Shown: positions 1 through 64,000 of the stretch, one piece after another | Position numbering within the stretch: the first letter of the stretch is position 1 | How the letters are laid out: every line of letters starts with the position of its first letter | IMG/VR virus record: IMGVR_UViG_3300021408_000002 | Coordinates: 6,249 to 70,248 of that record | DNA length: 64,000 nucleotides | From: a virus | Taxonomy: Duplodnaviria; Caudoviricetes | Strand: one strand, 5' to 3' | Notes under the pieces: model-generated | Told to the model about the DNA's origin: nothing | The model's database searches: none | The model's input: the letters and a program-made list of their open reading frames with translations, nothing else | Position numbers and translations under genes: made by a program

Positions 1-1
1 G

Positions 2-583
2 ATCACGAACGACGAATTCGACATCGACACCATCGCTGCGGCACTCACCAAAGACGGCGACAGGTACGACGTGCTCGACGCCGACGAGGGCTACACCTTC
101 CGGCTCCGCATCGAAGGCGACGATCTGTCTGTCGAGGATCTCGAAGACCCCGAAGTGTTCGGTCGCTGGGCGACCGCATGGGACGGTTATCGGAAGTACG
201 ACCGGCCTACCGGGTTCACCGGTGCCGCCGTCAAGTTCTGGTCCGAATCATGCCAAGGCGTCCAGTACTGGTACGAACCCCCGGAGAGCTTCCGCAAATT
301 CAAGGGCTCTGGGTTCGACACGCTCGACGAGTGGGAAGCGGCGAAGGACAGCAACCTCCAGTACGTCCGCGGGTTGATCTCGTGGGGCTACGTCCAGATC
401 GGTGTCGTCCTCACCCATGAACGAGCCGACGGCTACACACGGGAATGGTCGGCGTGGATCGCCGGCGTCGAGAATTCGCTCGCCAACCCTGTTCGACAGG
501 ACTGGGACAACTACGTCGCTTCGATCGTCAAGGACCAGATCGCCGAAGTCATCGGTGAAGCCATGGAAGGAAAACCGGAATGA
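2..583 (+). CDS. Hypothetical protein, 5' end probably outside the window
   Basis: Frame is open from nt 2 (ITNDEFDIDT...) into the 71..583 ORF; acidic, GC3-rich codons. Confidence 0.6.
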   Translation: MTNDEFDIDTIAAALTKDGDRYDVLDADEGYTFRLRIEGDDLSVEDLEDPEVFGRWATAWDGYRKYDRPTGFTGAAVKFWSESCQGVQYWYEPPESFRKFKGSGFDTLDEWEAAKDSNLQYVRGLISWGYVQIGVVLTHERADGYTREWSAWIAGVENSLANPVRQDWDNYVASIVKDQIAEVIGEAMEGKPE

Positions 584-659
584 GACGTATCACGACCGGC
601 TCTGCCGACTCCCCAACTCCTGTCGGGCAGTCGGCGGCTGCCCGACACGGGGGCTCGAC

Positions 660-848
660 ATGAACGCCGCAGAGATGCGCGCGCTCGCCCACATCACGGC
701 CGACCGCGCTAGCGCCTGGACGAACGACGCCGACCGATTGGAATCGTCGGTCGACAAGCTGGCTTACGCCACCTGCGCGCTGGCCGCAATCCAGATCGCC
801 AACTACTGGCGGGAGTCCGCCAACGACATCGAACGGAGCTACGAATGA
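660..848 (+). CDS. Small hypothetical protein
   Basis: ATG at 660; ATGA overlap with next gene. Confidence 0.55.
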   Translation: MNAAEMRALAHITADRASAWTNDADRLESSVDKLAYATCALAAIQIANYWRESANDIERSYE

Positions 849-1027
849 AGATCAAGGCACGCATCACCGCCCGCGCCCCGAAACCGCAGGAATCGGTGGA
901 GCGGCTGCAAGCCCAGTTCGCCGACTGGCCCGACTATGTCGCGGTCGGCAACATCACGCTCGTCTCGAAATACTCGAACGGGCTGCACTGGGTTGCCGCC
1001 GTCACCATGGAGAAGGAGCTGACATGA
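845..1027 (+). CDS. Small hypothetical protein
   Basis: Overlap-coupled; ends just after the AGGAG RBS of the next gene. Confidence 0.6.
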   Translation: MKIKARITARAPKPQESVERLQAQFADWPDYVAVGNITLVSKYSNGLHWVAAVTMEKELT

Positions 1028-1191
1028 GCTGGTTCCGGGTGTCGTTCTCGCAGACCGAGTACCGCTCGGCGCTCGTCGAGGCTCCTTCATCTGAGGCTGC
1101 TGTCGAGATGGTGCGCGAAGGTGACTACGACGACAGCAGTTTCGACATGGCCGAGGGATTCACCTTGGTCGCCGTAGAGGAGGATGGATGA
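1024..1191 (+). CDS. Small hypothetical protein (55 aa, MSWFRVSF...), not in ORF track
   Basis: AGGAG RBS, ATG 1024, ATGA overlaps at both ends. Confidence 0.6.
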   Translation: MSWFRVSFSQTEYRSALVEAPSSEAAVEMVREGDYDDSSFDMAEGFTLVAVEEDG

Positions 1192-1382
1192 ACGGTCCGA
1201 TCGAAGCGTTCCTGGAGAACGCCCGCGCCTGGCGCGCGCTCTACCTCGCGGCAATCGAACCATACCTCGACGAAGAAGGCGACATCGCGGACTACTCGAA
1301 GTACGACGAGGCGACGACCGATTTCGCCTACGACGCACGAGATCTCGTGCTCGCCCTACTCGACGCATTGGAGGCGCCATGA
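1188..1382 (+). CDS. Small hypothetical protein
   Basis: GAGGAGG RBS, ATGA overlaps. Confidence 0.6.
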   Translation: MNGPIEAFLENARAWRALYLAAIEPYLDEEGDIADYSKYDEATTDFAYDARDLVLALLDALEAP

Positions 1383-1576
1383 CCAAGAAGAAGCCGACCA
1401 CCAAGAAGACCGCGAAGAAGTCGTATGAGACGGACCGCGGTATCCGGGTCTGCCGCGACGAGGACTGTCCGGAGTGCGGGTGGGCTGAGACGTACGCCGA
1501 GATCGACATTTCGCACGGTTCGCCGTGTGTGCTCGCCCTCGGATGCAGCAAGTGTGGCTGGAAGGTGGAGGTGTGA
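1379..1576 (+). CDS. Small Zn-ribbon-like protein
   Basis: GGAGG RBS; CPEC...CSKC. Confidence 0.6.
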   Translation: MTKKKPTTKKTAKKSYETDRGIRVCRDEDCPECGWAETYAEIDISHGSPCVLALGCSKCGWKVEV

Positions 1577-1809
1577 ACATCGTCCTGCACGACGCCGGGG
1601 AGGTCCGCGATCTGATCGGTCTGTACGTCGGCTGGATCGTCGGCATCACCGCCTTCGACTGGGAGCCAATTCAGGTTCGGATCTCCGGCCACTTCGTCGG
1701 CGACGACACGTTTGTCTGGCTCGACGGCTTCGAAGTCACCGACGACGGTGACGAAATCCGCCCGTTCTCGATCTCCACCGAAGACATCCAAACGATCGAG
1801 GTGTACTAG
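1573..1809 (+). CDS. Small hypothetical protein
   Basis: GGAGGT RBS, GTGA overlap. Confidence 0.6.
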   Translation: MNIVLHDAGEVRDLIGLYVGWIVGITAFDWEPIQVRISGHFVGDDTFVWLDGFEVTDDGDEIRPFSISTEDIQTIEVY

Positions 1810-1811
1810 CG

Positions 1812-2018
1812 ATGGCCCGGAACGAAGACGACGCCTTCCAAGACGAGCAAGATGCGATCGGCGACATGCTCGACGACCGCGACGGTGATCACGACGGGTT
1901 CGGCTCCCATTGGGATGACCGGATCTCGGCGATCGAAGGCTACTGCGACTACTGCGAGCGCGAGGGCCACACGTTCCGGTCATGCCCTCGACGAGACGAT
2001 CACCAGGACCAGTCGTGA
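1812..2018 (+). CDS. Acidic protein with a CCHC zinc knuckle
   Basis: CDYCEREGHTFRSC = C-x2-C-x4-H-x4-C. Confidence 0.65.
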   Translation: MARNEDDAFQDEQDAIGDMLDDRDGDHDGFGSHWDDRISAIEGYCDYCEREGHTFRSCPRRDDHQDQS

Positions 2019-2188
2019 GCTTCGTCGTCCGCTGTTCTGATGGTGCGCAACGTCACCGCGATCCGTTTCCGACTCGCCGACTGGCCGACGAGTTCTCATG
2101 GTGGGGTCACTGCTGCACCAGCGAACACGAAATCATCTCCCTGGAGACTCCATGCCCGCACCCCACGATCTTGACCCCGGCGCCATGA
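2015..2188 (+). CDS. Small hypothetical protein
   Basis: GTGA overlap; H/C residues. Confidence 0.45.
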   Translation: MSFVVRCSDGAQRHRDPFPTRRLADEFSWWGHCCTSEHEIISLETPCPHPTILTPAP

Positions 2189-2787
2189 CCGAAGCCGAAC
2201 GACTCGCGAAACGCCGCTACCAAGCGCACCATGCCTTCGAGATGGACTTTCGGCACCATCCGCCTGGATCGATCGTGCAGCGTGTCCGCGACGTCCTGCA
2301 TTATGACCCCGCTACAGGTATCTTCGTCTGGCGCGTGACGCTGTCAAACCGTGCTCCTGCTGGCGCTGTCGCCGGCTCGGAAAGGAAGGACGGGTACCGC
2401 CTGATCGCAATCGACGGCCAGAGATACCTGGCGCATCGCCTGGCCTGGTTGTATGTGCATGGTGTCTGGCCGACCATGGATCTGGATCACGTCGACCGCC
2501 ATCCAGCCAATAATCGCCTCACCAACCTACGGCAGGCGACGCGCAGTGGGAACCAGCAGAACATGCGTCTTTCGCAGCGCAGCAGCGTTGGTCTGGCTGG
2601 CGTCTCGCGGAATGGCCGTCGATGGCAGGCAGCCATTCAGCTTTCCGGTCGCCAACACCACCTCGGCACCTTCGACGCACCCGAGGAAGCCCACGCGGTC
2701 TATCTCGCAGCGAAGCGCGAGCTACACCCATTCCACGCGTTCGAGATGATGCCGGACCCGCCCGACCAAGACAAGGAAACCGAATGA
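2152..2787 (+). CDS. HNH endonuclease with AP2-like C-terminal domain
   Basis: YDPATGIFVW; LAHRLAWLY; DLDHVDRHPANNRLTNLR; HLGTFDAPEEAHAVY; GGAG RBS. Confidence 0.9.
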   Translation: MPAPHDLDPGAMTEAERLAKRRYQAHHAFEMDFRHHPPGSIVQRVRDVLHYDPATGIFVWRVTLSNRAPAGAVAGSERKDGYRLIAIDGQRYLAHRLAWLYVHGVWPTMDLDHVDRHPANNRLTNLRQATRSGNQQNMRLSQRSSVGLAGVSRNGRRWQAAIQLSGRQHHLGTFDAPEEAHAVYLAAKRELHPFHAFEMMPDPPDQDKETE

Positions 2788-3083
2788 GTCGCGCTGATCA
2801 TCCCTCCCTCGCCCAGAACGCCATGACCAGCTACACAATCAGGTTCGAAGGCGACGACATGGTGGCCTTCCTCCAGGCGGGCGCGAACTTCATCGAGTTG
2901 TACCGCGTGCCTCATGCCTGTGCAGACGGAGACTCGGAGATGTGCCTCGAGCAGCTCGAGCGTTGTCGCTTGGTTGCCGAGGACGACGCCGGTGGTTCGC
3001 TGCCGTGGATCGTGTCGCAGGACCCGGAGAATGATCCACGACTTTCCTGGACGGGACCCATTGTCGCATCTCGCCTGACATGA
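2784..3083 (+). CDS. Hypothetical protein
   Basis: AAGGA RBS, ATGA overlap. Confidence 0.55.
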   Translation: MSRADHPSLAQNAMTSYTIRFEGDDMVAFLQAGANFIELYRVPHACADGDSEMCLEQLERCRLVAEDDAGGSLPWIVSQDPENDPRLSWTGPIVASRLT

Positions 3084-3098
3084 TAGGATCATGAGATG
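3084..3098 (+). promoter_or_regulatory. Extended -10 box (TGA-TAGGAT) 6 nt before an ATG; likely leaderless promoter
   Basis: TAGGAT-catgag-ATG. Confidence 0.55.
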
Positions 3099-3248
3099 TC
3101 TTTGAACCTGCTGGCGTCAGGCGACGAATATGAGTTCGCAATCAGCGAGACCCAATGGGATGTCGAACGAGCCGTAGACCGACTCGCCGCGGCATACCCA
3201 ACCTATTTCCCCGAGAGGAACCCCCCATGTCCAAATCCATCCGAGTGA
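3096..3248 (+). CDS. Small leaderless ORF (50 aa, MSLNLLASG...)
   Basis: Start is 6 nt after a TANNNT box; overlaps next gene start. Confidence 0.45.
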   Translation: MSLNLLASGDEYEFAISETQWDVERAVDRLAAAYPTYFPERNPPCPNPSE

Positions 3249-4174
3249 TCGCCGCGGTCGCGTTAGCTGCCGGCGCGCTCACCATCGGCGTCGTCCAAGG
3301 CAACCCGGTCAGCGCTCACGCCAATTCGGTCGCGTGTGTCGACCAGGCCACCTCCACGTGGCGGATCACGAATGACTTCCCGCTCAGCGAGACGTTCACG
3401 ACGGCTCAAGGTCCATCAGGCGCGGTCGCTGCCGGCAACGGTAGCTTCACCGACATCGTCCACAACGGCGACACCCTTACCGTCACTGGTACGTGGACCG
3501 ACGGTCACGTCGAGGTCAACACCGGGACAGGCGACTGCTCGCCAGATGTGGTCGAAACGACTGACCCGCCCGTCGAGACAACCGAGCCTCCGGTGGAGAC
3601 CACCGAACCTCCCGTTGAGACGACTGACCCGCCCGTCGAAACCACGGAACCTCCGGTGGAGACAACCGAGCCGCCCGTCGAGTCCACAGAACCCCCAGTG
3701 GAGACGACCATTCCGATCGACGCCAGTTTCGACATCGACGTCGAAGGCACCTGTTCGAACACGTTGACCGTCACCATCGGCGGCGGACCTGCTGACCTGT
3801 ACGCCTACGTCGTCGTCAACGGCACCCCGATCGAAGGCCCGCTCGGCACCTACGCCGAAGGCATCCACCAGACCAACGGATCCCTCGATCAGGACGTGAC
3901 GATCGTCTTGACGATCACCGCGACGTTCGAAGACGGCACCGTGCTTTCTGACACCGTCACCGTCGTCGCCAACTGTGCGCCGCCGGAAACCACCGATCCG
4001 CCGGTTACTACGGAGGTGCCGCCATCAACGACCAGCCCAAGTACATCAACCTCGACGACTACGGTCTCGGTGTCCCCCTCAACGCCGGTGACACCATCGC
4101 CGACTACCGAGGTCACGAGTACATCCTCGTTGCCGCCAGTCGTCCTGGCCCAGACATTGCCGGCGACACGCTGA
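3227..4174 (+). CDS. Secreted/surface protein with Pro/Thr-rich repeats, ending in LPAT(R)
   Basis: Signal peptide MSKSIRVIAAVALAAGALTIG...AHA; 7x ETTEPPV; S/T-rich stalk; C-terminal TLPATR. Confidence 0.8.
   Translation: MSKSIRVIAAVALAAGALTIGVVQGNPVSAHANSVACVDQATSTWRITNDFPLSETFTTAQGPSGAVAAGNGSFTDIVHNGDTLTVTGTWTDGHVEVNTGTGDCSPDVVETTDPPVETTEPPVETTEPPVETTDPPVETTEPPVETTEPPVESTEPPVETTIPIDASFDIDVEGTCSNTLTVTIGGGPADLYAYVVVNGTPIEGPLGTYAEGIHQTNGSLDQDVTIVLTITATFEDGTVLSDTVTVVANCAPPETTDPPVTTEVPPSTTSPSTSTSTTTVSVSPSTPVTPSPTTEVTSTSSLPPVVLAQTLPATR
3551..3697 (+). repeat. 7 x 21-bp tandem repeat (V-E-T/S-T-E/D-P-P)
   Basis: Synonymously diverged copies read directly from the sequence. Confidence 0.9.
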
Positions 4175-4181
4175 GGTCGCC

Positions 4182-4277
4182 ATGACCTTGCTCATCATCG
4201 GAGTCGGCTGGCTCCTCGGAATCGTCCTGCTCGTCGCATTCTTCGCGGGGGCAGGACAGAACCGAGGTCGCCGATGA
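4182..4277 (+). CDS. 31-aa TM peptide with basic tail; likely the detached end of a sortase sorting signal
   Basis: MTLLIIGVGWLLGIVLLVAFFAGAGQNRGRR, starting 8 nt after the LPATR stop. Confidence 0.55.
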   Translation: MTLLIIGVGWLLGIVLLVAFFAGAGQNRGRR

Positions 4278-4495
4278 ACGAAACCCCCACTCGGCGTCGA
4301 TCAGGACCACGTCCTCGTTTCGACGCCGAGACACGGGCTGCCCGCAAAGCCGAACGCAACAAGCGGCATCCCCTCATCAATTCGAGCGCGCTCGCATGGC
4401 TCGCCGACAACCACCCCAAGATCCACGCCCAAGCCAAAGCATTCGCCGAAGCGCAAGTGCTCGCCGAACGCGGCCAGTTGCCTGGCGACCAATGA
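4274..4495 (+). CDS. Small basic hypothetical protein
   Basis: ATGA overlaps. Confidence 0.55.
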   Translation: MNETPTRRRSGPRPRFDAETRAARKAERNKRHPLINSSALAWLADNHPKIHAQAKAFAEAQVLAERGQLPGDQ

Positions 4496-4824
4496 CCGAT
4501 TCACAAGGAGACAGAATGTCCAGCGTCCCATCCAACCGACTCACCCCGCCGATCGTCGAGCCCCCGATCGCCGACAACCTCGACGACGAGTACGTGCCAT
4601 ACGAGCCGAAGGCTGCGGATGCCATTCCGCAGCCCGATGACCTCGACGCCGTCCTGAAGAACATGAAGGCCAAGCGCTCCGACCTGCTCGCCGCCAACGC
4701 GCAGATGGAGACCCAGCGGGTCACCTTGTTCGACGAGATCAAGGCGGCACGCGAGGAGATCAAGCGGCTCGATCGGTTCATTGCCGCCGAGACCCCGCGC
4801 GGTTCGAAGCCGAAGACGAAGTGA
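4492..4824 (+). CDS. Coiled-coil hypothetical protein
   Basis: Heptad-like C-terminal half. Confidence 0.6.
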   Translation: MTDSQGDRMSSVPSNRLTPPIVEPPIADNLDDEYVPYEPKAADAIPQPDDLDAVLKNMKAKRSDLLAANAQMETQRVTLFDEIKAAREEIKRLDRFIAAETPRGSKPKTK

Positions 4825-4828
4825 CCTG

Positions 4829-5371
4829 ATGACCGTTTCCGAGGCGGAGGTGCTCGCGCTCACCCCAGCCGGGCTCCTCCGCCGAGGTGACGGGCGGCGG
4901 CGTCGGGCGCGCAATGGTGAGCCTCAAGCCTTTCTTGAAGCCGCCTTTCTTGCCGAGACCGACGAGTGCATTCTCTGGCCGTATGGCTGTAGCGGGACTG
5001 GTTATGGGCAGATCAGCTTCTACCCCGGCCCTCCTCGCCTTGTTCACGCCGTCATCCTGGAGAGAGCGACTCCCCGGCCAGGGCTGGACTACGAAGCGGC
5101 CCACGGCCCCTGTGTTGACCGTCGCCGGTGTATCAACCGACGGCACCTTCGCTGGGCCACATGCGCCGAGAACAACGCCGACAAGATCCGTGATGGCACC
5201 ACCAATCGCGGAGCCGCCCACCTCACCCAACTCACGCTGGAAGATGTTCGAGAGATACGTCGTCTCGGTCTCGAAGGAGTGCAGTTCCGTCAGATAACGA
5301 CTCGATTCCCGCTCCATGAGCGGTCCGTTGCGGACATCATCCAGGGACGGACGTGGGCATGGCTGCCATGA
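4829..5371 (+). CDS. HNH (His-Me finger) endonuclease with C-terminal HTH
   Basis: DECILWP...GYG...EAAHGPC...CINRRHLRWATCAENNADK; LTLEDVREIR; paralog of 44348..44923. Confidence 0.85.
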   Translation: MTVSEAEVLALTPAGLLRRGDGRRRRARNGEPQAFLEAAFLAETDECILWPYGCSGTGYGQISFYPGPPRLVHAVILERATPRPGLDYEAAHGPCVDRRRCINRRHLRWATCAENNADKIRDGTTNRGAAHLTQLTLEDVREIRRLGLEGVQFRQITTRFPLHERSVADIIQGRTWAWLP

Positions 5372-5649
5372 CGACCGAAGTCGAGCGTCGCTTCCTGGTG
5401 CGCACTCCGGCGGGCGACCTGTTCCAGAACGACGGGATCTACTTCGTCAGACCCGCCTATCCCCAGCGCGGCTGGGTGACTGCGACAGCATTGTCACCGA
5501 ACGAGCTGTGGGTGTATGCACGGGACCGCAAAGGCATGGCTCGGGTCATAGAGATCACCTCGATCACGAAGATCGGGGATGCACCGAAACCGCTCCCCCA
5601 ACGGGAGATCAAGCCACCGAAGCGGTCCCGGAAAGGACGGCGGCGATGA
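5368..5649 (+). CDS. Hypothetical protein
   Basis: ATGA overlaps. Confidence 0.55.
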   Translation: MTTEVERRFLVRTPAGDLFQNDGIYFVRPAYPQRGWVTATALSPNELWVYARDRKGMARVIEITSITKIGDAPKPLPQREIKPPKRSRKGRRR

Positions 5650-5975
5650 AGAAGTACTCCACCTCTGAGGTGTTGGACCTCGTCGGTCTGAGCGAACGTG
5701 CCCTCCGTTATTGGATTGAGACGGACGCTATCCGTCCTCACGTTCCGCCGGCCGGCACCGGCTCACGAGTCGTTTGGACCGAGGAACAGGTGCGTCACAT
5801 CGAGGTGTTGAAACGGGTCCGCGAGCACGTGATCACGCATCTCTGTACCGAGAACGCATTCAGCCACGAAACCGCCGGCCAGATCTGGCGCGCCCTCGAA
5901 GAGGGGCGGCCATGGTCGTTCTCGATCCATCTGACCCCCGGCGGTCAGCTCGCTCTCTTGTCGAGCGAGCGATGA
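5646..5975 (+). CDS. MerR-like HTH DNA-binding protein
   Basis: YSTSEVLDLVGLSERALRYWIETDAIRP...GSRVVWTEEQV. Confidence 0.8.
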   Translation: MKKYSTSEVLDLVGLSERALRYWIETDAIRPHVPPAGTGSRVVWTEEQVRHIEVLKRVREHVITHLCTENAFSHETAGQIWRALEEGRPWSFSIHLTPGGQLALLSSER

Positions 5976-6289
5976 AACCTTCTCGCCTGATCTCGCAGAA
6001 GGAGTATCGCGAGCGGGTCCACGTCCGCATCGAAGCCGGTGAGGTCCCGCTCACCGACGAGCACCGTCGGGCTGCTGTTGTGATCGGCTCGACGAAATGG
6101 GCGAGCGTCCGCGATGTCGCCAAAGAGCTGAACATCTCGATCTCGAAGGCGTGGCTCCTCATCTTGAGCTTGAAGGCCCACGGCATCGTCCGTACCGTTC
6201 CTCGTGACGTGAACGCTCTGGTCCTCGCTCCCGACATCTCGATCATCGCCGGCGATATCTGCCGTGCCATCCCTTTGGAGAATTCATGA
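5972..6289 (+). CDS. Winged-helix HTH protein
   Basis: SVRDVAKELNISISKAWLLILSLKAHGIV. Confidence 0.65.
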   Translation: MKPSRLISQKEYRERVHVRIEAGEVPLTDEHRRAAVVIGSTKWASVRDVAKELNISISKAWLLILSLKAHGIVRTVPRDVNALVLAPDISIIAGDICRAIPLENS

Positions 6290-6906
6290 CCTACGACCGA
6301 TCACAGATTGCGGCATGCGATACCGAGACGCTCGGACTTGACCCGGATTACCATCCGGTTTGGGAAGTCGCGGTCATTGTCGACGGCGTCGAGCACCAAT
6401 GGTTCCAGAAGGTCGGGGCCCGCGCCATCGCGCAAGCCGACCCGTACGCCGTCGAACTCGGCGGGTTCAACGAACGCTACGACCCCGACATTGCCCTCTG
6501 GCCACATGATTCGGTGCGCCGCTTCAACGAACTCGTCACCGGACGGCATCTCGTCGGTGCCTGCACCTGGTTCGACTCGGAACGAATGCACCGCACCCAC
6601 CGCATGTCGCTCCCGGCCTACAACGGTGAAACGGTCGCCGAACAGATGGAGCTGCGCCGCACGCCGTGGCATTATCACCTGATCGACGTCGAAGCGCTCG
6701 CCATCGGTTACCTGTGCGGATTGCAGCAGGGATCGGACGACGACTACGACACCCGTCATCAGTTCGGGACTCTGCCGTGGAAGTCGACGGATCTGTCGCT
6801 GGCTCTTGGCGTCGATCCTGAGCAATTCCTACCGAAACACACCGCGCTCGCCGACGCCCGCTGGGCGCTCGCTCTCTTTGAAGCCATCATGGGAGGTCCG
6901 GCATGA
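6286..6906 (+). CDS. DEDDh (DnaQ-like) 3'-5' exonuclease
   Basis: ExoI DTETLG; ExoII WFDSERM; ExoIII HTALADA. Confidence 0.85.
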   Translation: MTYDRSQIAACDTETLGLDPDYHPVWEVAVIVDGVEHQWFQKVGARAIAQADPYAVELGGFNERYDPDIALWPHDSVRRFNELVTGRHLVGACTWFDSERMHRTHRMSLPAYNGETVAEQMELRRTPWHYHLIDVEALAIGYLCGLQQGSDDDYDTRHQFGTLPWKSTDLSLALGVDPEQFLPKHTALADARWALALFEAIMGGPA

Positions 6907-7433
6907 CCGCCCGATCCGTACGCCGTGACGCCGAGTTGGAAGTCATCGAAGCCGGACGTGCGCTCATGACGAGCGTGCGAGCCGCTTTCGACTACACACC
7001 GGACGACGATCGGTATGAGGGGCCAGCGATCGACACGACCGCTCTCTCTGACGCGCTGAAGGCGCTCGACGCCCTTCCGCTGCCTGATGCCTCGGCTGCC
7101 AGGTCGTCGAAGGGCGCTCCGTTGACGTCACAGAACGCTGCCGCCTACGTCCGTGGTCCTCGTGCCGCATCGCTGTCCGGTCGCATCGTGCGCCGACTGT
7201 GGGCCCACGACATCGGCATGACGGTTGAGGAACTCTGCGAGTCCCTCGACCGCAAGCATCAGTCGGTGAGCGCTCGAGTCCACGACCTCAAAGAGATGGG
7301 CTGGATCACCGGCAGCGACGACTACACCCGCACTACCCGCTCCGGTTCCGAAGCGGTGATGTGGAGGATCTCACGCCGAGCCCGATTCGAACTGGAAGAC
7401 GCCGCCGCCGAGCACCGAGAGAGGGTCATCTGA
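6903..7433 (+). CDS. Winged-helix DNA-binding protein
   Basis: GMTVEELCESLDRKHQSVSARVHDLKEMGWI...TRTTRSG. Confidence 0.7.
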   Translation: MTARSVRRDAELEVIEAGRALMTSVRAAFDYTPDDDRYEGPAIDTTALSDALKALDALPLPDASAARSSKGAPLTSQNAAAYVRGPRAASLSGRIVRRLWAHDIGMTVEELCESLDRKHQSVSARVHDLKEMGWITGSDDYTRTTRSGSEAVMWRISRRARFELEDAAAEHRERVI

Positions 7434-7837
7434 TGCCCGGATTCTGTGAGCCAGACGCCCCCCACCATACGCTTAACCCGCGGTTCATCGCTGCGGTGAA
7501 GCTGCTCGAACGCACCGGCATGAGCAGCTTCCGCATCGGTCACTCCGACGAAGGAGAGGACGGCGTTCCGGTGATCTGGCACGCCACAGCCGAGTACCGC
7601 CGGAAGCACGGGATCGCGTTCTCCCGTCACTACTTCGTGGACGCCGCCATCGAACCTGTCGAGGCCACCTTGAAGCTGTGCGCCAGCGTCGTCGACGGAG
7701 GTCTATGCACTCATTGCGGAGCGCTGACGGTCTTCGTCCCGGACACCAACACGAACATCGTCGATCTACTCGGATGCGTGTACGCATGGGACCCGGAGTT
7801 GGCGACCTACAGGAGAGGATGTGAAGGAGATGGCTGA
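7433..7837 (+). CDS. Hypothetical protein with CxxC
   Basis: TGATG overlap; CTHC. Confidence 0.6.
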   Translation: MPGFCEPDAPHHTLNPRFIAAVKLLERTGMSSFRIGHSDEGEDGVPVIWHATAEYRRKHGIAFSRHYFVDAAIEPVEATLKLCASVVDGGLCTHCGALTVFVPDTNTNIVDLLGCVYAWDPELATYRRGCEGDG

Positions 7838-8603
7838 CCGAATCGCTCCCACGAACGCCGAGGTTGTCGACGTGCTGCGGCTGGCGATCGTTGCGGCCGG
7901 CGAAATGTCTGACTTGCCGTCGTGGCGTGGCCGTCTGGCCGCGTTGATCCCTGAGGTCGTCGCCACCATCTCTGAGGGTTCCCGCGAGTACCGCCAGGTC
8001 CACGACATGATGACCGCCGTCGTCCTCTCAGCCGAATTCCTCAGCTACGAACTCCAGGACCGCTCGCATCGCTGCAAGGTGATGATCCAAGCCGACTATT
8101 CGAAGAAAGGCGAGCCCGAGCATGTCTGGTCGGAACGCACCGACACGAAGCTCGGCGCCGCTCAGCTCGCCATCCTGCAAACCTTGAAGAAGGGCAACAA
8201 GGTGCTCGTGTGGAAATCCACCGAGCAAATTGACGACGAACGGAAAGTTCGAATGCTCAATCACATCGCGCGACTTGATGCTACGCCGGTCCCGGATTCT
8301 TCCCCGGCGCCACAAACACCATCTCGCCAACAGGAGTCTCTCGTGCCCCCGCGGGATACCGCCACTCCTGTGGCTGAGAGCCCCACCGGTGCCGAAGACA
8401 CACCGGTGGGGCCAACATCGAACATTCCGCCACCCGATCTGCACGAAGCCCTCGAGCGGCTGTCGGGCGGCCAGCGCGTGAAGGTTCTCAAGTGGGCCGC
8501 TCAGGAGGCCGGCGTCCCGAATGTGTATGCCGCCGATCTGACGCCGGAGCAGGTCGATTCGTTACTGGTTCGATGCGAACTGGAGAGGGCTGGGATGACA
8601 TGA
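7821..8603 (+). CDS. Hypothetical protein with Pro-rich linker
   Basis: AGGAGG RBS; globular N-domain, linker, short C-domain. Confidence 0.65.
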   Translation: MKEMADRIAPTNAEVVDVLRLAIVAAGEMSDLPSWRGRLAALIPEVVATISEGSREYRQVHDMMTAVVLSAEFLSYELQDRSHRCKVMIQADYSKKGEPEHVWSERTDTKLGAAQLAILQTLKKGNKVLVWKSTEQIDDERKVRMLNHIARLDATPVPDSSPAPQTPSRQQESLVPPRDTATPVAESPTGAEDTPVGPTSNIPPPDLHEALERLSGGQRVKVLKWAAQEAGVPNVYAADLTPEQVDSLLVRCELERAGMT

Positions 8604-8788
8604 GGCAACCCGACACACGCCGGAAGGCACGGCTCACCGTGTACGAGCCTGACACGGTTGTCGTGGCAGCCAACAAGACCACCGGGGAGATATTCGAAGG
8701 CCCGTTCCATCGGGTGGTCAACCACATCACCATCGGGTTGACGTGCGGCAACACCTGGAAGATCAAGACACAAGAGGGACCATCATGA
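8600..8788 (+). CDS. Small hypothetical protein
   Basis: ATGA overlaps. Confidence 0.5.
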   Translation: MRQPDTRRKARLTVYEPDTVVVAANKTTGEIFEGPFHRVVNHITIGLTCGNTWKIKTQEGPS

Positions 8789-9048
8789 ACCGGGTCATCG
8801 ACGCCACTTTCGCTGTCGTCATCGTCGGCAGTCTGACTGCCGCCGGGGTGACGGCTGGCGCAGCGCTTGCTGGCGAAGACAACGAGATCGACACCGAGGT
8901 CTACAGCTTCGATGCTGGGAGCCACGTCGCCCGCGTCTGGGCGTTCTGTTTCGGCGGGAACGGCATCTACATGGTTGGGGACACCGACCAGTTCCAAGTC
9001 CTCCAGGAGGATGCGGAATGCAATGAAGGAGGGGTGCTCGATGGTTGA
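8785..9048 (+). CDS. Small secreted/membrane protein
   Basis: Hydrophobic N-terminus FAVVIVGSLTAAGVTAGAALA. Confidence 0.6.
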   Translation: MNRVIDATFAVVIVGSLTAAGVTAGAALAGEDNEIDTEVYSFDAGSHVARVWAFCFGGNGIYMVGDTDQFQVLQEDAECNEGGVLDG

Positions 9049-9412
9049 GCCTCACATCGTGCCCGTCGTGGGCATGACGTTCGTCGAAGGCTACCCCAGC
9101 TTCGTCCACAATCTACGTGAGCTGGTCGACGGACTCACCTGGCAGGACGAGCCGATCCCAGTGGTGTTCGTCCGCAACCCAGACAACGAACACGACCCCA
9201 ACGCCGTCGAAGTTCACGTCCCGGCGCTCGGGATCATGATCGGACATGTCTCCCGTCAGATTGCCGCCCGCCTCGCCCCCAGTCTCGACGAAGGGGTCGC
9301 GTTCACGGCATCGGTCGAGTGGGTCCGCGTCGATCCCGATCATCCGGAGAACCCGGGCGTCGACATCAAATTTCAACGAGAGGAAGGTGCGTCATCAACG
9401 GCATCGAAGTAA
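9041..9412 (+). CDS. HIRAN domain protein
   Basis: VVGMTF...VRNPDNEHDPNAVEV...IGHVSRQIAARLAP. Confidence 0.85.
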   Translation: MVEPHIVPVVGMTFVEGYPSFVHNLRELVDGLTWQDEPIPVVFVRNPDNEHDPNAVEVHVPALGIMIGHVSRQIAARLAPSLDEGVAFTASVEWVRVDPDHPENPGVDIKFQREEGASSTASK

Positions 9413-9834
9413 CACTGGTAGGCAATTTGGTCCGCGACGTCGAGTTGCGGTTTACCTCGGGTGGTCGCGCCATCGGCTCGTCAGGCATCGCCGTGTCGCG
9501 TCGCTGGCAGTCCAACGGCGAGTGGCAGGAGCACACGACGTTCCTGAACCTCAACATCTGGGCGACGCTCGGCGAGAACGCCGCCGCATCCTTGTCGAAG
9601 GGTGATCGGGTCATCGTCCAGGGACGCCTAGAGCAGCGCTCGTGGGACAACGACGAGGGCGAGAAGCGAACCGTGTTCGAAGTGACCGTCGACGCGATCG
9701 GCCCCGACCTGCGATGGGCTCAGGCCACCGTCGAGAAGACAGAACGATCGTCGGCCCCGAAGGACGACCCCGGGCCAGCGTCGGGGGCCGGCGGGTCGAG
9801 TGACGCGTATCCGAATACGGAGAAGCCTTTCTGA
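9394..9834 (+). CDS. ssb: Single-stranded DNA-binding protein (apparent ATC start)
   Basis: VTLVGNLVRDVELRFT...LSKGDRVIVQGRLEQRSW...acidic tail ending PF; GAGGAAGG RBS precedes ATC 9394. Confidence 0.92.
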   Translation: MNGIEVTLVGNLVRDVELRFTSGGRAIGSSGIAVSRRWQSNGEWQEHTTFLNLNIWATLGENAAASLSKGDRVIVQGRLEQRSWDNDEGEKRTVFEVTVDAIGPDLRWAQATVEKTERSSAPKDDPGPASGAGGSSDAYPNTEKPF

Positions 9835-9835
9835 G

Positions 9836-10021
9836 ATGGGCACCTACTACATCCGTGACCGCAAGTCCGGCGAAATCGTGAACGCCGTGGAGGTCGACGG
9901 CTGGTTCTCGCCGGAACAGCAGCAGCGTCACCTCGACCGTATGACCGGAGACCTGTACTTCGATCAACACCCACCGCTCGAAGTGCTCAAGCGGTACCGC
10001 TACTGGGATGAGAGGCCGTAA
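9836..10021 (+). CDS. Small hypothetical protein
   Basis: ATG 9836, TAATG overlap. Confidence 0.55.
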   Translation: MGTYYIRDRKSGEIVNAVEVDGWFSPEQQQRHLDRMTGDLYFDQHPPLEVLKRYRYWDERP

Positions 10022-10560
10022 TGATCACCGAATCTGAGATGCTCGAGGCCGCGGCCTCGATCCTGGTGGTCAACGACTTGTTCCAGGACGTCATTAACGA
10101 GGCGGACGCTCACACGACCGAGCAAGCGATTGTGATGTTGGCGACGGTGGATGAAGTCATCGCGAAGGCGAAGGAGGCGCGGGCCGCGCTGTGCGTCCAT
10201 CTGACCTCCGAGATGGAACTCTACGAGCCGGTTAACTTCAAGGGCATCTCCTATGTGGTGAAGCGCAAGAAAGAGCAGGTGCGGTTTGATCACGGTGCGA
10301 TCGCCGGTGTCGTCCAGACCGAAGCAATGAAGCGAGCCGTTGACCCGGAGACCGGCGAGGTCAGCGCTCACACCGCGGTGCGCGAGGCCGTCCAGTTGAT
10401 GCGCGACGTGTTCCTATCGCCCTCGGATAACCCGAGGATCAATCAGCTCGGCCGACTCGGCATCCTCCGCAAGGACGTCGAGACGAAGACGCTTGGCGAC
10501 AAGTACGTCGACGCCATCCCACTCCAGGCCGGCGACCAGTCCGCAAGGGAGGACACGTGA
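10021..10560 (+). CDS. Hypothetical protein
   Basis: GAGAGG RBS, helical. Confidence 0.65.
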   Translation: MITESEMLEAAASILVVNDLFQDVINEADAHTTEQAIVMLATVDEVIAKAKEARAALCVHLTSEMELYEPVNFKGISYVVKRKKEQVRFDHGAIAGVVQTEAMKRAVDPETGEVSAHTAVREAVQLMRDVFLSPSDNPRINQLGRLGILRKDVETKTLGDKYVDAIPLQAGDQSAREDT

Positions 10561-10721
10561 CGACACTGGATCTACGCCCCGTCGAGAACATGGCCTTGAC
10601 CATCGCTCTCACTCAGATCCGGCGGGGCGAGTACCCGACCAGCAACATCTCAGTTGCGTGCGTTGTCGCCTTGGCCCGTCTCGACGGACGACTGACCGAA
10701 GGGGAGTTCGACGATGAGTAG
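10557..10721 (+). CDS. Small hypothetical protein (54 aa), not in ORF track
   Basis: GGAGG RBS, GTGA overlap. Confidence 0.55.
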   Translation: MTTLDLRPVENMALTIALTQIRRGEYPTSNISVACVVALARLDGRLTEGEFDDE

Positions 10722-11208
10722 CACCACCGATTGGATCGAGTCCAACACGAAGCTGCCTCTCACCGATGACCAGAAGCGGTGCTTCGATGTGTTGTGCTCC
10801 TGGTGTGCCCCATACAATCTGCCGCTCGTCGGCGAAGGCTGGCACGGGCTTTCGCTGACCGACGAGTCGGCGCCGGTATTCGTTCGACCGCAGTTCGTTC
10901 GAGTCAAGATGTGTGGCGACTTCGCCACCTACGACTTCGACAACCTGACGCGGCTCGTGCTCGCCGCTCATGCCAAGGCGGTCCGCGTGAACATCTCGGC
11001 GGACATCCACACCGAGATCGATCGCGACGCCTGGCTTCAGGAGTACCGGGAAGGCAAGGACGGCTGGGGGTTCTACGACACGGATCGCCATCCGGAATAC
11101 GAGACACCGTGTCTCGCCTTCATGTTCCACCCGAAGGAGCGAGACCATGACCATGCTTGGGGTCGACACCCAACCATCGAGGAGGCGATAGCCCGTGTGC
11201 AGAGTTGA
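10714..11208 (+). CDS. Hypothetical protein
   Basis: GGGGAG RBS. Confidence 0.65.
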   Translation: MSSTTDWIESNTKLPLTDDQKRCFDVLCSWCAPYNLPLVGEGWHGLSLTDESAPVFVRPQFVRVKMCGDFATYDFDNLTRLVLAAHAKAVRVNISADIHTEIDRDAWLQEYREGKDGWGFYDTDRHPEYETPCLAFMFHPKERDHDHAWGRHPTIEEAIARVQS

Positions 11209-11806
11209 CGGAGACTTCGACTGGTACGTGGACTCCACCAATCCAGAGGCCGTGTCGGAAACTGATGAGCATTGCGAGGACTGTGGCCGGAAGATCTCTA
11301 CCGGCGAACCGCACACCGTGTTCACGGCAATGGACGACGAGTGGGAGCGCGAGCAGTCGCCGCTCGTGTTCGTCGCTCAACATCCGAAGCCGGGCCAGAC
11401 CTACTTCGACGAGAGCCGGCCGTTCATTACGCTCCCGGACTTCTACGAGGATCCGCTGACTGGCGACGCATTCGAAGCACTCGGCTTCATCACCGACGAG
11501 GTCAGCGAGTATGACCTCGTGCCTCACGAACCCCAATATCACATCTCGTGCAACCATTGTCGGGCTGCGAACATCTGGCTCGAGAAGGTCTGCGACCAGA
11601 CCACTGTGCTGGTCACCGTCGAAGACCTCGCCTCGCATTGGAATGACTACACACCCGAGCAGCTCGGCGCGTCGTTCCGGATCCTGTACCGCCTGAGCCG
11701 CCAGCAGTGGCGGTTCGGGATGAGACTCGTCTCCGTGAAAGAGGTGGCCCGGCTTGCCGAAACGGCAGCCGAATTTGCTCTCGCAGGGAACCTGGTTCAT
11801 GACTGA
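11195..11806 (+). CDS. Hypothetical Zn-binding protein
   Basis: HCEDC ... CNHC; GGAGG RBS. Confidence 0.65.
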   Translation: MCRVDGDFDWYVDSTNPEAVSETDEHCEDCGRKISTGEPHTVFTAMDDEWEREQSPLVFVAQHPKPGQTYFDESRPFITLPDFYEDPLTGDAFEALGFITDEVSEYDLVPHEPQYHISCNHCRAANIWLEKVCDQTTVLVTVEDLASHWNDYTPEQLGASFRILYRLSRQQWRFGMRLVSVKEVARLAETAAEFALAGNLVHD

Positions 11807-12176
11807 GATCTTCCGAGAGCTGCTGTTTCGGGTGGTGCCCGAAGACTTCGACCGGAGCGCGATCCGCGGCTCCGGTCCGGGCGGCCAGCACCGCAACAAG
11901 GTCGCGACCGGCGTCCGCCTCCGACACCGCGCGTCTGGGGCTGTCGGTGAAGCCACGAACAGTAAAAGTCGACTCCAGAATCAGGCCGAAGCTTTCCGCC
12001 GGTTACGGGAGACACCGGAGTGGAAGGCGTGGTACCGGGAGATGGTGTTCACCACTCAAGGGCGCGAGCCGATCGCCGCCGAAGTCGAGCGGGCCATGGC
12101 CGACCGGAATATTCGAACCCAGGTGCTCGATGACCATTCGCGTTGGGTCGATGTCGCAGTGGACGATCTGCTGTGA
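11799..12176 (+). CDS. Stand-alone RF-1 (GGQ) peptidyl-tRNA hydrolase domain, ArfB/PrfH-like
   Basis: RGSGPGGQHRNKVATGVRLRH...SKSRLQNQAEAFRRL. Confidence 0.9.
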   Translation: MTEIFRELLFRVVPEDFDRSAIRGSGPGGQHRNKVATGVRLRHRASGAVGEATNSKSRLQNQAEAFRRLRETPEWKAWYREMVFTTQGREPIAAEVERAMADRNIRTQVLDDHSRWVDVAVDDLL

Positions 12177-12613
12177 TCGTGGGCCTCCTGAATGAATGGG
12201 CCAGACGTATCTTTGTCCGTCGGCCGGCAGACGGACGCACCGACGAAGAGGTGATGAGCGTCTGGATCTCGCCGTCGCGTCCCCGCTGGGATTATGTGTC
12301 GGAAGCCGGTCCGTACCGGCTGATCCGGCTTGACCGGTTCGAGAGCCCGGTGTATTGGCTCGAAACCTACGAGTCGATCTCGGACGCCATCATGGAGTTC
12401 GACCGCTTCAACCAGCCGCGACCCAACCAGATGTGTCTACTCGTCGACGGACGCGACCAGACGATTCTCGGCTGGAACGACCAGGACGACGACGATGCAG
12501 ACTTCCGGTATGCCATCTTCGGATGCAAGTTCGGCTTTGACCTGCTCGCCGTGATCAACCCGATTGACTCCGCTCTGTGGGAGTCGATCGCTCAACGAGA
12601 GGAACGACTTTGA
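12173..12613 (+). CDS. Hypothetical protein
   Basis: GTGA overlap. Confidence 0.55.
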   Translation: MIVGLLNEWARRIFVRRPADGRTDEEVMSVWISPSRPRWDYVSEAGPYRLIRLDRFESPVYWLETYESISDAIMEFDRFNQPRPNQMCLLVDGRDQTILGWNDQDDDDADFRYAIFGCKFGFDLLAVINPIDSALWESIAQREERL

Positions 12614-12825
12614 ACGTTCGCGAATCGACCCTCGGGGCCGTCAACCGGTACCGCATGTTGACCGGGAAATGGCCGACCCGCGACGCCCTGTACCGGGTGT
12701 TGCCCGACCGGGTCAAAACCAAGATCGACGGGAGGCTCGACGCGCTCGAGCAGCAGGGCCTCATCGAAATCCAGCGGGGCCGCATCGTCGCCTCCGTCAT
12801 GGTCGCTGAACGGGAGTCGCTATGA
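12610..12825 (+). CDS. Small winged-helix protein (LexA-DBD-like)
   Basis: WPTRDALYRVL...RLDALEQQGLIEIQRGRI. Confidence 0.55.
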   Translation: MNVRESTLGAVNRYRMLTGKWPTRDALYRVLPDRVKTKIDGRLDALEQQGLIEIQRGRIVASVMVAERESL

Positions 12826-13037
12826 GCGACGAGCCCCAGCCCTACGAATGGCTGGTTCCGGAGCCACCCAGGGAACCGGATCTTCTGCCTATGCCTCGTC
12901 TCGAGGAGACGAGGGCTGAGATCTCGATGCCGGCGCTGTCCATCTACGTCGAAGTCGTCGAGCTGTTGCGCGAGTTCTCCGGCGACGAGGCTCGACTCTT
13001 CGAATTCGTGGGCAAACTCAAGGATTTACTCCGATGA
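12822..13037 (+). CDS. Small hypothetical protein
   Basis: GGGAG RBS, ATGA overlaps. Confidence 0.55.
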   Translation: MSDEPQPYEWLVPEPPREPDLLPMPRLEETRAEISMPALSIYVEVVELLREFSGDEARLFEFVGKLKDLLR

Positions 13038-13282
13038 GCTCTCAGTTCCAGCGCATCGAGCAGGAGTTCCCGGTCGGTGACGTCCGCGTCCAAGCCGCGA
13101 AGGCAGCCCGCGAACTCATCGAGGCCGCCCGTCGGGAGCAGGACATCAAGGAGATGATCGCCGCGGTGTGTGCCCGTACGGGACATACCAGCATCATCGA
13201 CCTGGCTGGGGCCGAACCGGCCGATGTGGTTGCCCTCGCTGAGGAAGTCCTCAGCCTCGACGAACAGGACTTCGAGTCGTGA
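13034..13282 (+). CDS. Small hypothetical protein
   Basis: ATGA/GTGA overlaps. Confidence 0.55.
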   Translation: MSSQFQRIEQEFPVGDVRVQAAKAARELIEAARREQDIKEMIAAVCARTGHTSIIDLAGAEPADVVALAEEVLSLDEQDFES

Positions 13283-13851
13283 TCATTTCGCTCAGTTACC
13301 AGCAGTTGAATTCCTGCCGCCACTGGGGAACAGCGCGGCACAAGCAGCACCTCGTCGCCAACCGTGAGCGCACCACTCAGGGCCATGCCTGCGCGATGCC
13401 TGCGATCGCGTGGCGCACCTTGGCCGACCGGTTGACGAAGGAAGTGTTCTATGCGTCGACGGGGCGGCACCGCAAGACCCGTCTCGAGCGCGATGGGGTG
13501 CCGGCGACTCGAGCTGCGTTGCAGAAGATCGAGCAGGCGCTCGCCAATATGCAGATGCATCCGGCGTTGCACAACCAGAAGGTCGTCGGCTACTCCGGTG
13601 ACGTCGTGATCGCCTGGCCGCTGCCTGACGGTAAATGGTCGCTGTATCCGGTCCAGGATCAGGCCCCGGTGTTCTTCGTGCCCGTCGTCGACGACAAGTT
13701 CAAGTCGCTCGGCGTCACGACCTCGTGGCGCCCGCAGGCCGACTGTCCGGCCGACCTGCCCGACCTGTTCCCTGATCTAGTGGATCACGTCGGCTGGCTC
13801 GTCGGCGGACATGACGTCGTTGGAGTCGCCGAGGACCACCGAGGCACGTGA
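13279..13851 (+). CDS. Hypothetical protein, convergent with TerL (75-nt overlap)
   Basis: GTGA overlap; last gene of + operon. Confidence 0.6.
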   Translation: MIISLSYQQLNSCRHWGTARHKQHLVANRERTTQGHACAMPAIAWRTLADRLTKEVFYASTGRHRKTRLERDGVPATRAALQKIEQALANMQMHPALHNQKVVGYSGDVVIAWPLPDGKWSLYPVQDQAPVFFVPVVDDKFKSLGVTTSWRPQADCPADLPDLFPDLVDHVGWLVGGHDVVGVAEDHRGT

Positions 13852-16238
13852 CCCGCGGCCTCGCAGGTGGAGGTCGGGGATCAACATTTCGACGACGTTC
13901 GAGTCGAGCATGTCGTTGATGGCGTGCGCGACGACGTCGCAGTTGTGGACCAGGATTCCATTGGCGAAGTAGGTGCCATCCTCAGTCGTCAGGTTGTACA
14001 CCGCGACGTCGTCGCTTACCCCGCATCGCTTTGCCGTGCGCTCGGTGCCATTCCATTCCTTCGGGTGAGCGATGCCACGCGGAAGCAAGCGGTCGGATGC
14101 GGTCAAGAAGGGCCAACTGTTGTGGGCTTCGCGCTCGTAGGCTACGGCTCGCTGAGTGTTCTCGTTCGTGATCACGGCGGGGGAGAGCCTCCAGGTTGGA
14201 GGGGTTGTTGTTGGTAAAGTCGCCGTCAATGTGGTGGACCGCCCATCCTTCCGGGATTGGCCCGTTGATTGACTTCCACACCTCTTGATGTAGCGCCTGA
14301 ACACCTCGCTTGATGTGTTGGCCGCCGGGTTTGTAGTAGTGGCGATGTGCGGGTGTGCTCGAGTTTGGATATCGACGGAACTCGATTCCCGCGAAGACGA
14401 CCGTGTCGACCTCGACGGAGCCTCGCTCGGTCGAGAGGGTGACCAAGGGGTCGCCGTGGCGGCGCATTCGGGCCATGTGCTTGTGGCAAAGACCTCGGCC
14501 GCCCTTGGCGAGGGCCGTGCAATCTTCGATTGAGCAAGGAAGCGTCTTTCGGTTGACCATATGGACACGATATCATCATGCCGACCAAGGTCGCCGAGAT
14601 TCACCCACCCGGACATCGCCCACACGGGATGGTTCCTCGTCCCTACCAGGTCGCCCACCCCGACGACGTCGGCCACCCCGGTGCATCCCGCCCACAGAAC
14701 CCGGGTCCAACCCGAAGCACCCAACACGAATTGCCCGGACCGGACCTGATCCAGGCGGACCTCGCCGGTCGGTGTCGTTACAGCCGTCTCTCCGACTAAA
14801 CATTGGTCGTCGTACCGTCCCTTGCGACCGTCGCCCATCATCTTGCGGTGCTCGTCGATGAACGGCGCAACCCAATCCGGCGACTTGCCATCCTTGCCGC
14901 GGGGCAGCTTCACTCGACCCTGCTGCATCAGTGTCGAGTACGGCCGGGCCCGCTCCTCCTTCGAGCCTTCGGCGCGCGCCATGGTGACGGTGTAGTTCTT
15001 CAGTTCTCTTTTGTAGAACGCAATCACAGCCAGCCCGTCGCCATTCCTGGATCCTTCGATGAGTACGGGAACGGACACTCCGTCGGTGAACGCAGTCACC
15101 TTGACTTCGTCCATCACTTCGTTCGCACCCTTCTGGAATCGGGTGATGTCCTGCACATAGAAGACGTCGTCGACGTCTTTCGTGACGAGCCCACCGACGC
15201 TGTAGTCACCCCCCCCTTCCGAGGCTGCAAGATCCCAGGCTCGCCGGCGGGACTGCATCCACGGTTTGTCGTCCGGGTCGTACCACGCCCACTTATCCGG
15301 GGGGAACATGCCGCCCGTCGGCGAGGTCGGTTCCTGTTCGTACACGACGGAGAAGATGAACGGAACGGTCGTGCGCTTGCGCCGGTAGAAGAACGAGTCG
15401 TGCCAGCGCTCCGGGTCTTCCTCTTCGCCTGGCTTCGAGAACCGTGTCTTCAGGGGCTCGCCTCGTTTCCGGCCGAGGAGGTCGCGCCACTCCGGGTCAT
15501 CCGGGTTCTCTTCGTCGAAGTCGGGTTCGGCGATCGCCTTGAACACGAGGGATTCCCAGCGGTCTCCGTCGTACTCAGGGTCCTTCGCCTGCGCGTCGAT
15601 GCGGCCGGACATGTCGTCGTCCGCGAAGCGGGTGGCCCCGAGGAGCATCGTGCCGCCGGGTTGCAGGCGAGGGAGGATGGCACCGTGAAACTCTGCCCAG
15701 TGCGTTTCCTTCGTCTTCGTTGAGCCGGCTTCCTCCATGCCCTTGATCAGGTCGCCGAGTACGACCAAATCTCCTGGCATACCTGAAATTCGCGAGCCGA
15801 TCCCGACGGACAGCATTCCGCCTTGGTGGCCGGCGAGACGCCATTCCTGTTTCGATTCGTAGTTGGCGTCAACGGTCTGGCCGAAGAACTCGGGCCCCCA
15901 CTTCATGAAGATGTCCCGCACGAGCGCGCCGGATCGGATCGCGAGGTCGTCGGAGTAGGCGATCAGGATGACTCTGGTATCAGGCCAATGGCCGAGCACC
16001 CAGAGAGGAGTGAACAGCTCGACCAGGCTGCTTTTCCCGACTGTGGAGGAGCGTTGATCTTCAGGAACCGCTGGTTCTCTCGGTCACTGATCGCGTCCAT
16101 GATCCGGCCTTCACACATCCGCAGCCACGGATCGGCCTGATATGTCGACCGCGGCCCGTAGAGGTGGGGCGCCAGTGTTTGCGCGAGACGGAGTGGCGAG
16201 CCGACCTTGCGGAGATGTTCGAGATCGGGGTTAATCAT
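13777..16238 (-). CDS. terL: Terminase large subunit, interrupted by a -1 frameshift (16032-16038) and an intein (13942-14802)
   Basis: Walker A APPQSGK|SS after shift; VILIAYSDDLA; LVVLGDLIK (Walker B); nuclease AWDLA...GDYS and YDDQ|CD. Confidence 0.9.
13982..14560 (-). CDS. HNH endonuclease nested out of frame inside the TerL intein
   Basis: Zn finger CSIEDC...GLCHKH...RHGDP; HQEVWKSINGPIPEGWAVHHIDGDFTNNNPSNLEAL; own TATCGT-N6-ATG. Confidence 0.9.
   Translation of the reverse strand: MVNRKTLPCSIEDCTALAKGGRGLCHKHMARMRRHGDPLVTLSTERGSVEVDTVVFAGIEFRRYPNSSTPAHRHYYKPGGQHIKRGVQALHQEVWKSINGPIPEGWAVHHIDGDFTNNNPSNLEALPRRDHEREHSASRSLRARSPQQLALLDRIRPLASAWHRSPEGMEWHRAHGKAMRGKRRRRGVQPDD
14561..14572 (-). 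promoter_or_regulatory. Candidate leaderless promoter for the nested HNH
   Basis: Minus strand TATCGT-gtccat-ATG; same spacing as about ten other genes here. Confidence 0.55.
16032..16038 (-). other. -1 slippery heptamer G GGA AAA in TerL Walker A
   Basis: tcG GGA AAA gc; -1 frame continues SSLVELFTPLWVLGHWPD into the 740-aa ORF. Confidence 0.6.
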
Positions 16239-16692
16239 CGACTACCTCGGCGTCGACGATGTGATCCATCTCGTCGAGCGGCCCACCGAGAGCGAGCGCC
16301 TGGTGGCCGTGTTTCGCCATCAGTTCGAGGGCTGCGCTGGTGACGGCGAGCACCCGTTCCGCGGCTGGTGTGCCCTGGTGGCTGACGTTGACGCGGTGTG
16401 TCGGCGGGCGCCATCCGCGGTCCGCCCCCTTGCAGTACAGCCACATTTGTATCATTGGCACGTTGCCGGCCTGAGCCATCTGCGCCGACTTCTCTTCGAT
16501 GGACTCGATGAGCTGCTCGCCGGCCGCTTCCATCACTTCGACGAACTGGGCGTCCGACTGTAGTTCTCGGAGCTGGCGAAGGCTCCAGCCGACGGCGATC
16601 GCAGCGTTCTTCGGTCCGACCCCTTTCGAGATCATGCCGAGGAACTCCTCCATGCCGTCCAGGACGACGGGAGACAGCAGATCGGTCGACAT
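16231..16692 (-). CDS. Probable terminase small subunit
   Basis: Directly upstream of TerL; N-terminal HTH (KNAAIAVGWSLRQL); AGNVPMIQMWL. Confidence 0.65.
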   Translation of the reverse strand: MSTDLLSPVVLDGMEEFLGMISKGVGPKNAAIAVGWSLRQLRELQSDAQFVEVMEAAGEQLIESIEEKSAQMAQAGNVPMIQMWLYCKGADRGWRPPTHRVNVSHQGTPAAERVLAVTSAALELMAKHGHQALALGGPLDEMDHIVDAEVVDD

Positions 16693-16701
16693 GGACCTAC
16701 G

Positions 16702-17091
16702 TTACTCGCCGTCGGTGATCTCGAGCACGACGACCGCCACCATCCAGGCCGCCAGCCACCACAGCACTGGCGCGGGAACGGGTTCGACGAAGATCCGGAA
16801 GCCGAGAAGGACCAGGGCCGTGCAATACGCGGAGGCGCAATACGCGCATTGGATCATGTAGCCCAGCTTGTTCCGCAACCAGTACGCCACCTTGCCTCGC
16901 GAGTGGTATTCGGGTTCGGCGAGTGGGCGGAAACGGAAGCCGTCGCGCTCCCGGGTTTTCACTTGGACGGGGTCTTGGAGGCCGCCGACGATCCAGTTGC
17001 GGGGCTCGTCGAACAGGACATCGAGGCACACCAGCCGGGTCAGCCGGGCCGATGCGAGTGAGATCAGGAGGAAGGCGAGCCAGACGTTCAC
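16702..17091 (-). CDS. DUF1360-like membrane protein
   Basis: SARLTRLVCLDVLFDEPR...LGYMIQCAYCASAY plus TM helices. Confidence 0.8.
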   Translation of the reverse strand: MNVWLAFLLISLASARLTRLVCLDVLFDEPRNWIVGGLQDPVQVKTRERDGFRFRPLAEPEYHSRGKVAYWLRNKLGYMIQCAYCASAYCTALVLLGFRIFVEPVPAPVLWWLAAWMVAVVVLEITDGE

Positions 17092-17423
17092 CGATTACCA
17101 CATTCGCGGCATTTGTCGTTGAGGGTGAGGACGATCTCGACGACGGTGGGGATCGTGCCCTTGAACTCTTGGGACACCCGCAAGGATTCACCGTTGAGCC
17201 GCAGCTTGCCTTTCTCTTCGGTGACCGTCACGTTCTGCATGACATCGACCTGTTCGCCGCGCCGCTCGCCCGAGTCGAACGACAGGATCGTCACCTTCGA
17301 CTTCGGGGATTTGCCGATGATGAGCACGACGCCCCGTTCGATGTTCGGGTACATCAGTTCCTTGTTCTTGGCGTAGGAGATCGATCCGTTGTAGCGAGGC
17401 TTCTGGAGGATGGTGGCTGCCAT
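17088..17423 (-). CDS. Hypothetical protein
   Basis: TAAGCT-N6-ATG; GTGA overlap. Confidence 0.6.
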   Translation of the reverse strand: MAATILQKPRYNGSISYAKNKELMYPNIERGVVLIIGKSPKSKVTILSFDSGERRGEQVDVMQNVTVTEEKGKLRLNGESLRVSQEFKGTIPTVVEIVLTLNDKCRECGNR

Positions 17424-17449
17424 CGCGTCAGCTTAGTGGTCCTACCATG

Positions 17450-17890
17450 TCAGCGGGTGCGGGCGTCCCTCACAGCAAACTGCATCGGCCGCCCGTCGGC
17501 CTCGGCCCGGCGGATGATCGCCTCCGGGTTGCGCTGTTTACGGAGCCACAGCAGATCTTCGAGCGGCATGGAGCGGGTCCCGAAGTCCTCTTCGCAGGCG
17601 ACAGCGAACCGGGCACAGCCCCATTGCACAGAGCACAGCGAGCAGTGGCCGAGCGCGACTTCGGTGAGGACGCTGCCGAGGATTGGTTCATCGCCGACCA
17701 TGTAGGTTTCGTGGTCCTCGACGATCCAGATGGACGGTCGTCCACCTTTCGGTGCTGACGTCACCACCAGGTTCTCGGATATGCATCGTGCTCCGGCGCG
17801 ATAGCCGATCGGCTCGGGCTTGTGGCCCTTGGTGTAGGCGCGGGGGAGTTGGTCGATGTTGGCGTCCCCTGCGGTCACATACCGGGCCAT
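17450..17890 (-). CDS. Divergent WhiB-like protein
   Basis: ARC...CSLCSVQWGC (C-x2-C-x5-C) but lacks G[VI]WGG. Confidence 0.45.
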   Translation of the reverse strand: MARYVTAGDANIDQLPRAYTKGHKPEPIGYRAGARCISENLVVTSAPKGGRPSIWIVEDHETYMVGDEPILGSVLTEVALGHCSLCSVQWGCARFAVACEEDFGTRSMPLEDLLWLRKQRNPEAIIRRAEADGRPMQFAVRDARTR

Positions 17891-17899
17891 ATAGCTGAG

Positions 17900-17909
17900 A
17901 TTGTAAGAT
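17900..17909. promoter_or_regulatory. Overlapping divergent -10 boxes (TACAAT on -, TAAGAT on +)
   Basis: ATTGTAAGAT between ATG 17890 (-) and ATG 17917 (+). Confidence 0.55.
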
Positions 17910-17916
17910 GCTTGGA

Positions 17917-18150
17917 ATGGAAAGTGGTGGCAATCCGCAGTCACCGCAGCAACGCAAGATGTTCAAAGTCGCATCGGAGATCGGCCTGACCCGCGACGAA
18001 CGCCTCGAGTTGGTGGCCTATCTGCTGCGCCGCGACGTCAAGTCGTGGGGCGATCTCGATGACATCCAGGTGCGCAGGGTCTTGGATGCCCTCGAGGGAT
18101 ACGAACTCATCCGGGCCCTCATGGATCTGCGACCTAATGTCGAGACGTGA
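17917..18150 (+). CDS. Small helical protein, antisense to late operon (GemA/DUF1018 N-terminal-like, weak)
   Basis: QQRKMFKVASEIGLTRDERLEL...SWGDLDDIQVRRVLDAL. Confidence 0.6.
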   Translation: MESGGNPQSPQQRKMFKVASEIGLTRDERLELVAYLLRRDVKSWGDLDDIQVRRVLDALEGYELIRALMDLRPNVET

Positions 18151-18356
18151 AGCTCTTCGATCCACCGCCGGACCGGAACGAGTACCGGGTTTGGAATGAG
18201 ACTGCGACGCGCCCACTCACCGACGGAGCGTTTGGGTCGGCTTCGGCTTCGCGCCGGAAGCGTTGCGCCGAACTGAGTGCCCGGATGACCGGCTGTGAAC
18301 GTCCACGTCGGCGGCTGATCAAGTCGCCGTGGACCGGACGCACCTACCTGGTTTAG
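18147..18356 (+). CDS. Small basic hypothetical protein
   Basis: GTGA overlap; convergent overlap with 18353. Confidence 0.45.
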   Translation: MKLFDPPPDRNEYRVWNETATRPLTDGAFGSASASRRKRCAELSARMTGCERPRRRLIKSPWTGRTYLV

Positions 18357-19618
18357 GCACCGAGGAGCTGCACGACGCGCTCCTCGCAAAGACTGCGCGC
18401 ATTCACGAGGCGGCCGACCTTCACCCCGTGCTCCTTCGCGTAGATCTTGGCGTCACGGGCGCCGGAGCGGAGGAACACCTTCTCGTGTTCGGTGCCACGC
18501 CCGACGATGTAGAAGTGGGTGCCCTGGAAGATGCCGCTGTAAGCGGCACAGTTATGTACGATGATCCCTTGTGAGACGTACCAGTGCGTCTTCGTATGGA
18601 GGTTGTAGACATGGCACGAGACCGAATCGCACTGGATGTCGATGATCTCATCGAGCGCTACGAGGCTGGAGATTCCCTTGTTTCCATCGGTGCCCGCCAT
18701 GGCGTCAGCAAGACGGTCGTCACTCAACGTTTGCGCCGCGCTGGCGTCTTGAAATCCGAAGGCCGTCGCTGCCCCCCCATCGACATGGCCGCGGCGGCGG
18801 CGCTTTACCTGGCGGGTGATGGGCTGAAACCTCTCGCCCGTTCTTTCGGCGTTAACCCTCGCACACTCCAGCGACGTCTGATCCAACTTGATATCCCCAT
18901 TCGGGGACGGTCGGAGACCCAGTTGATCCGAGCGTCGCGCATGACTAGCGACCAGCGGCGAAACCAGACTATGGCTGCCCACGCCGCAGTTCGCGGGCGG
19001 ATCGTCCCAGACCGGGAAGTGATAGCGCGAGCTGTTGACCGCGAACACACGCTCTCGATGCGCCGTATAGGAGAAGCCGAATTCCAAGCCCTGCTCGTGG
19101 CTCGCGGCATTGAGGTCGCGCCCCAGAAGGCCGTCTGGCGATACAACCTCGATCTCGCTGTGGCTCCCGTCGCCGTGGAAATCCATCGCAGTACTAGTCA
19201 CCCGATGAGGTTCACTGAACTCCGCAAGCGAGTCGAAGATCTCGCTGATCGGGGATGGATGACGCTCTGGATTTGGCTGAACAAGCGAAAGCCTGTCGAG
19301 TATGCCGACCTCGCCGTCGATAAGGCGATCGCCCACATCAACACAGCCCAGCGAGACCCAACCACGGTTCGTGAGTACAGGGTGATTCGGAGTAGCGGTG
19401 AGGACGCGCCTTGACCTCAGGGTGATCTGAACCATGTCGCCGTCATACCGGCGGCGAGTTGCCTGTTGGATGCCTGGGGCCACCACGAGCGCATCGCCAG
19501 GAAGACATTCGTACGGGTCGTCGCCGAGGAGCACCATCGACCGGTCGTTGCGGGTCAGGTCTTCGAACTGGGCGTTCAACTTCGCCAGAGCACCACGCTT
19601 ATTACAACCGCAGCCCAT
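18353..19618 (-). CDS. Intein-containing precursor; spliced product is a 102-aa unknown protein (MGCGCNK...)
   Basis: GAGGAG RBS, ATG 19618; 37-aa N-extein, 65-aa C-extein. Confidence 0.8.
   Translation of the reverse strand: MGCGCNKRGALAKLNAQFEDLTRNDRSMVLLGDDPYECLPGDALVVAPGIQQATRRRYDGDMVQITLRSRRVLTATPNHPVLTNRGWVSLGCVDVGDRLIDGEVGILDRLSLVQPNPERHPSPISEIFDSLAEFSEPHRVTSTAMDFHGDGSHSEIEVVSPDGLLGRDLNAASHEQGLEFGFSYTAHRERVFAVNSSRYHFPVWDDPPANCGVGSHSLVSPLVASHARRSDQLGLRPSPNGDIKLDQTSLECARVNAERTGERFQPITRQVKRRRRGHVDGGAATAFGFQDASAAQTLSDDRLADAMAGTDGNKGISSLVALDEIIDIQCDSVSCHVYNLHTKTHWYVSQGIIVHNCAAYSGIFQGTHFYIVGRGTEHEKVFLRSGARDAKIYAKEHGVKVGRLVNARSLCEERVVQLLGA
18551..19507 (-). mobile_element. Class-1 intein (319 aa); no in-frame endonuclease
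   Basis: Block A CLPGDALV; block B TATPNHPVLTNRGW; block F/G VYNLHTKTHWYVSQGIIVHN followed by Cys +1. Confidence 0.9.
18611..19414 (+). CDS. Antisense nested gene: tandem HTH + DUF559/Vsr-like PD-(D/E)xK endonuclease
   Basis: GGAGGT RBS 7 nt upstream; two HTH repeats; E...QKAVWRYNLDLAVAPVAVEIH...H...LADRGWMTLWIW. Confidence 0.82.
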   Translation: MARDRIALDVDDLIERYEAGDSLVSIGARHGVSKTVVTQRLRRAGVLKSEGRRCPPIDMAAAAALYLAGDGLKPLARSFGVNPRTLQRRLIQLDIPIRGRSETQLIRASRMTSDQRRNQTMAAHAAVRGRIVPDREVIARAVDREHTLSMRRIGEAEFQALLVARGIEVAPQKAVWRYNLDLAVAPVAVEIHRSTSHPMRFTELRKRVEDLADRGWMTLWIWLNKRKPVEYADLAVDKAIAHINTAQRDPTTVREYRVIRSSGEDAP

Positions 19619-19632
19619 GTCATCTCCTCTGA

Positions 19633-19830
19633 TTACGCCGGCACGAGGCCATGGCATCGGATCTCGGCGATCGCACCGCGGAGTCCGTCCGTGACGGCGA
19701 GCGGGATGTCGCGTATATGCGCGGCATCGTGAAGCTGGTCCTCGATGACATGTGAGAGTAGTCGCTCTGCGAGCGCAAGGAGATCACTGAGTGTGTCAGC
19801 ATCGACCGCAACCAGACGAGGGCTCTCCAT
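19633..19830 (-). CDS. Small hypothetical protein
   Basis: TAACAT-N6-ATG. Confidence 0.55.
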   Translation of the reverse strand: MESPRLVAVDADTLSDLLALAERLLSHVIEDQLHDAAHIRDIPLAVTDGLRGAIAEIRCHGLVPA

Positions 19831-19852
19831 GTCCACATGTTAGCCACAGCCA

Positions 19853-20539
19853 CTATTTATGCGCGAAGAACGAAGATCCGGAACGCTGCCACTTCCCGAA
19901 CTCGGTGTGGACGAGCGGGCCAGTGACAAATCGTTCACGCCATCGGGTCTCGCGGAGGGCGTAGTTGAATGCCGCCATGTCCGTCATATCGCCAGCGTCC
20001 ATCGGGTGGCTGATGAGGCGGGCGAGGAATTCGAGGACATCCGCCCGGCCGCCGCCGAGTAGGCCGGCGTTGAGGAGCACGCGATCAGGAAAGGTTTCGG
20101 CCATCGGTTTGATCGACGGATGGTTGTCGACGATCCACTTGTTCGAGATCGTGTCGTTCTCTGAGCCAACGTAGAGATGGTCGGCCTCCATCGTCGCCCA
20201 CGGCGGACGCAGCATGACGACGTCGGAGCCGTCAGTCATGAACACCTTGTCGATGTCCGGTCGGCTGTCGAGCCAGGCGCGCAGGTGAGCCCAACGGGCG
20301 AAGAACAGGTTGGTGTCGTCCGGTTCGACTTGGACGAACTCGACGGGGACTCGAGCCCACGCCTGGCCGAGACGCTGATGATGTAGCGATAGTTCGTCGT
20401 GGATCACGACTGCATGACTGCCGACCAGCGACTTCAACCATTTCTGGAGGATCGCGATGTCCGGCTTGTAGTTGTCGCAGCCCACGCACATGGGATTGGG
20501 GATCGAAGTAAGAAGACAGGTCATCACGACGTTCCTCAT
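19853..20539 (-). CDS. Glycosyltransferase-like (GT-A) protein
   Basis: ARWAHLRAWL...KVFMTDGSDVV...LNAGLLGG...DMAAFNY. Confidence 0.7.
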   Translation of the reverse strand: MRNVVMTCLLTSIPNPMCVGCDNYKPDIAILQKWLKSLVGSHAVVIHDELSLHHQRLGQAWARVPVEFVQVEPDDTNLFFARWAHLRAWLDSRPDIDKVFMTDGSDVVMLRPPWATMEADHLYVGSENDTISNKWIVDNHPSIKPMAETFPDRVLLNAGLLGGGRADVLEFLARLISHPMDAGDMTDMAAFNYALRETRWRERFVTGPLVHTEFGKWQRSGSSFFAHK

Positions 20540-21033
20540 CTACGTGCCCACGCCCGCACGTCTTCGCCGAGTTGGTCGACTTCCCACTCCGAGAAGCCAG
20601 CGGCTTGAAGGGCGTACTCCAGCTCGTCTGGCTGGACATTCTGGTACCAGCCGCCAGGGGTGAGTGGATCGTCGTGGTGGAGGCCGTGCACCTCGCGGCC
20701 GGGGCCGGCCATCGTCATGACGCACGTCCCGCCCGGCTTCAGCATCATGCAGATGTTGGCGATGATGGCCGCGTTCGAAGGTGTATGTTCTCCCACTTCC
20801 GCGTAGAGAACGAGGTCGACGAGTTCGGGTGGCTGCCAGGAGGCGCCGTCGGCGACGACATCTACGCCTAGCCCATCGGCCGCGTCGACGACAGTCCAGT
20901 CGGCGTTCCGGAAGACCCAGCGGGCGTGACCGTTCGTCTCGCGGCCGCCGATGTCGACGGCAGTGACTTCGGCTGTTTCGAGGCCAGTGATGGCGGCGAA
21001 GTCGGCTACAAATTTGAGAGCGGCGTCATGCAT
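20536..21033 (-). CDS. Class I SAM-dependent methyltransferase
   Basis: AVDIGGR...VDVVADG...DLVLYAEVGEH...MLKPGG. Confidence 0.8.
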   Translation of the reverse strand: MHDAALKFVADFAAITGLETAEVTAVDIGGRETNGHARWVFRNADWTVVDAADGLGVDVVADGASWQPPELVDLVLYAEVGEHTPSNAAIIANICMMLKPGGTCVMTMAGPGREVHGLHHDDPLTPGGWYQNVQPDELEYALQAAGFSEWEVDQLGEDVRAWARR

Positions 21034-21703
21034 CCTGGTTCTCCGGTTCTCGTTCGGCGATGATGGCCCGCATGGCTGCGGCGTTGTTGCGGGCGTTGTA
21101 GTAGCGCTGGCTGAGCGCCGAGTTCGGCTGCCACCTTTCGGAGCCGATGTCGCGGCAGGCGCCATCGTGATAGAGCGACAACGCCATTCCTTTGTGCCAG
21201 CGCGGTCGTCCAAGGATCGCTGTGGCCGCCGAGGTGAGGGCCCCGTCCTCGCCTCCGTAGCCGGTGAAGCGTTCGTCCTGGCCGCCGCATTCCCAGTAGG
21301 AGGCGGGTTTGATCGCGATCACCGACGAGTCATGTTGGAGGGCTGTGCGGGTCGGCCACTTACCGGCATGGTAGGCCGCTGTTTCTTCTTCGGTGAGGTA
21401 CAGCATGGTGTCGAGCCCGAAGTGCAGGAGTCCGTCGTCGAATGCTCCGAACACGGCGGCTGTCACCGCCTTCGAGTCGGGGATCGTGTCGGCGTCGTTC
21501 AGAACGACGACGTCAGCGCCATCGGCTTCGGCGACGCGGACGCAGGTATTGCGAGAACCAGCACGCGAGAACTCTTCGTGGCCGGAGTCCGCAGTCCCGA
21601 AGTACCAGTCGGGGAAGTTCTCGAGGTACCAGTCCCGGACTGTCTGGAACGCCGCCAGACGATCAGGGGTTGGCCGCCAGGGACACATCACGGCGACTCT
21701 CAT
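21026..21703 (-). CDS. GT-A glycosyltransferase (GT2/GT7-like)
   Basis: FSRAGSRN; VVLNDADT (DxD); GGQDERFTGYGGED. Confidence 0.85.
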   Translation of the reverse strand: MRVAVMCPWRPTPDRLAAFQTVRDWYLENFPDWYFGTADSGHEEFSRAGSRNTCVRVAEADGADVVVLNDADTIPDSKAVTAAVFGAFDDGLLHFGLDTMLYLTEEETAAYHAGKWPTRTALQHDSSVIAIKPASYWECGGQDERFTGYGGEDGALTSAATAILGRPRWHKGMALSLYHDGACRDIGSERWQPNSALSQRYYNARNNAAAMRAIIAEREPENQDA

Positions 21704-22638
21704 CCAACGACCTCTTCTAGTTTTTTGATGAACCTCGTCAGCGAGTCGTCCTTGGCGAGCTGGTCGACCCGCTGCTTGCAGAGCTTCACCTGTCTCGCAT
21801 ACTTTCGGGGATCGTCGAGATCTTCGATAATGTCCAACCAGGCGTCGAGGTCATCGCGGTCGGCAAACAGTCCGGCCGGGCCGAGTGACTCCTTCAGTCC
21901 GGGAGTGGGGTGGGCGATCACGGGGACACTGCACATCGCCTCCACGCCGATCATGCCCCAGGTTTCATGGTCCGACGGCATGAGGAGGATGCGGGTCTTC
22001 GCCAAGATGTCGTCGCGGACGTTGCCGGTCGGCTTGATGATCGTGACGTTCTTGCGGGCCTGGCCTTCCGGCTGGGGTCCGTAGCCGCCTCGGACGCCGA
22101 GGAAGAGACGCTTCGGGAGGTAGCGGGCGAGGGCGTCGAACGTCAGGTAGCCCTTCGGTTCGATCAGGTTGACGAGCGTGATCGCGTCGCCTGGAGTCGT
22201 CGCAAATTTGGTGGGGTCGATGATGGGGTGGCACACCATGTGTTCGCCGGTGTAGCCGACGTATTCGGCGAGACTGTGCGAGTTGAACACGGTGAGGGTG
22301 GGTTCGCCGTGCTTCACAAGGTTGTGGAACAGGGTGTCGTGGGTGCCGTGGACGAAACGGACGGATGGCATGCGTTCCGTCATTGCGACACGATGGAGGC
22401 GGGCGTCGTCGCCGTGGATCGAGACGCAGACGTCGGTGCGGGCGAACCGGGGGCGCATGTTGGAACCGAGGTGTTCGACGTGGACGCCGTCGATGTCGTA
22501 GGACTTGATGCGGTCAGGGACTTGCACGATGACTTTGTGGCCGGCGGCGACGAGACCGGCGTAGTACTGATGCATCGCGATCCAGGAGCCAACGCGGGCG
22601 TACGGCGCGTAACCCAATTGGAAGCCTAAAATCCTCAC
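21700..22638 (-). CDS. GT-B glycosyltransferase (GT4-like)
   Basis: ILLMPSDHETWGMIGVEAM...VPVIAHPTPGLKESLG. Confidence 0.85.
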   Translation of the reverse strand: MRILGFQLGYAPYARVGSWIAMHQYYAGLVAAGHKVIVQVPDRIKSYDIDGVHVEHLGSNMRPRFARTDVCVSIHGDDARLHRVAMTERMPSVRFVHGTHDTLFHNLVKHGEPTLTVFNSHSLAEYVGYTGEHMVCHPIIDPTKFATTPGDAITLVNLIEPKGYLTFDALARYLPKRLFLGVRGGYGPQPEGQARKNVTIIKPTGNVRDDILAKTRILLMPSDHETWGMIGVEAMCSVPVIAHPTPGLKESLGPAGLFADRDDLDAWLDIIEDLDDPRKYARQVKLCKQRVDQLAKDDSLTRFIKKLEEVVG

Positions 22639-22639
22639 G

Positions 22640-22930
22640 TCAGACGGTCGGGATGTCGGGATGGGCGAGCAGCGCTGCTCGAGTGGCGGCGTCGAAGTTG
22701 CCGTTCGGCGCTCCGTCGTAGAACCCGTCCTTGATGAGGCGTTGCTGCAACAGCGACACGGCGTTACGTAGCTCGTTGTTGTAGTACCCGTTGATCTTGC
22801 CCTTGTAGTAGCCGAGATCTTTCAAGGTTCCCTGCAACTCACGGTTCTTCGTGCTGGGCATCCCGCCGGGCTTCGATGCCTGCGGGACGGTCACGGGTGG
22901 CTGGGGTCGCTTCGAGGAGGCGGGGGGCAT
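22640..22930 (-). CDS. Stand-alone peptidoglycan-binding domain protein
   Basis: LQGTLKDLGYY..G.Y....AV..LQ......DG..NG.F...TRAAL. Confidence 0.75.
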   Translation of the reverse strand: MPPASSKRPQPPVTVPQASKPGGMPSTKNRELQGTLKDLGYYKGKINGYYNNELRNAVSLLQQRLIKDGFYDGAPNGNFDAATRAALLAHPDIPTV

Positions 22931-22964
22931 CCTGACATGTTACTACGCGGTGCGAACACCGGAG

Positions 22965-23561
22965 TCACGCACTAGCTAAGGGGTCGATGTAGTACCAAGT
23001 GGTGTCGTGGCCGTTCACCGGAGCGTCCGTCGCGACGCCTTCCGCCGGCACCTCGAAGCGGGCTGACGGTGGAACCGTGCGGAACAGGCCGAGGCGTGAC
23101 TCGACAGGGGTGTCGGCAGGGAAGTACGGCTCGAATCGGGCCATGTCGATCCGGGTCGAATCTCCCGAAGGGGTGTCGTACCGGGAGATCCACATGATCG
23201 TCTCGTCGGAGACCACCACCGGGGTGTCGAACATCACCGTCTCCCAGCCTGTCTCCTGAACGGTGCCGGAGACGAGCAGCTTGTTCCGAACTGACGTGCC
23301 GCCTGGAGGGCCGATGTGGAGCTGGAGTTGGCAGGCGGGCATCGGGTCGAACGCGAGCCGCCAATACCTGGCGCCATGAACGGTGATCGACCCTGCGACG
23401 GGTTCGAACGCGACGCCGTGCTTCAAGGGTGTGTTCAGCCATTGGATCTGCGACGACGGCGGCGTCACGCCGGAGTCTTCGGCGGTCAACCACGAGTCGA
23501 ATTCGACTTCGTCTTGGAGCAGGAAACTCGCCCCTGCTGAAGCGATGATCCCCGTGCTCAC
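22965..23561 (-). CDS. DUF4082-like carbohydrate-binding virion protein
   Basis: HGVAFEP..GSITVHGARYW...GWETVMFDTPV...YYIDP. Confidence 0.65.
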   Translation of the reverse strand: MSTGIIASAGASFLLQDEVEFDSWLTAEDSGVTPPSSQIQWLNTPLKHGVAFEPVAGSITVHGARYWRLAFDPMPACQLQLHIGPPGGTSVRNKLLVSGTVQETGWETVMFDTPVVVSDETIMWISRYDTPSGDSTRIDMARFEPYFPADTPVESRLGLFRTVPPSARFEVPAEGVATDAPVNGHDTTWYYIDPLASA

Positions 23562-25231
23562 GTCGCGAGGTCGCCTGTCAACGTCCACAGGTTGATGGCC
23601 GGCAGGATGCATTGCAAAGTGACTTGAGAACCGACGGCGCGTGCCGCGGCGGTGAAGGGTGCCGCGATGAGCAGCGTCCCTCCGGATGGACCCCCAAAGG
23701 AGAGAGTGCCCCCAGTGCCGTTCGTGATGTTGAACTCGGCTCCGGCTGGGATCGGAACGGTTGCGGCGTTCGGGATCGTGACCACACATCCGGCGGCGTT
23801 ACTCGCGTAAACCGTCTCGCCTGCGTCTCGATAGTCGAGCGTGTAGGTCGGGTCGTTTGCTGAGACAATCCGCTTCGGTTTCTTGACGACTTCTCGACCG
23901 AGGGCTGCGGCCAGACCGATCGGGTCGTTGGTGATGGTGACGAGAGCCTCGGAACTGACATCGTCGATATAGAGGTTCGTCGGCTTGTTCGCCGCGGGGA
24001 GCTTGTAGAACGGTTGCGACGGGACGCGGTTCTTGCTGAGGAACACGCCGTTGGTCGAGTATCCACCGTCGACGAATTCGACGGTGGAGGGATCTCCGAC
24101 GGGACCACCAAACAGGTCGTTGCCTCCGAGCCAGATCCGCGCGCCGCCGGCGATGCGAACGGCTGGGCCGAAGTTGCCGGCGTTCAACCAGCCGTCGGTG
24201 AAGTGGATGTCGTTGATGTCGATCAGTTCGAGTGCCGGTCCGCCGCCGGTCACGTTGTCGATCTGTACGCCCCGAGCCCACAACGGCAGATCGATGCCGC
24301 CGCTGGGCCCGGTCATCCGCATCCCTCCGGAGGTGAAGGCGTCACCACCGGAGTTCGAGTTGCAGCGCACGTTCGACATGCAGAGCTGGCCCTTGATCGG
24401 CGGGGTGTCGGTCGCGGTGATGTCGATGAACCATTCGGTTTCACCAGGAAGGTTGCGGGCGCACACCGAGTCGAGGATGTTCATTTCAGTGCGGTCCCCG
24501 TCAAGTTTCCACATGATGCGCGCATCGAACAGCTTGGTGCGGCGCCACGTGCCGTTGACGCCGTGGTTGTCGATCGAGATGTCGCCACCCTGAACCACGA
24601 TGTCGTCGGCTTCGAACCAGGACGTGTCGTGTCCGACGAGGATGCCGGTGCAGTCCGGGGCGTCGTAGAGGTAGAGGCCGATGCCGCTCATCTTCGCCCC
24701 GTAGTAGGCGTGGACAATTCCTGACGGCGGGGTGTCGGGGAGGTTCCATTCGATGAGTGCCTCTTCCAGTCCGGCGGGGGCGGCAAGCCAAGTTGCCCAT
24801 CCGCCGGCAGCCTCCATCGTGAACGCCTTGGTGAGGACCAGGCGGTCGTCGGGAGAGTAGATTCCTTCGCTGAACTTCATGGTTCCGCCGGCTGCGACCG
24901 CGGTGATCGCGGCAGGAATGTCGGCGTAGTCGTCGACGAGGACGTACGGCAGGTCTTCACGGTGGACGAGTGTCACGGTGTTCGTGATGCCATGCACGTC
25001 CGTCGTGTCGGCATTGTGTGCGGCGACGTCGGCGTCTACCTCTGTCGGGGTGGCCGCGCCGACGTCCGCTGCGTCGAGGACGACGATGCCTGTCGAGCCG
25101 TTGACGGACGCAACCGCGCCCCCGCCTCCACCGCCGGCGATGAAGGCTTCCCATTCGGCCTGGGTGCCGAAGTAGCCGATGCGTCGACGCCACGCCTCTT
25201 CGTTGACTGGGTCCCCTTCGCCTATTCCCAT
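23558..25231 (-). CDS. Tail fibre/receptor-binding protein with pectin-lyase-like beta-helix
   Basis: VASVNG.TG.V.L linker; DIPAAITA...GIY; N/D/G-rich beta-helix repeats. Confidence 0.75.
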   Translation of the reverse strand: MGIGEGDPVNEEAWRRRIGYFGTQAEWEAFIAGGGGGGAVASVNGSTGIVVLDAADVGAATPTEVDADVAAHNADTTDVHGITNTVTLVHREDLPYVLVDDYADIPAAITAVAAGGTMKFSEGIYSPDDRLVLTKAFTMEAAGGWATWLAAPAGLEEALIEWNLPDTPPSGIVHAYYGAKMSGIGLYLYDAPDCTGILVGHDTSWFEADDIVVQGGDISIDNHGVNGTWRRTKLFDARIMWKLDGDRTEMNILDSVCARNLPGETEWFIDITATDTPPIKGQLCMSNVRCNSNSGGDAFTSGGMRMTGPSGGIDLPLWARGVQIDNVTGGGPALELIDINDIHFTDGWLNAGNFGPAVRIAGGARIWLGGNDLFGGPVGDPSTVEFVDGGYSTNGVFLSKNRVPSQPFYKLPAANKPTNLYIDDVSSEALVTITNDPIGLAAALGREVVKKPKRIVSANDPTYTLDYRDAGETVYASNAAGCVVTIPNAATVPIPAGAEFNITNGTGGTLSFGGPSGGTLLIAAPFTAAARAVGSQVTLQCILPAINLWTLTGDLAT

Positions 25232-25320
25232 CGCGCCCCCGGCGGGAGGGGCGCGCAGAATCCGCCGAGCCATGCGATCAGCCCGCAGCCAACCAAGGCG
25301 AGGACGGCGATGACGCGCAT
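25222..25320 (-). CDS. 32-aa hydrophobic peptide, not in ORF track
   Basis: TGATG overlap with holin stop; MRVIAVLALVGCGLIAWLGG. Confidence 0.5.
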   Translation of the reverse strand: MRVIAVLALVGCGLIAWLGGFCAPLPPGARWE

Positions 25321-25757
25321 CAGGCGGCCTGGGTGTCGGCGGGACCGATCTCCTGCAATTTGGTTTCGACCTCAGAGTTGCGAACCAGGCCGAAGTATGA
25401 GCCGATGGCCGCAAGGAATGCGAGGAATGCCGACTTCAACGAGTCGACGCCGATGATTGACCCGCCGCCGTCAATCATTCCGACGGTGACCAGACCGGCG
25501 ACCGCCGAGAGGACAAGGGTCAGGACCTTTTTGATCCAGGCCGCAGTACTGGCCTTTGTGACCAACGCGACAAGCGCTGGGATCAGCGTGCCGAGAATCA
25601 TCGTCACGACGAACGGATCCAGCTCGAGGAGCGAGTCGGCTTGGGAGTCCGGGCCGATCGGTGTTCCGGTGTCGACGGGGACCTGGGCGAATGCGACCAT
25701 CGGGGCGGCGATCCCTAGGAACACCGCGGCGAAGACCGCGAACAGCTTTGCTTTCAT
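25320..25757 (-). CDS. Holin-like membrane protein
   Basis: Signal/TM segment plus three TM helices; in lysis cluster; GGAG RBS. Confidence 0.65.
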   Translation of the reverse strand: MKAKLFAVFAAVFLGIAAPMVAFAQVPVDTGTPIGPDSQADSLLELDPFVVTMILGTLIPALVALVTKASTAAWIKKVLTLVLSAVAGLVTVGMIDGGGSIIGVDSLKSAFLAFLAAIGSYFGLVRNSEVETKLQEIGPADTQAA

Positions 25758-25796
25758 GCCGTCATTCTCCACCATCCGGCATGTCAAAGGCCACTC

Positions 25797-26705
25797 TCAT
25801 GCGGCGTCGCCGTAGATGACCTCGCAGGTGATTTCGCCGATCGGGTTCGGCTGCGTGCAGTTCACTGCGATCACTTCCCGTGCCGGCGCGCCAGGTAGGC
25901 CCGTCGCGCCGGGCTGACCTTCCGGACCTGGAGGGCCTGGGATGGCGCACGAGCCGGAGCCGCCACACCACGCGGCCATCGCGACGTCGACCTGGGCTTG
26001 AGTGAAACACTGGCCTGCCCCACAGGATGACAGGACAACTTGGGCTACTTCCTCGGCAGTTGGTGGTCTTCCGGGTTCACCCGTGGCTCCCCGCTCTCCG
26101 TCTTCACCTGGCATCCCTGCGCAGTTCCCGGGCTGCGAGCAGTGGGCGACGACGATCGCGCCGAGCTGCTCGTCGGTGATCGCCGGAGCATCCACTCCTG
26201 GCGCTCCCGCAGCTCCGGAGGGTCCCGGGCCTCCTGTCCCGCCGGTGTCACCGGTCGATCCTGGCGGTCCGTCGCAGACATCGCTCGAGGTGCAGACGTC
26301 GAACACGATCGGTTCGACGAGAGCACGAACCGCGGCGAGATCGAGGACTTCGGTGACGATGACTGGTTGCGCGGTCGGGGGTCCGGCCTGTTCGGGCTCG
26401 GTCGGGCGAGGCACCGACGTGTCCGGCATGATTTGCTCGATAGGGACGTCGTTCTCTTCGGCGGCATCCACCACGATCTCGGCGGGGGTCGGGACGGAGA
26501 CCTCGGGTGCCTCCTCCTGAAGGACGTCGTAGCCATCAGTGAGCCGCTCGATGACCTGGTTCTGCGCCTGGTCCGCCACCGACCCCTCAGTGACCGCGTC
26601 TTCGAGGTCCGTCATCCGGCTCGCGAATGTGAGCCCGATGATGAAGATGAAGATGGCGGCAGGAATGGGCCAGCCAACGGCGATGATGGTGCGGAGGCGA
26701 CTCAC
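25797..26705 (-). CDS. Membrane-anchored collagen-like protein
   Basis: N-terminal TM; three G-x-y blocks separated by Cys pairs. Confidence 0.8.
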   Translation of the reverse strand: MSRLRTIIAVGWPIPAAIFIFIIGLTFASRMTDLEDAVTEGSVADQAQNQVIERLTDGYDVLQEEAPEVSVPTPAEIVVDAAEENDVPIEQIMPDTSVPRPTEPEQAGPPTAQPVIVTEVLDLAAVRALVEPIVFDVCTSSDVCDGPPGSTGDTGGTGGPGPSGAAGAPGVDAPAITDEQLGAIVVAHCSQPGNCAGMPGEDGERGATGEPGRPPTAEEVAQVVLSSCGAGQCFTQAQVDVAMAAWCGGSGSCAIPGPPGPEGQPGATGLPGAPAREVIAVNCTQPNPIGEITCEVIYGDAA

Positions 26706-26708
26706 GCG

Positions 26709-27092
26709 TCACCCGCAGACTTCGTCGACATCCACCTCGGGCTTCTCGCGATCCAGAACTGCCGTGATTGTGTCGACGATCTCCTGGTCGAACTGGAACT
26801 CGGCCGACAGAGCGAACCATAAGGCGCGGTCACCAAGGTCGTCGGCGACGTCGGCCTCACAAATGTTGCGTTTGAGTTCATCGACGTCACGCTCACGAAG
26901 GTAGAACGCCGCGGTCAGCCCGACGCCGAAGATGGCGAGCGTGACGGTCATCCATCGGGTTGCATTGGAGAATCGGCGGGTGACCTGTGAGAACGTGTCG
27001 GAGTCGACGTAGGAGTCCCTGGTCGTCGTCTCCACTCCGCCTTCGGACGACTTGGACTCGTGGCTGCCGCTTCGCCGGCGGACTAATTTCAT
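26709..27092 (-). CDS. Single-TM membrane protein
   Basis: AGGAG RBS; WMTVTLAIFGVGLTAAFYL. Confidence 0.65.
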   Translation of the reverse strand: MKLVRRRSGSHESKSSEGGVETTTRDSYVDSDTFSQVTRRFSNATRWMTVTLAIFGVGLTAAFYLRERDVDELKRNICEADVADDLGDRALWFALSAEFQFDQEIVDTITAVLDREKPEVDVDEVCG

Positions 27093-27360
27093 CGTCGGGC
27101 TCCTGTTCCGACCGCCGTTCCTCTTTCAGGTCTGCCCACTTCAACCCGGCGTGTGAACCGGTGCCGATAGCGGCGAGCGTCGTCATTGCCATGATGTCGG
27201 ACGACATGACTTCGTTGCCCTGCACGAGACGCAGTGCGACGAGGGCGGGGATCATCGCGAAGCAGAGAGCTTGCGCCCATTGGATCATCTTCCGGGGGGT
27301 GAGGAACGGGTCTCGACGGACGGGTGTCTGTCCTCCATCGACAGCGCGGCGCTGATTCAC
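26893..27360 (-). CDS. Two-TM membrane protein (3' end overlaps next gene by about 200 nt)
   Basis: AGGAAGGAG RBS; two hydrophobic segments. Confidence 0.6.
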   Translation of the reverse strand: MNQRRAVDGGQTPVRRDPFLTPRKMIQWAQALCFAMIPALVALRLVQGNEVMSSDIMAMTTLAAIGTGSHAGLKWADLKEERRSEQEPDDEISPPAKRQPRVQVVRRRSGDDDQGLLRRLRHVLTGHPPILQCNPMDDRHARHLRRRADRGVLPS

Positions 27361-27447
27361 GTGCCGTCTCCTTCCTGTGCTGCGCCGCTTGCCTGTTCAT
27401 CATTCATCGCCTGACGCGCCTCTCAGCGCCATGTCACTTCCGCCGGT

Positions 27448-28302
27448 TCAGTTCGTTGGCTGGCCGAGATGCTGCGCGATCCGTTTGATCGTGCGGGCAA
27501 TCGACCCGGCGCCATCGACGATGATGCCGGGCGCTCCGTCCCACAACACGCCCATGATGGTGTGGGTCTGGTTGATCTTCGACGCCATCGACGAGCCGCC
27601 GTCGGTGGCGTCACGTACGAGCAGCGCGTCGTGGACGGCTCGCAGCATGTCGTGTTCTTCTTTCGTCATGTCGTCATCTCCTGGTGTTGGTTCCGGGACG
27701 CTGAACCCGAATCGGGCGAGGTCCTCGATTTCGATGCCGACGGCGTGGAGGACGTCGACGGTGCGCTGCGTGAGGGCATTACTGTTGTGCCAGTGCCAGT
27801 GCCACGGTTCGGAGCGAATGTCGAGAGCCCAGCCGAATGAGGTGGCGTTGTCTTTCAACCACTGGAGGTCTTCGGTGTTGATCGACTCGCCGATGTCGTC
27901 GCCGGTGTCGTCCTCGGAGATGTCATCGGCTATGCCGAGCCCGTGGTTCGAGGTGCCGGGCACCGCGGCCATCGCGCCACGCTGGTTGTACCAGCGGACC
28001 CCGTTCCAGGTCTTCGAGCCACGGGTCGTGACCGGTGACGGCGCGTACCGCTCGCGGAACAGCGCTTCCTGCCGGGCGTAGGTCCGATATCGGCCCGTCG
28101 TCTTCAGCCAGACGCCGTCGGCGATCCCGGCGATGTGCATCGCTGCCATCGCGTACGACACAGGGATGAACATCTTGTAGTCGACACGGGTGGTGCCGTC
28201 GAACGAACGTAGCCAGTCGGCCGGAAGGTTGCCGTTCGCCGCACCGCGTAGAGCGGTCGGCACTGTGACATCGGTTTCCGGAATCGTGTCGACTAGTGCC
28301 AC
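27448..28302 (-). CDS. Endolysin, peptidase M15 (VanY/LAS Zn peptidase)
   Basis: GRYRTYARQEAL; AAVPGTSNHGLGIADD; EPWHW; TACGAT-N6-GTG. Confidence 0.88.
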   Translation of the reverse strand: MALVDTIPETDVTVPTALRGAANGNLPADWLRSFDGTTRVDYKMFIPVSYAMAAMHIAGIADGVWLKTTGRYRTYARQEALFRERYAPSPVTTRGSKTWNGVRWYNQRGAMAAVPGTSNHGLGIADDISEDDTGDDIGESINTEDLQWLKDNATSFGWALDIRSEPWHWHWHNSNALTQRTVDVLHAVGIEIEDLARFGFSVPEPTPGDDDMTKEEHDMLRAVHDALLVRDATDGGSSMASKINQTHTIMGVLWDGAPGIIVDGAGSIARTIKRIAQHLGQPTN

Positions 28303-28342
28303 GGCGTCATCGTAGTGCGCCGATGTGTGTGGCTGGCGGAGG

Positions 28343-28921
28343 CTAGGCGCGGGGGTATTTGCCGAAGATGTCGACGCGGTCTCCGACGTTCCATGCCCAC
28401 GGGGTAGTCGCGTCGACGTCGGCATGGGAGGCGTAGGTGCCCGAGGTGACACCAGGCAGGAGGCGAATGAGATTCGACGATGTGATTTGGGCGTCGCCTG
28501 AAAGGGCGGTGGTCGGACTGGCCCGGAGTAGGAAGATCCGGATGCTTGGGATCGACGGGGCGTTCTGATGGTCGGCTTTGCAAGGCACTGGAATGGTGAC
28601 GGTGGGAATGACTCCCGCCGCTCCCAAGCTGAATCCCGCTCCGAAAATCAGGGTGGCGCGGAATGTGACGAGGTCTCCGGTGTCGAGACCATCCTCCCAG
28701 TACCGGCCGATGACCGTCCCAGCACCGAGAGACCAGCCGACTCCGCCGAGCGCTGGGTTGTAGGTTTGTTCGTCGCCGCGGGTTTCGAGATCGGTGAGTC
28801 GATCCTCGATGCTGGTTGCGACCTCCAAGACGTAGGGATTGACGCCGGAGCCATTGCCGGTGATCGATAGCGACGAGGATTCAATCGCACAATTACACTG
28901 GGCCGTGGAGCAGAGCGCCAT
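28343..28921 (-). CDS. Minor tail protein
   Basis: Position; N-terminus shared with 28921..29556. Confidence 0.65.
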   Translation of the reverse strand: MALCSTAQCNCAIESSSLSITGNGSGVNPYVLEVATSIEDRLTDLETRGDEQTYNPALGGVGWSLGAGTVIGRYWEDGLDTGDLVTFRATLIFGAGFSLGAAGVIPTVTIPVPCKADHQNAPSIPSIRIFLLRASPTTALSGDAQITSSNLIRLLPGVTSGTYASHADVDATTPWAWNVGDRVDIFGKYPRA

Positions 28922-29556
28922 CAGTTTTCCTCCCAGGTGATGTCGAACTGTGCGTTCGATGCGGTGTCGAATCGCAACGCCCCAGTCCCGCTCGAACGCG
29001 ACGCCGCGATGGTGGGAGTGAGGGTGGCGCCGGGGGTGAGGCCGGTCCACCGTCCGAGCATCGCCATGTTCTCACGGGTGAGAAGGGCCGTCGGTTGGAA
29101 GTACTCGAACGCTCCTGTGGTTGCGCCCACCCCACTCAATCGTGCCGCGAGGAAGAAGGTCGAGAGCCCGGTGATGATGTGGGCGCCGGCGGTGCCGATG
29201 CTCCCCCGCGCCACAGTCGCCCACGGCGGCACCGTCACTGTCGGGAACGTCAGCCAGGTGCCGAGCGTCCCGCTCGAATAGTCGGTGTTGGCGAGCGGGG
29301 TGAGGCCGCGGAAGGCGTAGGGCGCCGGATCGCGGATGATCCGCCACGCCGACCCATCCCAATAGTAGATCCGGTCCGTGTCGGTCTCCAGGATCTGCTG
29401 GCTCAGGAACGGTGAGCCCGGCCGCGTCACCGAGGTGACGATCGTCAGGCCCGTCGACTCCAGATCATATGGAGTGCCTGGTGACCCGTTGCCGGTGATC
29501 TGAAGGGAACTCGATTGTATGGCACAGTTGCATATACCCGGCGAGCACAGACCCAT
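28921..29556 (-). CDS. Minor tail protein
   Basis: RPGSPFLSQQILETDTDRIYYWDGSAW linker typical of tail fibre proteins. Confidence 0.7.
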   Translation of the reverse strand: MGLCSPGICNCAIQSSSLQITGNGSPGTPYDLESTGLTIVTSVTRPGSPFLSQQILETDTDRIYYWDGSAWRIIRDPAPYAFRGLTPLANTDYSSGTLGTWLTFPTVTVPPWATVARGSIGTAGAHIITGLSTFFLAARLSGVGATTGAFEYFQPTALLTRENMAMLGRWTGLTPGATLTPTIAASRSSGTGALRFDTASNAQFDITWEEN

Positions 29557-29580
29557 CGGCTCATTCTTCCACAGTCGCCA

Positions 29581-30060
29581 TCAAAACGGCATCAAGCGCA
29601 GCCCGGGATAGATCCAGGCTGTACTCAGAGTTGTCGAGCCCCAGGCCCGCATAGTGACGGTGACGGCCTCATCCACAGAGAACTCGCCCATCATGGGAAT
29701 CGGCAACGATACGAATCCGGTGCCTGGAACGCTCACCCCCACCGACAGACCGGGGCCGAGTAGGCCGGTCAGGTCCGCTCCGGTTTGGTTGCTGGTCAAG
29801 ACGAGGTCGGTCGAGAAGGTGTGGGGGGCCACCAGCGTCGCCGACGCGTAGACGACGGAGTCGACTGCCCAGCGGCCCGACGAGATCTCAGTCGAGATGA
29901 GGGCGGTGGGGACCGACACGCCGAGGGGTACCACGTCGGTGCGTACGAATCTCATCGCCCCCGAGTAGGCGCGTTGGCTGAGGTTGCGTGCCTTGGCGTT
30001 GAGGGCTTGGACCTGCTGGATGTGGGCCCGTCCCGGCTCACGAAGATTGCGATCGCTCAC
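29581..30060 (-). CDS. Minor tail protein
   Basis: Position; short coiled coil plus beta domain. Confidence 0.55.
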   Translation of the reverse strand: MSDRNLREPGRAHIQQVQALNAKARNLSQRAYSGAMRFVRTDVVPLGVSVPTALISTEISSGRWAVDSVVYASATLVAPHTFSTDLVLTSNQTGADLTGLLGPGLSVGVSVPGTGFVSLPIPMMGEFSVDEAVTVTMRAWGSTTLSTAWIYPGLRLMPF

Positions 30061-30061
30061 A

Positions 30062-31930
30062 TCAGGCTCCTTCCGCCCAGCCGATTGGGTAGAGGGTCGG
30101 CACGATCGACTCTTCGAGGCCGTTGTCGCTGGCGGTGACGGACACCTCGACTCGCTTCAGTCTCCCGGCCTGGAGGAGCTGGCGGTAGCCGGAGTCGTGG
30201 ACGTCGAGACGCCAGATGGAGCCGGGCCACAGGTTGTTGATGTCGACCGGCGCGCTCTCCGACAGGACGCCGCCGGCGATGACGGCCGGAGGCTTGCGGC
30301 GCAGGGCGAGAACTGTGTCGGCGCGGCGTTGGAGAACGGAGTCCGGCAGGTCGATTTCTTCGCCGCCGGGCTGGACGAATGGGTCGGTGTCGACGTAGAA
30401 CAGCACGCCGACCTCTGCTTGTGAGGGGACGTCTTCGGCCACTTTGAAGCGGCGGAATCCTTCTTCACCGCTGTCGGCGCTCGTCGAGATCACGAAGTTC
30501 GTTTGGAAGTCACCCGAGATCCCCCACTTCGGTCGCGTAGTAAACGCTGCGTTGGTGAAGGTGCCGAACTCCATGTCGTGTACCGAGTTGTAGGGGCCGG
30601 GAAGAACCCGAGTAACGCCGTCTTCGATATCGACGAACATCCAGCCGCGCCGCGGATCCCACACATAGAGGGTGTCGAGCGCCATGAATGCGTCAACGCT
30701 AGAACCCATCAGTTCCTCGAGTAGAGGCCAGGCGTATGAGCCTTGACGTGGCCGCAGGGTGCGGTCGGTGAACACGCCGACGTCGACGTCGGGAGCGACC
30801 AGGCGGTACGGATCGGACGGTGATGCGGAGTGGAGGTTGACGATCCTGGCGAAGAGATCTCCTGCGTCGATCGACGTGTAGATGACTGGGTCGTCGTCGT
30901 AGATCGCTGGGCGTTTCGTGGTGCGGGCCAGAACGTCCGACGCTCCCAGAACAAGGTCGGATTCTCCGCGGGTCATCGACGTAATCGGACCAGACCACAC
31001 GCGTTGGTCATTGCGTTCGATGAGGAGGCCGAACTTCCAGGTTTCGATGCCACCGAATTTCTCGACGCAGTACGCACCGCCGAGATGATCCGGGAGGCGT
31101 GCCCCGGCGGTGCTGATTTCGTCGAGTGAACGACTCCAGTTCAGGCTTGACCAGCCGACCTTGTCGAGGGTATTGCGGTAGCTGGCGTCGGTGATCCACA
31201 CGTTGTAGGAGTCGGGGCAGCCGAGACGTAGGCGGCGCGGATTCGCGAAGGTGGGGGTGGATTCCGGTGCGGGGATCAACGTCGCGGACAGCACGACTCC
31301 CGCGGTGTTCGCGGCGGGGGTGTCCACCAAGACGTTTCCCGCCGCGGTGTCGGTGTTCGCTTCCTGTGACAGTGCGGCCCCGGCGATAGAGCCCTGGAGG
31401 ATCGGGAGGACGACCAGGCGATCGAGGTTCCAGCCTCCCGTCGGGCTGATCTGACTGATGACGCCGCTATTGCACAAGATGTACAGGTAATGCATCACCA
31501 GTCGGTCATCGCCCAGGACATCCATCGGCTGCAATGCCCACTCGTTCACCGATACACCCAGAAGGACATCGAAGTCCTCCCAGTACGGATCAGATTCGGT
31601 AACGCCGCGCACCACGATCGACTGCGCCCACCATCCAATCTCGGTGGGTGTGTCTCCGTCTCGAACGAGGGTGATGTTCTGGGTGGTGCCGTCCGGAATC
31701 CGACCGGTCAGGAAGGTGTTCCATCCGCCGGTGCCGGTCTGAGTCCACAGTGTTGTCCAGCCGTCGGGGACGACGATTTCGCCGAGGTTGTTGGCGAGCA
31801 GTGTGAACCCGGCGGTTTTGATGAATGCCACGTCACCGGGGGCGGCGGCCTCCAGCGGAATAGTCATCACGCGGGACGACAGAGATTCGTCGAATACCCA
31901 TGCCGATGTCGAGACGACGCGGATCGCCAT
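30062..31930 (-). CDS. Minor tail (baseplate hub/Tal-like) protein with extra N-terminal domain
   Basis: LNWSRSLDEISTA...LLIERNDQRVWSGPI...DINNLWPG motifs typical of actinophage hub proteins. Confidence 0.7.
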   Translation of the reverse strand: MAIRVVSTSAWVFDESLSSRVMTIPLEAAAPGDVAFIKTAGFTLLANNLGEIVVPDGWTTLWTQTGTGGWNTFLTGRIPDGTTQNITLVRDGDTPTEIGWWAQSIVVRGVTESDPYWEDFDVLLGVSVNEWALQPMDVLGDDRLVMHYLYILCNSGVISQISPTGGWNLDRLVVLPILQGSIAGAALSQEANTDTAAGNVLVDTPAANTAGVVLSATLIPAPESTPTFANPRRLRLGCPDSYNVWITDASYRNTLDKVGWSSLNWSRSLDEISTAGARLPDHLGGAYCVEKFGGIETWKFGLLIERNDQRVWSGPITSMTRGESDLVLGASDVLARTTKRPAIYDDDPVIYTSIDAGDLFARIVNLHSASPSDPYRLVAPDVDVGVFTDRTLRPRQGSYAWPLLEELMGSSVDAFMALDTLYVWDPRRGWMFVDIEDGVTRVLPGPYNSVHDMEFGTFTNAAFTTRPKWGISGDFQTNFVISTSADSGEEGFRRFKVAEDVPSQAEVGVLFYVDTDPFVQPGGEEIDLPDSVLQRRADTVLALRRKPPAVIAGGVLSESAPVDINNLWPGSIWRLDVHDSGYRQLLQAGRLKRVEVSVTASDNGLEESIVPTLYPIGWAEGA

Positions 31931-33852
31931 CAGCCTCCGCCGCCCACGCGCTCTTGGAGCCGCAGCGACACCTCGGGGTAGTGGGGGTCGTCGAACTCGA
32001 TGCCGTTCCAGGTGAACTGGCCGAGCGTCCATTCGCCGCATAGCGATCCTGGTTCGAGCACGAGATGGAAATGTCCGCAGCCCAACGTGAAGTCGCGGGG
32101 GATCGGAGGGTCGTTCTCGTCGAGATAGGCGTAGGTTTCGGTGAGGACGCCGGTGGTGACGTCCCGGTAGAGAACCGTTCTGCCGGCGACATCCCAGACC
32201 ATCGACGACCATGGTGGTAGCGGACGGACATAAATCTCGCCGAGAATCGCAAGGCCGCACGGGTTCGGGGAGTGGCCGATCTCGAGCGGATCGGCGTAGA
32301 CGATGACCCGCATCGGGATGGTGGCTTCGTCGTGGTCGTTGATCATCGTGACGATCGGAGCCATCGCCCCCATCGGATCGGCTTCGAACGACAGGATGGT
32401 GCGGCACGTGTCTTCCAGTTCAACGCAGCCGGGACGGCATGGGATGCGTGTCCCGTTGATCGTGACGTTGTCGAAGCAGTCGGGTAGATCGGCGATCTGG
32501 TCGTCGGGGGCCGCCGGAACATTGGTGTCCGGAAGGTAGATAGCGGGGTCTCCAACTGTCAGGGTGACTGACGCGGCGCGCAGGAAACAGGAGCCGCGGG
32601 GCACGAGGTCGGCGAGCCATTCGAGTCCCGTGGTGACGCCGACACGGCGCATCTCGCCGAGACCTTTGCGAGGATTCGCGATGGAGCCGCAAGTCCGCCG
32701 GATCAGGATCGATTCGTCGGCGCACCCACCACACACTCCGGTGAGGGTCGCACCCAACCAGTCGAAGAGGTAGATCATGGATTCTTCGGAACGGGCGAAC
32801 AGGATGAAGTTCAGCTTCATGACGCGCCCGTCGGCGGAGCTGCGGCCGAGTCGCACGCCGCCGCCGTAGTTGCCGACGTTCGACGACGGACGGGAGACGT
32901 GGCCTTCGCCGAGCCCGGTCCATTCCGTGATGAAGAATCCGAGGGCGTCCGCGGACTCCGGATAGTTGGCGTTGTACCACGGGGCCGGATCGGTCGCGGG
33001 GGTGTCGAAGGCCAGTTCGACGCCTTCGCCGCAGAACGAGATCGTTGGCACTTCCGGAACCGTCATTGTGTCGGGACTACCGGAGCGGACGATGGTCACG
33101 GTCCCGCCGACGGTTGCCTGGAAAGCTGAGGCGGTGTCGGGCGGAAAGTCGCCGGAGGTAATCAGGTAGGTGACTTCCCCGTCGACGATCTCTTTGACAT
33201 GGTAGATCTGGCCGTCGGCGAGCGCATTGATGATCGGGTTCTCGGAGCCAGCCGTCCCCGGGGTCGTTCCGGCGTTCGATCCGACTTGTGGAGTGCCGAG
33301 CGGTATCCACGTGACGTTCTCGTCGTAGTTGACGTCGTCGAAGCTATACCAGTATTCGCACAGCGCGGTGGCGATCGTGACCTTCGCGCGACGCCACACC
33401 TTGATGCCGGTGGTCAGACCGGGGATGCCAACCGACGATGGGGCGACGCCGATGGGGGCGGCGAGCGTGTTATTGATCGAGATGATCATCTGGGTGCCGA
33501 ACTGGTATGAGGCCGCAGTGCCACCGGTCCCCCATCCGACGATCGCGGCCAATGCCGGAATCGCATCGAACTCGACGCGGTCGATGACTTCGAATGTGTC
33601 GTTGACCTGAACCGCCGCCCGAGCGCCCGACAGGTAGTTCCCGGAGTCACCGGGCGTGTCCGCGTAGCCGGGCTCGGCGTCGTACGGATACCACGCGTAT
33701 GTTTCGCAGGCGTCGTCGAGGACTTCACACGGCGAAATTCCGTCGACGGCGAGGTCGGGGTCGGACAGGTAGGCCCCGGTGCGGGCCCAGTTGATCACCT
33801 CTTGGATGCGGTCCTCGCTCTGGATGAGGAGGTACTGATGATGGACACCCAC
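31930..33852 (-). CDS. Distal tail (Dit-like) protein with inserted carbohydrate-binding-like domain
   Basis: Follows TMP; PAPWY....PES..ALGF..; C-terminal Dit-like region. Confidence 0.65.
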   Translation of the reverse strand: MGVHHQYLLIQSEDRIQEVINWARTGAYLSDPDLAVDGISPCEVLDDACETYAWYPYDAEPGYADTPGDSGNYLSGARAAVQVNDTFEVIDRVEFDAIPALAAIVGWGTGGTAASYQFGTQMIISINNTLAAPIGVAPSSVGIPGLTTGIKVWRRAKVTIATALCEYWYSFDDVNYDENVTWIPLGTPQVGSNAGTTPGTAGSENPIINALADGQIYHVKEIVDGEVTYLITSGDFPPDTASAFQATVGGTVTIVRSGSPDTMTVPEVPTISFCGEGVELAFDTPATDPAPWYNANYPESADALGFFITEWTGLGEGHVSRPSSNVGNYGGGVRLGRSSADGRVMKLNFILFARSEESMIYLFDWLGATLTGVCGGCADESILIRRTCGSIANPRKGLGEMRRVGVTTGLEWLADLVPRGSCFLRAASVTLTVGDPAIYLPDTNVPAAPDDQIADLPDCFDNVTINGTRIPCRPGCVELEDTCRTILSFEADPMGAMAPIVTMINDHDEATIPMRVIVYADPLEIGHSPNPCGLAILGEIYVRPLPPWSSMVWDVAGRTVLYRDVTTGVLTETYAYLDENDPPIPRDFTLGCGHFHLVLEPGSLCGEWTLGQFTWNGIEFDDPHYPEVSLRLQERVGGGG

Positions 33853-33865
33853 TGTGCGATCCTAA

Positions 33866-36800
33866 CTATCCACCGAGGGTCTCGAAGGCGACGCGGTTCA
33901 ACACGGCCAACCCGACAGCCTCGGGATCACCGTACGGGAGCACGAGGTTGAGGTTCTCGATGGTGGGACGCTGGATCTGTTCGTTGGTGCCCGGCAGCGC
34001 CGCGGCGGCTCCGGCGGCGGCGGCTTCGAAGTCTCGGATCTGCTGGATGAACGCGGCGAGAGCGGTATCGGAGAGTCCGACCTGTTCGACGAGTGCCGCG
34101 ATTTGTGTGGCGTTGAACCCGAAGGCTGTTGCCTGGGCGACGAGCTGGTTGCGGAGGTTCCGGATGTTCGCTACGACCTCGTCGGCGCCTTGACCGGCGG
34201 AAAGCATCTGGGTGCCGAACTCGCGGATCGATTCGAGCTGCTCCAAGATCAGGGCGTTGTTGGCGAGTCCCTCCGTCGAGAAATCGAGGGCTGTCAACCC
34301 TCGACGCCATTCCTCGAGCGCCGCGGTCGACAGGCCGTAGGCGGCGATGACTTCGTCGACTTGGGCGACATTGAAGCCAAGGCTGGCCGCCTGATTACGT
34401 AGCGCGTTGACGTAGGCCGTGATGGTGTCGGTAACTCCGCCGGCGCTCACTCCTGCTTCGAGCGCGGCACGACCCCATTCGGTGATGCTCGCGATGGCGG
34501 ACGCGAGGGCTTCGCGGTTCGCCGAGCCGGCGAAAGTGCCCTGGGCGAGTCCGGCGGGTCCGGTGGCGAGAATGTTCTGCTGGCGTATCGACAGCGGCTG
34601 TGCGACACCTTCGTTGTTTGTGCCTGCGTTCAGATGCCAGGCGTCGTTCCATTCCTGAGCGATGGACTGGAATGCCTCCTGGAACTGGAGAATGGCTAGG
34701 CCGAGGCCGACCTGCGCCTTCTCGGCATCGCCGGCGGTGAGAGAACCCAGAGAACTGACAGCGGTGGAACGGAACGAGCCGGTCAGCGCTCCGGATTGCT
34801 GGAGCGCCTGGATGGCCTGCAATGTGATCGCGGACTGCGATGCCCCTCCAGGGATCAGTGAGGGGGCGAGCGCACTAAAGATGGCTTCGCCGACCTGTGC
34901 TTTACGCATCGCGTCGCCGGCGCGTTCGGTGCCCTTCGCTATGGCGTTCGAGATGGCGTCGCCCATCGCCTGGGCCATATCTCCTTCGGCGTCCTGGATG
35001 CCTGCCACGAAGCCTTGGCCGATTTGGGTGCCGATGTCGAAGAACACCTGCGACGGGGACTTGATCTTCAGTTTCGCTCGAGCTGCCGCAGCGACGATCG
35101 CAGCAACGTTCGCAGCGGCATTCGCTGCCTGGCTGGCCTGCGACGAGATGCCTTGGGCCATGGCGTTCGTCAGGTTCGCACCGGCGGCATGCATCGCCAC
35201 GCTGTACACCCTGACCGCGCTGACGGATGCAGCGGCGGCCCGGGCGCCCGCTGAGGCGGCGCCACTGGCCCCGCCTTCAATGCCGCTCGTGATGGCAGTC
35301 CCCAGGGCCGAGGCGGCACGAGCAGCCTGGACGACGCCGGCGGTCAGGGTGGCGACGATCTTCGAGGTCACGTTGCGGGCCTCGGCGACACCGCTGTCGT
35401 CGACGGTGACGCCGACGGAACTCGGCGACTTCGCGCGGGTCTTCGTGGTGCTGGCGCCACTCACACTTGCGGTGATGGCGTTCGCGACCGCCTTCGATGA
35501 GGTGATGCCTTCGGCAATGGTCCCTGCGATCTTCGTGCCGATTTCACGGGCCTGCGGATAGGTCCCCCCGCCCGCTCCAGCGACAGCCCCGGCGAGGACG
35601 TCGTCCGCGGCTTGGACGCCGATCGCGTTGAACTTACCCTTACCTTCTGTACCTGCTGCGCCCAATTCGGCTGCGACAGCGAGCATCACCGCCGACGCCT
35701 TCTCCTTGACGAGGGCTCTGGCCTCCGGGGTATCGAGGGCGTTGACGGCTTCGAGCATGAGGAGTTCAGCTTCGGGGGTGAGGTCGGCATCGATGATCTG
35801 CTGGCGCAGCCCGTTGAGGAATGTGTCCATTTCGCCGCCGTTCGTGACGAGACCTTCGTCGACGGCCTGGCCGAACAGGTCGGCGATGCTGTCGCGGAAC
35901 GGTCCGACAGCCTGACGGATCGCGGCGGCCTGATCTTCAGGGGCAACACCTTCGAGGGCGTTGAGGATCTGTTCGTTGACGTTGGGCAGGCCGAGAGCGA
36001 ATTCGTCGGCGAGCGCCTGGAAAGATCCGCCGTAGCTGTCGATGTTGAGAAGATCCTCGAGCGCGGCCTGTGCGTCGTTGGCGGCGTCCTTCAAGTCTTT
36101 GAGGGGTGTCACCACATCGCCGACTGCGCCCTTGATGCGCGTCACGTCGGTGTCGTTCAACTTCTTCACGTCGGTGGAGGCCAGGTCGGCGTCCAGCCCG
36201 ATCTGCGCGAGTGCCTTCGCGACGACTTCTGATTGGCCGGCGAGCACGCCGTGGATGTTGACGAGGTCGCCTTCGGTGATGCCGAGTTCTCCGAGGATGT
36301 TGTTGCCGCTAGTGAGGAGATCGATCTGGCCTTGGGTGATCCCGAGGTCGATGATGTCCTGGCCGGACAAGTCGGCGACCTGGTCGAGGGTGAGGCCGAG
36401 GTCGTCGACGAGCGCGATGAAGTCCTCGAAGACGGCTCCGGTCAACCCGACGTCGTCGAGCGCGGCGGCTTCGTCGGCGAGCCCTTGGAGGAACCGGGTG
36501 GCTTCGTCGGCGGGAGTGGAGATTCCTTCGGTGAGGCGATCACCGAACGCGACGAAGTCGAAGTCGGCCATGTTCACGAGGGCGTCACCCCATGCGGCAA
36601 ACGCGTCGGGTCCGGCCTCGCTGAGACTGTTGAGGATGAGGTCGGAGATGCCTTGACCGATTTCGATGCCGCTGAGGTCACGTAGCGCGTCGACGTAGGT
36701 CGATACTTTCTCGGCGGCCTGCTCGGCTTCCCGTGCCTGCGATCCGAACAGTGCGCCAAGACCCGCCACCGCAGTGCCGAGGACCGCGCCGATCGCCGTG

Positions 36801-39800
36801 CCGACACCGGGAGCGATCGTGGAGCCGATAGCCGCGCCCGTCGCGCCACCGGTGAGTAGGCCGAGGACGAGTCCACCGAAGCTGCCGCTCTGACCGGCGA
36901 GCTGACCTGCCTCGAACGCCACGAGACCACCGACGACTGCACTGCCGATGGAGCGGCCCACATTCCGGAGCTGGTCGCGGAACCGGACTGGGATGTCAGC
37001 GGACAACTTCGTCTGGGCGATGCCGGTGGTGACTGCGCCGCCGAGTCCGGCCTGGGCGATGCCTGCGGTGACGGCGTTCTTCAGTTTGGCTGATTCGGTG
37101 CGGTTCCGGAAGATGCCGACGAGACCGGTGAGGAGCCCGCGGCCGGTGGACGTCCCGATGATGAGCGCTCCGACAGCGACGGCAAGTCCGATGGCCGGGT
37201 CGGACAGGATGGCGCCGATCGCGTCGGCGAGGAGGCCGGGTCCTTCATCCTTGATGAAGTCGAATGCGACGCCGAGGCCGTCGAGAAGAATCGCGCCCCA
37301 CTCGTCTGCGTTGGCGGCGATGCCTTCGAAGACGCCGAGGAGCGCTGCACCGATCGCTGCGAGGAGCGCTGCCGCGGTGACGGCGAGGGCGGCGATGAAC
37401 CGAGGGTCGGAGACGAACAGGCCGATGACCCGGCCGACCTCGCGGATGATGTTGCCCACGTCCTTCGCGACGCCGATGACGTTGGCGGCGCTGAAGGTGT
37501 CGGCGAACCAGCCAGTGATCGCGTCCCAGACCGGGTCCAGGGCGCCTCCGACTTCCTCGACGATGTTGCCGAGCGACGAGGTCAGGCCGTCCCAGATCCC
37601 ACCCAGGTTGACGCCGCCGCCGCCTGGGCCCATCGCCTTGCCTTCGGTATCGTTGCCACCGAAGAGTCCTTGGATCGCTCGGCCGATCGCATCGGTCAAC
37701 GGTTCGATCAGAGTGAGCCCGGCCTGGATGGCGTCAGCGATGGTGCCGATGACGTCACCGATGAAGCCGACGACGCTCGACACGCCGTTCGAGAACGGGC
37801 CGCGGAAGAATCGGACGATCGGGCCGAGGAAGGTGTCTTCGAGGACGTTGAGGATTCGTGTCCCGACACCGCCCGGGTCATCGCCGAAGAGGGCGTTGAA
37901 GATGTCGCCGAGGAACCCGCCGAAGTCGGCGATGCCGCCGCCGATCGTTTCGACGAGATCGGCGAAAGGCCCGCGGAAGAACTCGGTGATGGGGCCGAGG
38001 AAGGTTTGCTCGAGCACGTTCAGGACGCGGGTCCCGACACCCTGATCGGCCGTGGCTTTGCCTGTTCCGCCGCCGAAGATCGCCGAGAAGATGTCCCCGC
38101 CGAATCCTCCGATGCCTTCGATTGCGTCAGCGAACGGCCCGCGGAAGAACTTGACGAACGGGCCGAGGAACGTGGTCTCGAGGAGGTTGAGGAAGTCGTT
38201 GCCGCCGCGGGCCTCGGCGAACATGGCTTCGCCGGGGTCGATGCCGAACAGGCTTGTCACGATGCTTTCGGAGAAGTCGCCGATGGCTCGGCCGATGTCC
38301 TGCAAGGTGTCGGCGAGGAACCGGCCGCCTTCGCCGATGCGGAGGAAGAATTCGAACATCTTCACCCAGTTGGTGAGGCTGATGATTCCGCGCCGCAGGC
38401 TTGAAACGAATCCGGCGACGCGGTCGCCGAGGGATTTGAAGAAGTTCTGGTTCCCGAATATGGCGCTGCTCGCGATGCCGCCGACGAATTCGAGCAGACC
38501 GCGAACCGCTTCGCCGAGCCCGGCGAAGGCTGGCTTCAATCCGGCGAGGGCTCCACGTAGACGGAGTGAGCTGTCCCGGATGCGTCCGAACAGTGCGCCG
38601 AGGCCGCCTGCGGCGAGCACCGTCAGACCCAGCGGGCTCGTGAGAGCGATGAGAGCGAGGCGGAGGATCTTGAATCCGCCGGCGAGGGCGAGGACGCCAC
38701 CGATGGCTTTGGCCGCATCCCCGAGGGAGTCGCGGAACTGCTTCAGCCGTTCGTTGGTTTCTGCGGGAGGAGTGAAGTTCTCCCAGATTTCGGCGGCGTC
38801 TTCAGCGGAGACGAAGCTGGAGTCGATGAATCCGAACTGGGAACGGAGAATTTCTTGTGCGGCGGGAGGGAGGTCGGCGATGTTGACTTCGGCGTTCGGG
38901 TCGGTGGCTGCCAGTTGGGCGAACGGGTTGGGGCCGCGTTCCTGGTTGAACATCGAACCAGAGATGAATCCTCCTGCTGCGGACAGGAACTGGTTGAGTG
39001 CACCCATCCCTCGCTTCAGCGGGCCTTCGACGAGACCGATGATTTCGGCGCCGAAGATCGCGAAGTTCTCACGGAGGTTGTCGGCCAGGCCGCCGAGCGA
39101 CTGGCCGACGCGCTGCGAGAATCCCTCCAACTCCGGGAATGCCTGATTGGCTCCTTCCTCGAATGCCTCAAAGAACGCTTCGGCGGTGATGACGCCGCCC
39201 AGCTCACCGTTACGACGTGCCTCCTGGAATGCGGCCTGGTCGCCGCCGTAGAATTTGTCTGCGAGGATTCGGGCCAACGGCACGCCGGGGACCGCTTCAA
39301 GGATCTGGCGCAGCTCATCACCTTCAAGGCGTCCCGAGGCGGCGATCTGCGCGAAAGCGAGCCGTGCGGCTCCGAACTGGGTGGTACCGCCACCCGTCAA
39401 GGACACGATGTCGCCCAGGAAGTTCACTGTCCTGAAAGCCTTCTCAACATCCCCAAAGGCGCCGGTCAATTGCGCGACGGAACCAGCGACTTCGGTGAAA
39501 TCGAAGCGTGTAGTGCGGGCGTAGTCCGAGATGCGTTGTAACATCGCGGTTGCCTTCGGACCATCCTGGAGCAAAGTGGTGAACTGGAGTTCCAGCGATT
39601 CTTCCTGCCCGGCACGAGTGAAACCGGAGGTGAGTAGAGCGCCGATACTGAGGCCGCCGGCGGCACCAGCAATTCCGAGGCCGCCGAGAATGCCGGACTG
39701 CTGCTGGGCTTGGAATCGTTGCTGGGCTTGTGCCTGTCGGCTGAGACTTGAGGTGAGGGCGCGTTCACGTCGGCTCATGCTGGTCTGGTAGGCGCGTTCG

Positions 39801-40651
39801 TCGCGGCTGAGCGCCGACGAGATGGCACGGGACACGGCGCCCAACGACGAGGTGATGCCACGGCCGATCGTCGCCAACGCTCGGTTTGCTCCCGTGGCGA
39901 AGGTGGAGACCGTCCGGCCGAGTCCCGAGAAGATGGTGGAAACCGTCCGACCGAGCCCGCGCAGAGTTGTCCCCGCGATGTTGACGAAGCCGCGCACAGC
40001 GCGTTCCGCGGATTTCCAGGTCAGCTCGAAGACACGGGTGATGGATCGTTCGATTTGGATTGCCTGGCGCGAGAACGCCCGGAGGGCGGCCACGCGGTTG
40101 GCGGAGGAGGCGCGGAGAGCGGCGGCCTGCAACTGTTGGTTGCCGATGACGGACCGTTGGACTTGCGCTTCAGCTTGGAGGCGGTCGCGGTTCTGCTGAT
40201 CCTGGGAACGGGTCGCGGTGCGGGCCGATGTGGCGAGATCTTTGAGGAGGTCGCGCTGGACTCGAGTGGCCCGCGCCAGGTCCTCCATGTTGTTCGCCAT
40301 TGAGGCGATCTGTTCGGCGAGAACGTTGAACGACCGGTTCGTACCCGACGGGAACTTGGTGGCATCTGTCGCGGCCTTGCCGACCTTCTTAAAGGCAGTG
40401 ACCATGCGCCCGCTGGCGCGGTCTGCCTGCTTGACGGTTTCGTCGAACGCCTTGTTCGTCGTCTTCGGGATCTTGCCGAGTTCTTTGATGATGCCCGCGA
40501 CGAGACTCGTGACGGCTTTGCGGACCCGGGGGTCGTTCATCGCTTGAGCTAGCGCGTCGGAGAATGCGTCCTCGACTTGTTTGGCGCCAGGTTCCGCATT
40601 CGCGTTGATGTCAACGGTGATTTCTCCGTCGCCAGCTCCTCCGAATGCCAC
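33866..40651 (-). CDS. Tape measure protein (2261 aa)
   Basis: Length, Ala/Gly-rich helices, tape-measure domain (LAFAQIAASGRLEGDELRQI); follows chaperones. Confidence 0.95.
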   Translation of the reverse strand: MAFGGAGDGEITVDINANAEPGAKQVEDAFSDALAQAMNDPRVRKAVTSLVAGIIKELGKIPKTTNKAFDETVKQADRASGRMVTAFKKVGKAATDATKFPSGTNRSFNVLAEQIASMANNMEDLARATRVQRDLLKDLATSARTATRSQDQQNRDRLQAEAQVQRSVIGNQQLQAAALRASSANRVAALRAFSRQAIQIERSITRVFELTWKSAERAVRGFVNIAGTTLRGLGRTVSTIFSGLGRTVSTFATGANRALATIGRGITSSLGAVSRAISSALSRDERAYQTSMSRRERALTSSLSRQAQAQQRFQAQQQSGILGGLGIAGAAGGLSIGALLTSGFTRAGQEESLELQFTTLLQDGPKATAMLQRISDYARTTRFDFTEVAGSVAQLTGAFGDVEKAFRTVNFLGDIVSLTGGGTTQFGAARLAFAQIAASGRLEGDELRQILEAVPGVPLARILADKFYGGDQAAFQEARRNGELGGVITAEAFFEAFEEGANQAFPELEGFSQRVGQSLGGLADNLRENFAIFGAEIIGLVEGPLKRGMGALNQFLSAAGGFISGSMFNQERGPNPFAQLAATDPNAEVNIADLPPAAQEILRSQFGFIDSSFVSAEDAAEIWENFTPPAETNERLKQFRDSLGDAAKAIGGVLALAGGFKILRLALIALTSPLGLTVLAAGGLGALFGRIRDSSLRLRGALAGLKPAFAGLGEAVRGLLEFVGGIASSAIFGNQNFFKSLGDRVAGFVSSLRRGIISLTNWVKMFEFFLRIGEGGRFLADTLQDIGRAIGDFSESIVTSLFGIDPGEAMFAEARGGNDFLNLLETTFLGPFVKFFRGPFADAIEGIGGFGGDIFSAIFGGGTGKATADQGVGTRVLNVLEQTFLGPITEFFRGPFADLVETIGGGIADFGGFLGDIFNALFGDDPGGVGTRILNVLEDTFLGPIVRFFRGPFSNGVSSVVGFIGDVIGTIADAIQAGLTLIEPLTDAIGRAIQGLFGGNDTEGKAMGPGGGGVNLGGIWDGLTSSLGNIVEEVGGALDPVWDAITGWFADTFSAANVIGVAKDVGNIIREVGRVIGLFVSDPRFIAALAVTAAALLAAIGAALLGVFEGIAANADEWGAILLDGLGVAFDFIKDEGPGLLADAIGAILSDPAIGLAVAVGALIIGTSTGRGLLTGLVGIFRNRTESAKLKNAVTAGIAQAGLGGAVTTGIAQTKLSADIPVRFRDQLRNVGRSIGSAVVGGLVAFEAGQLAGQSGSFGGLVLGLLTGGATGAAIGSTIAPGVGTAIGAVLGTAVAGLGALFGSQAREAEQAAEKVSTYVDALRDLSGIEIGQGISDLILNSLSEAGPDAFAAWGDALVNMADFDFVAFGDRLTEGISTPADEATRFLQGLADEAAALDDVGLTGAVFEDFIALVDDLGLTLDQVADLSGQDIIDLGITQGQIDLLTSGNNILGELGITEGDLVNIHGVLAGQSEVVAKALAQIGLDADLASTDVKKLNDTDVTRIKGAVGDVVTPLKDLKDAANDAQAALEDLLNIDSYGGSFQALADEFALGLPNVNEQILNALEGVAPEDQAAAIRQAVGPFRDSIADLFGQAVDEGLVTNGGEMDTFLNGLRQQIIDADLTPEAELLMLEAVNALDTPEARALVKEKASAVMLAVAAELGAAGTEGKGKFNAIGVQAADDVLAGAVAGAGGGTYPQAREIGTKIAGTIAEGITSSKAVANAITASVSGASTTKTRAKSPSSVGVTVDDSGVAEARNVTSKIVATLTAGVVQAARAASALGTAITSGIEGGASGAASAGARAAAASVSAVRVYSVAMHAAGANLTNAMAQGISSQASQAANAAANVAAIVAAAARAKLKIKSPSQVFFDIGTQIGQGFVAGIQDAEGDMAQAMGDAISNAIAKGTERAGDAMRKAQVGEAIFSALAPSLIPGGASQSAITLQAIQALQQSGALTGSFRSTAVSSLGSLTAGDAEKAQVGLGLAILQFQEAFQSIAQEWNDAWHLNAGTNNEGVAQPLSIRQQNILATGPAGLAQGTFAGSANREALASAIASITEWGRAALEAGVSAGGVTDTITAYVNALRNQAASLGFNVAQVDEVIAAYGLSTAALEEWRRGLTALDFSTEGLANNALILEQLESIREFGTQMLSAGQGADEVVANIRNLRNQLVAQATAFGFNATQIAALVEQVGLSDTALAAFIQQIRDFEAAAAGAAAALPGTNEQIQRPTIENLNLVLPYGDPEAVGLAVLNRVAFETLGG
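37780..38200 (-). repeat. Three diverged repeats in TMP (L(N/E)xLExTFLGPxxxFFRGPF)
   Basis: Seen three times in the translation; boundaries approximate. Confidence 0.75.
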
Positions 40652-40692
40652 GGGGGGATTCTACGACGCCTGGGTGACCCAGAAGTGCGCAA

Positions 40693-41058
40693 TCACGAGG
40701 TGCGCTTCGCCTTGATGCGTTCGATCTCAGCGTTGAAGTCGTCGAGTTTGCGCTGATCGGCGGCCGTCATGCCGCGGCTGCCCCGGGGGAGCGCCTTCTG
40801 TGCGCTGGTTCCGGCGGCTTTGCGTGGTGGTGGGGGGGTGCCGTCCTGGAAGAGGTTCCACATCGTCTCGCGGTATTCGAACGGGTTCGCCATCATCGGC
40901 GTCTGGTCCATCATGTACGCCCAGGCGACGTCGCACCAGTCACCGATCGTGGTTCGTTTCGGGTCGCGTCCGGCGAGTATCAGCTTCCCGCGGATAGCGC
41001 TTTCCCAGCCGCTCTGCGAGCAGAACGATTGGAGCCGGACGACGAATTCGTAGGGTTT
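40693..41058 (-). CDS. Tail assembly chaperone -1 frame extension (G-T)
   Basis: Heptamer A AAC CCT at 41052-41058; -1 frame open to 40693 (PYEFVVRL...AWAYMMDQ...). Confidence 0.8.
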   Translation of the reverse strand, partial: KPYEFVVRLQSFCSQSGWESAIRGKLILAGRDPKRTTIGDWCDVAWAYMMDQTPMMANPFEYRETMWNLFQDGTPPPPRKAAGTSAQKALPRGSRGMTAADQRKLDDFNAEIERIKAKRTS

Positions 41059-41426
41059 CCATCCGCCACCGCCTCGGTCATGCGCTTCATGATGAAGAGG
41101 AGGCGGTCGATGTTGAGTGCGATGCGCGAGGCCATGACGCCCTGGAACCGTTTGCGGTCATCGGGGTGGACCATCGACAGCATGTAGCGCTGAAGGGCGG
41201 CGGAGTCGGTTTCGATGTCGCCGAGCCCGGAGATCGCGAAGTAGTTCATTTCCTTGAGGAGGTCGAACTTCTCTTCGTAGACGGTGATCTCGACGGTCGC
41301 GACCTCTTCGTCTTCGCCGAACTCTTCGAGCATTTCGGCGTCGAGATCGTAGGTTGACTTCGGCTTGCGTTTCGCGGGCGTGACGCGGCCGGACGTGGAA
41401 GCCTTGCGGGGAACTGAGGTAGCCAT
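40980..41426 (-). CDS. Tail assembly chaperone (G)
   Basis: Upstream of TMP; ends ...ADGNPT... at slippery site. Confidence 0.8.
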   Translation of the reverse strand: MATSVPRKASTSGRVTPAKRKPKSTYDLDAEMLEEFGEDEEVATVEITVYEEKFDLLKEMNYFAISGLGDIETDSAALQRYMLSMVHPDDRKRFQGVMASRIALNIDRLLFIMKRMTEAVADGNPTNSSSGSNRSARRAAGKALSAGS

Positions 41427-41468
41427 TGACCGACATAGTAACCGCGCCCTGGCATGTCATGGTGACAG

Positions 41469-41960
41469 CTAGAGACGGCTCACGAATCCGCCGAGTGCCT
41501 GCTCGATGCCACGCTCCCAGAAACCACTCCCCGCGGTGCCAGGGTGGATGACGGCTGTCTTCGAGAAGAACCCCTTCGGCCGCTTGCTGGTGTCCGCCTT
41601 GTTGGCGAGCGGGCCACCCCTCGGAGAGATGGTGTGGGCGACCGAGCCGTAGTTGAGACTGCCAAATTTCTTCATGAATGCGTCGTCGCCTTTCACTGAG
41701 AAAACGAGTTCAACACCGCGCGCCGACGGGTTGATCTTGTAGATGTAGGCGTCATACGAGAACAGGGGCTCCGAGCGAGCCTTGCCTTTGCGTTGGCCGT
41801 AGGTGGTGCCGATGATCCCGAGGATTCTGCCGACCGAATCCTCCCCGGTGGCTTCGGCGGCACGGATCAGCTTCGGCTTCGATGCTTCGACCATGGCGCG
41901 GGCCAGCCGTTGAGTGCCGCCGGCGATGGACGTCCGGGCGTTGAACGCGAAGCCGGCCAT
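41469..41960 (-). CDS. Neck/tail-completion protein (HK97 gp10-like position)
   Basis: TAATG overlap; HTI.P..G...V.HPGT....W. Confidence 0.6.
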   Translation of the reverse strand: MAGFAFNARTSIAGGTQRLARAMVEASKPKLIRAAEATGEDSVGRILGIIGTTYGQRKGKARSEPLFSYDAYIYKINPSARGVELVFSVKGDDAFMKKFGSLNYGSVAHTISPRGGPLANKADTSKRPKGFFSKTAVIHPGTAGSGFWERGIEQALGGFVSRL

Positions 41961-42490
41961 TACAGATTCAGGGTCGCTCGGAACTGCCAGTTCCATGCGA
42001 CCCATTTCGATTGCGGCACTGCCGCCTCGTCGGAAACGAACTGGATGGTTTCGCAGCCTCGAGCACACGCCGGTCGCATCACGTTCAGCATGGCGCGGTG
42101 CGCCACTTCGGCATGGGAGTAGAAGTGGAGGGCGGCGTAGTCGAGGGCTTCGAAGTCGGGCTTCATGATTCCGCCGCCGACCGCTTTCAATGTCGGGAAG
42201 CCTTCCTCGACGAGACGGATGTTGATGGTTGTCACCATTTTCGGCACGAAGAACTGTTTCGCCCCTGGCGTCGTCGCCCGTGACGCGATCGGAGTTTTCG
42301 GGCCGGTCCAGCCCGCGACGAAATCACCGAAGTTCTGTGGTTCGGCGATCGACACATACCGCCCGAACTCGGGGCAGGCGTCACCGATGCATTCCTCAAC
42401 GGCGTCGGCGGCGGCGGCGACAAGAGCGCGGACCGTGGTGTACAGGCAGTCACAGCACGGCTCGATCGGTTCACACGGGTCGGGGAGCAC
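41960..42490 (-). CDS. Probable tail terminator
   Basis: Position between tail tube and neck gene; TAGGAT-N6-GTG. Confidence 0.55.
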   Translation of the reverse strand: MLPDPCEPIEPCCDCLYTTVRALVAAAADAVEECIGDACPEFGRYVSIAEPQNFGDFVAGWTGPKTPIASRATTPGAKQFFVPKMVTTINIRLVEEGFPTLKAVGGGIMKPDFEALDYAALHFYSHAEVAHRAMLNVMRPACARGCETIQFVSDEAAVPQSKWVAWNWQFRATLNL

Positions 42491-42583
42491 GACGTGATCC
42501 TACGTCAATGATGGGTCGGTAGACTGATGTCCCCGGCGCGCTGTTCACGCCCGGGGACCGACCAAGCACATCGGAGGTGCCTG

Positions 42584-43096
42584 ATGAAGAAGAACTCTAC
42601 GCTCACCGCAGAGCGACTGCGGGAGTTGCTCGACTATGACCCCGAGACCGGCGTGTTTCGGTGGAAGGTGAGGCGGGGTCCTAGGCGGGCGGGTGCACTG
42701 GCCGGGTCTCCTGCCAGCCAGGGTGCCTGGGAGGTCTGCGTTGATGGCGACAAGCATAAGGCCCACCGGCTGGCCTGGTTGCACTACTACGGCACGTGGC
42801 CGCCCGCCCTTCTCGATCATCGCAACGAGATCCGGGTTGACAACTGGATCTCCAATCTACGCGAAGGCACCGTGACCCAGAACCAACAGAACCGGAGCCG
42901 CGCCTGTATCGATAATCGGAGCGGCTTTATGGGGGTCAGCTCCAATGGGAAGGGGTGGCGGGCGCGCATCGTCGTCGATGGCAAAGCGCGCCACCTCGGA
43001 ACCTACAGCACACCAGAAGAAGCCCACCATGTTTACCTCGCAGCCAAACGGAAGCTTCACCCGTTCTGGCAGGGCTCAGATCAGGAGATCTCTTAG
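42584..43096 (+). CDS. HNH-AP2 endonuclease, antisense insertion in tail operon
   Basis: LTAERLRELLDYDPETG; AHRLAWL; DHRNEIRVDNWISNLR; HLGTYSTPEEAH; GGAGGT RBS. Confidence 0.9.
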   Translation: MKKNSTLTAERLRELLDYDPETGVFRWKVRRGPRRAGALAGSPASQGAWEVCVDGDKHKAHRLAWLHYYGTWPPALLDHRNEIRVDNWISNLREGTVTQNQQNRSRACIDNRSGFMGVSSNGKGWRARIVVDGKARHLGTYSTPEEAHHVYLAAKRKLHPFWQGSDQEIS

Positions 43097-43099
43097 TTG

Positions 43100-43828
43100 C
43101 TAAGAGTAACTCGCTGGCAGGGTTTGTGAACCGCAAGCGACCGCTCCGGCGATGGCCTCGTACTGCTCCTGCGAGTAGTACACCTCGACCTTCGGCGAGT
43201 TCGGCACGACCCCGACGTTGGGGTAATCGTTCCAGGGCCCGAACACGAGGTTCGGGTTGCCTTCGACTGTGCCGGTGAGGGCGACGTTGTGTTCGGTGTC
43301 GTTGAACGTGATGGCATCTTCGGTGAGCTTCGACTTGCCGAAGATGTACCCCTTCCACGCGGGGTACGGATCCTCTGGGTCGGCGCATTCGCCGACGCCT
43401 TCGCCGGCGTTCTGGACGATGACTTCGAGGTACACCGACGGGGGCTTCGGGTCGTCGCATGTCGGGGCTGCGTAGCCGCCGACGTTGCCTGCCCATGGTA
43501 CGCCGGGGCTCGCGATCTGCTTGGTACCTCCGAAGAGAATGGCCTTCATTTCGGGGTCGTGGAAGCCGATCTCGGCGGTCAGCGTCGCGGACTCCAGACA
43601 GCCCGGCTCCACGAAGCTGAACATGCGGGTGCCGCAGCCGTTGCGGGGCTGGATGCGCCGTTCGTCGGAATACACCGGCGTCCACGTCGACGTGATGATG
43701 CCGGCTGAGACGAATCCGGAGTCAGCGCCGCCGACCACGGAGCAGTCCGGGTTGAGCAGGGCACCACGGATGATGCAGATGCTATGTTCTCCCAGACAAA
43801 TCCCGCCGCCAGGCAGATTCGATGCCAT
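43100..43828 (-). CDS. Major tail (tube) protein
   Basis: Position, size, Cys-rich type (RNGCG...C...DPE); AGGAG RBS. Confidence 0.75.
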   Translation of the reverse strand: MASNLPGGGICLGEHSICIIRGALLNPDCSVVGGADSGFVSAGIITSTWTPVYSDERRIQPRNGCGTRMFSFVEPGCLESATLTAEIGFHDPEMKAILFGGTKQIASPGVPWAGNVGGYAAPTCDDPKPPSVYLEVIVQNAGEGVGECADPEDPYPAWKGYIFGKSKLTEDAITFNDTEHNVALTGTVEGNPNLVFGPWNDYPNVGVVPNSPKVEVYYSQEQYEAIAGAVACGSQTLPASYS

Positions 43829-43899
43829 GATGTGCTCCTAAGGTGAGGCTTTGCGAACGACCCCATCCTGACCGTCTGGCGATGCCATAGGCAAACGGG

Positions 43900-44244
43900 T
43901 CAGCGGTGCATCAGGCGATCGGCGTGACCGTCCTCGCCGGTGTAGTTCCGCGGGAACGGGCGCAGGCCGAGACGGGCGGCTTCGACGGCGTGCTCCGTCT
44001 TCCAGTCGTGATGAAATCGACAGAGCATCTGGACGTTGGTTGGGTCGAGGTGTCCTCCGGGTCGGACGCCGCGCTGGTCGTATTCGTCGGGGTCGAGGGG
44101 GCCGCCACATGCGATTTGCGGCATGAGGTGTTCTGCCCAGCATCGGTTTCCGTCGCGGTGAATCACCTGCTCGATGACGGTGATGCGGGCGTCGCGTTCG
44201 TTGCGGCGCTTGTCCGACATCAGCTTCAGGCGGGAACGCTTCAT
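43900..44244 (-). CDS. Small HNH-like protein (first His appears replaced by Asp)
   Basis: RDGNRC...CGGPLDPDE...GG..DPTNVQMLCRFHHDW. Confidence 0.7.
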   Translation of the reverse strand: MKRSRLKLMSDKRRNERDARITVIEQVIHRDGNRCWAEHLMPQIACGGPLDPDEYDQRGVRPGGHLDPTNVQMLCRFHHDWKTEHAVEAARLGLRPFPRNYTGEDGHADRLMHR

Positions 44245-44347
44245 GCCCTGGCGAAGAGCTGCTGTGACATACCCCGACAGTACTCCTATGCTGGTGGGGT
44301 CGGAACCGCATCACGGCTCCGACCCCCAGCCACCGGAGGTCAGTCCG

Positions 44348-44923
44348 ATGACAACACCAGTCTGCCTTGTCGATGTGTGTGAACGCCCCGCCAAGACCCG
44401 CGGCTGTTGCCAAATGCATTACTTTCGCCTTCTGAAACACGGGGACCCACTTGGTGGCCGCACTCCTCCCGGAGAGGCCGCGGCCTTCTTCGAGGTCGGC
44501 GTCGTCCTCGACACCGACCTGTGCATCATCTGGCCTTATTCGACTGAATACGACGGTTACGGCAAATTCCAGGCCAACAAAAAGAAGGTCAAGGTTCACA
44601 TCGCCGCTTGCGCTCGGGCTCACGGACCACGTCCGCCGGGCCTAGTCGTTCGTCATCTCTGCAACAATCCTCCGTGTTTCAACGGTCGGCATCTTCGATG
44701 GGGGACCCGCAAGGAGAATAGCGAAGACATGATCCTTAACGGCACGACTCCCGCTGGCGAGAGGGCGCCGTGGGCGAAGTTGACGTGGGCCATCGTTGAT
44801 GAGATTCGAAGGCGGCTCTCACGAGGGGAGACGATCGCTGACCTCGCTGTGGAGTTCAATGTTGTCTACGGGACGGTGTGGCATGTTGCCCGCGGATCGA
44901 CCTGGTTACGCCCCGGAATATAA
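44348..44923 (+). CDS. Zn-finger + HNH endonuclease + HTH, antisense insertion
   Basis: CLVDVC...GCCQMHY..LLKHGDP; CIIWP; VRHLCNNPPCFNGRHLRWGTRKEN. Confidence 0.88.
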   Translation: MTTPVCLVDVCERPAKTRGCCQMHYFRLLKHGDPLGGRTPPGEAAAFFEVGVVLDTDLCIIWPYSTEYDGYGKFQANKKKVKVHIAACARAHGPRPPGLVVRHLCNNPPCFNGRHLRWGTRKENSEDMILNGTTPAGERAPWAKLTWAIVDEIRRRLSRGETIADLAVEFNVVYGTVWHVARGSTWLRPGI

Positions 44924-45634
44924 CATCCAGCCGTCCAGGATCTCAGGGGAAAGAATCTGGGTGCCGGTGGTCTCAGGGATCGACTGCAAAAATCGCGTCG
45001 TCCAAATGAGCTGGGAGAGGTCGGGGGAGTCGGAGCGGGTCGGGTCGAACGGGAGGCGGGCGTTCATGACGATGCCGTACGCGGCGGCGGACGCGACACC
45101 GGCGGGCAGCATGTGTTCGGCGCCAGCCATGTAGGCGAAGATGTCGCAGGCGATTTCGGCTGCGGCCAAAGTCATCAACTGGTTGCGGGGGTAGCCGGAT
45201 TCGACGGTGATTTCGAACGTGTTCGGCTGCGTCGACGCTCGGACGATCTTCTGGCATGTCGGCCATGAGATCGAGTTGCCTTCGGCGTTGATCCGCTCGA
45301 GGACGTACTGGCCGATCGGGTTGATGATCACCACATACGTTGCGGGATCCACTACTACGCCGTCGATGAGTACTTTGGAGACCGTCGGGTCGTGGCCGGG
45401 GAGGTGGATGCCGAGCAGGCGGCAGCAGCGGCACAGGTTGCAGGGAAGGCAGCGGTCGCGGCACGGCCGGTATTCGGCGGTGCAGCGGCCGAGCGAGGTG
45501 TCGGCGAGCATCGACAGGAAATCGGAGGCGGCGTCGAGAACGTTGTCGATGACGTCCTGGTCGGCAGGCAGGTCGCAGTCGCAACCCAAATCGGACTCAT
45601 CAACCAAGCGCTCGCAGGCAACTTGGAGGGCCAT
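44906..45634 (-). CDS. Head-to-tail adaptor
   Basis: After capsid genes; AASDFL...GRCT...RPC; AAAEIACD. Confidence 0.7.
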   Translation of the reverse strand: MALQVACERLVDESDLGCDCDLPADQDVIDNVLDAASDFLSMLADTSLGRCTAEYRPCRDRCLPCNLCRCCRLLGIHLPGHDPTVSKVLIDGVVVDPATYVVIINPIGQYVLERINAEGNSISWPTCQKIVRASTQPNTFEITVESGYPRNQLMTLAAAEIACDIFAYMAGAEHMLPAGVASAAAYGIVMNARLPFDPTRSDSPDLSQLIWTTRFLQSIPETTGTQILSPEILDGWMLYSGA

Positions 45635-45635
45635 G

Positions 45636-46427
45636 TCAGGTAACCGTAGCCCTAACGCTGTGGAGTGGGTTGAACGCGACGAAGGCTTTGCGTTCCCAGA
45701 TGCTGAGCAGCGTGTTCGTTTCCCGGTCGAGATGTCCGTCACCGGTGACGAGCATCGGGTCGGTCATCGAATAGGCGAGCGCGCCGGTGGCGAACAGGTG
45801 GTTGTCGAGCCCGTGGCCGGAATCGGAGATGACTCGGTGTCCGGCGGGCGAAGACAGTTCGCCGTCGCGCAGGAACACCGCGCTGTGGTCAAACGCGGCG
45901 GCGAGGAGACGCAGCGGCACGAAGATGTGGCCGCGGGCGTTGGCGATCCGATCCCCGAGCCCGTTCTCGATCAACCCCATCGCGTCGGCGATGTCGGTAC
46001 CGGCGCCGAGCAACGTCGAGTCGTCGAGAAGGTTGAGGTGGTCGGGGGTGATCTGGGTGGTGATCGCGAGAGTCAGCGCCGCCGAACGCGTGAACTCTTC
46101 GTCGGCGAGCAACATGGCGTTGATTTCCGGCATGTCGAGACCGCCGATGCTGGAGCATTGCAGCATGTCGTATGACGAGAACGGCATCTGTTCGACGGTG
46201 TCGAGGTTGATTTCGCGGGTGTCGATCGCCTCCTCCGTTTCGCAGTCCACCGCCACCGCGTTCGGGGTGTACGGGCCGCGGACAATCCATTTCGCTCCGA
46301 AGCCGGTCCGGTCGACGTCCTCTCGGACCACATCCACCTCTTCGACGATCTGAGTGAATAGGCCCCATGGGCGCAGCTCGAGGCGCGGCAGTGCGATCTC
46401 GGCACCCATGTTGCTCACGGTCGGCAT
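45636..46427 (-). CDS. Second capsid protein (pentamer-type)
   Basis: Immediately after MCP; ELRPWGLF N-motif; mycobacteriophage cluster-B-like layout. Confidence 0.65.
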   Translation of the reverse strand: MPTVSNMGAEIALPRLELRPWGLFTQIVEEVDVVREDVDRTGFGAKWIVRGPYTPNAVAVDCETEEAIDTREINLDTVEQMPFSSYDMLQCSSIGGLDMPEINAMLLADEEFTRSAALTLAITTQITPDHLNLLDDSTLLGAGTDIADAMGLIENGLGDRIANARGHIFVPLRLLAAAFDHSAVFLRDGELSSPAGHRVISDSGHGLDNHLFATGALAYSMTDPMLVTGDGHLDRETNTLLSIWERKAFVAFNPLHSVRATVT

Positions 46428-46501
46428 GTCGGTCTCCTAAACGTCAAGAAGCTCCGGCCCCAGTTGGGACCGGAGCCTCATGGTAGATGGTGGGTGGTGG
46501 A

Positions 46502-48238
46502 CTAGGCGGCCTCTTCGCCGTCGCAGTCGATGAGCACATCGGCGATCTGCCGGCCGCTGTGGCACAGACCCTCGAAGTGGAGGATGTGGGCCCGGCACGA
46601 CATCGTGTCGACGACGCCCTCGTAGTTCTCCACGAAGAACGTGAACTGGTTCTTCTTCAGCTCGGTGGTGTCCCGGTAGTAGTTGTTGCCGGTGACGCCG
46701 ATCTGGAGGGCAGCCCGGTCGATCATCGCGTACTTGCCGATGGGGGCGAGCAGGATGTCGGTTTCGGACGGCAGCGGCGACAGGGTGCCGAGCAGTCCGG
46801 CGGACGGGTTGCCGGCGAACGTCAGGTCGGGCGGCGGGGTGCCCCACGAGCCGGTCTCCAGCGTCCATGTCATGTTGATGCCGATGTCGGCGAACCGGGC
46901 GTTGACTTCGGCTTCGGAGGCGATTTGCCATGTCCCGTCGCGGCGGCGACGGGACAGGTCGATGCGCAGCGCGTTGAGCAGCCAGCGGTGCGTCCAGCCG
47001 AGCATCGGCTCGTCGTCCCAGCGCTCCAACTCCCGACGCAGCGTCAGGTAGTTGAGGATCTGGGTCGTGACCGACACCGTCGAGCCGTAGCCGAGGGTCT
47101 GGGCGTTGATCGTGGCGACGCCGGCGCCCATGGCGTCGAGGAGCTGCTGTTCGGCGAGGCGGGCCCGGGAGGCGAGACCACGGTTCAGGAAGGCGGCCAC
47201 CAACTCGGGGTAGGTGAGCGCCGTCCAGTTCTTGATGGTCAAGCACCAGTACACGGCGTACATGAGGAAGTCCTCGGGCGTGCCGCATTCGATGACGTCG
47301 CACGGCTTGACGGCCTCGGGGTCGTCGTCGTCTTCGTGGGTCCAGATCCCGGCCTGCGACACGTCGGACAGCGACGGGGACGACATCGTTGTCACACCAC
47401 CGCGGGGCGCCTGGAAGCCAGGGAGGGAGGCGGCGACGGGCCGGCGCAGCGTGTTCTCGCATGCCAGGCCGTAGTACGGCGTCAGCGGCGCACACAGCGC
47501 GGCGGTGATCTCCTGGTCGAATCCGAGGTTCTCGAGGAGACGCATGTTGGCGATCGGGTCGGCGCCGAGCTGGCGTTCGAGGGGATAGTTCCCTTCGATG
47601 ACGCCGACTTCGAACTTCTCGTTCGTCGACGGGTTGATCCTCGTCGCCCGATCGTGAAGGGCGTGGGCGACCTGATCCCAGCCTTCGAACGAGTCGCCGG
47701 CGGAGAGTCCTGCGACGCCGTCACGGGCGAGGATGATGTCGGGCGTCAGACCGGAGGCCGGGGCCGTCGTCGCGCCGGTGGCCGTGCCGACCGGCGCGGA
47801 CACGGGGGCGAGTTCGGCGGGGGGGGCTACGGCTGGCTCGGTGGGAGTCGACGCGTCGTCGTCTCCATCATCGTCGTCGTCACCCTCGGGCTCCACTTCG
47901 GGCTCGACTGGGTCGCCGTCCTCGGACAGCGTCGCGGCAAGCGCCGCATCCTCGTCGAGGGCGGTGGCTTCACTGAAGATCTCGGCGGCGAGCGTGCTGG
48001 CGCGCTGAGCGTTGGGCCGGAAATCCTCGCCCCGCTCGGCGAGCTGGGCGCGAGCGTAGGTTCGCAGTTCGCGGACCAGCGTGCGCAGTTCCGCACTTGT
48101 CAGGACCGAGCGATCTTCGGGAATCGTGGGAAAGTCGACCGGACCGTCACCACCGGCGATGACCGGCAGGATCGTGCCGTCGGCGAACACCCAGGTGTTG
48201 CTCTTGCGAATCGGGTTGAGATCGATGGTGTGGTCCAC
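46502..48238 (-). CDS. Major capsid (hexamer-type) protein with N-terminal scaffold/acidic linker
   Basis: LCAP...RPV..SLP.F.A.RGG; KPC..IEC; TYPELV; AGGAGG RBS. Confidence 0.85.
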   Translation of the reverse strand: MDHTIDLNPIRKSNTWVFADGTILPVIAGGDGPVDFPTIPEDRSVLTSAELRTLVRELRTYARAQLAERGEDFRPNAQRASTLAAEIFSEATALDEDAALAATLSEDGDPVEPEVEPEGDDDDDGDDDASTPTEPAVAPPAELAPVSAPVGTATGATTAPASGLTPDIILARDGVAGLSAGDSFEGWDQVAHALHDRATRINPSTNEKFEVGVIEGNYPLERQLGADPIANMRLLENLGFDQEITAALCAPLTPYYGLACENTLRRPVAASLPGFQAPRGGVTTMSSPSLSDVSQAGIWTHEDDDDPEAVKPCDVIECGTPEDFLMYAVYWCLTIKNWTALTYPELVAAFLNRGLASRARLAEQQLLDAMGAGVATINAQTLGYGSTVSVTTQILNYLTLRRELERWDDEPMLGWTHRWLLNALRIDLSRRRRDGTWQIASEAEVNARFADIGINMTWTLETGSWGTPPPDLTFAGNPSAGLLGTLSPLPSETDILLAPIGKYAMIDRAALQIGVTGNNYYRDTTELKKNQFTFFVENYEGVVDTMSCRAHILHFEGLCHSGRQIADVLIDCDGEEAA

Positions 48239-48268
48239 TGGCGCCTCCTGGGCGTGTCGTCGAGGTTG

Positions 48269-49726
48269 TTACGAATCGTTGCCGCTTGCGAGCGCCATAG
48301 GCAACTCGCTGTCCATCTCGTCGAGTTCGTCGAGGTCGAGTTCGATGGCGAGTACATCGGCCTCGACATCGTCGTCGATCTCCGCTTCGGCTGTGGAGGT
48401 ATCGCTGGTCAGTTCGGCGGCGAGCGCCTGGCGGGAGCGCACCATGTCGTTGATGCTTGCGCCGGCCAGCGTCAGGCTGAGGTTGCCGTCGGCCGACGTG
48501 AGCGTCACCGCTTCGGTTGTCTCGGCCGGCGGTTCGAAATCTGGCAGTGGGGCTCGCAGCGAGGCGACGAGTTCCATCACTTCGCCGTCGCGCACGATCG
48601 CCCCGTCATGATCCCAGGAGAGTGTGGAGCCGGGGACGGTGAAGCCTGGGACGTTGACGCAGACGACTGCGGCGAGCGAGTTGTTGCGGCGCCAGTGGCC
48701 GGACTTGCGTGACGCCCGTGCTGCGTACACGGCATCGGGTGTGACGCCGGGGCGGACGCGGCCCGAGCACCAGGGACCAAGCTGACCATTGACGACGCGG
48801 ATATCGCCGACGGCATTCTCGATGCCGCCATACGCCGCCCACCGGTCACCATTGCCGAGTGGCTTCGCGGGGTGTCCGCCGAGGAGGAACACGGGGCCCA
48901 CCTCGACCATGCCGCGATCGGTGAGCACGCCGGGAGCGTGGAACTCGCTGTAGTCGTTCGGGCGCGGCGCGAGCACGCAACGATCCTCGATACCTTCGTG
49001 GCATTCGCCCCACCGCGCGAGGTGGCCGAACATGCGGCCTTCGCCATCGAGTGTGAACGGCGTGTGCTCCGGGGCCTCGGGGATGTGGAAGTCGGCGTAG
49101 GGAACCGTCGCTTCGGTGTTCACCGCGGCGGCGGCGGTCACCTCGTCGTTGATGCCTTCGAGGTGGAAGCTGTACTCGCCGAAGTTGACCTCGAGTTCGG
49201 AGTCACTGGTCATCAGCGCGGCGGTGACTTCGTTGTCGAGCAAGACGCGGGCATCGGCGAACGCGGGGACGCCGACGAGGGTGCTCGCCGCGATGTTCCA
49301 CTTCGTGAACACCAGGCTGTACTCCCAGAAGTCGGGGGAGCTGGGATCGTCGGACTTCCAGCGGATCTCGTAGTCGACGTCGGCGAGGTCAACAGAGTTG
49401 TGGAAGAGGGTCTTCGTGACGATCAGCGGCACGAACGTGTCGCGGACGTGCGGCAGGTCGACGAGCCAGGCACGGCCCGACACGTTGCCGTCGTCGTCCA
49501 TCGTCACTTCCTGGAGTGAGCCGATCGGCACGGAGCCGCTGTGGCCGCCGGACTGGGCGAACTGGGCGTACAGCGTGCGGGGAAGTTCACGCACGCCGCT
49601 GCCGCCAGATTCGAAGAGTCGGCCGTCGCCGGTCTCGGTGTCCATCAGCATGAGCTGAGGGAATCGTGCGGCACGCAACATGCCTTCGGGCTTGTCGGTG
49701 CTGAACTGTCCAAACGTCCGCTTCAT
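48269..49726 (-). CDS. Capsid maturation protease
   Basis: Between portal and MCP; GHLARWGECHEG...VGPV...GGH. Confidence 0.7.
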   Translation of the reverse strand: MKRTFGQFSTDKPEGMLRAARFPQLMLMDTETGDGRLFESGGSGVRELPRTLYAQFAQSGGHSGSVPIGSLQEVTMDDDGNVSGRAWLVDLPHVRDTFVPLIVTKTLFHNSVDLADVDYEIRWKSDDPSSPDFWEYSLVFTKWNIAASTLVGVPAFADARVLLDNEVTAALMTSDSELEVNFGEYSFHLEGINDEVTAAAAVNTEATVPYADFHIPEAPEHTPFTLDGEGRMFGHLARWGECHEGIEDRCVLAPRPNDYSEFHAPGVLTDRGMVEVGPVFLLGGHPAKPLGNGDRWAAYGGIENAVGDIRVVNGQLGPWCSGRVRPGVTPDAVYAARASRKSGHWRRNNSLAAVVCVNVPGFTVPGSTLSWDHDGAIVRDGEVMELVASLRAPLPDFEPPAETTEAVTLTSADGNLSLTLAGASINDMVRSRQALAAELTSDTSTAEAEIDDDVEADVLAIELDLDELDEMDSELPMALASGNDS

Positions 49727-49784
49727 CGTCGTCTCCTCTGGGTCTGGCGCGATGCTAGGACGCCGGTGCGCTCAAAGGCGACTG

Positions 49785-51353
49785 TCAGATCGGCTTCTGC
49801 GGTGCCGGAGTGTCGTCTTCACTGTCGTCGGGGCTTCCAGGATCGCCTTCGCCGGGGCCGCTCGGGGCGTCGCCGGCGGGCTTGTCGGCGATGCGGCCGG
49901 TGGTGCGCGGGGCGAGGGCGGGATCCTCCCAGTCGATGCCGTCCCATTCGGGTGTGCCGTAGGTGGCGAGCTTCGGGATGCGCAATGTTTGGCCGAGCCA
50001 ACGGACGTATTCGGCACCAGCGAGCGCGTCGGCGTCGGTGAAGCCGGCGGCTTTGAGGAGCGACAGCATCTTGATGCCGCCGCGGTCGCGGATCTGTCCG
50101 GCGTCGGCGGTGCGGTTCGCTTTGACGGATGCTTCATCGAGGTTGTACCAGACGCCGATGCGGTTGGCGTCGGCCTTCGGATCGTCCTGCTGGATGGCGG
50201 GCCGGAGGATGAGTCGGTTCGCAGTCCAGCAGAGTGCTTCGACGTCGGGAATGACGGCGAGCCGCAGCTCGTCCGCAGTGCTCGACCAACTTCCCCAGTG
50301 TGAGACGTCTTCGTTGCCTTGCGTGGATTGGGCGTTGATGTCGAGGCCGAAGAGGATGCGGTCGATGAGTTCGCCGCGCAGCTTCAGGTCGGTTTCGAAG
50401 ATCTGGCGGTCCATCGTGATGTGCTCGACGACTTTGCCGACTTCGGCTTCGCCCATCATGAGGATCGGGAGGATCGCTGTGATGTCGTCGGAGTTTTCGG
50501 CGTTGACGGTGTTCTCTTTCATGATCTCGTAGATCACGTTGAGAACGGAGGTGCCTTGCTTCGTGGCGTGCTTGTTGCCGATGGCGTCGCGGACCTTGTT
50601 CGAGAAGTACAGGAGACCGGCGGTAGCGAACCGGGATTTGAGGGCGGCCCGCATCGAACGGGTCATGGTGTCGAGCATGTCGCATTGGATGTCGAGTGCT
50701 TCGAGCGGGGATTCGGGGACGTCGAGCCATTGGTGCGATGGCATCCACACCCGGCCGAGGTAGTCCTTCTGGGCGATGGTGCGTTCGAAGGCGTGGGTGT
50801 TGTTGCCGAGTGTCGGCATGGTCCGCAGCTTCAGCTTGCCGCTGTTGCCTTCGATCTGGAGGCCGGTGGCGACGTCGCGTCCGTCGGATAGTTCTTTCGA
50901 TGAGGCGAACAGGTAGCCGTCGGTTTCTTTGCCTTCGCTCCAACGGATCAGGTGGGATTCGCCGGGGACTTTCATCTGGACGAAGTAACGTTCGATCAAT
51001 CCGCGGACGCCGCCAACGCGAGAGTAGATCCCTGAGACGACGTCGGCAGCCAGGCCGTTCTCGATTTCGGATTCGACGGTGACGCCGTCGGGGGCGAAGC
51101 GGACGGCGCGCAACTTGGCGTAGCCGGCGATCTTCGCGGCACGGGTCAACGCGTAATGAACCTCGCCGATCTCCTTGAACCATTTCCATGACGAATTGGC
51201 GTACACCCGGTCGCGGAGCAGCACGGTCGACAGCCGGTCGCGGGCGGTCTGGTTCCGCAGGTTCAATCGTTCGGCGGCGAGGACTTGGACGCCGTCGACG
51301 GACTGCTCGTGTCCGCGCTGCGGGCGGTCGATGGTGGCTGTTTGGATCGTCAT
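49785..51353 (-). CDS. Portal protein
   Basis: SWKWFKEIGEVHYAL; 522 aa; upstream of protease. Confidence 0.8.
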   Translation of the reverse strand: MTIQTATIDRPQRGHEQSVDGVQVLAAERLNLRNQTARDRLSTVLLRDRVYANSSWKWFKEIGEVHYALTRAAKIAGYAKLRAVRFAPDGVTVESEIENGLAADVVSGIYSRVGGVRGLIERYFVQMKVPGESHLIRWSEGKETDGYLFASSKELSDGRDVATGLQIEGNSGKLKLRTMPTLGNNTHAFERTIAQKDYLGRVWMPSHQWLDVPESPLEALDIQCDMLDTMTRSMRAALKSRFATAGLLYFSNKVRDAIGNKHATKQGTSVLNVIYEIMKENTVNAENSDDITAILPILMMGEAEVGKVVEHITMDRQIFETDLKLRGELIDRILFGLDINAQSTQGNEDVSHWGSWSSTADELRLAVIPDVEALCWTANRLILRPAIQQDDPKADANRIGVWYNLDEASVKANRTADAGQIRDRGGIKMLSLLKAAGFTDADALAGAEYVRWLGQTLRIPKLATYGTPEWDGIDWEDPALAPRTTGRIADKPAGDAPSGPGEGDPGSPDDSEDDTPAPQKPI

Positions 51354-51358
51354 AGTGC

Positions 51359-51829
51359 TCAGGAGGCCTTCTGCGCATGGTAGTCGCGGACGAACTCCAG
51401 AGACGAGGACGCCTCGCCGGGGGTGAGGGCCATGTCGATCGTGAAAGCATTCAAGCCGGCACGTTGACGTTCGTCGGCGAGCAACAGCTCGTACAGTTCC
51501 GGGAACAGATGCCGAAGTTTCCTCGACGCCCGGTCGGCGCATCCGGCGACAATCCGGCGATGCTCGCGCACTTCGGGCCTCTTGCGGTCGCGTGCCCGGG
51601 CTCGAGCGCGTTGGGCGCGGACGCCGGGTTTGCGTTTCGAGATGTTGGTGCGCAACACGATCTTCTCGCGGCCGGCGACGACGGTCATGATGGGGTCGAG
51701 GATCTCGGCGGCGTGTTGACGGAAGCACTCGGCGCAGTGAGACTGGGTCTTGTAGGCAACGAAATCAAGGACTGGCTCGCCGCACTTGACGCAAGCGGAG
51801 TAGCCGAAGATGGCATCGTGGTTCGACAT
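51359..51829 (-). CDS. Zn-ribbon hypothetical protein
   Basis: CVKC...HCAEC. Confidence 0.6.
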   Translation of the reverse strand: MSNHDAIFGYSACVKCGEPVLDFVAYKTQSHCAECFRQHAAEILDPIMTVVAGREKIVLRTNISKRKPGVRAQRARARARDRKRPEVREHRRIVAGCADRASRKLRHLFPELYELLLADERQRAGLNAFTIDMALTPGEASSSLEFVRDYHAQKAS

Positions 51830-52079
51830 GGCAACGAATACTAAGACCGAAGTGGCTGAACAGATCCTCGACGAACTGAGTCGAACGGTCCTTGTGGTCG
51901 GCGCCCTACTCGACGACGTCTTCAAAGATGCCTCGGACTTCGAAGCGTGGGTCGAAGACAACCTGCCGATACAGCCGCGAACCGCGGAACGCGTCCGCGC
52001 GATGGCATTGCTTTACCAGTTTCGCGAAGGCCACCCCGAACTTCCCCCCGCGTGGTCCGCGTTGTGGTCGCTGGGCTGA
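51828..52079 (+). CDS. Small protein, DUF3102-like (weak)
   Basis: FEAWVEDNL..QPRTAERVRAMA. Confidence 0.55.
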   Translation: MATNTKTEVAEQILDELSRTVLVVGALLDDVFKDASDFEAWVEDNLPIQPRTAERVRAMALLYQFREGHPELPPAWSALWSLG

Positions 52080-52084
52080 TGTTC

Positions 52085-52440
52085 GCCTGGCACATCTGAT
52101 CCCAACTTCAAGAGGGTTCAGAGGTGGGGGCGCGGAAGGGCCGTGCGAGACGGCTCCTTCACGCGTGCTCCAACTCCAAGATGGGACGTCGGCGTACGGG
52201 CATCAGGACCCCTGGGGCATTTCCGCTTGCCAGGCACCGCGGCGCAATCTCCTCATCACCCCCAGGCAAATCATGGGGCACGCGGACGACAGGCGGTGTG
52301 TGTTGCCGTCGCGATGAAGGTTCTTGTCGGTATACGTCTCGCCGACTCTGACGGCCCCCTTGTAGTAAGGCACATCCGCCTGCCTTGGCTGGATGGGGGG
52401 GCACCTCTCAATCTGTTCTGACGACCCCTCAAGCACGGGG
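52085..52440. ncRNA. Candidate structured non-coding RNA
   Basis: Gene-free region with nested helices 52085-92/52228-35, 52095-100/52202-07, hairpin 52130-66, 52211-17/52260-66 and further hairpins. Confidence 0.4.
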
Positions 52441-52460
52441 GGCATGTATCTGGAGGGTGA

Positions 52461-53003
52461 CTAGATGCGTCCGGCTGCCCGCCTCCGATCGTTGGCCTGA
52501 CGGAGCAAGTTCCGCTCGCTTGCCAGAGACTTCGCAGCCTTGGCCTTTTTGCTGACCTCGCGCCGCTTCGCCGAACGAAGCTCGTCCCGGATCGCCTTCT
52601 GGTAGGCGTTCATCTTCGGCCGATCCTTCCGGCCGGCTGAAGCTCTTCGCAGGTCGCCGTAACAGGGCGCATGTTCTCGCTTGGAGCGCGCAGGTTGGAC
52701 TTTACCGGCAGTCAAGATTGGGGCCAGAGCGATGATCTGGTCAGTGGCCGCGGCAAGACTGACGTGCTTCGCCAGTTGATGAACTGCCGTGTGGTGGCCT
52801 TCGCAGAGAGTGCGGAGATCCTCCATGAGCTCATCACCGAACCGTTCGTAGCTTCGATGGTGAACGTGCAGCTTCAATCCAACACCACAGGCTTCACAGA
52901 CCGGGCTGAGGGCCAGCTTCGCGTGACGTTTCGTCCGCCACGCCTTCGAGAGGATGTACTTCTCGTACGTGACGGCCCGGCCTCTTGTGCGGCGTCCGCT
53001 CAT
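52461..53003 (-). CDS. HNH endonuclease
   Basis: YILSKAWRTKR...CEACG...LHVHHRSY...DLRTLCEGHH. Confidence 0.85.
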   Translation of the reverse strand: MSGRRTRGRAVTYEKYILSKAWRTKRHAKLALSPVCEACGVGLKLHVHHRSYERFGDELMEDLRTLCEGHHTAVHQLAKHVSLAAATDQIIALAPILTAGKVQPARSKREHAPCYGDLRRASAGRKDRPKMNAYQKAIRDELRSAKRREVSKKAKAAKSLASERNLLRQANDRRRAAGRI

Positions 53004-53108
53004 GAGATATGCTGAGACCGTTCATTCATAGCAGGACGAACTGTACGCCCCCCGCAGCGGCCTCGTCAAGAGGCGGCCGGGGGGTTTGTACGTTCTACGC
53101 CAAGGCTC

Positions 53109-53357
53109 CTATGGTCGGTGGAGCGCGATTCCTCGCGTGGAATTCTGGGATCTTTCCTTCGTCTTCGCGCGGGCGGCTGCGAGTTCCCGGTGCCGTTCGA
53201 TGATGATCGTGAACGCCCGGTTCCGGGTGACCGGGTCGTCGGGGGTGGTGAGTTCTTCGGCGACGCGGGTGACGTAGTCGATGATGTCGTTCGACATCCA
53301 CACCGTGATCGCCCTCGAGGTCGGTACGGCGTATCCGTTGGGTGCGGGGGTTTCCAT
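53109..53357 (-). CDS. Small hypothetical protein
   Basis: TAACAT-N8-ATG; divergent from WhiB. Confidence 0.5.
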   Translation of the reverse strand: METPAPNGYAVPTSRAITVWMSNDIIDYVTRVAEELTTPDDPVTRNRAFTIIIERHRELAAARAKTKERSQNSTRGIALHRP

Positions 53358-53426
53358 AGTCTTACATGTTAGGCCGGCGGTATGCCCCTCTTGCGAACGC
53401 GTCGACAGGTCGCTAACATGTCAGGC

Positions 53427-53822
53427 GTGCCCCTCGCCGTCCTAGCCGACACTTCGTGGATGACGTCTGCTTCGTGCGCCGGCCAGTGGGACTTGATGTT
53501 CCCCGACGAAGAACGCCAAGGCGACCAGGAATGGGCCATCGCGCAAGCCAAACAGATCTGTGCCGCCTGCCCTGTCCAACCCGACTGCCTCGACTGGGCC
53601 CTCCATCTTCCCTCACCGATCAAAGGCGGAGTCGTCGCCGGACTCAACGAACGCGAACTCCTCATCGCCCGCCGCCCATACGCCCAAGAGCGACGGACCA
53701 ACAATGCCCCGCGCTGCGGAACGGGCCCCGCCTACCGCCGCCACCTCGAGCGCGGGGAGCAGTGCGCAATATGCCTGGCCGCCAACGCGCAACGGAAGAA
53801 CCATGGCAAAGCGACCGGCTAA
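53427..53822 (+). CDS. WhiB-family transcription factor with C-terminal Cys/His motif
   Basis: ASC...MFP...AKQICAACPVQPDCLDWAL...GGVVAGL; CGT..AYRRH...C..C. Confidence 0.9.
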   Translation: MPLAVLADTSWMTSASCAGQWDLMFPDEERQGDQEWAIAQAKQICAACPVQPDCLDWALHLPSPIKGGVVAGLNERELLIARRPYAQERRTNNAPRCGTGPAYRRHLERGEQCAICLAANAQRKNHGKATG

Positions 53823-54058
53823 GAAATCGACGGCCGCACGAGGCCCATCCCGTCAAGCCGCGAACCCGACCGGGCTCCCAACCTGCGAAGCGGACTGCAC
53901 GCGGCCGTCGATTGTCTTCCATCAATGGAAGTGGTGGTGCGACCGACATGACCCCGGCGCCCGCCCAGCCGCGAACTGTGATCACTCACTCTGCTCCATG
54001 ATCCACGGCGCGATGACGTGCAGTTTCTGTGGCGGAATCTTGGATGGAATGGAATGAC

Positions 54059-54310
54059 ATGAACAACCAGGCTCAGATGACCGCCGGACGGCGGCTATGG
54101 CAGGCGATGCTGACCGAACAACTCCACGGCAACCGCGAGGCTGCCACAGCACTGATGGGGACCGCCACCGACGTCATCGAACTGTTCGCCGCCCTCAACA
54201 TCTCGGTCGTCGCGATCGCCCAGATGTTGAAGATGGCGATCCCGCACGAGGAGACCCGCAACGACTTCCTTGCCCGCTTCATGACATCCTTCGAGGCCAC
54301 GAATGGCTGA
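54059..54310 (+). CDS. Small hypothetical protein
   Basis: Overlap-coupled to VRR-NUC gene. Confidence 0.55.
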   Translation: MNNQAQMTAGRRLWQAMLTEQLHGNREAATALMGTATDVIELFAALNISVVAIAQMLKMAIPHEETRNDFLARFMTSFEATNG

Positions 54311-54641
54311 CCGGCCGACCGAAGCTGAATGTCAGCGCACCATCATCGAAGCCGCCATGACGCTCGGCTACCGCGTCCATCATTCTCGCCCCGCCCAGTC
54401 CGGCAAAGGCTGGCGGACCCCGATCGCTGGACACGCCGGGTTCCCGGATCTCGTCATCGTCGGCCATCGACACGCCTTCTTCATCGAGCTGAAGCGCAAA
54501 CCCAACAAGCTCGATGACGCTCAGCAAGGATGGCTCGACGCCCTCCAAGAAGCTGGACTCGCGGCCGGTGTGTGGTGGGTGCCTGAAGAACAGCAAACCC
54601 TCATCGACTCCCTCCAACGCGCCGCGATGCGCTACCCCTGA
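54303..54641 (+). CDS. VRR-NUC domain nuclease
   Basis: GFPDLVIV...FFIELKR...QQGWLDAL. Confidence 0.88.
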   Translation: MADRPTEAECQRTIIEAAMTLGYRVHHSRPAQSGKGWRTPIAGHAGFPDLVIVGHRHAFFIELKRKPNKLDDAQQGWLDALQEAGLAAGVWWVPEEQQTLIDSLQRAAMRYP

Positions 54642-54655
54642 CCTAAAGGAACCTC

Positions 54656-55276
54656 ATGAGACCGAACTATGTCTACGTCGCCAGCTCGTGGCGCAACGAA
54701 TTCCAGGCCGGAGTGTGCGCCGCGCTAAAAGCCGCGGGCATCGATCACTACGACTTCAAGAACCCCGAAGGCGGCACCGGGTTCTCATGGAAGGAAGTCA
54801 AGACCGATGTCGACAGCATCGTGTTCTGCGAGCACTGCGCGCTCACCATCAAGCATTCAACGTTCGCTGGTCTCGGATTCTGGGAGCCCGACTGGAACCC
54901 GTCTGATGATCCGCAGATCTGGCGTCATGTCGTCACTGGTTACGGCTCGTGCTTCCTCGGCAACAACAAGTTCGCCTCACCATCCAAGGGTTCCGACTGG
55001 GAGGAAGTCGATAAGTACCTCCGCATGATCGAGCACCCTCGTGCGCTCGAAGGGTTTGCCGCCGACTTCGCCGCAATGGAGCAGGCCGACACGTTCGTGC
55101 TTGTACTGCCGTGCGGCAAGTCGGCGCACCTCGAACTCGGCTGGGCGGTCGGCGCCGGCAAGCGCACCGCCATCCTACTCGAAGACCCAGTGGAGCCCGA
55201 GCTGATGTACAAGATGTGCGACTACCTCGCGCCGACGCTCATCAATCTCCTGGGCTGGTTGGGAGTGGAGGATTGA
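54656..55276 (+). CDS. Nucleoside 2-deoxyribosyltransferase-like protein with Cys-bearing insert
   Basis: YVASSWRN; DFAAMEQADTFVLVLPCGKSAHLELGWAVG. Confidence 0.8.
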   Translation: MRPNYVYVASSWRNEFQAGVCAALKAAGIDHYDFKNPEGGTGFSWKEVKTDVDSIVFCEHCALTIKHSTFAGLGFWEPDWNPSDDPQIWRHVVTGYGSCFLGNNKFASPSKGSDWEEVDKYLRMIEHPRALEGFAADFAAMEQADTFVLVLPCGKSAHLELGWAVGAGKRTAILLEDPVEPELMYKMCDYLAPTLINLLGWLGVED

Positions 55277-55812
55277 TGAACGTCTTGGAACAAGCCATGG
55301 AGCTGTGCTCCGTCCCTGGGTGCACGCGACGATCGAAGTGTCGCGGATGGTGCGGGGCACATCACGAACGCTGGCGAATGCATGGGGATGTTCAGGCGGA
55401 TCGACCGGTAGGCAAGCTGCCTCGGTCGGCTTGCCTGGCGTGCGGGAGCGAGGTTCGTCGGTCCACTAACCAATATTGCAGCCAGCGCTGTTCGAGCCTC
55501 CACCGGGATGCGGCCGCCACCCTTCGCTCCCTGGAGGTTCATCCGCGTTCGGTGCCCGTAGGGACGGAGCGGATGCGGGTTCATTCGAAAACGGGGGACA
55601 CCCGCGTTTGGGTCAAAGTCGCCGAACCACACACTTGGAGGCCCAGGGCGGTCGCCGTCTGGGAAGCCACCCACGGGCCACTACCAAGGGGCATGATCGT
55701 CCATCACAAGAATCGTGACGGCCTGCATGACCAAATCGACAACCTCGAAGCGATGACCCGCGCTGAGCACCTCGAGGAACACCGTCAGGAACTGACGGAG
55801 GCGAAGCGATGA
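55276..55812 (+). CDS. Zn-finger + HNH endonuclease
   Basis: CSVPGC...GWCGAHH..W.MHGD; WEATHGPLPRGMIVHHKNRDGLHDQIDNL. Confidence 0.88.
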   Translation: MNVLEQAMELCSVPGCTRRSKCRGWCGAHHERWRMHGDVQADRPVGKLPRSACLACGSEVRRSTNQYCSQRCSSLHRDAAATLRSLEVHPRSVPVGTERMRVHSKTGDTRVWVKVAEPHTWRPRAVAVWEATHGPLPRGMIVHHKNRDGLHDQIDNLEAMTRAEHLEEHRQELTEAKR

Positions 55813-56405
55813 CTGTCTACGCATTCGATCCGGCCCGCACCACCAACGCGCAAGCAATCGTCGATTGTGTCACCCTCGGCTATCTCGATGCTGAGGTGCC
55901 GACAATCGACGCGACAGCAAACTCCGGCAAATTCTGGAACCTGTGGCAACCCGAGAACCTCATCATGTCGGACCTGGACGAACGCTTCGCCACCGACTTC
56001 CACTGGGACTTCCTGGATCTCCCGCTACTTGACAACAGCGCTCCCCGAATCGTCTTCGACCCGCCCTACAAGTATGTCGGCACGTCAGCTCATGCTCTCG
56101 ACGGGAACTACGGCATCAACGAGTACCTGTCTGTGGCCCAGCGGGATGGACTGATCTGCGGCGGGGCCGTCGAGTGTGCGCGAGTGTTGGCCCGCGGCGG
56201 CCTGTTGTTCGTCAAGGTTCAGGACCAGGTTGTCTCGGGGCAGAAGCACTGGCAACGCCGGATGGTTGTGGACGCCCTGACGCATCTCCGATTGAAGGAT
56301 GAACTTCACGTCTCCGGCTACCGCGCTCAGCCCGAGGGACGACGACAGCTCCACTCAGCATCCAATGTCAGCACCTTGATGGTGTTCGAGAAGGGCAAGT
56401 CGTGA
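55809..56405 (+). CDS. DNA amino-methyltransferase (N6A/N4C type)
   Basis: IDATANSGKFW (motif I-like); VFDPPY; RVLARGGLL.VK.QD. Confidence 0.75.
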   Translation: MTVYAFDPARTTNAQAIVDCVTLGYLDAEVPTIDATANSGKFWNLWQPENLIMSDLDERFATDFHWDFLDLPLLDNSAPRIVFDPPYKYVGTSAHALDGNYGINEYLSVAQRDGLICGGAVECARVLARGGLLFVKVQDQVVSGQKHWQRRMVVDALTHLRLKDELHVSGYRAQPEGRRQLHSASNVSTLMVFEKGKS

Positions 56406-56698
56406 ACGAGTACAAGCGCAAGCTGACCAACGACCAGGTCGTCATGCTTCGGAGTCAGGCGGCCCACGGCGTCACTCAGGTCGAGTTGTCCCGCCGTTTT
56501 GGGGTCGCCGGCGCGCAGGTGTCCCGGATCGCCCGCGGGCTCCTCTATGCCGACGTCGGCGGCCCGATCACCGAAGCGAAGCTGCCGTGCAGCCGATGGG
56601 AGGGACTCGACCCGATGTTCTGGTACGCCCGACAAGGTAGACCGTGGGCGGAGGCGAAGCATTGCCTCCAGATGGTACGCCGGAGGGCCCGGGCATGA
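56402..56698 (+). CDS. HTH protein
   Basis: KLTNDQVVMLR...GVTQVELSRRFGVAGAQVSRI. Confidence 0.7.
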   Translation: MNEYKRKLTNDQVVMLRSQAAHGVTQVELSRRFGVAGAQVSRIARGLLYADVGGPITEAKLPCSRWEGLDPMFWYARQGRPWAEAKHCLQMVRRRARA

Positions 56699-56961
56699 GG
56701 TGGGCCGTCACCGCCAACTGTCTCGACTGCCATCACGTGGCAACCTGGGTTGACGTGCTGAACAAACATCGCAAGGCAACCGTCGCGCAAAGGCAGGTTT
56801 GGGCGGACACGCATTACGGGTTAACCGGCCACCACCGTTTCCGGTTCGCGACGACCGAGATCACCGACGTCTCGGTCGCCCACCTTCCACTGGATCCCAA
56901 TCAAGGTCTTCTCACTGACGACGAGAATTACTCGACTTTCCATCTGGGTGGCGAATCGTGA
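56695..56961 (+). CDS. Small hypothetical protein
   Basis: GGAGG RBS; CLDC. Confidence 0.55.
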   Translation: MRWAVTANCLDCHHVATWVDVLNKHRKATVAQRQVWADTHYGLTGHHRFRFATTEITDVSVAHLPLDPNQGLLTDDENYSTFHLGGES

Positions 56962-57071
56962 ACTGGGTGATCGGTGCCAGCGTGTTTGTTGGTGCTGGCG
57001 CGGTGGCGTACATCGCTATGGTGTTCATCGGTCGCCTGGTCGGCGAAGATGATGATTGGAGTGAGCCGTGA
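56958..57071 (+). CDS. 37-aa TM peptide
   Basis: GTGA overlaps; hydrophobic core. Confidence 0.5.
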   Translation: MNWVIGASVFVGAGAVAYIAMVFIGRLVGEDDDWSEP

Positions 57072-57280
57072 AGCGGTTCCGGGCGATGCGCGATCCGCGG
57101 CACCAGCTTCATTGGTGGCGCGTGTTCGACACCGAGGAGATGGTGTGGATGAGTAGCTGCGTCGACATCAGCCGTTGGAAAGTCGCTACCGCAGCTCGAG
57201 GCATGAACCGTGTCGACCGGAAACATCCGGGACGGCGCGCCGACAGCTATCTTCGAACACAGTCGCAAGCATCCGGTTAG
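57068..57280 (+). CDS. Small hypothetical protein
   Basis: GGAG RBS, GTGA overlap. Confidence 0.45.
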   Translation: MKRFRAMRDPRHQLHWWRVFDTEEMVWMSSCVDISRWKVATAARGMNRVDRKHPGRRADSYLRTQSQASG

Positions 57281-57358
57281 TCGCTATCAGCCCGTGTGAG
57301 TCGGGACGCGATGAAGGGACCGCAGGAATTTGACTTTTCCACCTGTTGGTCGGATGCT

Positions 57359-57415
57359 CCCCGGTCGCATGCGCTTGGTCGTGCGACCGGGGCGACACCT
57401 TGAACCTCTAGTTCA
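57359..57415. terminator. Strong hairpin(s) at a convergent junction; possible bidirectional terminator
   Basis: Perfect 11-bp IR CCCCGGTCGCA (57359-69)/TGCGACCGGGG (57382-92), then TGAAC/GTTCA. Confidence 0.6.
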
Positions 57416-57565
57416 GGTTGAACCCTCAGCCGGATGCGGCGCGAGTTTGCCGGCGTCACCCGCGGCGAGTTCGTCGATCCCGTGTTTGCGGTTGATGTCG
57501 GAGAGCGTGTCGAAGACGAACTGGCGGTCACTGAACGCACGGCCACCGGTCACGCAGAGTCGCAT
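57413..57565 (-). pseudogene. Truncated SLOG/YspA-like (DUF2493-type) gene remnant
   Basis: MRLCVTGGRAFSDRQFVFDTL...IDELAAGDAG then stop at 50 aa. Confidence 0.6.
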
Positions 57566-57774
57566 GGGTTCTCCTCGGTGATGCAGTGGGTGACCGCTGT
57601 GAGCTCAATCTCCTCAAACTCCGGGCATGGCGGCGGCGGGCCAAGTGGGCAGCGGCCACGCTTGACGCGCCACCACCACCGAAGCCGATAGACGTACCAG
57701 CCGACCAGACAGTCACGTAGCGTTCTCATGGTCCCCACCTTGTCACGCTCGTCAACGGATACGACGCGACCCAT
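57550..57774 (-). CDS. Small hypothetical protein
   Basis: ORF track; Trp/Cys-rich. Confidence 0.4.
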   Translation of the reverse strand: MGRVVSVDERDKVGTMRTLRDCLVGWYVYRLRWWWRVKRGRCPLGPPPPCPEFEEIELTAVTHCITEENPCDSA

Positions 57775-57877
57775 TGCCTGTCGTTGTAGCGCTGATGGGT
57801 GATGACAAGAACGCCATGGTGAGCCACAGCGAAACAGTCCGGATGATGCCTCTTCTCACCGTTCGTCAACTCAACGG

Positions 57878-58168
57878 TCATGGATTTTCAGCTTTGCGGA
57901 GGACAGCGACAACGGCATCATCAGGGAACGCGAGATAGTTGGCGAACGTCGCCCTGATTTCGTGGAGTAGTTCACACGCTTCGTTCATCCAGGTCTTCAG
58001 TTCGCCGTTGACTTCGGACGATTCCTCGCGCTCCATCGTCCGAATGTTCTCGAGGTGCTCGATCTGGTCGGCGGCGTCCCGAAGGATCGCGGCGAGACCC
58101 GGGAGGCGGATGCCAGGATCGTCGAGGGCAGTCGCCAGATCCCGCAGATCGTCGACGCGGGCGCTCAC
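57878..58168 (-). CDS. Coiled-coil hypothetical protein
   Basis: GTGA overlap. Confidence 0.55.
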   Translation of the reverse strand: MSARVDDLRDLATALDDPGIRLPGLAAILRDAADQIEHLENIRTMEREESSEVNGELKTWMNEACELLHEIRATFANYLAFPDDAVVAVLRKAENP

Positions 58169-58404
58169 TTCAGCCCGAAATCTGCGAGGAGTGCTGCGCC
58201 GGCGCTCGAGGTGTCGACTCCGTGTGCCGCCGCTGCCGCCTTCGGGTCGGAGCGCGTCGACTCGTTGATGTGTTTCTGCACGAGCCGGTCGACGTAGTCG
58301 CGTGGACTCAACCCGTCTTGCCGGGCGAGTACGACGAGGACGTCATGCATGTGGACTGGGAGACGAAACGCAATCGAGTCTCCCTTCAAACGAGGTCGGC
58401 TCAT
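58165..58404 (-). CDS. Ribbon-helix-helix DNA-binding protein
   Basis: SIAFRLPVHMHDVLVVLARQDGLSPRDYV. Confidence 0.7.
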   Translation of the reverse strand: MSRPRLKGDSIAFRLPVHMHDVLVVLARQDGLSPRDYVDRLVQKHINESTRSDPKAAAAAHGVDTSSAGAALLADFGLK

Positions 58405-59063
58405 TGGCTGGTCTCCTTCGGTTTGGTGGTCTGGTAGCACGTGTAGTCGACTTGTTCGAGCTGGAAGGGCTGCTCGAGGCTGGCGTTGTAGCGATCGACG
58501 GCGTGGCGGGCGCCTTCCCAATGCCCGTAGTCGTCGATGATCAGGATGCCGCCGGGGGAGAGCAACGGGTAGAGGTAGGTGAGTTCGTGGAAGGTGGATT
58601 CGTACCAGTCGGTGTCCAACCGGAGCACCGAGATCCCGCCGGGTACATGCATCGGGATGGTCTCTTCCACCGGGCCGGGCACGAGGCTGAGTAAATCGGC
58701 GGGATAGCCGGTCGAGGTCATGTTCGCTGCCACTTCATCAATGCCGGCAATCGCCCACACATGATCGGTTGGTTTCGCTGCGGCCAGGATTTCGGCCGCG
58801 AAGTGCCCGGCATGGGTCCTGTCGATCTCTGCGGGCTTCGTCATCCCTTCGAACGTGTCGTACAGCCAGAGCGGTCGGTGCTCACCGTCGCACATCGCGG
58901 TGATTGCCATCGCCATCGCGCAACCACCTTTCCACACGCCGCATTCGACGAAGGCGCCGGGGATGCCGGAGGCCAGGACGTGCTCGACGGCTCGGCAGGT
59001 CGCGTTGAGACTCTTACGCGACGTCATCGTGAAATCCTGAAGCTGCGCGTAGAGGTCGTTCAT
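58401..59063 (-). CDS. TylF/MycF-family sugar O-methyltransferase
   Basis: GAFVECGVWKGG; LYDTFEG; LRLDTDWYEST; GGILIIDDY. Confidence 0.92.
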   Translation of the reverse strand: MNDLYAQLQDFTMTSRKSLNATCRAVEHVLASGIPGAFVECGVWKGGCAMAMAITAMCDGEHRPLWLYDTFEGMTKPAEIDRTHAGHFAAEILAAAKPTDHVWAIAGIDEVAANMTSTGYPADLLSLVPGPVEETIPMHVPGGISVLRLDTDWYESTFHELTYLYPLLSPGGILIIDDYGHWEGARHAVDRYNASLEQPFQLEQVDYTCYQTTKPKETSQ

Positions 59064-59374
59064 GGCATGCGGACCCATTCGATGTCGAGTTCCATCGGTC
59101 GGCGGCGGTGCGAGTATCCGAACATCCCGGACTCGATCAGCTTCAGCGCTTCTTCGCAGTCGGCACGGGTCTCGTAGCCGAGGCTATTGCCGAGCGAATC
59201 GTCGACACCGCGCAGTCCTTCGACGGTGTCGATCAGCGTGTAGATGACGGTGTTCCGAAGGTTGAACGGCTTCGTCGCGACCACCCAGCGGCCGTCAATG
59301 GAGACGGCCTGGATCTCGTAGGAGTTGTGCTCCGCGAGGAACTTGACGCGATCTCCGACCTTCATGGCGTCCAC
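59060..59374 (-). CDS. Hypothetical protein
   Basis: ATGA overlap. Confidence 0.6.
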   Translation of the reverse strand: MDAMKVGDRVKFLAEHNSYEIQAVSIDGRWVVATKPFNLRNTVIYTLIDTVEGLRGVDDSLGNSLGYETRADCEEALKLIESGMFGYSHRRRPMELDIEWVRMP

Positions 59375-60063
59375 CGCCAGATCCGTTGCGCGCCGCGTGC
59401 GGGGATCGGGTCGCAGTGGCCAGCGCCGTCACAAACCGGACAGTTGTGATGATGTCCGACCCATCCACCGGCGCATCCGTCGTCATCACATCCGGTTCCC
59501 CAGCACCATGGGCAGCGCGCCTGGGTGCTGGCCGCGTCCTCGATCAGCCAGGCGTAGCGGCCGGGCGTGAAGTCGCCGTACGGCGTCTGTCCTGGGTACT
59601 CAACGTGATGAGAGTCGGCCGTCATGACATGGACATCGCCGTGGACCGTGGCGATCGCGAACGCCCCGGCGCGCATCTCCGGATCTGCGACGATCAGGTA
59701 GCTGGCGGTGATGCGGCCCGACCCGACGATCGCACCGAGCGGCAACGGGACGTGTTGCGACCGGTCGAAGCGAGCAGCCCCCCGAACCATTACCACATCG
59801 CCATTGGCCAGTTCGACCATCTCGTAGTCGCCGATGCGGGCAAAGTCCTTTGGCTTCCGCCGTGTGGCGTGGAAGGCGATCCGTTCGCCGATGAGTGCGG
59901 GTGGGCACGGCCACGAGCGTGTCTCGAACCGCTTCACCATCGAGACTGCCGGGCAATGCGTGCTGTGCGGTAGATCCGACATGAACGAATACGGTCGGCA
60001 GTCGCATGGTTGGCGGGTGACACACAGTGACGCCCACGGCTGATGGAGGCTGACGACTTTCAT
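59362..60063 (-). CDS. ASCH domain protein with Cys inserts
   Basis: VSLHQPWASL; KRFETRSW; IAFHA; PLGAIVG; GDFTPGRYAW; C-terminal CxxC pair. Confidence 0.85.
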   Translation of the reverse strand: MKVVSLHQPWASLCVTRQPCDCRPYSFMSDLPHSTHCPAVSMVKRFETRSWPCPPALIGERIAFHATRRKPKDFARIGDYEMVELANGDVVMVRGAARFDRSQHVPLPLGAIVGSGRITASYLIVADPEMRAGAFAIATVHGDVHVMTADSHHVEYPGQTPYGDFTPGRYAWLIEDAASTQARCPWCWGTGCDDDGCAGGWVGHHHNCPVCDGAGHCDPIPARGAQRIWRWTP

Positions 60064-60470
60064 GCCGGTGCCGTCCATCCACCTTCGGCGACGATGTCCG
60101 TCGGTAAACCGGCTGTGGGGTCACGGGGTGGGATTTCTTCGAGCAGGACGCCGAGTTCTTCGAGCGCGTCGTCGGTGACGGCGTCGAGGTTGCTGGAGCG
60201 GATGACGTCGTTCATCTTGCGCTGGAAGGCGAGGATCGCCTGGTCGCGCTCAGGGGTCGGGGCGGGCTCGGTGCCGGTGAAATAGCTGATGCCGCCGCGG
60301 ACTCCTCCGAACGCCGGCAGGCTGGAGGCGATGGAGCCCTCGCGATGGTCGACGTGTTCGCGTTCTTGTCGCATCGCGAGGACGTTCTTGGCGTAGCGGC
60401 GCAGCTTGGCGAGCTGGCCGGTGTCGACGAGTTTGCGGAGGTTGTAGAGGTCGATCGGGTCGATGGTCAT
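60060..60470 (-). CDS. Hypothetical protein
   Basis: AAGGTG RBS, ATGA overlap. Confidence 0.55.
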   Translation of the reverse strand: MTIDPIDLYNLRKLVDTGQLAKLRRYAKNVLAMRQEREHVDHREGSIASSLPAFGGVRGGISYFTGTEPAPTPERDQAILAFQRKMNDVIRSSNLDAVTDDALEELGVLLEEIPPRDPTAGLPTDIVAEGGWTAPA

Positions 60471-60624
60471 GGGATCACCTTGGTTGCTTGGGTTACGTGG
60501 TTGGCGAAGGCGCCGCGGGCGGCACGACGGCTGTCGTGCGAGTCGCTGGCCCAGCCGCATGTGCAGCGGGCGTTCCAGCGGGCGTTCCAGCGGGAGAAAT
60601 GGGTGAGTTTGAGAATGTGGAGGG

Positions 60625-60882
60625 TCATGGGATGCGCTGCCAGCCGTACTCGGCCATGATCTCGGTGTCGACGACACGGATTTCGTCGAGATCTCGCATG
60701 AAGATGAAGATTGGGCAGGTGAGCCCCTCCGAACGCAACCAGCCGGAGATGGCGTCGACCATCTGTTGGGCGCCGTCGGCCAACCGGGACGGGTCGTCGC
60801 TTTTGATCGCGAGGATGAACGGCCCGTCGGGGATCGGCATGGCTTTGAGTTGGTCGAGGATCATGGTTCGAGCGCGTGGCAT
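60625..60882 (-). CDS. Small hypothetical protein
   Basis: ORF track, overlap-coupled. Confidence 0.5.
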   Translation of the reverse strand: MPRARTMILDQLKAMPIPDGPFILAIKSDDPSRLADGAQQMVDAISGWLRSEGLTCPIFIFMRDLDEIRVVDTEIMAEYGWQRIP

Positions 60883-61238
60883 CGCATCTGGAACCCAGGC
60901 GAATCCATCGGGTAGGTCTTGACTTCTCCGGTGAACGTCCAGCCCGGGTAGTCGCGGTTCCGGTAGTTGATGAGATATTCGAGGGCCTCGCCTTGGGTGT
61001 CGCCGGCTGCGACGAGTTCGACGGTCCGTTTCGTCTTCGGTTGTCTGGCAAGAACGGCTCGGGCCGCTTTGATGTAGTCGGGGGCAGCGGATGCCTTGTT
61101 GGGCCAGCCCGTGGCATCGTTGATGGCGATGGTGCGAATGTAGGCGCAGAGTTCTTCGAAGTCGTGGGGGAAGGCGTCGCCGATCATCTGGGCGATCTCG
61201 TGTTCCTGGTTTGGGGTGAGGATGGGGGTCGGGATCAT
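60861..61238 (-). CDS. Hypothetical protein
   Basis: AAAGGA RBS. Confidence 0.55.
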   Translation of the reverse strand: MIPTPILTPNQEHEIAQMIGDAFPHDFEELCAYIRTIAINDATGWPNKASAAPDYIKAARAVLARQPKTKRTVELVAAGDTQGEALEYLINYRNRDYPGWTFTGEVKTYPMDSPGFQMRCHALEP

Positions 61239-61407
61239 GGGAATTCCTTTCGGGCGATGTCGGAGCCGGGAGACACGCGGGCTCGAGGTGCGGGTTCGAA
61301 CTGGGGTTGCTGGACCGGGTTGTGATCTTCGACGGCTTTGGCGAGCCGGTTGAGTGCCTTGACGGCGTCGCGGCCGAGGCTGTAGAAGTCCCGAAGCGTG
61401 GCAGTGT

Positions 61408-61707
61408 TCACGTCGTCTCCTCGAGCGCTTCGAGCAGGGCGGCGCGAGCAGTGTTGTACTGCGCCAAGGTTTCGGCGCCGACGGAGTTCCCGTAGCGGGC
61501 GCGGGCGTCGATGTAGTTGCCGCGGAGTTCCCACAGTTTCACTTGCCGTTCGGATTCCAGGTAGTCGGGGCTCGTGAAGATCGCCTGGAAATCGGTGTTT
61601 GTGAAGGCTTTCTGGGTGGCATCGTCGACGGCTTCGCGGACGACGGGGGTGATGGCTTTGAGGGCTGCTGCTTCGGCGATGCGGCGGAGTGCTTCGTCGA
61701 CGGTCAT
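61408..61707 (-). CDS. Helical hypothetical protein
   Basis: AAGGAG RBS. Confidence 0.55.
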   Translation of the reverse strand: MTVDEALRRIAEAAALKAITPVVREAVDDATQKAFTNTDFQAIFTSPDYLESERQVKLWELRGNYIDARARYGNSVGAETLAQYNTARAALLEALEETT

Positions 61708-61915
61708 GAGTTCTCCTTGAAGCAGGTGTGGCAGGGTCGGGCGAACAGGTCGGCGTGTTCGCGTCGCAGGTAGGCGGACCACCAGCGCTGGTTTTTGTCG
61801 CGCCACCCGCAGGCCATGACGGGGACGTTCTGACGGTCGACGAACTCGACGTTCGTGAGCCGGTGGTAGACGGGGCATGGTTCGTCGGTCATCAGGATGA
61901 CGACCCGCTGGATGC

Positions 61916-62317
61916 TCATGAGGTCTCCTTGTCGGCGGCTCGAACAGCGTTTTCGAGGGCGGCGAGCAGGGTGGGTCCGTTGAACCATTCGCCGTCGAGC
62001 CCGGAGTCGGTATTGATGAAGTGGATGCCCCAGTCGTTGTGCCACATCACCTCGCCGAGGAAGTAGGTGCCACTTCGCAGCCAGGCCAGCAGGTCGTCGA
62101 CTTCGACACGGTCGGCGGTTCGACGCTCGCCGTCGTCTTCACGGTCAGCGGTGATCCATTCGTCTTCGCTGTTGTGGCTCTGGAAGTCGGGGTTGCGGCG
62201 CCACCCGATGATTTCGGCGATGGTGCGGCCGGTCATCACGGCTTCTGGCGTGTTGCTCGATGAGTTCGTTGCGGTGTCGATCGTGATTCCGGCGATGCGA
62301 CGATCTGGGGTGGTCAT
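61916..62317 (-). CDS. Hypothetical protein
   Basis: ATGA overlaps; ends in AGGAG RBS of next gene. Confidence 0.55.
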   Translation of the reverse strand: MTTPDRRIAGITIDTATNSSSNTPEAVMTGRTIAEIIGWRRNPDFQSHNSEDEWITADREDDGERRTADRVEVDDLLAWLRSGTYFLGEVMWHNDWGIHFINTDSGLDGEWFNGPTLLAALENAVRAADKETS

Positions 62318-62909
62318 CGGGGTTCTGCCGGGACGGGTCCGTCGGCGTTGTGGATGATGGCGGCAGCCTTGCGGTGTTTGCAGTCGGTTTGCCACAGCCA
62401 GCGGGAGATGCCGTTGAACAGGTCGTGGCAGCGGCGCAGGATGTAGGGCGCACTGCATTCGCCGCAGACCGGCCAGATCTCGGGGTCGGGTTGCGGATTC
62501 ATGAGGTCTCCCGGTCGTGCCAGCGTTGGCGGGTTTCGGATTTCAGCCAGCGATCTCTGAGCCATATGACGCCGGGGCCGACCATGGCAGCCCAGAACAG
62601 GGCTTGGGGGATGGTGTCCGGGACGTAGCTGGAGACGACGAGTCGGTCTTCGGGGGTCACGGTCGTTTGGCTTCGTATTGTTCGATGCTCACATCGCCTC
62701 GTTCGATGATCAGAGTCTCGGCGACGACGTTGTCGACGAGGTCGCCGATGCTGAAGGTTCCGGAGGCTTCGCGTTGTTCGAGATCGAATCCGAGGCGGAC
62801 GGCCTTGGCACGGAGGAGGTAGGCGATGCGTCGGCCCGAGGTGGGTTGGGTCATGGTTGGTCCTTTGAGTAGTCGAGGGTTCCTTGGAAGGGCGTGTGGT
62901 CGGGTTGGG

Positions 62910-63143
62910 TCACCGCTTCCTCCGTGACATCGTTGCGCCGACCATGATTCCGAGTGTTGAGCCAAGGGCGGCGGCTCCGAAGTCGTTGAAGATCAAGGCG
63001 AGCACTGCTGAGCCCAACCAGACGAGGATGCCGACCGCGGCTAGTCCGACGATGATGTCGCGGCGCTTCGTGGTTGGTCGAATTGCTTCGGGCGGTCCGG
63101 CCGCTCGGGTGACAGCCCGTTCGAGGTCATGATCCTTCGGCAT
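62910..63143 (-). CDS. Two-TM membrane protein, first gene of - operon
   Basis: TAGGAT-N6-ATG; hydrophobic helices. Confidence 0.65.
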   Translation of the reverse strand: MPKDHDLERAVTRAAGPPEAIRPTTKRRDIIVGLAAVGILVWLGSAVLALIFNDFGAAALGSTLGIMVGATMSRRKR

Positions 63144-63220
63144 CCCACCATCCTACCCGTTCCCGGTCCCGTATACAAGGGATTCTCGTAATTCCTCATG
63201 GGATCTGCTATCATGCCTGT

Positions 63221-63469
63221 ATGACCACTCCCCGCAGAAACGTCACGTTCTCGATCCATCCGGAGATCCTCGAGCGACTCGCGCTGGCCGCGCAAGCCGA
63301 AGGCCGCTCCAGAAGCAATCTGGTCGAACGTATAATTCTTTCGGCCTTGCCGGCCTACGAACCGTGTCAGGTTCACGCCGACGGCCAACATCGATGGAAG
63401 CCGCTCGAGACAGGCAGTGATTCCGCACCGACCTGGGTCGAAGATGATGCTCCGATCGACCTCGAATGA
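63221..63469 (+). CDS. Ribbon-helix-helix (CopG-like) protein
   Basis: NVTFSIHPEILERLALAAQAEGRSRSNLVERII; TGC-TATCAT-N6-ATG. Confidence 0.8.
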   Translation: MTTPRRNVTFSIHPEILERLALAAQAEGRSRSNLVERIILSALPAYEPCQVHADGQHRWKPLETGSDSAPTWVEDDAPIDLE

Positions 63470-63726
63470 GCCCTGTAGTCGATACGACGACGAAACGTAG
63501 TACGATCGACGACATGCCCGCCAAACAGGTCACCAGCATCCGCCTCAGAGACGAAGCCATCCACTACCTCGACACCCTCGCCCGACTCGCCGACCGAAGC
63601 CGATCCAACACCCTCGAACGCCTCATCGCAACCCACAAACCACCCGAAGGGCTCGGCCAAGCAGAACGAACCTGCCGCGACGCCCACAAAGCCCTCCTCG
63701 CCGCCCGCAACCCCGAAAACCCCTGA
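63466..63726 (+). CDS. Ribbon-helix-helix (CopG-like) protein
   Basis: VTSIRLRDEAIHYLDTLARLADRSRSNTLERLI. Confidence 0.8.
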   Translation: MSPVVDTTTKRSTIDDMPAKQVTSIRLRDEAIHYLDTLARLADRSRSNTLERLIATHKPPEGLGQAERTCRDAHKALLAARNPENP

Positions 63727-63735
63727 TAGCGGACC

Positions 63736-63768
63736 GAACCGCCCACGAACCGCCCACGAACCGTCCCA
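63736..63768 (+). repeat. 3 x 11-bp direct repeat GAACCG(C/T)CC(A/C)(C/A)
   Basis: GAACCGCCCAC x2 then GAACCGTCCCA. Confidence 0.75.
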
Positions 63769-64000
63769 GCTCCGACGAAAACCGCTCGAAACCTCCCAGA
63801 AATGCGTCAAACCGCCGTGCTACGCGCAGAATAGGCCATCTACCAGCCGTTACGTACCGTCCTACGCTACGCCAACGGACCGTAAAAGGCTGTGGAAAGT
63901 GAAGGGGACGCGCCCCTTCCCTGGCCTCCTTCGATGCGAGACCGGTGCGAAACGTCCTGCGAAACGGAAACCGCAACGACGCGACCGCGGAAGAGACGGT

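Follow-up and report, generated by a model that had tools for sequence, protein, structure and literature searches.

Endonuclease genes nested out of frame within two inteins of a metagenomic phage genome

Canonical inteins such as PI-SceI carry an in-frame LAGLIDADG or HNH domain that is released by splicing. Two inteins in the window—the 64,000 nucleotides of a Caudoviricetes genome analyzed here (IMG/VR record IMGVR_UViG_3300021408_000002, positions 6,249 to 70,248)—raise the question of where their homing endonucleases reside and how they are made. A preliminary description of the region had claimed that both possess complete splicing motifs with no endonuclease in their own frame, the spacer between the splicing blocks being instead a full endonuclease gene in another frame, with its own expression signal. 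Our analysis makes it very probable that both are bona fide class-1 inteins, and that a separate gene overprinted on each linker encodes the homing endonuclease, which is made independently.

Anatomy of the two inteins

The positions originally assigned to both inteins and their nested reading frames held, giving the following features:

13777–15999, minus strand: TerL ORF, host of intein 1 (740 aa as listed; Pfam Terminase_6C, 1.6e-13)
13942–14802, minus strand: intein 1, class-1 Hint domain (287 aa; Cys1, TRNHP, VYNL...VHN|C)
14561–14802, minus strand: N-terminal splicing region of intein 1 (~81 aa), 5' of the HNH start
13982–14560, minus strand: HNH_3 homing-endonuclease ORF nested in intein 1 (192 aa; Pfam HNH_3)
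14567–14575, minus strand: extended -10-like box TGATATCGT, 6 nt 5' of the HNH ATG
18353–19657, minus strand: host gene of intein 2 (exteins ~50 and 65 aa; intein-less homologues exist)
18551–19507, minus strand: intein 2, class-1 Hint domain (319 aa; Pfam Intein_splicing, 1.9e-9, above cutoff)
18611–19414, plus strand: Vsr/EDxHD-like homing-endonuclease ORF, antisense to intein 2 (267 aa from a conserved ATG)
18598–18603, plus strand: Shine-Dalgarno GGAGGT of the Vsr-like gene, reverse complement of block F codons N-L-H

The splicing motifs are complete in both cases. Intein 1 reads DDQ|CLVGE...TRNHP...VYNLTTEDGTYFANGILVHN|CD and is inserted at DDQ|C, within the TerL nuclease domain; intein 2 reads PYE|CLPGD...TPNHP...HVYNLHTKTHWYVSQGIIVHN|CAA and is inserted at PYE|CAA. 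The exteins of intein 2 belong to a ~100-aa phage protein family of unassigned function—no Pfam or PHROG family matched the host protein—and intein-less homologues (P0097–P0108) run continuously over the junction, for example LLGEDDYA|CESYSG.

The ORF nested in intein 1 is read in the -1 frame of the intein, i.e. one base upstream, and was assigned to Pfam HNH_3 (6.3e-16; 58 bits against a cutoff of 24.8) and to PHROG HNH families (E as low as 1e-17). Its product consists of an N-terminal CxxC...CxxH finger followed by the HNH core, with H109, H110, N118, N122, H131, and H135 invariant in the family, and its tail (RRGVQPDD, then stop) overprints block F (VYNLTT) of the intein. The ORF within intein 2 is codon-aligned with the intein frame on the opposite strand and open already from 18584, ahead of the conserved start ATG at 18611. 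The protein was modeled at a pLDDT of 91.8 (AlphaFold2) as two HTH modules plus a Vsr-fold nuclease, with structural matches to I-Bth0305I (3r3p, Z 10.8) and 1cw0 (Z 10.6); D190 and E199 are invariant across 59 sequences.

Neither intein frame matched a nuclease family in profile searches. In the sense frame of intein 2, AlphaFold2 assigned pLDDT >90 to residues 1–60 and 281–319 and <50 to spacer residues 126–280. Residues 80–125 had middling values (59–86) and overlap the Vsr catalytic core, such that the border between dual coding and junk is not sharp. The TerL spacer shows an atypical GC2 pattern.

Recurrence, frame-specific selection, and start signals

Counting alternate-frame nucleases in homologous spacers, as had been proposed, we found an HNH gene nested in the TerL intein at 75 of 85 related loci and the Vsr-like gene antisense and codon-aligned inside the intein at all 82 IMG/VR loci; every one of these 75 and 82 nested ORFs was open over the matched region. 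At the HNH loci, the intein frame was always HNH frame +1, and the insertion site was constant, (H/N)D(D/H)x|C...HN|C(D). The host ORF was TerL in 10 of 10 sampled, and none of these intein frames contained a nuclease domain; host ORFs of the related TerL inteins match Hint_2 and Intein_splicing. The N-terminal splicing region of intein 1 found matches of 25–46% identity at 53 of the 85 loci, stopping at the HNH start (tblastn), and the remaining same-strand frame was open over the matched HNH core at just 2 of 85. The Vsr-like family also extends to phages of Proteobacteria, including Aaphi23 and Salmonella, Klebsiella, Vibrio, and Pseudomonas phages. In this sequence alone, the probability of an open frame arising by chance, estimated by synonymous resampling, was P = 0.19 for TerL over the HNH ORF and P = 0.085 for the antisense strand at intein 2; the case against chance thus rests on the relatives.

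The one-base offset at intein 1 might suggest that the HNH belongs in frame with the intein as one of its domains and was displaced by assembly indels or by programmed ribosomal frameshifting, for which -1 is the usual direction. TerL in the same record is indeed already frameshifted: its N-terminal piece and the first half of Walker A lie in a different frame (15963–16238), the alignment to TerL of a related locus (L010) begins at GKSS of Walker A, and continuity requires a frameshift at GGGAAAA (16032–16038), so that the record may carry a sequence error or recoding there. Against this, an identical offset recurs in a cultured phage, TJE1, as well as at 75 independent loci spread over different samples, and the HNH ORFs have their own -10 box or SD. 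A stop codon interrupts the HNH frame 4 codons 5' of the ATG, and the HNH stop falls inside block F, 19–85 nt ahead of the splice junction; because the same bases are then read in two frames, HNH tail and block F could never form one polypeptide. We regard this explanation as extremely improbable.

Selection was assessed in both frames. For HNH pairs at 72–97% nucleotide identity, pN/pS was 0.08–0.21 in the HNH frame and 0.7–8.6 in the intein frame over the HNH gene, with nucleotide changes clustering at HNH codon position 3. The Vsr frame similarly gave 0.15–0.34 versus 0.75–2.4 in the intein frame, and its amino-acid identity exceeded that of the intein frame in every divergence bin. As judged from these substitution patterns, the nuclease frames of both families are under purifying selection, while the intein-frame spacers evolve neutrally, with the stop-free state alone maintained—in line with the junk peptide originally proposed.

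The claim that each nested gene has its own expression signal was borne out in part. The ATG of the Vsr-like gene is the reverse complement of the His codon in C-H-V-Y-N-L (intein block F); a start codon occupies the homologous position at 55 of 58 loci, and lies within one codon of it at the other three, and an SD-like motif precedes it at 45 of 58. Upstream of the HNH gene, the box TGATATCGT is a candidate promoter of a leaderless mRNA. TANNNT occurs 5–8 nt ahead of the candidate HNH start at 32 of 62 distinct loci (background 2% per position). Because the box shares bases with conserved intein codons (G-D-I), the intein may account for some of its conservation, although 8 of 9 free-standing HNH homologues, included in the 32, have it too. 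A consensus sigma-70 scan of 13700–19800 returned zero promoters, and 5' of the Vsr-like gene we found just weak, non-conserved -10-like hexamers, and no promoter was detected for the antisense transcript. On the motif evidence, the start signals travel with the nuclease genes.

These observations also bear on whether the nested ORFs are decaying relics, unexpressed or inactive, within now immobile mini-inteins with a long junk linker. The missing antisense promoter would fit such decay, as would the GC3 of the HNH ORF (0.66, under the genome's usual 0.75–0.85) and the apparent vertical inheritance of some Vsr-intein groups (bioRxiv 10.1101/2025.01.02.630785). We nonetheless consider it unlikely, given nuclease-frame pN/pS of 0.1–0.3 over many independent pairs, catalytic residues that are intact and invariant, a Vsr-like start codon and SD kept in 45–58 of 58 loci, reading frames open throughout, and an element far better conserved between genomes than its host gene.

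Mobility and free-standing relatives

Compared with L010, the window shows 60% identity in the nested HNH but 26% in the TerL exteins. For the small host protein, one allele lacking the intein matches the C-extein of the window at 86% identity. At two loci (L007 and L008), a homologous free-standing HNH gene lies directly downstream of an intein-less TerL that reads HDD|CVD at the homing site, in support of the earlier suggestion that free-standing endonuclease genes invaded the inteins.

HNH proteins are said, in work by Kala et al. in 2014, to act together with TerL in DNA packaging by HK97-like cos phages. The nested HNH might likewise be a domesticated packaging helper of TerL rather than (only) a homing enzyme, kept within terL for co-inheritance; its family is tied to TerL and under strong purifying selection, and in L007 the free-standing homologue is flanked by terL and the portal gene. 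However, HNH_3 proteins with zinc-finger and zinc-ribbon DNA-binding modules are of the type annotated as phage homing endonucleases, and conservation is higher in the element than in its host gene. In the phage collection, the best matches to TerL are confined to the exteins, indicating that the insert is missing from most TerL genes of these families, and the second, Vsr-like case, in unrelated host proteins, would go unexplained. A packaging role therefore seems to us a slim prospect, and an overprinted homing-endonuclease gene the better reading.

Relation to known systems and a model for nested inteins

The preliminary description allowed that such inteins might already have been reported, and rightly so: Gosselin, Arsenault, and Gogarten (bioRxiv 10.1101/2025.01.02.630785) described the architecture, the invasion model, and the Vsr-like antisense family, observing antisense VSR-like HEN inteins (“VSR -1 ORF”) in minor capsid proteins only. 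The MuF VSR-like inteins of actinobacteriophages share with intein 2 the nuclease family, the codon-aligned antisense geometry, the proposed origin by invasion of a free-standing HEG, and an equal fold match (Z 10.6 to 1CW0 in both studies); the window's Vsr-like ORF matches the MuF intein of Vivi2 (gp14) on its antisense strand at 38% identity (3e-39, tblastn). The host of intein 2 is instead the ~100-aa unassigned protein, and our analysis adds measurements of selection in each frame and of the SD and ATG that derive from block F. Vivi2, like the window, combines both nested types: its uninterrupted TerL intein contains a same-strand nuclease ORF in the -1 frame, with an N-terminal CxxC...CxxH finger and a junk intein-frame spacer. 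Its nuclease, however, is of the Endonuclease_7 type (DHDH...CN) rather than HNH_3, shows no significant similarity to the window HNH past the finger (E 0.06), and occupies a different TerL site (VLVM|C...SN|T, against HDDx|C...HN|CD here).

In fractured genes, a free-standing Vsr-like or GIY-YIG endonuclease gene lies between the halves of a split intein (Dassa et al. 2009, PMC2677866), and the EDxHD family has I-Bth0305I as its prototype (Taylor et al. 2011, PMC3239194). These systems share with the present ones a Vsr-like fold with N-terminal DNA-binding modules, a separate nuclease gene in the intein's endonuclease slot, and a nuclease 3' end overlapping downstream intein coding sequence. 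Their host gene is broken into two ORFs that require trans splicing, whereas here the intein frame is open through the nuclease gene and splicing would occur in cis; the Vsr-like gene here is also on the opposite strand. The ShiLan domain, a hidden out-of-frame HNH in a mycobacteriophage DNA methylase (Arsenault et al. 2025, PMC11855218), likewise overprints an insertion read through by the host gene, with leaderless initiation proposed as for the window HNH. ShiLan has no splicing domain, so the host protein keeps the junk peptide; in the window's inteins, its removal would fall to a Hint domain. Two elements of our analysis are new: an out-of-frame family of the HNH_3 type, and a host protein not previously associated with the Vsr intein.

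Anatomy, recurrence, fixed frame, nuclease-only selection, folds, start signals, intein-less alleles, and free-standing relatives all support the overprinted-gene model. Under this model, TerL or the small protein would be translated through the nuclease gene in another frame, yielding an unstructured spacer of ~155–190 residues that separates the N- and C-terminal Hint segments, and the Hint domain would splice out both itself and the spacer. The nuclease would be made independently of the host protein: the HNH_3 enzyme probably from a leaderless mRNA begun at the internal extended -10 box abutting its ATG, and the Vsr/EDxHD-like enzyme from an antisense transcript via the SD and ATG complementary to block F codons. 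Presumably, the nuclease cuts intein-less host-gene alleles in co-infecting phages, after which recombinational repair would copy intein and nuclease gene jointly. Hint blocks, a nuclease between the splicing regions, and the presumed homing cycle would thus be common to these and canonical inteins, but the nuclease, there part of the intein polypeptide, would here be a separate translation product and the linker unconstrained. Such nested intein/nuclease layouts are common in uncultured phages.

Nested nuclease reading frames in the two inteins

The window's source record (70,248 bp, rated complete by CheckV; ~63% G+C) contains two inteins, each with a nuclease ORF in a different frame, and the coordinates, splicing motifs, and HNH and Vsr-like assignments put forward in the preliminary description were borne out. 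The features are as follows (vertical bars mark splice junctions):

15999-13777, minus strand: large terminase (TerL) ORF (Terminase_6C, 1.6e-13)
14802-13942, minus strand: intein 1, class-1, 287 aa; starts CLVGE, contains TRNHP, ends VYNLTTEDGTYFANGILVHN, then CD
14560-13982, minus strand: HNH_3 endonuclease ORF, 192 aa, one base out of the intein 1 frame
19657-18353, minus strand: host ORF of intein 2, with 50 + 65 extein residues flanking the 319-aa intein
19507-18551, minus strand: intein 2, PYE|CLPGD...TPNHP...HVYNLHTKTHWYVSQGIIVHN|CAA
18584-19414, plus strand: open frame of the Vsr-like antisense ORF, in codon register with intein 2

Intein 1 is inserted directly after ...GRYDDQ in TerL and has the class-1 motifs C1, TRNH, and VHN|C. 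By itself it matches Hint_2 at 14 bits, under the cutoff; homologues at the same site reach 31-45 bits to Hint_2 and 41-51 bits to Intein_splicing. A related locus, L007, carries an intein-less TerL allele that is contiguous across the site (...SRHDD|CVDCF...), and we infer from the essential role of TerL that its intein splices. The nested ORF matches HNH_3 (PF13392; 6.3e-16, 58.2 bits, cutoff 24.8) and PHROG HNH families (E-values to 1e-17), and combines an N-terminal CxxC...CxxH finger with six residues—H109, H110, N118, N122, H131, and H135—that are invariant or at least 90% conserved among 33 sequences. Its last residues, GVQPDD followed by the stop codon, share bases with intein block F (VYNLTT); among 69 homologues in the protein database, one subgroup has the same (R/G)VQPDD(E) tail, a shadow of that block. 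In the HNH frame this region of the window has the low GC2 that is normal for coding sequence, and in the intein frame its GC2 pattern is abnormal.

Two side observations concern the same genome. The TerL N-terminus (15963-16238, minus strand) and the 740-aa ORF do not share a frame. The 740-aa ORF is open upstream to ~16041 and there encodes VGKSSLVELF, aligning with LGKSSLASRW of the TerL of related locus L010; the upstream ORF ends ...INAPPQSGKAAW, and a one-base shift at GGGAAAA (16032-16041 region, minus strand) would fuse the two; the break comes either from an indel in the assembly or from programmed -1 slippage. The nested ORF also has weak HNH-like matches at ~44354-44668 (plus strand; E 1.6e-4, open frame of 253 aa) and at 55585-55791 (plus strand; E 3.2e-8, open frame of 265 aa), which may be additional free-standing endonuclease genes.

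Intein 2 matches Intein_splicing above its cutoff (1.9e-9, 38 bits, cutoff 35.8) and has the class-1 motifs C1, TPNH, and VHN|C; residues C1, N41, H42, and N319 are invariant among 33 sense-frame homologues. An exhaustive representative search with its C-extein recovered a family of phage proteins of ~100-108 aa, to which the small host protein belongs and which is contiguous across the junction, including P0097 (LLGEDDYA|CESYSGIFQG, 86% identical to the window) and P0098 (SGDDSN|CPSYAG). These intein-less alleles (P0097-P0108) share the consensus ...DDxx|C.(S/P)Y.G... and would define the homing site of intein 2. The same C-extein gave no tblastn match in the phage collection, nor did megablast of the 6-kb region. 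The family (window 18353-18550 and 19508-19657, minus strand) has an N-terminal M(G/A)CGxCG, central GDDxxC..Y.G and GTEHEK, and a C-terminal LC..RV..LLGA, and it matched no Pfam or PHROG family. Directly upstream of the small gene lies a glycosyltransferase (PHROG 1579, 3.6e-48; 19853-22638, minus strand).

Pfam matches of the antisense ORF are weak (HTH_38 and HTH_28 at ~3e-4; REase_MTES_1575 at 1.2e-3), and a profile search returned the HTH structure 2lvs at 8e-9, with 3r3p and 3hrl weak at 0.012-0.015. Its predicted structure, built on a 27-sequence alignment (mean pLDDT 91.8), contains two HTH modules, a helical linker, and an alpha/beta nuclease domain, with helices 19-101 modelled at high confidence. 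Plain Foldseek on this multidomain model gave weak E-values, and VIA re-alignment resolved the nuclease domain, which superimposes on the catalytic domain of I-Bth0305I (3r3p_A; Z 10.8, rmsd 3.1, 93 of 97 residues) and on Vsr (1cw0_A; Z 10.6, 110 residues), unrelated structures scoring Z <=6.7 apart from two ribosomal chains. Conserved acidic residues in 59 sequences (E164 in 54, D190 and E199 in all, D/E222 in 47) fit the EDxHD set by order and spacing, not by a printed structural alignment, and the His column is ambiguous, being divided between alignment positions H201 and H206 (24-28 of 59 each). The catalytic residues of I-Bth0305I are E170/D196/H213/D222 (PMC3239194), and an extra invariant Glu in Vsr-like endonucleases was noted by Dassa et al. 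(PMC2677866).

That neither intein frame holds a recognisable endonuclease also stood: Pfam gave no nuclease family match in either one, and each runs uninterrupted across the complete nuclease ORF. In the AF2 model of the intein 2 sense frame (33-sequence alignment), pLDDT exceeds 90 for residues 1-60 and 281-319, the beta-rich Hint core, and falls below 50 for spacer residues 126-280, with no nuclease fold found; such a fold in the intein frame would, by the preliminary description's own test, have refuted the claim. Residues 80-125 (~19133-19270, minus strand) have middling values (59-86) despite overlapping the Vsr catalytic core on the opposite strand; on this model, the stretch may truly encode two proteins, or the values may be an echo, in the modelling, of conservation on the antisense strand. 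DFHGDG, a conserved motif of the sense frame, mirrors PVAVEI, which is invariant in the Vsr frame.

Distribution among relatives and frame-specific selection

When synonymous codons were resampled according to the codon usage of the genome itself, the TerL frame stayed open across the HNH ORF in 19% of resamplings and the other frame in 0.5%, while the codon-aligned antisense frame of the Vsr-like ORF was open in 8.5%; both elements occupy the alternative frame least prone to stops. The window alone does not argue strongly against chance, and the weight of the evidence therefore falls on relatives.

An alignment-based scan of IMG/VR yielded 438 HNH relatives, and we examined the best 80 of these together with four other loci and the window (85 loci). 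In 75 of the 85, a long ORF in frame HNH+1 encloses the HNH ORF and has homologues of the window's N-terminal intein region just upstream of the HNH and of the window's C-terminal blocks and C-extein just downstream. The remaining same-strand frame spans the matched HNH core without a stop in only two of the 85. The Cys1 codon precedes the HNH start by 194-305 nt across nested loci (leaving aside those where the script chose an outlying start or a second intein), and the HNH stop lies 19-85 nt upstream of the splice junction. The intein invariably interrupts the nuclease domain of TerL at (H/N)D(D/H)x|C ... (H/S)N|C(D/T). Ten host ORFs were sampled. All are terminases that match Hint or Intein_splicing and have no nuclease match in the intein frame; one comes from the cultured phage TJE1 of Tetrasphaera, and terL is the sole annotation at this place in its record. 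In the related loci L070 (587-3739) and L046, TerL apparently carries two inteins, with Hint_2 at residues 154-187 and a second Hint/Intein_splicing match from ~710; a nested HNH occurs only within the second, at the nuclease-domain site.

The HNH gene is free-standing in the remaining 10 loci. Two of them, L007 (1546-3657) and L008, encode an intein-less 474-aa TerL with HDD|CVD at the homing site and, 30 nt downstream, a 218-aa HNH homologue with C-terminal zinc ribbons and 51% identity to the nested HNH, which may be the free-living form of the invader.

For the Vsr-like family, tblastn of the antisense ORF matched the antisense strand of a MuF-like minor capsid gene in the Gordonia phage Vivi2 (38%, 3e-39) and 124 more phage records, among them Aaphi23 and phages of Salmonella, Klebsiella, Vibrio, Pseudomonas, and Mycobacterium; in the same records, matches to the intein in the sense frame are weaker (31%, 2e-24). 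A locus scan with the single Vsr-like protein gave no relative and a 27-sequence alignment gave no conserved stretch, and a 9-sequence alignment served as the query. The Vsr relatives number 96. All 82 fetched loci, 74 of them distinct, have the Vsr-like ORF antisense to, and codon-aligned with, an intein-containing ORF of 300-1,378 aa. Most of these inteins occupy the MuF ...N|CRC site, and about 12 are at other sites; the small host protein of the window differs from these in turn.

To compare selection between frames, we aligned codons on the nuclease frames for all pairs, excluding the overlaps with splicing blocks. Among the 73 nested loci of the HNH family, pairs with 72-97% nucleotide identity differ mostly at HNH codon position 3, and pN/pS is 0.08-0.21 in the HNH frame against 0.7-8.6 in the intein frame; a single cluster, 98.6% identical and with five differences, is the sole exception. 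Each bin shows the higher amino-acid identity in the HNH frame (0.77 versus 0.44 at 70-80% nucleotide identity). GC by codon position did not discriminate between the two codon-aligned antisense frames of intein 2, and we therefore relied on substitution patterns there as well: pN/pS is 0.15-0.34 in the Vsr frame against 0.75-2.4 in the intein frame, and identity is higher in the Vsr frame in all bins (for example, 87% against 69% over 209 codons between related loci L135 and L143). The two-frame selection check proposed in the preliminary description came out in favour of the nested genes, with pN/pS low in the nuclease frames and near one or higher in the intein frames.

Start signals and expression

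The Vsr-like start codon is homologous to the window's ATG at 18611 in 55 of 58 loci, and lies within one codon of it in the other three. In reverse complement, on the intein strand, the bases of this start are read as the His codon of block F (G-H-V-Y-(N/D/T)-L-(Q/E/H)-T), and those of the Shine-Dalgarno sequence (SD; GGAGGT at 18598-18603 in the window, found in 45 of 58 loci) as the N-L-Q/H codons of that motif. A sigma-70 consensus scan found no promoter, and conservation upstream of the Vsr-like gene amounts to weak TANNNT enrichment at -51, -46, and -32 (16-24% of loci). The HNH gene of the window lacks an SD. Its ATG is separated by 6 nt from the end of an extended -10-like box, TGATATCGT, and the free-standing homologues of L007 and L008 have the same kind of box (TAGCGT) 7 nt upstream of theirs. 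The claim that each nuclease has its own expression signal was partly borne out: the SD and ATG of the Vsr-like gene and a candidate -10-like box of the HNH gene are present, and a convincing antisense promoter did not emerge.

Among 62 distinct HNH loci, TANNNT occurs 5-8 nt upstream of the candidate start in 32, including 8 of 9 free-standing genes (chance, 2% per position); another 27 have an SD, and the two classes barely overlap. HNH expression would then proceed from leaderless mRNA in high-G+C hosts and by internal SD-driven initiation elsewhere. Programmed -1 frameshifting into the HNH frame was considered and rejected because a stop lies four codons before the HNH ATG.

Mobility, precedents, and the origin of mobile inteins

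Between the window and L010, identity is 60% for the HNH, 41% for the N-terminal and 64% for the C-terminal part of the intein, and only 26% for the TerL exteins, and the Vsr intein is found in unrelated host proteins. This pattern fits horizontal spread of the intein and its nuclease gene as a unit. Putative homing, through cleavage of the insert-less allele and gene conversion, is indirectly suggested by an element more conserved than its host gene, its sporadic distribution, and the intein-less alleles. The proposal that free-standing endonuclease genes invaded mini-inteins, giving rise to mobile inteins, gains support from the free-standing HNH genes beside intein-less TerL.

The preliminary description had anticipated that such elements might appear in actinophage intein surveys, and the architecture is indeed already described: Gosselin, Arsenault, and Gogarten surveyed PhagesDB, found in predicted structures an in-frame spacer without a fold, and proposed invasion of inteins by free-standing HEGs (bioRxiv 10.1101/2025.01.02.630785). 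Their Supplemental Table 1 lists Vivi2 gp14 as "VSR -1 ORF" and gp2 as "OOF ENDO VII", so that two types in one genome are already on record. The Vivi2 TerL intein resembles intein 1 in having a nested ORF in the -1 frame with a similar N-terminal finger, but differs in the catalytic part of that ORF, which is of Endonuclease_7 type (DHDH...CN), and in its TerL site; a single family uniting the two nested ORFs was rejected, as they show no significant similarity. Related precedents are the split-intein "fractured genes" with free-standing Vsr-like genes (PMC2677866), I-Bth0305I (PMC3239194), and the hidden HNH of ShiLan (PMC11855218). Against the literature compared, four elements appear to be new: the out-of-frame family of HNH_3 type in the nuclease domain of TerL, along with how abundant it is; the small host protein of the Vsr intein; selection measured directly in each frame; and nuclease start signals built into, or travelling with, the intein. 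The gain over the preprint lies in breadth, quantitative selection evidence, and a new nuclease family and host protein.

Taken jointly, these results incline us, with some reserve, toward regarding the separate nuclease in these two families not as a rare accident but as the dominant and stable condition of ancient dual-coding modules whose parts have become co-adapted. There would have been one capture per family, in the frame least stop-prone (+1 sense or codon-aligned antisense), and the nuclease translation signals would have become fused with the most conserved splicing codons (GHVYNLQ read backwards giving SD and ATG), so that neither partner could change alone. The HNH_3/TerL family, with 438 IMG/VR relatives and ~88% of those sampled nested, would then represent a fifth, unreported type of non-canonical intein.

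The textbook intein is a single polypeptide with a splicing domain and a nuclease domain, and standard gene callers permit one gene per stretch of DNA. As a result, at such loci either the nuclease is hidden, as in TJE1 and Vivi2, where only TerL or MuF is annotated, or the host gene is lost; on the JGI contig L009 (2857-4032), the caller annotated the Vsr-like ORF and left out the MuF/intein ORF that lies antisense to it. Hundreds of environmental phage genomes are probably mis-annotated in this way.

The cases described here show that splicing and nuclease functions can be two genes on the same DNA, which bears on how mobile inteins originated. Both families lend themselves to clean tests of dual-coding constraints, leaderless internal promoters, and collaborative homing and, if the joint reading is true, would provide a natural test system for a "splicing first, endonuclease later" origin of mobile inteins.

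Follow-up and report, generated by a model that had tools for sequence, protein, structure and literature searches.

The terL Locus and Its Intein

The window analysed here comprises 64,000 nucleotides of the viral record IMGVR_UViG_3300021408_000002 (Duplodnaviria; Caudoviricetes), from a phage for which a metagenome is the sole source. On its minus strand, it contains a gene for the large terminase subunit (TerL) that is interrupted by an intein, inside which, in turn, an HNH endonuclease gene is encoded in another reading frame. The locus comprises the following features:

13777–15999, minus strand: TerL main open frame, 740 aa from the GTG at 15999
14803–15999, minus strand: TerL N-extein
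13942–14802, minus strand: class-1 intein in TerL, 287 residues, with Cys1, blocks B, F and G, and a +1 Cys
14539–14802, minus strand: predicted N-terminal Hint lobe of the intein, residues 1–88 (pLDDT 82–98), conserved across relatives
14573–14578, minus strand: TGA TGA in the HNH frame, given by the CAT GAT GAT (H-D-D) codons of the intein frame
14567–14575, minus strand: extended −10-like element TG-A-TATCGT, candidate internal promoter, six bases ahead of the HNH ATG
13982–14560, minus strand: predicted HNH_3 homing-endonuclease gene, 192 codons plus TGA, inside the TerL intein
14017–14520, minus strand: HNH gene as read in the intein frame (intein residues 95–262), stop-free, predicted unstructured linker (pLDDT 39–48)
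13982–14002, minus strand: true dual-coding stretch, HNH end G-V-Q-P-D-D-stop over V-Y-N-L-T-T-E of intein block F
13942–14016, minus strand: predicted C-terminal Hint lobe of the intein, residues 263–287, blocks F and G (pLDDT 79–98)
13941 (+1 Cys) down to 13777, minus strand: TerL C-extein

TerL is recognisable by a Terminase_6C match on residues 254–392 (E 1.6e-13); a megablast search of terL against GenBank phages returned no match. The intein is inserted after ...GRYDDQ, beside the nuclease domain's conserved DD motif, at a site where intein-less relatives (e.g., L019) read ...SRHDD/CVDCF. It starts with Cys1 (CLVGETAV; codon 14802–14800), carries block B as GTRNHPVW (TRNH, with T55 and H58) and block F as VYNLTTED (14001–13978), and ends in ...ILVHN (block G), followed by the +1 Cys at 13941–13939. 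Thus, an N-terminal Cys together with TxxH, and a C-terminal His-Asn followed by a +1 Cys, define it as a class-1 intein, and a single continuous ORF spans it, as opposed to the two ORFs of a split intein. C1, T55, H58, V285, N287 and C288 are invariant in an alignment of 20 relatives, and the C-terminal lobe motif ..VYNLT..YFANG(I/V)LVHN/C is kept in nearly all relatives. Upon removal of its low-confidence middle part, the AlphaFold model of the intein adopts the Hint fold and matches mini-inteins, with the gp41-1 intein (Z 16.2, rmsd 2.0 over 111 aligned residues), the Mtu RecA intein (Z 15.8) and the NpuDnaB intein (Z 15.2) among the structural matches. From the intact motifs and the essential nature of terL, we infer that the intein splices.

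Outside of the intein, the reading frame of the same terL is broken by one base within the Walker A motif, at a homopolymer (16032–16038) which reads as a canonical −1 slippery heptamer; a 9-bp hairpin begins about six bases past it, with an RNA-fold z-score of only −1.1. Either a defect of this TerL copy or a flaw in the assembly might account for the break. The 6.8-kb tape-measure ORF of the window is intact, which indicates that this record is not rich in indel errors.

An HNH_3 Gene in a Different Frame of the Intein

The earlier note on this DNA, made from the sequence alone, had claimed a same-strand HNH gene overprinted on the TerL intein; the ORF, its domain, its frame and its position relative to the intein blocks are as claimed. 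The HNH ATG is located in intein codon 81, past block B, and the first base of each HNH codon is the third base of an intein codon, with (15999 − 14560) mod 3 = 2. At its other end, the HNH frame indeed runs through block F (VYNLTTED over VQPDD-stop), and the ..VQP.D tail recurs in the relatives P0001, P0002 and P0015 and in phage TJE1. Upstream, the HNH frame is closed by TGA TGA four codons ahead of the ATG, which argues against a fusion to the N-terminal part of the intein through a simple indel further upstream.

The encoded protein matches Pfam HNH_3 (PF13392) with an E-value of 6e-16 (6.3e-16; 58.2 bits vs. a cut-off of 24.8), while the only other Pfam match at E ≤ 0.1 is a weak zinc-finger one, with neither Endonuclease_7 nor PF01844 detected. 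It is built of an N-terminal Cys/His zinc finger (residues 9–28), a β-sheet plus HNH core (about residues 50–135), and a helical tail. Degenerate catalytic residues in homologues would have spoken against the claim; H109, H110, N118, N122, H131 and H135 are, however, invariant in an alignment of 46 relatives. In structural comparisons of the AlphaFold model (pLDDT 89.1), the best solved structure is that of I-HmuI (1u3e; Z 6.9, rmsd 3.4, 78 residues aligned), which is the only chain with Z ≥ 5 and is also the top Foldseek row, though a weak one (E 0.23). Based on sequence and model, the nested protein is classified as an I-HmuI-like HNH_3/His-Me finger homing endonuclease with predicted activity.

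Start Signal of the Nested Gene

The start of the HNH gene is placed at 14560, because the conserved N-terminal zinc finger requires that start. No Shine-Dalgarno sequence precedes this ATG; instead, TATCGT is found at 14572–14567, with a TG in the extended −10 position (14575–14574), a sequence that fits the actinobacterial-type, −10-only leaderless pattern (TAnnnT about 6–7 bases before ATG/GTG, no Shine-Dalgarno). It had been proposed that TATCGT-N6-ATG follows the phage's own start pattern, and this is borne out by the window, in which 12 of the 14 sites of the type TAnnnT-N6-[AG]TG lie at the first start codon of a frame, including that of the tape-measure gene.

The motif recurs at the same position in relatives. 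TAnnnT-N6-start without Shine-Dalgarno is present in 18/54 non-redundant nested relatives, against a background of 1%, and a Shine-Dalgarno sequence at the HNH start in 25 of them, where the script halted at the first start codon bearing either signal, so that no locus was scored with both. The extended form TGnTAnnnT marks the point where the HNH frame opens in 21/54 (background 4%), and stops in the HNH frame lie 1–10 codons upstream of the signal-bearing start codons. TATCGT is a weak −10 hexamer, and it overlaps the conserved intein codons G-D-I; hence, its conservation could partly be protein-level. Against a purely protein-level explanation, the GAT and ATA codons at the hexamer are kept even at 70% GC. 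A sigma-70 scan of 13700–16400 found no −35/−10 pair, the scanner having no model for −10-only promoters. Altogether, the idea of a leaderless promoter for the HNH gains support from comparison across relatives.

Recurrence in Other Phages and Prophages

For classification, the best 80 of 380 IMG/VR viral relatives, 13 prophage loci and four GenBank phages were considered. Nesting with the identical offset was found in 63 of these 80 viral relatives, in 11/13 prophage loci, and in all four GenBank phages—Tetrasphaera phage TJE1, Acinetobacter phage Highwayman, LS06-2018-MD07 and Clostridium phage phiCDHM19—for which (match start minus terL start) mod 3 equals 2; L004, L005, the Logan contig L017 and the Streptomyces prophage L018 likewise carry nested copies with identical offset. 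Nested copies span 30–70% GC, are found in phages of Firmicutes, Proteobacteria, Actinomycetota and other phyla, and amount to more than 55 non-redundant phage or prophage sequences that share both nesting and offset. Among the best 80 viral relatives, nesting in the TerL intein thus appears to be the majority state of this HNH_3 lineage.

No in-frame version of the HNH was seen at any of the 80 viral or 13 genome loci, and no HNH match was obtained among proteins of 337–2000 aa in a collection of 5.8 billion proteins, the latter result being weak evidence. Two loci initially taken for a possible in-frame fusion (L033) and a free-standing copy (L069) proved to be ordinary nested ones upon inspection of their frames. 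In two further loci (L037 and L078), the HNH frame is broken and the host frame is still open. With 192 aa, the HNH of the window is short compared with the 200–270 aa of most relatives; its closest relatives P0001, P0002 and L004 have an equally short C-terminal end.

Unequal Constraint on the Two Frames

In the given register, the claim that an NTG codon of the HNH followed by A creates a TGA in TerL is correct, and HNH xTA codons followed by A or G must be added as a second source of stops. About 190 open codons had been taken to imply selection. For this sequence by itself, that conclusion is weakly founded: in the synonymous-shuffle simulation which the earlier note had suggested, an intein frame over permuted HNH codons is expected to contain 1.7 stops and has a probability of 0.09 of containing none; sampling of HNH codons from extein usage puts this probability at 0.10, and shuffling of the HNH codon order at 0.016. 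The open intein frame of this phage alone is only weakly unusual and, hence, weak evidence. Across relatives, the claim stands. Host-frame stops are absent from 55/55 non-redundant nested copies, which have a median of 13 stops in the third frame, while twelve free-standing homologues contain 0–12 stops (mean 5.1) in the equivalent frame; for phiCDHM19 (30% GC), the probability of a stop-free host frame is below 2e-4. It is this comparison, and not the single phage, that shows the host frame to be held open by selection.

The same claim had invoked selection on both frames, which needs to be restated, since the constraint on the two is of a different kind. Pairs of at least 85% identity show 0.05, 0.04 and 0.15 differences per site at the first, second and third HNH codon position, and pairs of 70–85% identity 0.21, 0.15 and 0.44; the most variable position, HNH codon position 3, corresponds to host codon position 2. 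This pattern shows purifying selection at the amino-acid level for the HNH frame. As for the intein frame, the conserved columns over the overlap are, in the 20-relative alignment, solely those forced by the HNH frame; together with the position-3 excess and pLDDT values below 50, this speaks against residue-level constraint and shows that the frame is constrained solely to stay stop-free. In the AlphaFold model, the overlap forms an unstructured linker some 170 residues long, flanked by Hint lobes that are both predicted with confidence.

Free-Standing Relatives and Probable Mobility

The nearest relatives of the nested HNH are terL-associated, being either nested or located just downstream of an intein-less terL. 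All free-standing relatives of this kind (15/15) adjoin terL; in BP10, an HNH copy lies just upstream of terS, and in L100 the terL 3' end is duplicated and flanks a free copy. In a quick HNH tree of poor resolution, for which long-branch paralogues alone provided the root, nested and free-standing copies are interleaved. In some pairs, the intein and HNH have diverged less than the terL around them; L080 and L093, for instance, share 87% identity in the HNH and 91% in the N-terminal intein lobe, compared with 53% in the extein.

The window contains another HNH ORF (55111–55812), which the earlier note, referring to position 55276, had described as closely resembling the nested one and had suggested as the donor. 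Zinc finger and HNH core motifs are indeed common to both; the resemblance is otherwise remote, with 28% identity over 162 aligned positions and 38 gaps, whereas other terL-associated HNHs are 58–62% identical to the nested protein. In the tree, this ORF forms a long branch outside the terL-associated group, and as a distant paralogue it was rejected as the donor. The overlapping ORF 54656–55276 on the plus strand has no similarity to the nested HNH.

A Probable Composite Selfish Element and Its Alternatives

We consider it likely that the locus is a composite selfish element, in which a TerL class-1 mini-intein at ..DD/C carries, on the same strand and between its splicing lobes, an HNH_3 gene whose product is made separately and acts in homing. 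Ribosomes would read terL across the insert, and the intein would then splice out to yield active TerL. The HNH would be made separately from an internal extended −10 promoter (TGATATCGT), with transcription beginning at or next to the A of the ATG at 14560; its mRNA would be leaderless in this phage, an internal Shine-Dalgarno sequence being used instead in many relatives. In a co-infection, the enzyme would nick or cut intein-less terL alleles near the insertion site, and repair would then copy the intein and HNH as one. The carrier itself would be shielded by the intein, which interrupts the target site and removes itself from the protein.

Going further back, a single ancient origin of the TerL intein with its frame-3 HNH_3 gene can be put forward tentatively, at a likelihood somewhat short of even. 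On this reading, about 200 codons would have stayed open in both frames while the proteins diverged to as little as about 40% identity and the element reached phages of at least five bacterial phyla. The out-of-frame state would be a stable endpoint rather than a passing stage on the way to an in-frame nuclease domain, the G-D-I codons would double as an extended −10 promoter of a leaderless nuclease mRNA, and the free copies just downstream of intein-less terL would stem from repeated captures or escapes.

Alternatively, the HNH might be expressed as an accessory nuclease of the terminase rather than as a homing enzyme. HK97 gp74-type nucleases are small PF01844-type HNH proteins which are encoded beside terminase genes and needed for cos cleavage, and the position of all 15 free-standing relatives beside terL, and of the BP10 copy upstream of terS, would suit such a role. 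However, the nested protein belongs to HNH_3, with an I-HmuI-like fold, and not to the small PF01844-type HNHs; it is distributed sporadically, with nested and free states interleaved in the tree, and is housed in a selfish intein. Considering also the terL duplication flanking the free copy of L100 and the unit of intein and HNH that, in some pairs, is more conserved than the extein, these traits are typical of mobile nuclease genes and make an accessory role unlikely.

Quite unlikely, too, is a silent HNH relic, i.e., a mini-intein with a junk linker that is inherited only vertically, its HNH ORF not being expressed. The decayed HNH frames of L037 and L078 with their open host frame, the shorter HNH of the window and the weak −10 hexamer would be in line with decay, but 192 codons are intact with invariant catalytic residues, the excess of differences at codon position 3 points to ongoing constraint on the HNH protein, the short C-terminal end is common to the closest relatives, and the intein plus HNH are, in some pairs, better conserved than the extein.

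Ribosomal frameshifting out of the TerL/intein frame, which would yield an HNH fused to the N-extein and N-terminal intein lobe, has on its side the slippery heptamer elsewhere in terL (16032–16038) and the HNH ATG without Shine-Dalgarno. It is nonetheless very improbable, given that a −1 shift would be needed within the 12 bases between TGA TGA and ATG, where there is no slippery motif, and that relatives have Shine-Dalgarno or −10-like starts here, with stops 1–10 codons upstream. Finally, that an in-frame HNH intein was displaced by two compensating indels, as an assembly artefact or recent damage, is hardly credible even with a frame break in Walker A that attests to indels, or lookalikes of them, in the record, as more than 55 independent, non-redundant sequences have the same offset, cultured phages from GenBank among them, an in-frame version is absent from the 80 viral and 13 genome loci as well as (weak evidence) from the 337–2000 aa proteins of the 5.8-billion-protein collection, TGA TGA lies four codons ahead of the HNH ATG, and the tape-measure ORF is intact.

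Implications for Intein Evolution and Annotation

How inteins acquire homing endonucleases is an old question, and the model of "splicing first, nuclease invades later" predicts a separately translated nuclease gene inside an intein. Here, one lineage offers nested copies in a single register, decaying nested copies, and free-standing sisters beside the same target gene; with many such states in one lineage, both the succession of events and the burden of dual coding become open to comparative and bench study. If the single-origin reading of the composite element were true, the free copies and the nested ones would constitute a natural series for the acquisition of a nuclease by an intein. If the promoter reading is confirmed, nine bases would carry three layers of information—intein residues, a stop of the nested frame, and a −10 element.

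There is also a practical aspect. In the annotations of TJE1, Highwayman, LS06-2018-MD07 and phiCDHM19, only TerL is listed and the HNH was missed; conversely, in that of the Streptomyces prophage L018, the HNH is called and TerL is lost. As gene callers pick one frame, many "HNH endonuclease" and "terminase" annotations of phages and prophages are incomplete.

Comparison with Known Systems

The general kind of arrangement, an out-of-frame nuclease in an intein, is already known and was first described in 2025 preprints (Gosselin et al. 2025). There, too, the splicing blocks enclose a same-strand nuclease ORF that occupies frame 3 relative to an intein whose own frame stays open; the terminase large subunit is among the hosts, the in-frame reading is without recognisable fold, and a free-standing nuclease gene invading the intein is the proposed origin. 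The nuclease described in that survey, which covered PhagesDB actinophages only and called the arrangement rare, is endonuclease VII-like (IPR004211) and matches T4 endonuclease VII over residues 1–67. In contrast, the nuclease of the present locus is an I-HmuI-like HNH_3 (PF13392) with its core at about residues 90–135, the best structure being that of I-HmuI and not T4 endonuclease VII. A tblastn search of the 84-aa N-terminal intein lobe against GenBank phages gave no match at E ≤ 1e-3 and, hence, no link to the preprint's group of Angelicase, Affeca, Keitabear and Sedona.

Mycobacteriophage ShiLan harbours a "hidden" out-of-frame HNH within a DNA methylase gene (Arsenault et al., Genes 2025, PMC11855218). 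Common to both cases are the same-strand, out-of-frame HNH in a host gene that is still open and a proposed leaderless start without Shine-Dalgarno. In ShiLan, however, there is no intein and the insert is retained as a loop of the host protein, whereas a complete Hint domain flanks the insert here. In fractured genes, a free-standing nuclease gene lies between the halves of split inteins (Dassa et al., NAR 2009, PMC2677866), so that, again, a separately translated homing-endonuclease gene occupies the nuclease-domain position between the N- and C-terminal intein parts. Those systems have two ORFs and rely on trans splicing; in the present locus, the overlapping frame has stayed open, so that an uninterrupted ORF runs through the whole intein.

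With I-HmuI, the HNH nicking endonuclease of the SPO1 group I intron, the nested HNH shares the His-Me finger, an N-terminal β-sheet DNA-binding region and its occurrence in phages, at an identity of 19%. I-HmuI is intron-encoded and not intein-nested; compared with it, the nested HNH has an additional N-terminal zinc finger and is devoid of the C-terminal helix-turn-helix. The dnaX intein case likewise concerns a nuclease ORF overlapping an intein, with a secondary invasion of a mini-intein proposed; its host gene is cellular, and the ORF is, by the account of the 2025 preprint, an antisense LAGLIDADG. Relative to the endonuclease VII-like nuclease of Gosselin et al. (2025), the HNH_3 genes compared here represent a different nuclease family of far wider spread.

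The TerL intein and its nested HNH gene

The source record is a 70,248-base IMG/VR virus rated complete by CheckV, of which the window covers bases 6249-70248. The features of the terL locus are:

13777-15999, minus strand: TerL ORF of 740 aa with a Terminase_6C nuclease domain
13942-14802, minus strand: class-1 intein, 287 residues, with the +1 Cys directly behind it (CLVGETAV, GTRNHPVW and C-terminal motif)
13982-14560, minus strand: HNH ORF of 192 codons (Pfam HNH_3 match, E 6e-16)

The intein is entered with CLVGETAV... directly after ...GRYDDQ of TerL, GTRNHPVW lies about 55 residues further on, and the C-terminal end is ...VYNLTTEDGTYFANGILVHN, followed by C, the +1 Cys. HNH codon position 1 coincides with intein codon position 3. 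The HNH frame is shut by TGA TGA four codons upstream of its ATG, which is preceded by TG-A-TATCGT and six bases. At its other end, the HNH gene shares bases with intein block F through its final codons (G V Q P D D stop). The HNH gene nested out of frame in the TerL intein is a real feature; the ORFs, the Pfam matches and the sequence reading confirm every descriptive statement of the earlier note on coordinates, register and motifs. The interpretation given in that note is largely correct, except for the proposed donor and for a symmetric selection on both frames.

Nesting across relatives

Two of the nearest viral relatives have identical nesting and offset: L004 (high GC, HNH identity 60%) and L005 (45% GC, HNH identity 53%). 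An HNH match also lies beneath the annotated terL of four GenBank phages, namely Tetrasphaera TJE1, Acinetobacter Highwayman, Rhodobacteraceae LS06-2018-MD07 and Clostridium phiCDHM19; the offset (match start minus terL start) is 2 modulo 3 in each of them, terL is open through the HNH, and block A and block G motifs are present in the flanks. In these phages (loci L012, L013, L015 and L016), the annotation covers terL alone and misses the nested HNH; in the Streptomyces xanthochromogenes prophage L018 (JBIVYE010000027.1), the HNH is among the called genes and the enclosing 858-aa terL is uncalled.

A profile scan of IMG/VR yielded 380 relatives, for the best 80 of which the state was scored. 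The HNH is nested in a long ORF in the register of the window, with ..LVHN[C] directly after the HNH stop, in 63 loci, nested with a broken HNH frame in two, and free-standing immediately 3' of an intein-less terL in 15. Bacterial genomes (Streptomyces, Nocardiopsis, Glycomyces, Gordonia, Corynebacterium, Bacteroides, Omnitrophota, Ktedonobacterales, Gemmatimonadales) contain nested copies at 11 of 13 loci. An in-frame HNH version was not seen among the best 80 of the 380 IMG/VR loci and the 13 genome loci; nor did a large protein collection contain matching proteins of 337-2000 aa, which is weak evidence by the search's own rating. In the nested loci L037 and L078, the HNH frame is in short pieces and the terL/intein frame is still open; they look like stages of nuclease decay, at the end of which would stand a mini-intein carrying a junk linker.

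Open host frame and selection

The earlier note had taken the open intein frame to imply selection on both frames. Stop-codon expectation in this frame was simulated under three null models for the HNH codons, yielding 1.7 expected stops and a probability of no stop of 0.09 upon permutation of synonymous codons within the HNH, 1.9 and 0.10 upon sampling by extein usage, and 3.3 and 0.016 upon shuffling of codon order; the third frame contains six stops across the window HNH. The window (63% GC) alone is no proof of selection. All of the 55 non-redundant nested copies have zero host-frame stops. For phiCDHM19 (30% GC), the probability of no stop is < 2e-4 and the third frame contains 33 stops. 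The equivalent frame of 12 free-standing homologues contains 0-12 stops (mean 5.1), with at least one in 11 of them. This comparison across relatives settles that the host frame is kept open beyond chance.

Among nested pairs of at least 85% nucleotide identity, differences per site at HNH positions 1, 2 and 3 are 0.05, 0.04 and 0.15, and at 70-85% identity they are 0.21, 0.15 and 0.44. HNH position 3 is the middle position of the host codon; hence, changes there always alter the host-frame residue. None of the His-Me finger residues H109, H110, N118, N122, H131 and H135 varies among 46 sequences. The confident HNH model (pLDDT 89) has the homing endonuclease I-HmuI as its sole match among solved structures at Z >= 5 (Z 6.9). 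The host-frame intein model is confident at residues 1-88 and 263-288 (pLDDT 80-98) and falls below pLDDT 50 at residues 95-262; minus its middle, it matches mini-inteins (Z 15-16). Together, the position-3 excess, the invariant catalytic residues and the fold models argue for purifying selection on the HNH protein and for a host frame that, through the overlap, is constrained only to stay open, its predicted product most likely being a flexible linker. Selection on the two frames is not symmetric.

Candidate expression signals of the HNH gene

Without exception among the relatives, only 1-18 codons separate the opening of the HNH frame from a start codon further 3'. Start signals were scored in 54 non-redundant nested loci, with all ATG/GTG as background. 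A Shine-Dalgarno sequence 4-11 bases before the start is present in 25 loci (background 8%), TAnnnT at a distance of exactly six bases, without Shine-Dalgarno, in 18 (background 1%), and neither in 11; that none of the 54 has both is no independent test of exclusivity, since scoring halted at the first start with either. TGnTAnnnT is found at the HNH-frame opening in 21 of the 54 loci (background 4%), 15 of them in an identical register in which TGA is both the HNH-frame stop and part of the intein G-D codons (e.g., TGATATAAT, TGATATACT, TGATACAAT). Even in 70% GC, GAT and ATA are retained there as rare codons, and the motif occurs also in prophages of Streptomyces, Nocardiopsis, Glycomyces and Gordonia. 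Its conservation may be partly due to the encoded intein residues.

The window contains only 14 TAnnnT-N6-[AG]TG sites on both strands, 12 of which mark the first start of a frame, in line with the leaderless-promoter pattern proposed for this phage. At six sites, or seven if an ORF of 96 codons is included, the start belongs to a long high-GC3 ORF (null rate for first starts of ORFs of at least 100 codons, 4%):

40651, minus strand: start of the 2261-aa tape-measure gene
33852, 42490, 17423, 16692 and the HNH, minus strand: ORF starts
22930, minus strand: further site of the motif

GC3 of the HNH gene (13982-14560, minus strand) is 0.66, compared to 0.77-0.84 in the other genes with this start motif, which would fit a foreign origin as well as dual-coding constraint. 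Only with a translation start at 14560 would the protein contain the conserved N-terminal zinc finger. Leaderless HNH expression is plausible by comparison, and the motif distribution suggests that many genes of this phage may be leaderless and individually promoted.

Donor question and possible mobility

The window encodes two further HNH_3 proteins:

55111-55812, plus strand: HNH_3 paralogue (E 6.5e-12)
44174-44923, plus strand: second HNH_3 paralogue (E 4e-11)

Both have the N-terminal Cys/His finger and the ..RHGDP.. module in common with the nested HNH, at 24-28% identity. The former, the HNH at 55276 of the earlier note, whose resemblance had suggested a free gene as donor, also shares the core motif at 28% identity. 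Both branch outside the terL-associated group and on long branches, so that a role as donor is implausible for either.

Within the terL-associated group, HNH genes that stand free directly adjoin terL. In locus L019, the HNH lies 21 bases past the stop of an intein-less terL reading ..SRHDD directly followed by CVDCF..; in locus L100 (1622-3800), it lies 3' of an intein-less terL, and behind it comes a duplicate, diverged terL 3' end (..DRYG.A.FDL.P..VTYY.NIWR stop). The L100 HNH has zero stops in the +1 frame, which is the frame used by the hosts of nested copies, and may have escaped recently or represent a precursor. The free-standing HNH of BP10 and the nested one of Highwayman are sisters. 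The tree, of poor resolution and poorly rooted, interleaves nested and free-standing states, and its well-supported branches force at least six changes; that all nested copies use a single register favours one origin of nesting. Movement as a unit between terL genes would predict intein and HNH to be more alike than the extein, and in some pairs they are far more similar (L080 versus L093: HNH 87%, intein N lobe 91%, extein 53%).

Other features of the window

Within 15963-16238 (minus strand), the TerL N-terminus (..KINAPPQSGK) lies in another frame than the 740-aa ORF (..GKSSLVELF..VILIAYSDD). The switch occurs at TCG GGA AAA GCA, where the heptamer G_GGA_AAA (16032-16038, minus strand) is a canonical -1 slippery sequence at which a slip would restore the Walker A motif GKS. 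A 9-bp hairpin about six bases 3' of it has a fold z-score of only -1.1, and terL of L004 is a continuous, single ORF. Programmed frameshifting could explain the break, as could an error of assembly or a real A5-to-A4 deletion.

A second intein is present:

18353-19657, minus strand: 434-aa ORF, Intein_splicing (PF14890), E 1.9e-9
18584-19414, plus strand: 276-aa ORF inside it, helix-turn-helix matches and a weak REase_MTES_1575 match

Comparison with known systems

An intein with an out-of-frame nuclease is a known, recently described kind of element. A 2025 preprint, which surveyed PhagesDB, proposed that inteins are invaded by free-standing nuclease genes and reported also antisense LAGLIDADG and VSR-like nucleases (10.1101/2025.01.02.630785), an arrangement that the second intein with its opposite-strand ORF resembles. 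A methylase gene with an out-of-frame HNH and no intein has been described, for which leaderless initiation was proposed (PMC11855218), and a cyanobacterial dnaX intein is reported to carry an out-of-frame nuclease. Our literature search found no published description of the TerL-intein out-of-frame HNH_3 family. It differs from these known systems in its nuclease, which is HNH_3 and I-HmuI-like with Endonuclease_7 not detected, in scale and host breadth, in its constant register, in its complementary Shine-Dalgarno and -10 solutions, and in having free-standing sisters beside the same target gene.

Follow-up and report, generated by a model that had tools for sequence, protein, structure and literature searches.

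Inteins with a nuclease gene on the opposite strand are known from phages. Gosselin, Arsenault and Gogarten (bioRxiv 10.1101/2025.01.02.630785) describe anti-sense VSR-like HEN inteins ("VSR -1 ORF") in the MuF-like minor capsid proteins of actinobacteriophages, and the supplementary table of their preprint lists Vivi2, Fosterous, Affeca, Angelicage, and Malisha. The antisense architecture is already published in that 2025 work, and a literature search for inteins with antisense or opposite-strand genes found none beyond it. Two other arrangements are cited in the same preprint. Anti-sense LAGLIDADG inteins are attributed there to Gorbalenya (1998) and Gogarten et al. (2002). "Fractured genes", attributed there to Dassa et al. 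(2009), are inteins split into two halves, with a Vsr-like endonuclease gene standing free between them. A further system for comparison is I-Bth0305I (PDB 3R3P), the prototype of the EDxHD homing endonuclease family (PMC3239194).

The window analysed here is the whole stretch of 64,000 nt from the Caudoviricetes virus record IMGVR_UViG_3300021408_000002 (positions 6,249-70,248 of that record). Its minus strand has a host ORF of 434 aa (18353-19657), whose product is a small orphan phage protein with an intein inserted in it; 19618 is an alternative start that would give a protein beginning MGCGCNK. The class 1 intein comprises 319 aa (18551-19507, minus strand). The plus strand carries a putative homing-endonuclease gene of 267 aa (18611-19414) inside the intein, with two to three HTH motifs and a Vsr/DUF559-like domain at residues ~150-260.

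Like the VSR -1 ORF inteins, the element has an intein that is complete and unsplit, and a Vsr-like ORF lies opposite it in the -1 register. Its nuclease shares 37-39% identity with the Vivi2, Fosterous, Affeca, and Angelicage nucleases and has the same structural matches, 1CW0 (Z 10.6) and 3R3P. Unlike in those inteins, the host gene encodes a small orphan protein and not MuF. In the window, the ORF extends over block B and over the strands that precede block F, blocks F and G hold its signals, and the family is found well beyond the actinophages. Neither the embedded signals nor the non-MuF host gene seems to have been described before. As with the fractured genes, to the extent that the citing preprint describes them, a Vsr-type homing nuclease gene lies between the splicing subdomains, mainly in phages. 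In the fractured genes the intein is split into two genes. With the nuclease on the antisense strand, as here, the intein frame is uninterrupted, and the intein therefore remains a single polypeptide.

Like I-Bth0305I, the nuclease is multidomain, joining a DNA-binding region at the N-terminus to a Vsr-like catalytic fold at the C-terminus (Z 10.8). Unlike I-Bth0305I, which is encoded in a group I intron, it is antisense in an intein, gave no sequence-level match to that enzyme in a profile search of the PDB (E up to 1), and has the DUF559-like catalytic strand PVAVE(I/V), with no EDxHD motif seen. The antisense LAGLIDADG gene in the MuF intein of Gordonia phage Nordenberg is the sole independent antisense nuclease examined. 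This gene is also in the codon-aligned register and runs across block B. In contrast to the window, its nuclease family is unrelated, its start lies 42 codons from the intein end, and its signal is leaderless-like, with a TACGAT 6 nt before the ATG.

Intein, host gene, and nuclease

The Pfam family Intein_splicing (PF14890) matches the intein at 38 bits, with a cut-off of 35.8. Cys1 is in CLPGDAL and Cys+1 follows IIVHN, and the conserved blocks include TPNH in block B (TATPNHPVLT, 19370-19399), block F (CHVYNLH, 18596-18616), and block G (GIIVHN, 18551-18568). In the AlphaFold model, the intein ends (residues 1-67 and 280-319) have the Hint fold, a beta-rich domain with pLDDT 90-97. Residues 129-279 have pLDDT below 50 and almost no secondary structure, with one low-confidence helix at 260-280.

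A Pfam search of both exteins gave no family match and no MuF match. The host is thus not a MuF gene with an insertion before C(R/K)C, since the exteins lack the MuF match and the C-extein begins with CAA. A C-extein homologue search aimed at the intein-free allele returned none, and no intein-free allele of the host gene was found. A MuF-like host is the usual context and not a defining feature of these elements; two of the related loci (L009 and L050) likewise lie in other host genes.

The 267-aa nuclease is modelled by AlphaFold at pLDDT 92.9. Foldseek against the PDB gives weak E-values (0.03-0.2), and the fold call is based on a second look with VIA-align, not on Foldseek. VIA-align matches the model to I-Bth0305I (3r3p, Z 10.8, 91 of 97 residues), Vsr (1cw0, Z 10.6, 110 residues aligned; 1vsr, Z 9.6), and the DUF559-like protein 3hrl (Z 9.5). 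A profile search of the PDB finds 3hrl at E 7e-4, and 3R3P is not among its matches up to E 1. The match to Pfam MTES_1575 is weak (19 bits, cut-off 38). An alignment of 26 sequences has invariant D181 and E190 and a nearly invariant H197, and all three are present in the window nuclease. No EDxHD motif is seen in this alignment, where the catalytic strand reads PVAVE(I/V), like DUF559. This strand is PVAVEI in the window (19166-19183, plus strand), and its antisense in the intein frame is the pseudo-motif DFHGDG.

Searches with tblastn place the nuclease in 124 phage records, where every match lies beneath an unnamed ORF or a gene of head-morphogenesis or MuF type. In 10 of the 11 inspected records such a gene contains the match in antisense; the eleventh, Acinetobacter phage BUCT629, has a free-standing copy. 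Vivi2, Fosterous, Affeca, and Angelicage match at 37-39% identity over 97% of the query (E 8e-39 to 9e-36), and Malisha at 31% over 90% (E 5e-16). Beyond the actinophages, the family occurs in phages of Haemophilus, Klebsiella, Vibrio, Pseudomonas, Salmonella, and Escherichia. A total of 44 protein homologues were found. A DNA-level search of phage records with the whole element gave a 53-nt match only and no close relative there. Together, the homologues and the model indicate that the antisense ORF is a real, conserved gene with a predicted HTH-HTH-Vsr/DUF559-like fold, as a sequence-only reading of the locus had expected. It is placed in the homing endonuclease class, which cuts the intein-free allele and drives copying of the element, from its context only.

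Selection on two codon-aligned frames

An open plus-strand frame runs from 18575 to its stop codon (19412-19414) and contains the in-frame starts GTG 18584, ATG 18596, and ATG 18611. The nuclease and intein frames are codon-aligned (register 0) and antiparallel. The last 15 codons of the nuclease overlap intein block B, and both strands code at 19370-19399, where TATPNHPVLT of the intein (minus) faces REYRVIRSSG of the nuclease tail (plus). The sequence-only reading had described this register and an overlap with both Hint halves; both descriptions hold, and every coordinate it gave was correct when the sequence was re-read.

The genes of the window phage itself have 1.11 aligned-antisense stops per 100 codons, or ~3 expected in 267 codons (61% GC). 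The open frame in the window is, on its own, weakly significant against chance. Across the family, the codon-aligned antisense frame is open over the nuclease in all 89 loci scored. The intein frame of 54 loci has 239 expected stops and none seen, while the nuclease frame of the same loci has 299 expected and one seen, at the mis-anchored locus L084. Loci of 36-55% GC have 2.5-25 expected stops each. Given these comparative data, chance is untenable as an explanation.

The level of conservation differs along the element. In an all-pairs comparison, the nuclease core has an amino-acid identity of 0.32 in the nuclease frame versus 0.225 in the intein frame. The order is reversed in Hint C, block B, and Hint N, where the intein frame is better conserved; the block B segment has 0.70 in the intein frame versus 0.55 in the nuclease frame. 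A substitution test on close pairs had only 6 usable pairs, and the all-pairs frame comparison carries the argument. Compared in this way across the loci, both frames are shown to be under selection. The overlapping genes share the constraint, with each frame dominating a different segment. Each also leaves a spurious conserved motif in the opposite frame, YRVIRG as the mirror image of block B and DFHGDG as that of the nuclease catalytic strand.

It is very unlikely that the plus-strand ORF of the window phage is a silent relic or a GC-driven shadow ORF inside a mini-intein with a long linker. With ~3 stops expected, the open frame alone is weak evidence against it, and decay is known in the family, since one locus (L059) has a broken nuclease frame and an intein frame that is still open. 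No close relative of the window copy was found, the best being 38% identical. The ORF is, however, full length, keeps the family-invariant D181 and E190 and the nearly invariant H197, and has its fold predicted at high pLDDT. It also retains the ATG, the GGAGG, and the 7-nt spacing that are described below.

Candidate expression signals in blocks F and G

The nuclease start codon ATG (18611-18613, plus strand) lies opposite the CAT (His) codon that directly precedes VYNL in block F. The SD-like GGAGGT (18598-18603, plus strand) is antisense of AAC CTC C in the same block, that is, of the N and L codons and the first base of the H codon. It lies 7 nt before ATG 18611, and the spacer read from the sequence is TGTAGAC. 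The plus string ATG GAG GTT GTA GAC (18596-18610) is, as claimed earlier from the sequence, the reverse complement of GTC TAC AAC CTC CAT (VYNLH), but its ATG at 18596 is not the start, which is the ATG opposite the preceding CAT. Neither ATG 18596 nor GTG 18584 is accepted as the nuclease start, since both lack an upstream SD and homologues start where 18611 lies. The candidate -10 box TACGAT (18557-18562, plus strand) is antisense of I-V codons of block G, within the antisense of ATC ATC GTA CAT AAC (IIVHN).

The 80 IMG/VR loci of the family were retrieved by a peptide pattern corresponding to block B read in antisense, and this set is biased to intein-embedded copies. The loci are phylogenetically non-independent, and 59 clusters below 70% identity remain; the signal pattern persists across these clusters. 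In place of an automatic location of Cys1 in the related loci, which was unreliable, fixed-length extracts were used. The controls are 74 unrelated inteins with the same block G peptide, taken from a degenerate block G pattern scan. A scan for relatives of the TerL intein of the window as a control set gave none.

In 52 of 71 non-identical loci, the start codon (ATG or GTG) lies opposite a His codon that directly precedes VYNL, and His occupies this position in 6 of 73 control inteins. The block F Leu is CTC in 43 of 55 family loci, versus 14.5 expected (z 9.3), and in 5 of 36 controls. Neighbouring synonymous sites are randomised in the family (Gly GGN 12/12/12/10, Thr ACN 14/13/12/8). An SD-like core is present in 56 of 67 family loci, most commonly 8 nt from the start. 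These counts indicate that the SD-like site in the antisense of block F is kept by biased synonymous codon choice across the family. The sequence-only reading had proposed this site and a comparison of block F codons between inteins with and without antisense ORFs, and the CTC counts bear it out.

In block G, 32 of 50 loci have an NTA codon three codons ahead of the terminal Asn (6.7 expected). The antisense of this block contains TANNNT in 50 of 71 family loci, against a background expectation of 5.3, and in 42 of 74 controls overall. The -10-like box that was seen in the antisense of IIVHN in the window thus recurs in the family. The frequencies are about equal below 55% GC (14/19 family loci versus 41/66 controls) and differ at a GC of at least 0.55 (36/52 versus 1/8). 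The extended form TGnTANNNT is found in 28 of 71 family loci versus 2 of 74 controls. AT-rich controls carry TANNNT about as often as the family does, and the evidence for the -10 element therefore rests on the TG extension and the GC-rich loci. The family data indicate that the nuclease start codon and ribosome-binding site lie inside the conserved end motifs of the intein, and that its promoter probably does as well.

Two other accounts of these signals are to be weighed. The nuclease gene may be real and have its transcription signals elsewhere, from a promoter antisense of the C-extein or the next gene, or by antisense read-through. The TACGAT would then be a by-product of Ile/Val/His/Asn codons, and only the SD and ATG of block F would be functional. 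This account is unlikely, although the window itself lends it something: its TACGAT has no TG extension and an offset of 6, three nt or one codon from the family's commonest offset of 9, and a sigma-70 and terminator scan of 18200-19800 found no -35, no full -35/-10 promoter, and no terminator. The 41 of 66 AT-rich controls with a TANNNT at this place and no antisense gene fit it too. Its main difficulty is the family, with the excess of TGnTANNNT, the contrast at high GC, and NTA codons at ~5 times their expected use. A mobile element also gains by carrying its promoter within its own borders.

The other account, put forward in the sequence-only reading, is that the block F and G motifs of any intein are a ready-made antisense promoter and SD, which would explain repeated, independent antisense captures. 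Block G of AT-rich inteins does often yield an antisense TANNNT free of charge, as the controls show, and at least two unrelated nuclease types (Vsr-like and LAGLIDADG) are antisense in inteins, both in the aligned register (bioRxiv 10.1101/2025.01.02.630785). This account is nonetheless quite improbable. The CTC, the His, and TGnTANNNT are rare in the controls, and the signals are therefore adaptations of one family and not ready-made features of inteins. The aligned antisense frame of control inteins is open for a median of 15 codons. The register is common to all anchored Vsr-type loci and the junction to nearly all of them, a pattern that suggests a single origin. The independent LAGLIDADG gene of Nordenberg uses its own TACGAT and ATG and not block F. 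As the signals are family-specific, the inference of repeated capture is unsupported, and the interpretation given in the sequence-only reading is partly supported overall.

The locus is most probably a mobile intein with its homing endonuclease encoded by a gene of its own on the other strand, codon against codon, with its signals in blocks F and G. The host protein would be translated through the entire element, and both ends would fold into the Hint splicing domain. The ~150-200 residues between the Hint halves would be a meaningless antisense reading of the nuclease gene and form a disordered loop, and the intein would splice out after translation. The HTH-HTH-Vsr-like nuclease would be made from its own antisense message. 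It would start opposite the His codon directly ahead of VYNL, with its ribosome-binding site opposite the block F codons for Asn-Leu-(Gln/His) and its likely -10 element opposite Ile/Val codons of block G. With all signals in blocks F and G, the entire expression cassette would lie within the last 21 codons of the intein, and would therefore move along with the intein when, in a co-infection, an intein-free allele is cut by the nuclease.

A more specific reading, favoured with moderate confidence, is that the nuclease wrote a complete and portable cassette into these 21 codons, consisting of an extended -10 without need of a -35, an SD, and a start codon. Such a cassette would fix synonymous codons (Leu CTC, Asn AAC, Ile/Val NTA) and impose the His on the intein. 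His is the only residue for which both codons are antisense of a start codon (ATG or GTG).

These results offer a concrete, testable account of expression for a gene nested antisense within a protein-splicing element. They also bear on annotation, as gene callers report a single strand of the pair: the calls for a Streptomyces prophage include the nuclease and omit the head gene, and in most phage records the nuclease is missing from the annotation. A cassette inside the intein would be portable with it into any new host gene. If true, this portability would explain how the family came to occur in phages that infect several bacterial phyla and in genes other than MuF, such as the one in the window, and the portable extended -10, SD, and ATG would be a small example of mobile-element autonomy.

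The host gene, its intein and the antisense nuclease

The source record in IMG/VR is 70,248 bp long, is complete by CheckV, and is mostly covered by the window. The host ORF (18353-19657, minus strand, 434 aa) is an orphan protein with about 50 N-terminal and about 65 C-terminal residues, interrupted by an intein of 319 aa (18551-19507, minus strand). The intein comprises Cys1 in CLPGDAL, block B as TATPNHPVLT, block F as CHVYNLH, and block G as GIIVHN followed by Cys+1, all on the minus strand, and the host ORF matches Pfam Intein_splicing above the curated threshold. A Pfam search of both exteins matched no family, and no homologue of the C-extein was detectable. In the AlphaFold model, the Hint ends of the intein reach pLDDT 90-97. 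Residues 129-279, antisense to the nuclease core, fall below 50 and have almost no secondary structure, with a single low-confidence helix at residues 260-280.

The large terminase gene lies downstream of the intein-bearing gene, while a methyltransferase-like ORF (20536-21213, minus) and a group 1 glycosyltransferase-like ORF (21700-22638, minus) lie upstream. The terminase gene (13777-15999, minus) has a second intein at 13942-14802, running from CLVGETAV to ILVHN and the following Cys. Its middle is low-complexity sequence in the terminase frame and contains a 192-aa HNH-like ORF (13982-14560, minus) on the same strand in a different frame, which may be one of the out-of-frame nuclease types of a 2025 preprint (bioRxiv 10.1101/2025.01.02.630785). 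A single-protein search found no relatives of this intein in viral contigs.

Opposite the first intein, an open plus-strand frame spans 18575-19414, with in-frame starts GTG 18584, ATG 18596 and ATG 18611; the last gives a nuclease ORF of 267 aa (18611-19414). The sequence-only reading had placed GGAGGT at 18598-18603, a 7-nt spacer before ATG 18611, and TACGAT at 18557-18562, and all of these positions are correct. GGAGGT is the antisense of the block F N-L-H codons and TACGAT that of the block G I-V codons. The two frames are codon-aligned as claimed, and the nuclease C-terminus does overlap block B, its tail REYRVIRSSG being the antisense of that block. One point escaped that reading: the CAT His codon ahead of VYNL, read on the other strand, is the start codon ATG 18611.

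A tblastn search with the nuclease against 50,697 phage records matched 124, from phages of hosts including Gordonia, Haemophilus/Aggregatibacter, Klebsiella, Vibrio, Pseudomonas, Salmonella, Escherichia, and Mycobacterium. Every listed match lies under a gene for head morphogenesis, a MuF-type (minor capsid) protein or another structural protein, under an ORF with no name, or in sequence that carries no annotation. Ten of 11 inspected records have the match antisense within such a containing gene, and the eleventh, Acinetobacter phage BUCT629, has a free-standing copy. The protein database contains 44 homologues at 28-46% identity. The putative catalytic strand YN.D...E is invariant and one His nearly invariant in a 26-sequence alignment, and the window protein carries all of them. 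With this alignment, the AlphaFold model has pLDDT 92.9. The predicted C-terminal domain (residues ~150-267) resembles the catalytic domain of I-Bth0305I (Z 10.8), Vsr (Z 10.6 and 9.6), and a DUF559-like protein (Z 9.5), which bears out the PD-(D/E)xK-type fold expected from the sequence. The N-terminal helices resemble paired-domain, Tc3 and Mos1-type double HTH DNA-binding domains (Z 5-7). The closest solved nuclease by sequence profile is 3hrl (E 7e-4); 3R3P was out of reach of the profile search. Homology and modelling thus identify the plus-strand ORF as a genuine gene for a nuclease.

Predicted expression signals antisense to blocks F and G

Signals were counted in 71 non-identical loci of the family of intein-embedded antisense Vsr-type nucleases, anchored on blocks F and G. 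Block F Val and the terminal Asn are exactly 19 codons apart in 67 of them. The nuclease start is the antisense of the codon directly preceding VYNL in 52 loci (38 ATG, 14 GTG), lies 1-4 codons further along in 15, and is missing in just 4. His is the sole amino acid with both codons antisense to a start codon. In a few loci, L015 and L020 among them, an Asp or Tyr codon precedes VYNL and no ATG, GTG or TTG occupies the usual position; their nuclease genes may start at a non-canonical codon or at another site, or may be inactive. A Shine-Dalgarno-like core is found upstream of the start in 56/67 loci, most commonly at 8 nt. Block F Leu is CTC in 43/55 loci, where extein usage would give 14.5 (z 9.3), and the preceding Asn is AAC in 34/43. 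Neighbouring codons are fully randomised at synonymous sites (Gly GGG/GGA/GGT/GGC 12/12/12/10; Thr ACN 14/13/12/8), and the pattern persists across 59 clusters below 70% identity. Since the Shine-Dalgarno stretch does not code for the nuclease, the codon bias must reflect a nucleic-acid signal. Comparison thus gives good support to a Shine-Dalgarno site and start codon within block F, and the observation of an antisense nuclease with block F signals is confirmed.

As a candidate -10 element, TANNNT lies antisense of block G in 50/71 loci against 5.3 expected from the same-strand background, with TATAAT (14) and TACAAT (9) as the top hexamers, mostly at a single offset. The codon three positions ahead of the terminal Asn is NTA in 32/50 loci (6.7 expected), and TGnTANNNT occurs in 28/71. 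An extended -10 needs no -35, and would suit an element whose upstream flank differs in every new host gene. The window's TACGAT has no TG, is one codon away from the commonest family position, and is the weakest of the window's three signals; a full sigma-70 promoter scan around the locus found nothing. The predicted -10 is therefore supported for the family and weak in the window.

The sequence-only reading proposed that conserved intein motifs supply ready-made signals, which would explain repeated antisense capture, and that block F codon choice be compared with and without antisense ORFs. Scanning with a degenerate pattern of the block G peptide NGI.VHNC gave 80 viral loci, 1 of them from the family; removal of near-identical and truncated copies left 74 diverse non-family inteins. 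Their aligned antisense frame has a median open length of 15 codons. Block F Leu is CTC in only 5/36 of these controls against 43/55 in the family, His precedes block F in 6/73 against 45/57, and TGnTANNNT occurs in 2/74 against 28/71. TANNNT is found in 42/74 controls and 50/71 family loci overall, and in 1/8 and 36/52 at GC of at least 0.55; of the signals, only a bare -10-like hexamer thus comes for free, and that in AT-rich DNA alone. The proposal is unsupported, as the controls rarely have CTC, His or TGnTANNNT, and the Shine-Dalgarno site and start codon are instead family-specific adaptations.

Relatives and origin of the element

The register is common to all anchored members and the junctions to nearly all, which favours one capture event and later spread. 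The insertion point is the MuF C(R/K)C site in 44/71 loci, and many others have variant C.C sites still MuF-like in look, or ambiguous contexts; clearly different host genes are found in the window, L009 and L050. The free-standing homologue of BUCT629 is convergent with an intein-free MuF-like gene (1225-2160, plus, and 2154-2930, minus), overlapping its 3' end by 7 nt. The MuF-like gene stops shortly past its CKC motif, and the frame antisense to the homologue is closed. This arrangement plausibly shows what the ancestor looked like, with collaborative homing as a possible alternative. In a Streptomyces phaeochromogenes chromosomal prophage (3001-4011, plus), the nuclease is publicly annotated as a hypothetical protein. 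The stretch flanked by the portal and scaffold genes has no minus-strand gene call, which suggests that the annotation omits the head gene with the intein.

Gosselin, Arsenault and Gogarten (bioRxiv 10.1101/2025.01.02.630785) described VSR-like HENs encoded antisense in full inteins of the minor capsid proteins of actinophages, with members including Vivi2, Angelicage, Affeca, Fosterous, and Malisha. Their structural matches are those found for the window nuclease; their main text uses none of the terms promoter, Shine-Dalgarno, ribosome binding or start codon. The Gordonia phage Nordenberg has an antisense LAGLIDADG ORF (1202-2281) in the intein of a MuF gene (218-3325). Like the window nuclease, it is codon-aligned and crosses block B. 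In contrast, its start is 42 codons away from the intein end and makes no use of block F, and it has TACGAT 6 nt ahead of its ATG, resembling a leaderless actinobacterial promoter. It is an antisense nuclease of independent origin. Its register agrees with the earlier point that stops are rarest in the aligned antisense register, which holds for the window phage (1.11 per 100 codons, versus 1.78 and 3.51).

Selection on both frames

The 89 loci compared comprise 80 from IMG/VR, gathered with the family alignment, 8 phages, and the window. The codon-aligned antisense frame is open over the entire nuclease match in 89/89, within ORFs of 300-1399 codons, and the remaining two registers are closed. 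Because the pattern that retrieved the IMG/VR loci mirrors block B on the opposite strand, that set is biased towards embedded copies, a bias absent from the whole-protein tblastn. Stop expectations were computed for 54 loci from each locus's own extein codon usage. In the intein frame, 239 stops were expected from nuclease Leu/Ser codons and 0 observed; in the nuclease frame, 299 were expected from intein Leu/Ser codons and 1 observed, at the mis-anchored L084. Loci of 36-55% GC have 2.5-25 expected stops each, and the window about 3, which is weak evidence by itself. L059 contributes almost nothing to these totals, with a broken nuclease frame and 21 codons covered. At 2393-2566 (plus) of this locus, a stop breaks the nuclease frame while the intein frame is still open, and it looks like a decaying copy en route to a mini-intein.

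Identity in the nuclease core is 0.32 in the nuclease frame and 0.225 in the intein frame. The intein frame is the higher from block G to block F (0.50 vs 0.27), in the block B overlap (0.70 vs 0.55), and in the N-terminal Hint part. The most variable site in the core is the nuclease third codon position, whichever frame built the alignment, and in the other three segments the intein third codon position. Both frames are thus under selection, and the antisense nuclease and its dual coding are well supported by comparison. Each gene thus imposes a spurious motif on its partner. In both family alignments, YRVIRG, the best conserved of the nuclease motifs, mirrors block B TPNHPVLT (19370-19399), and DFHGDG in the intein frame mirrors the putative nuclease catalytic strand PVAVEV, which reads PVAVEI in the window (19166-19183). 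Profile searches from either protein will catch constraint that belongs to the other.
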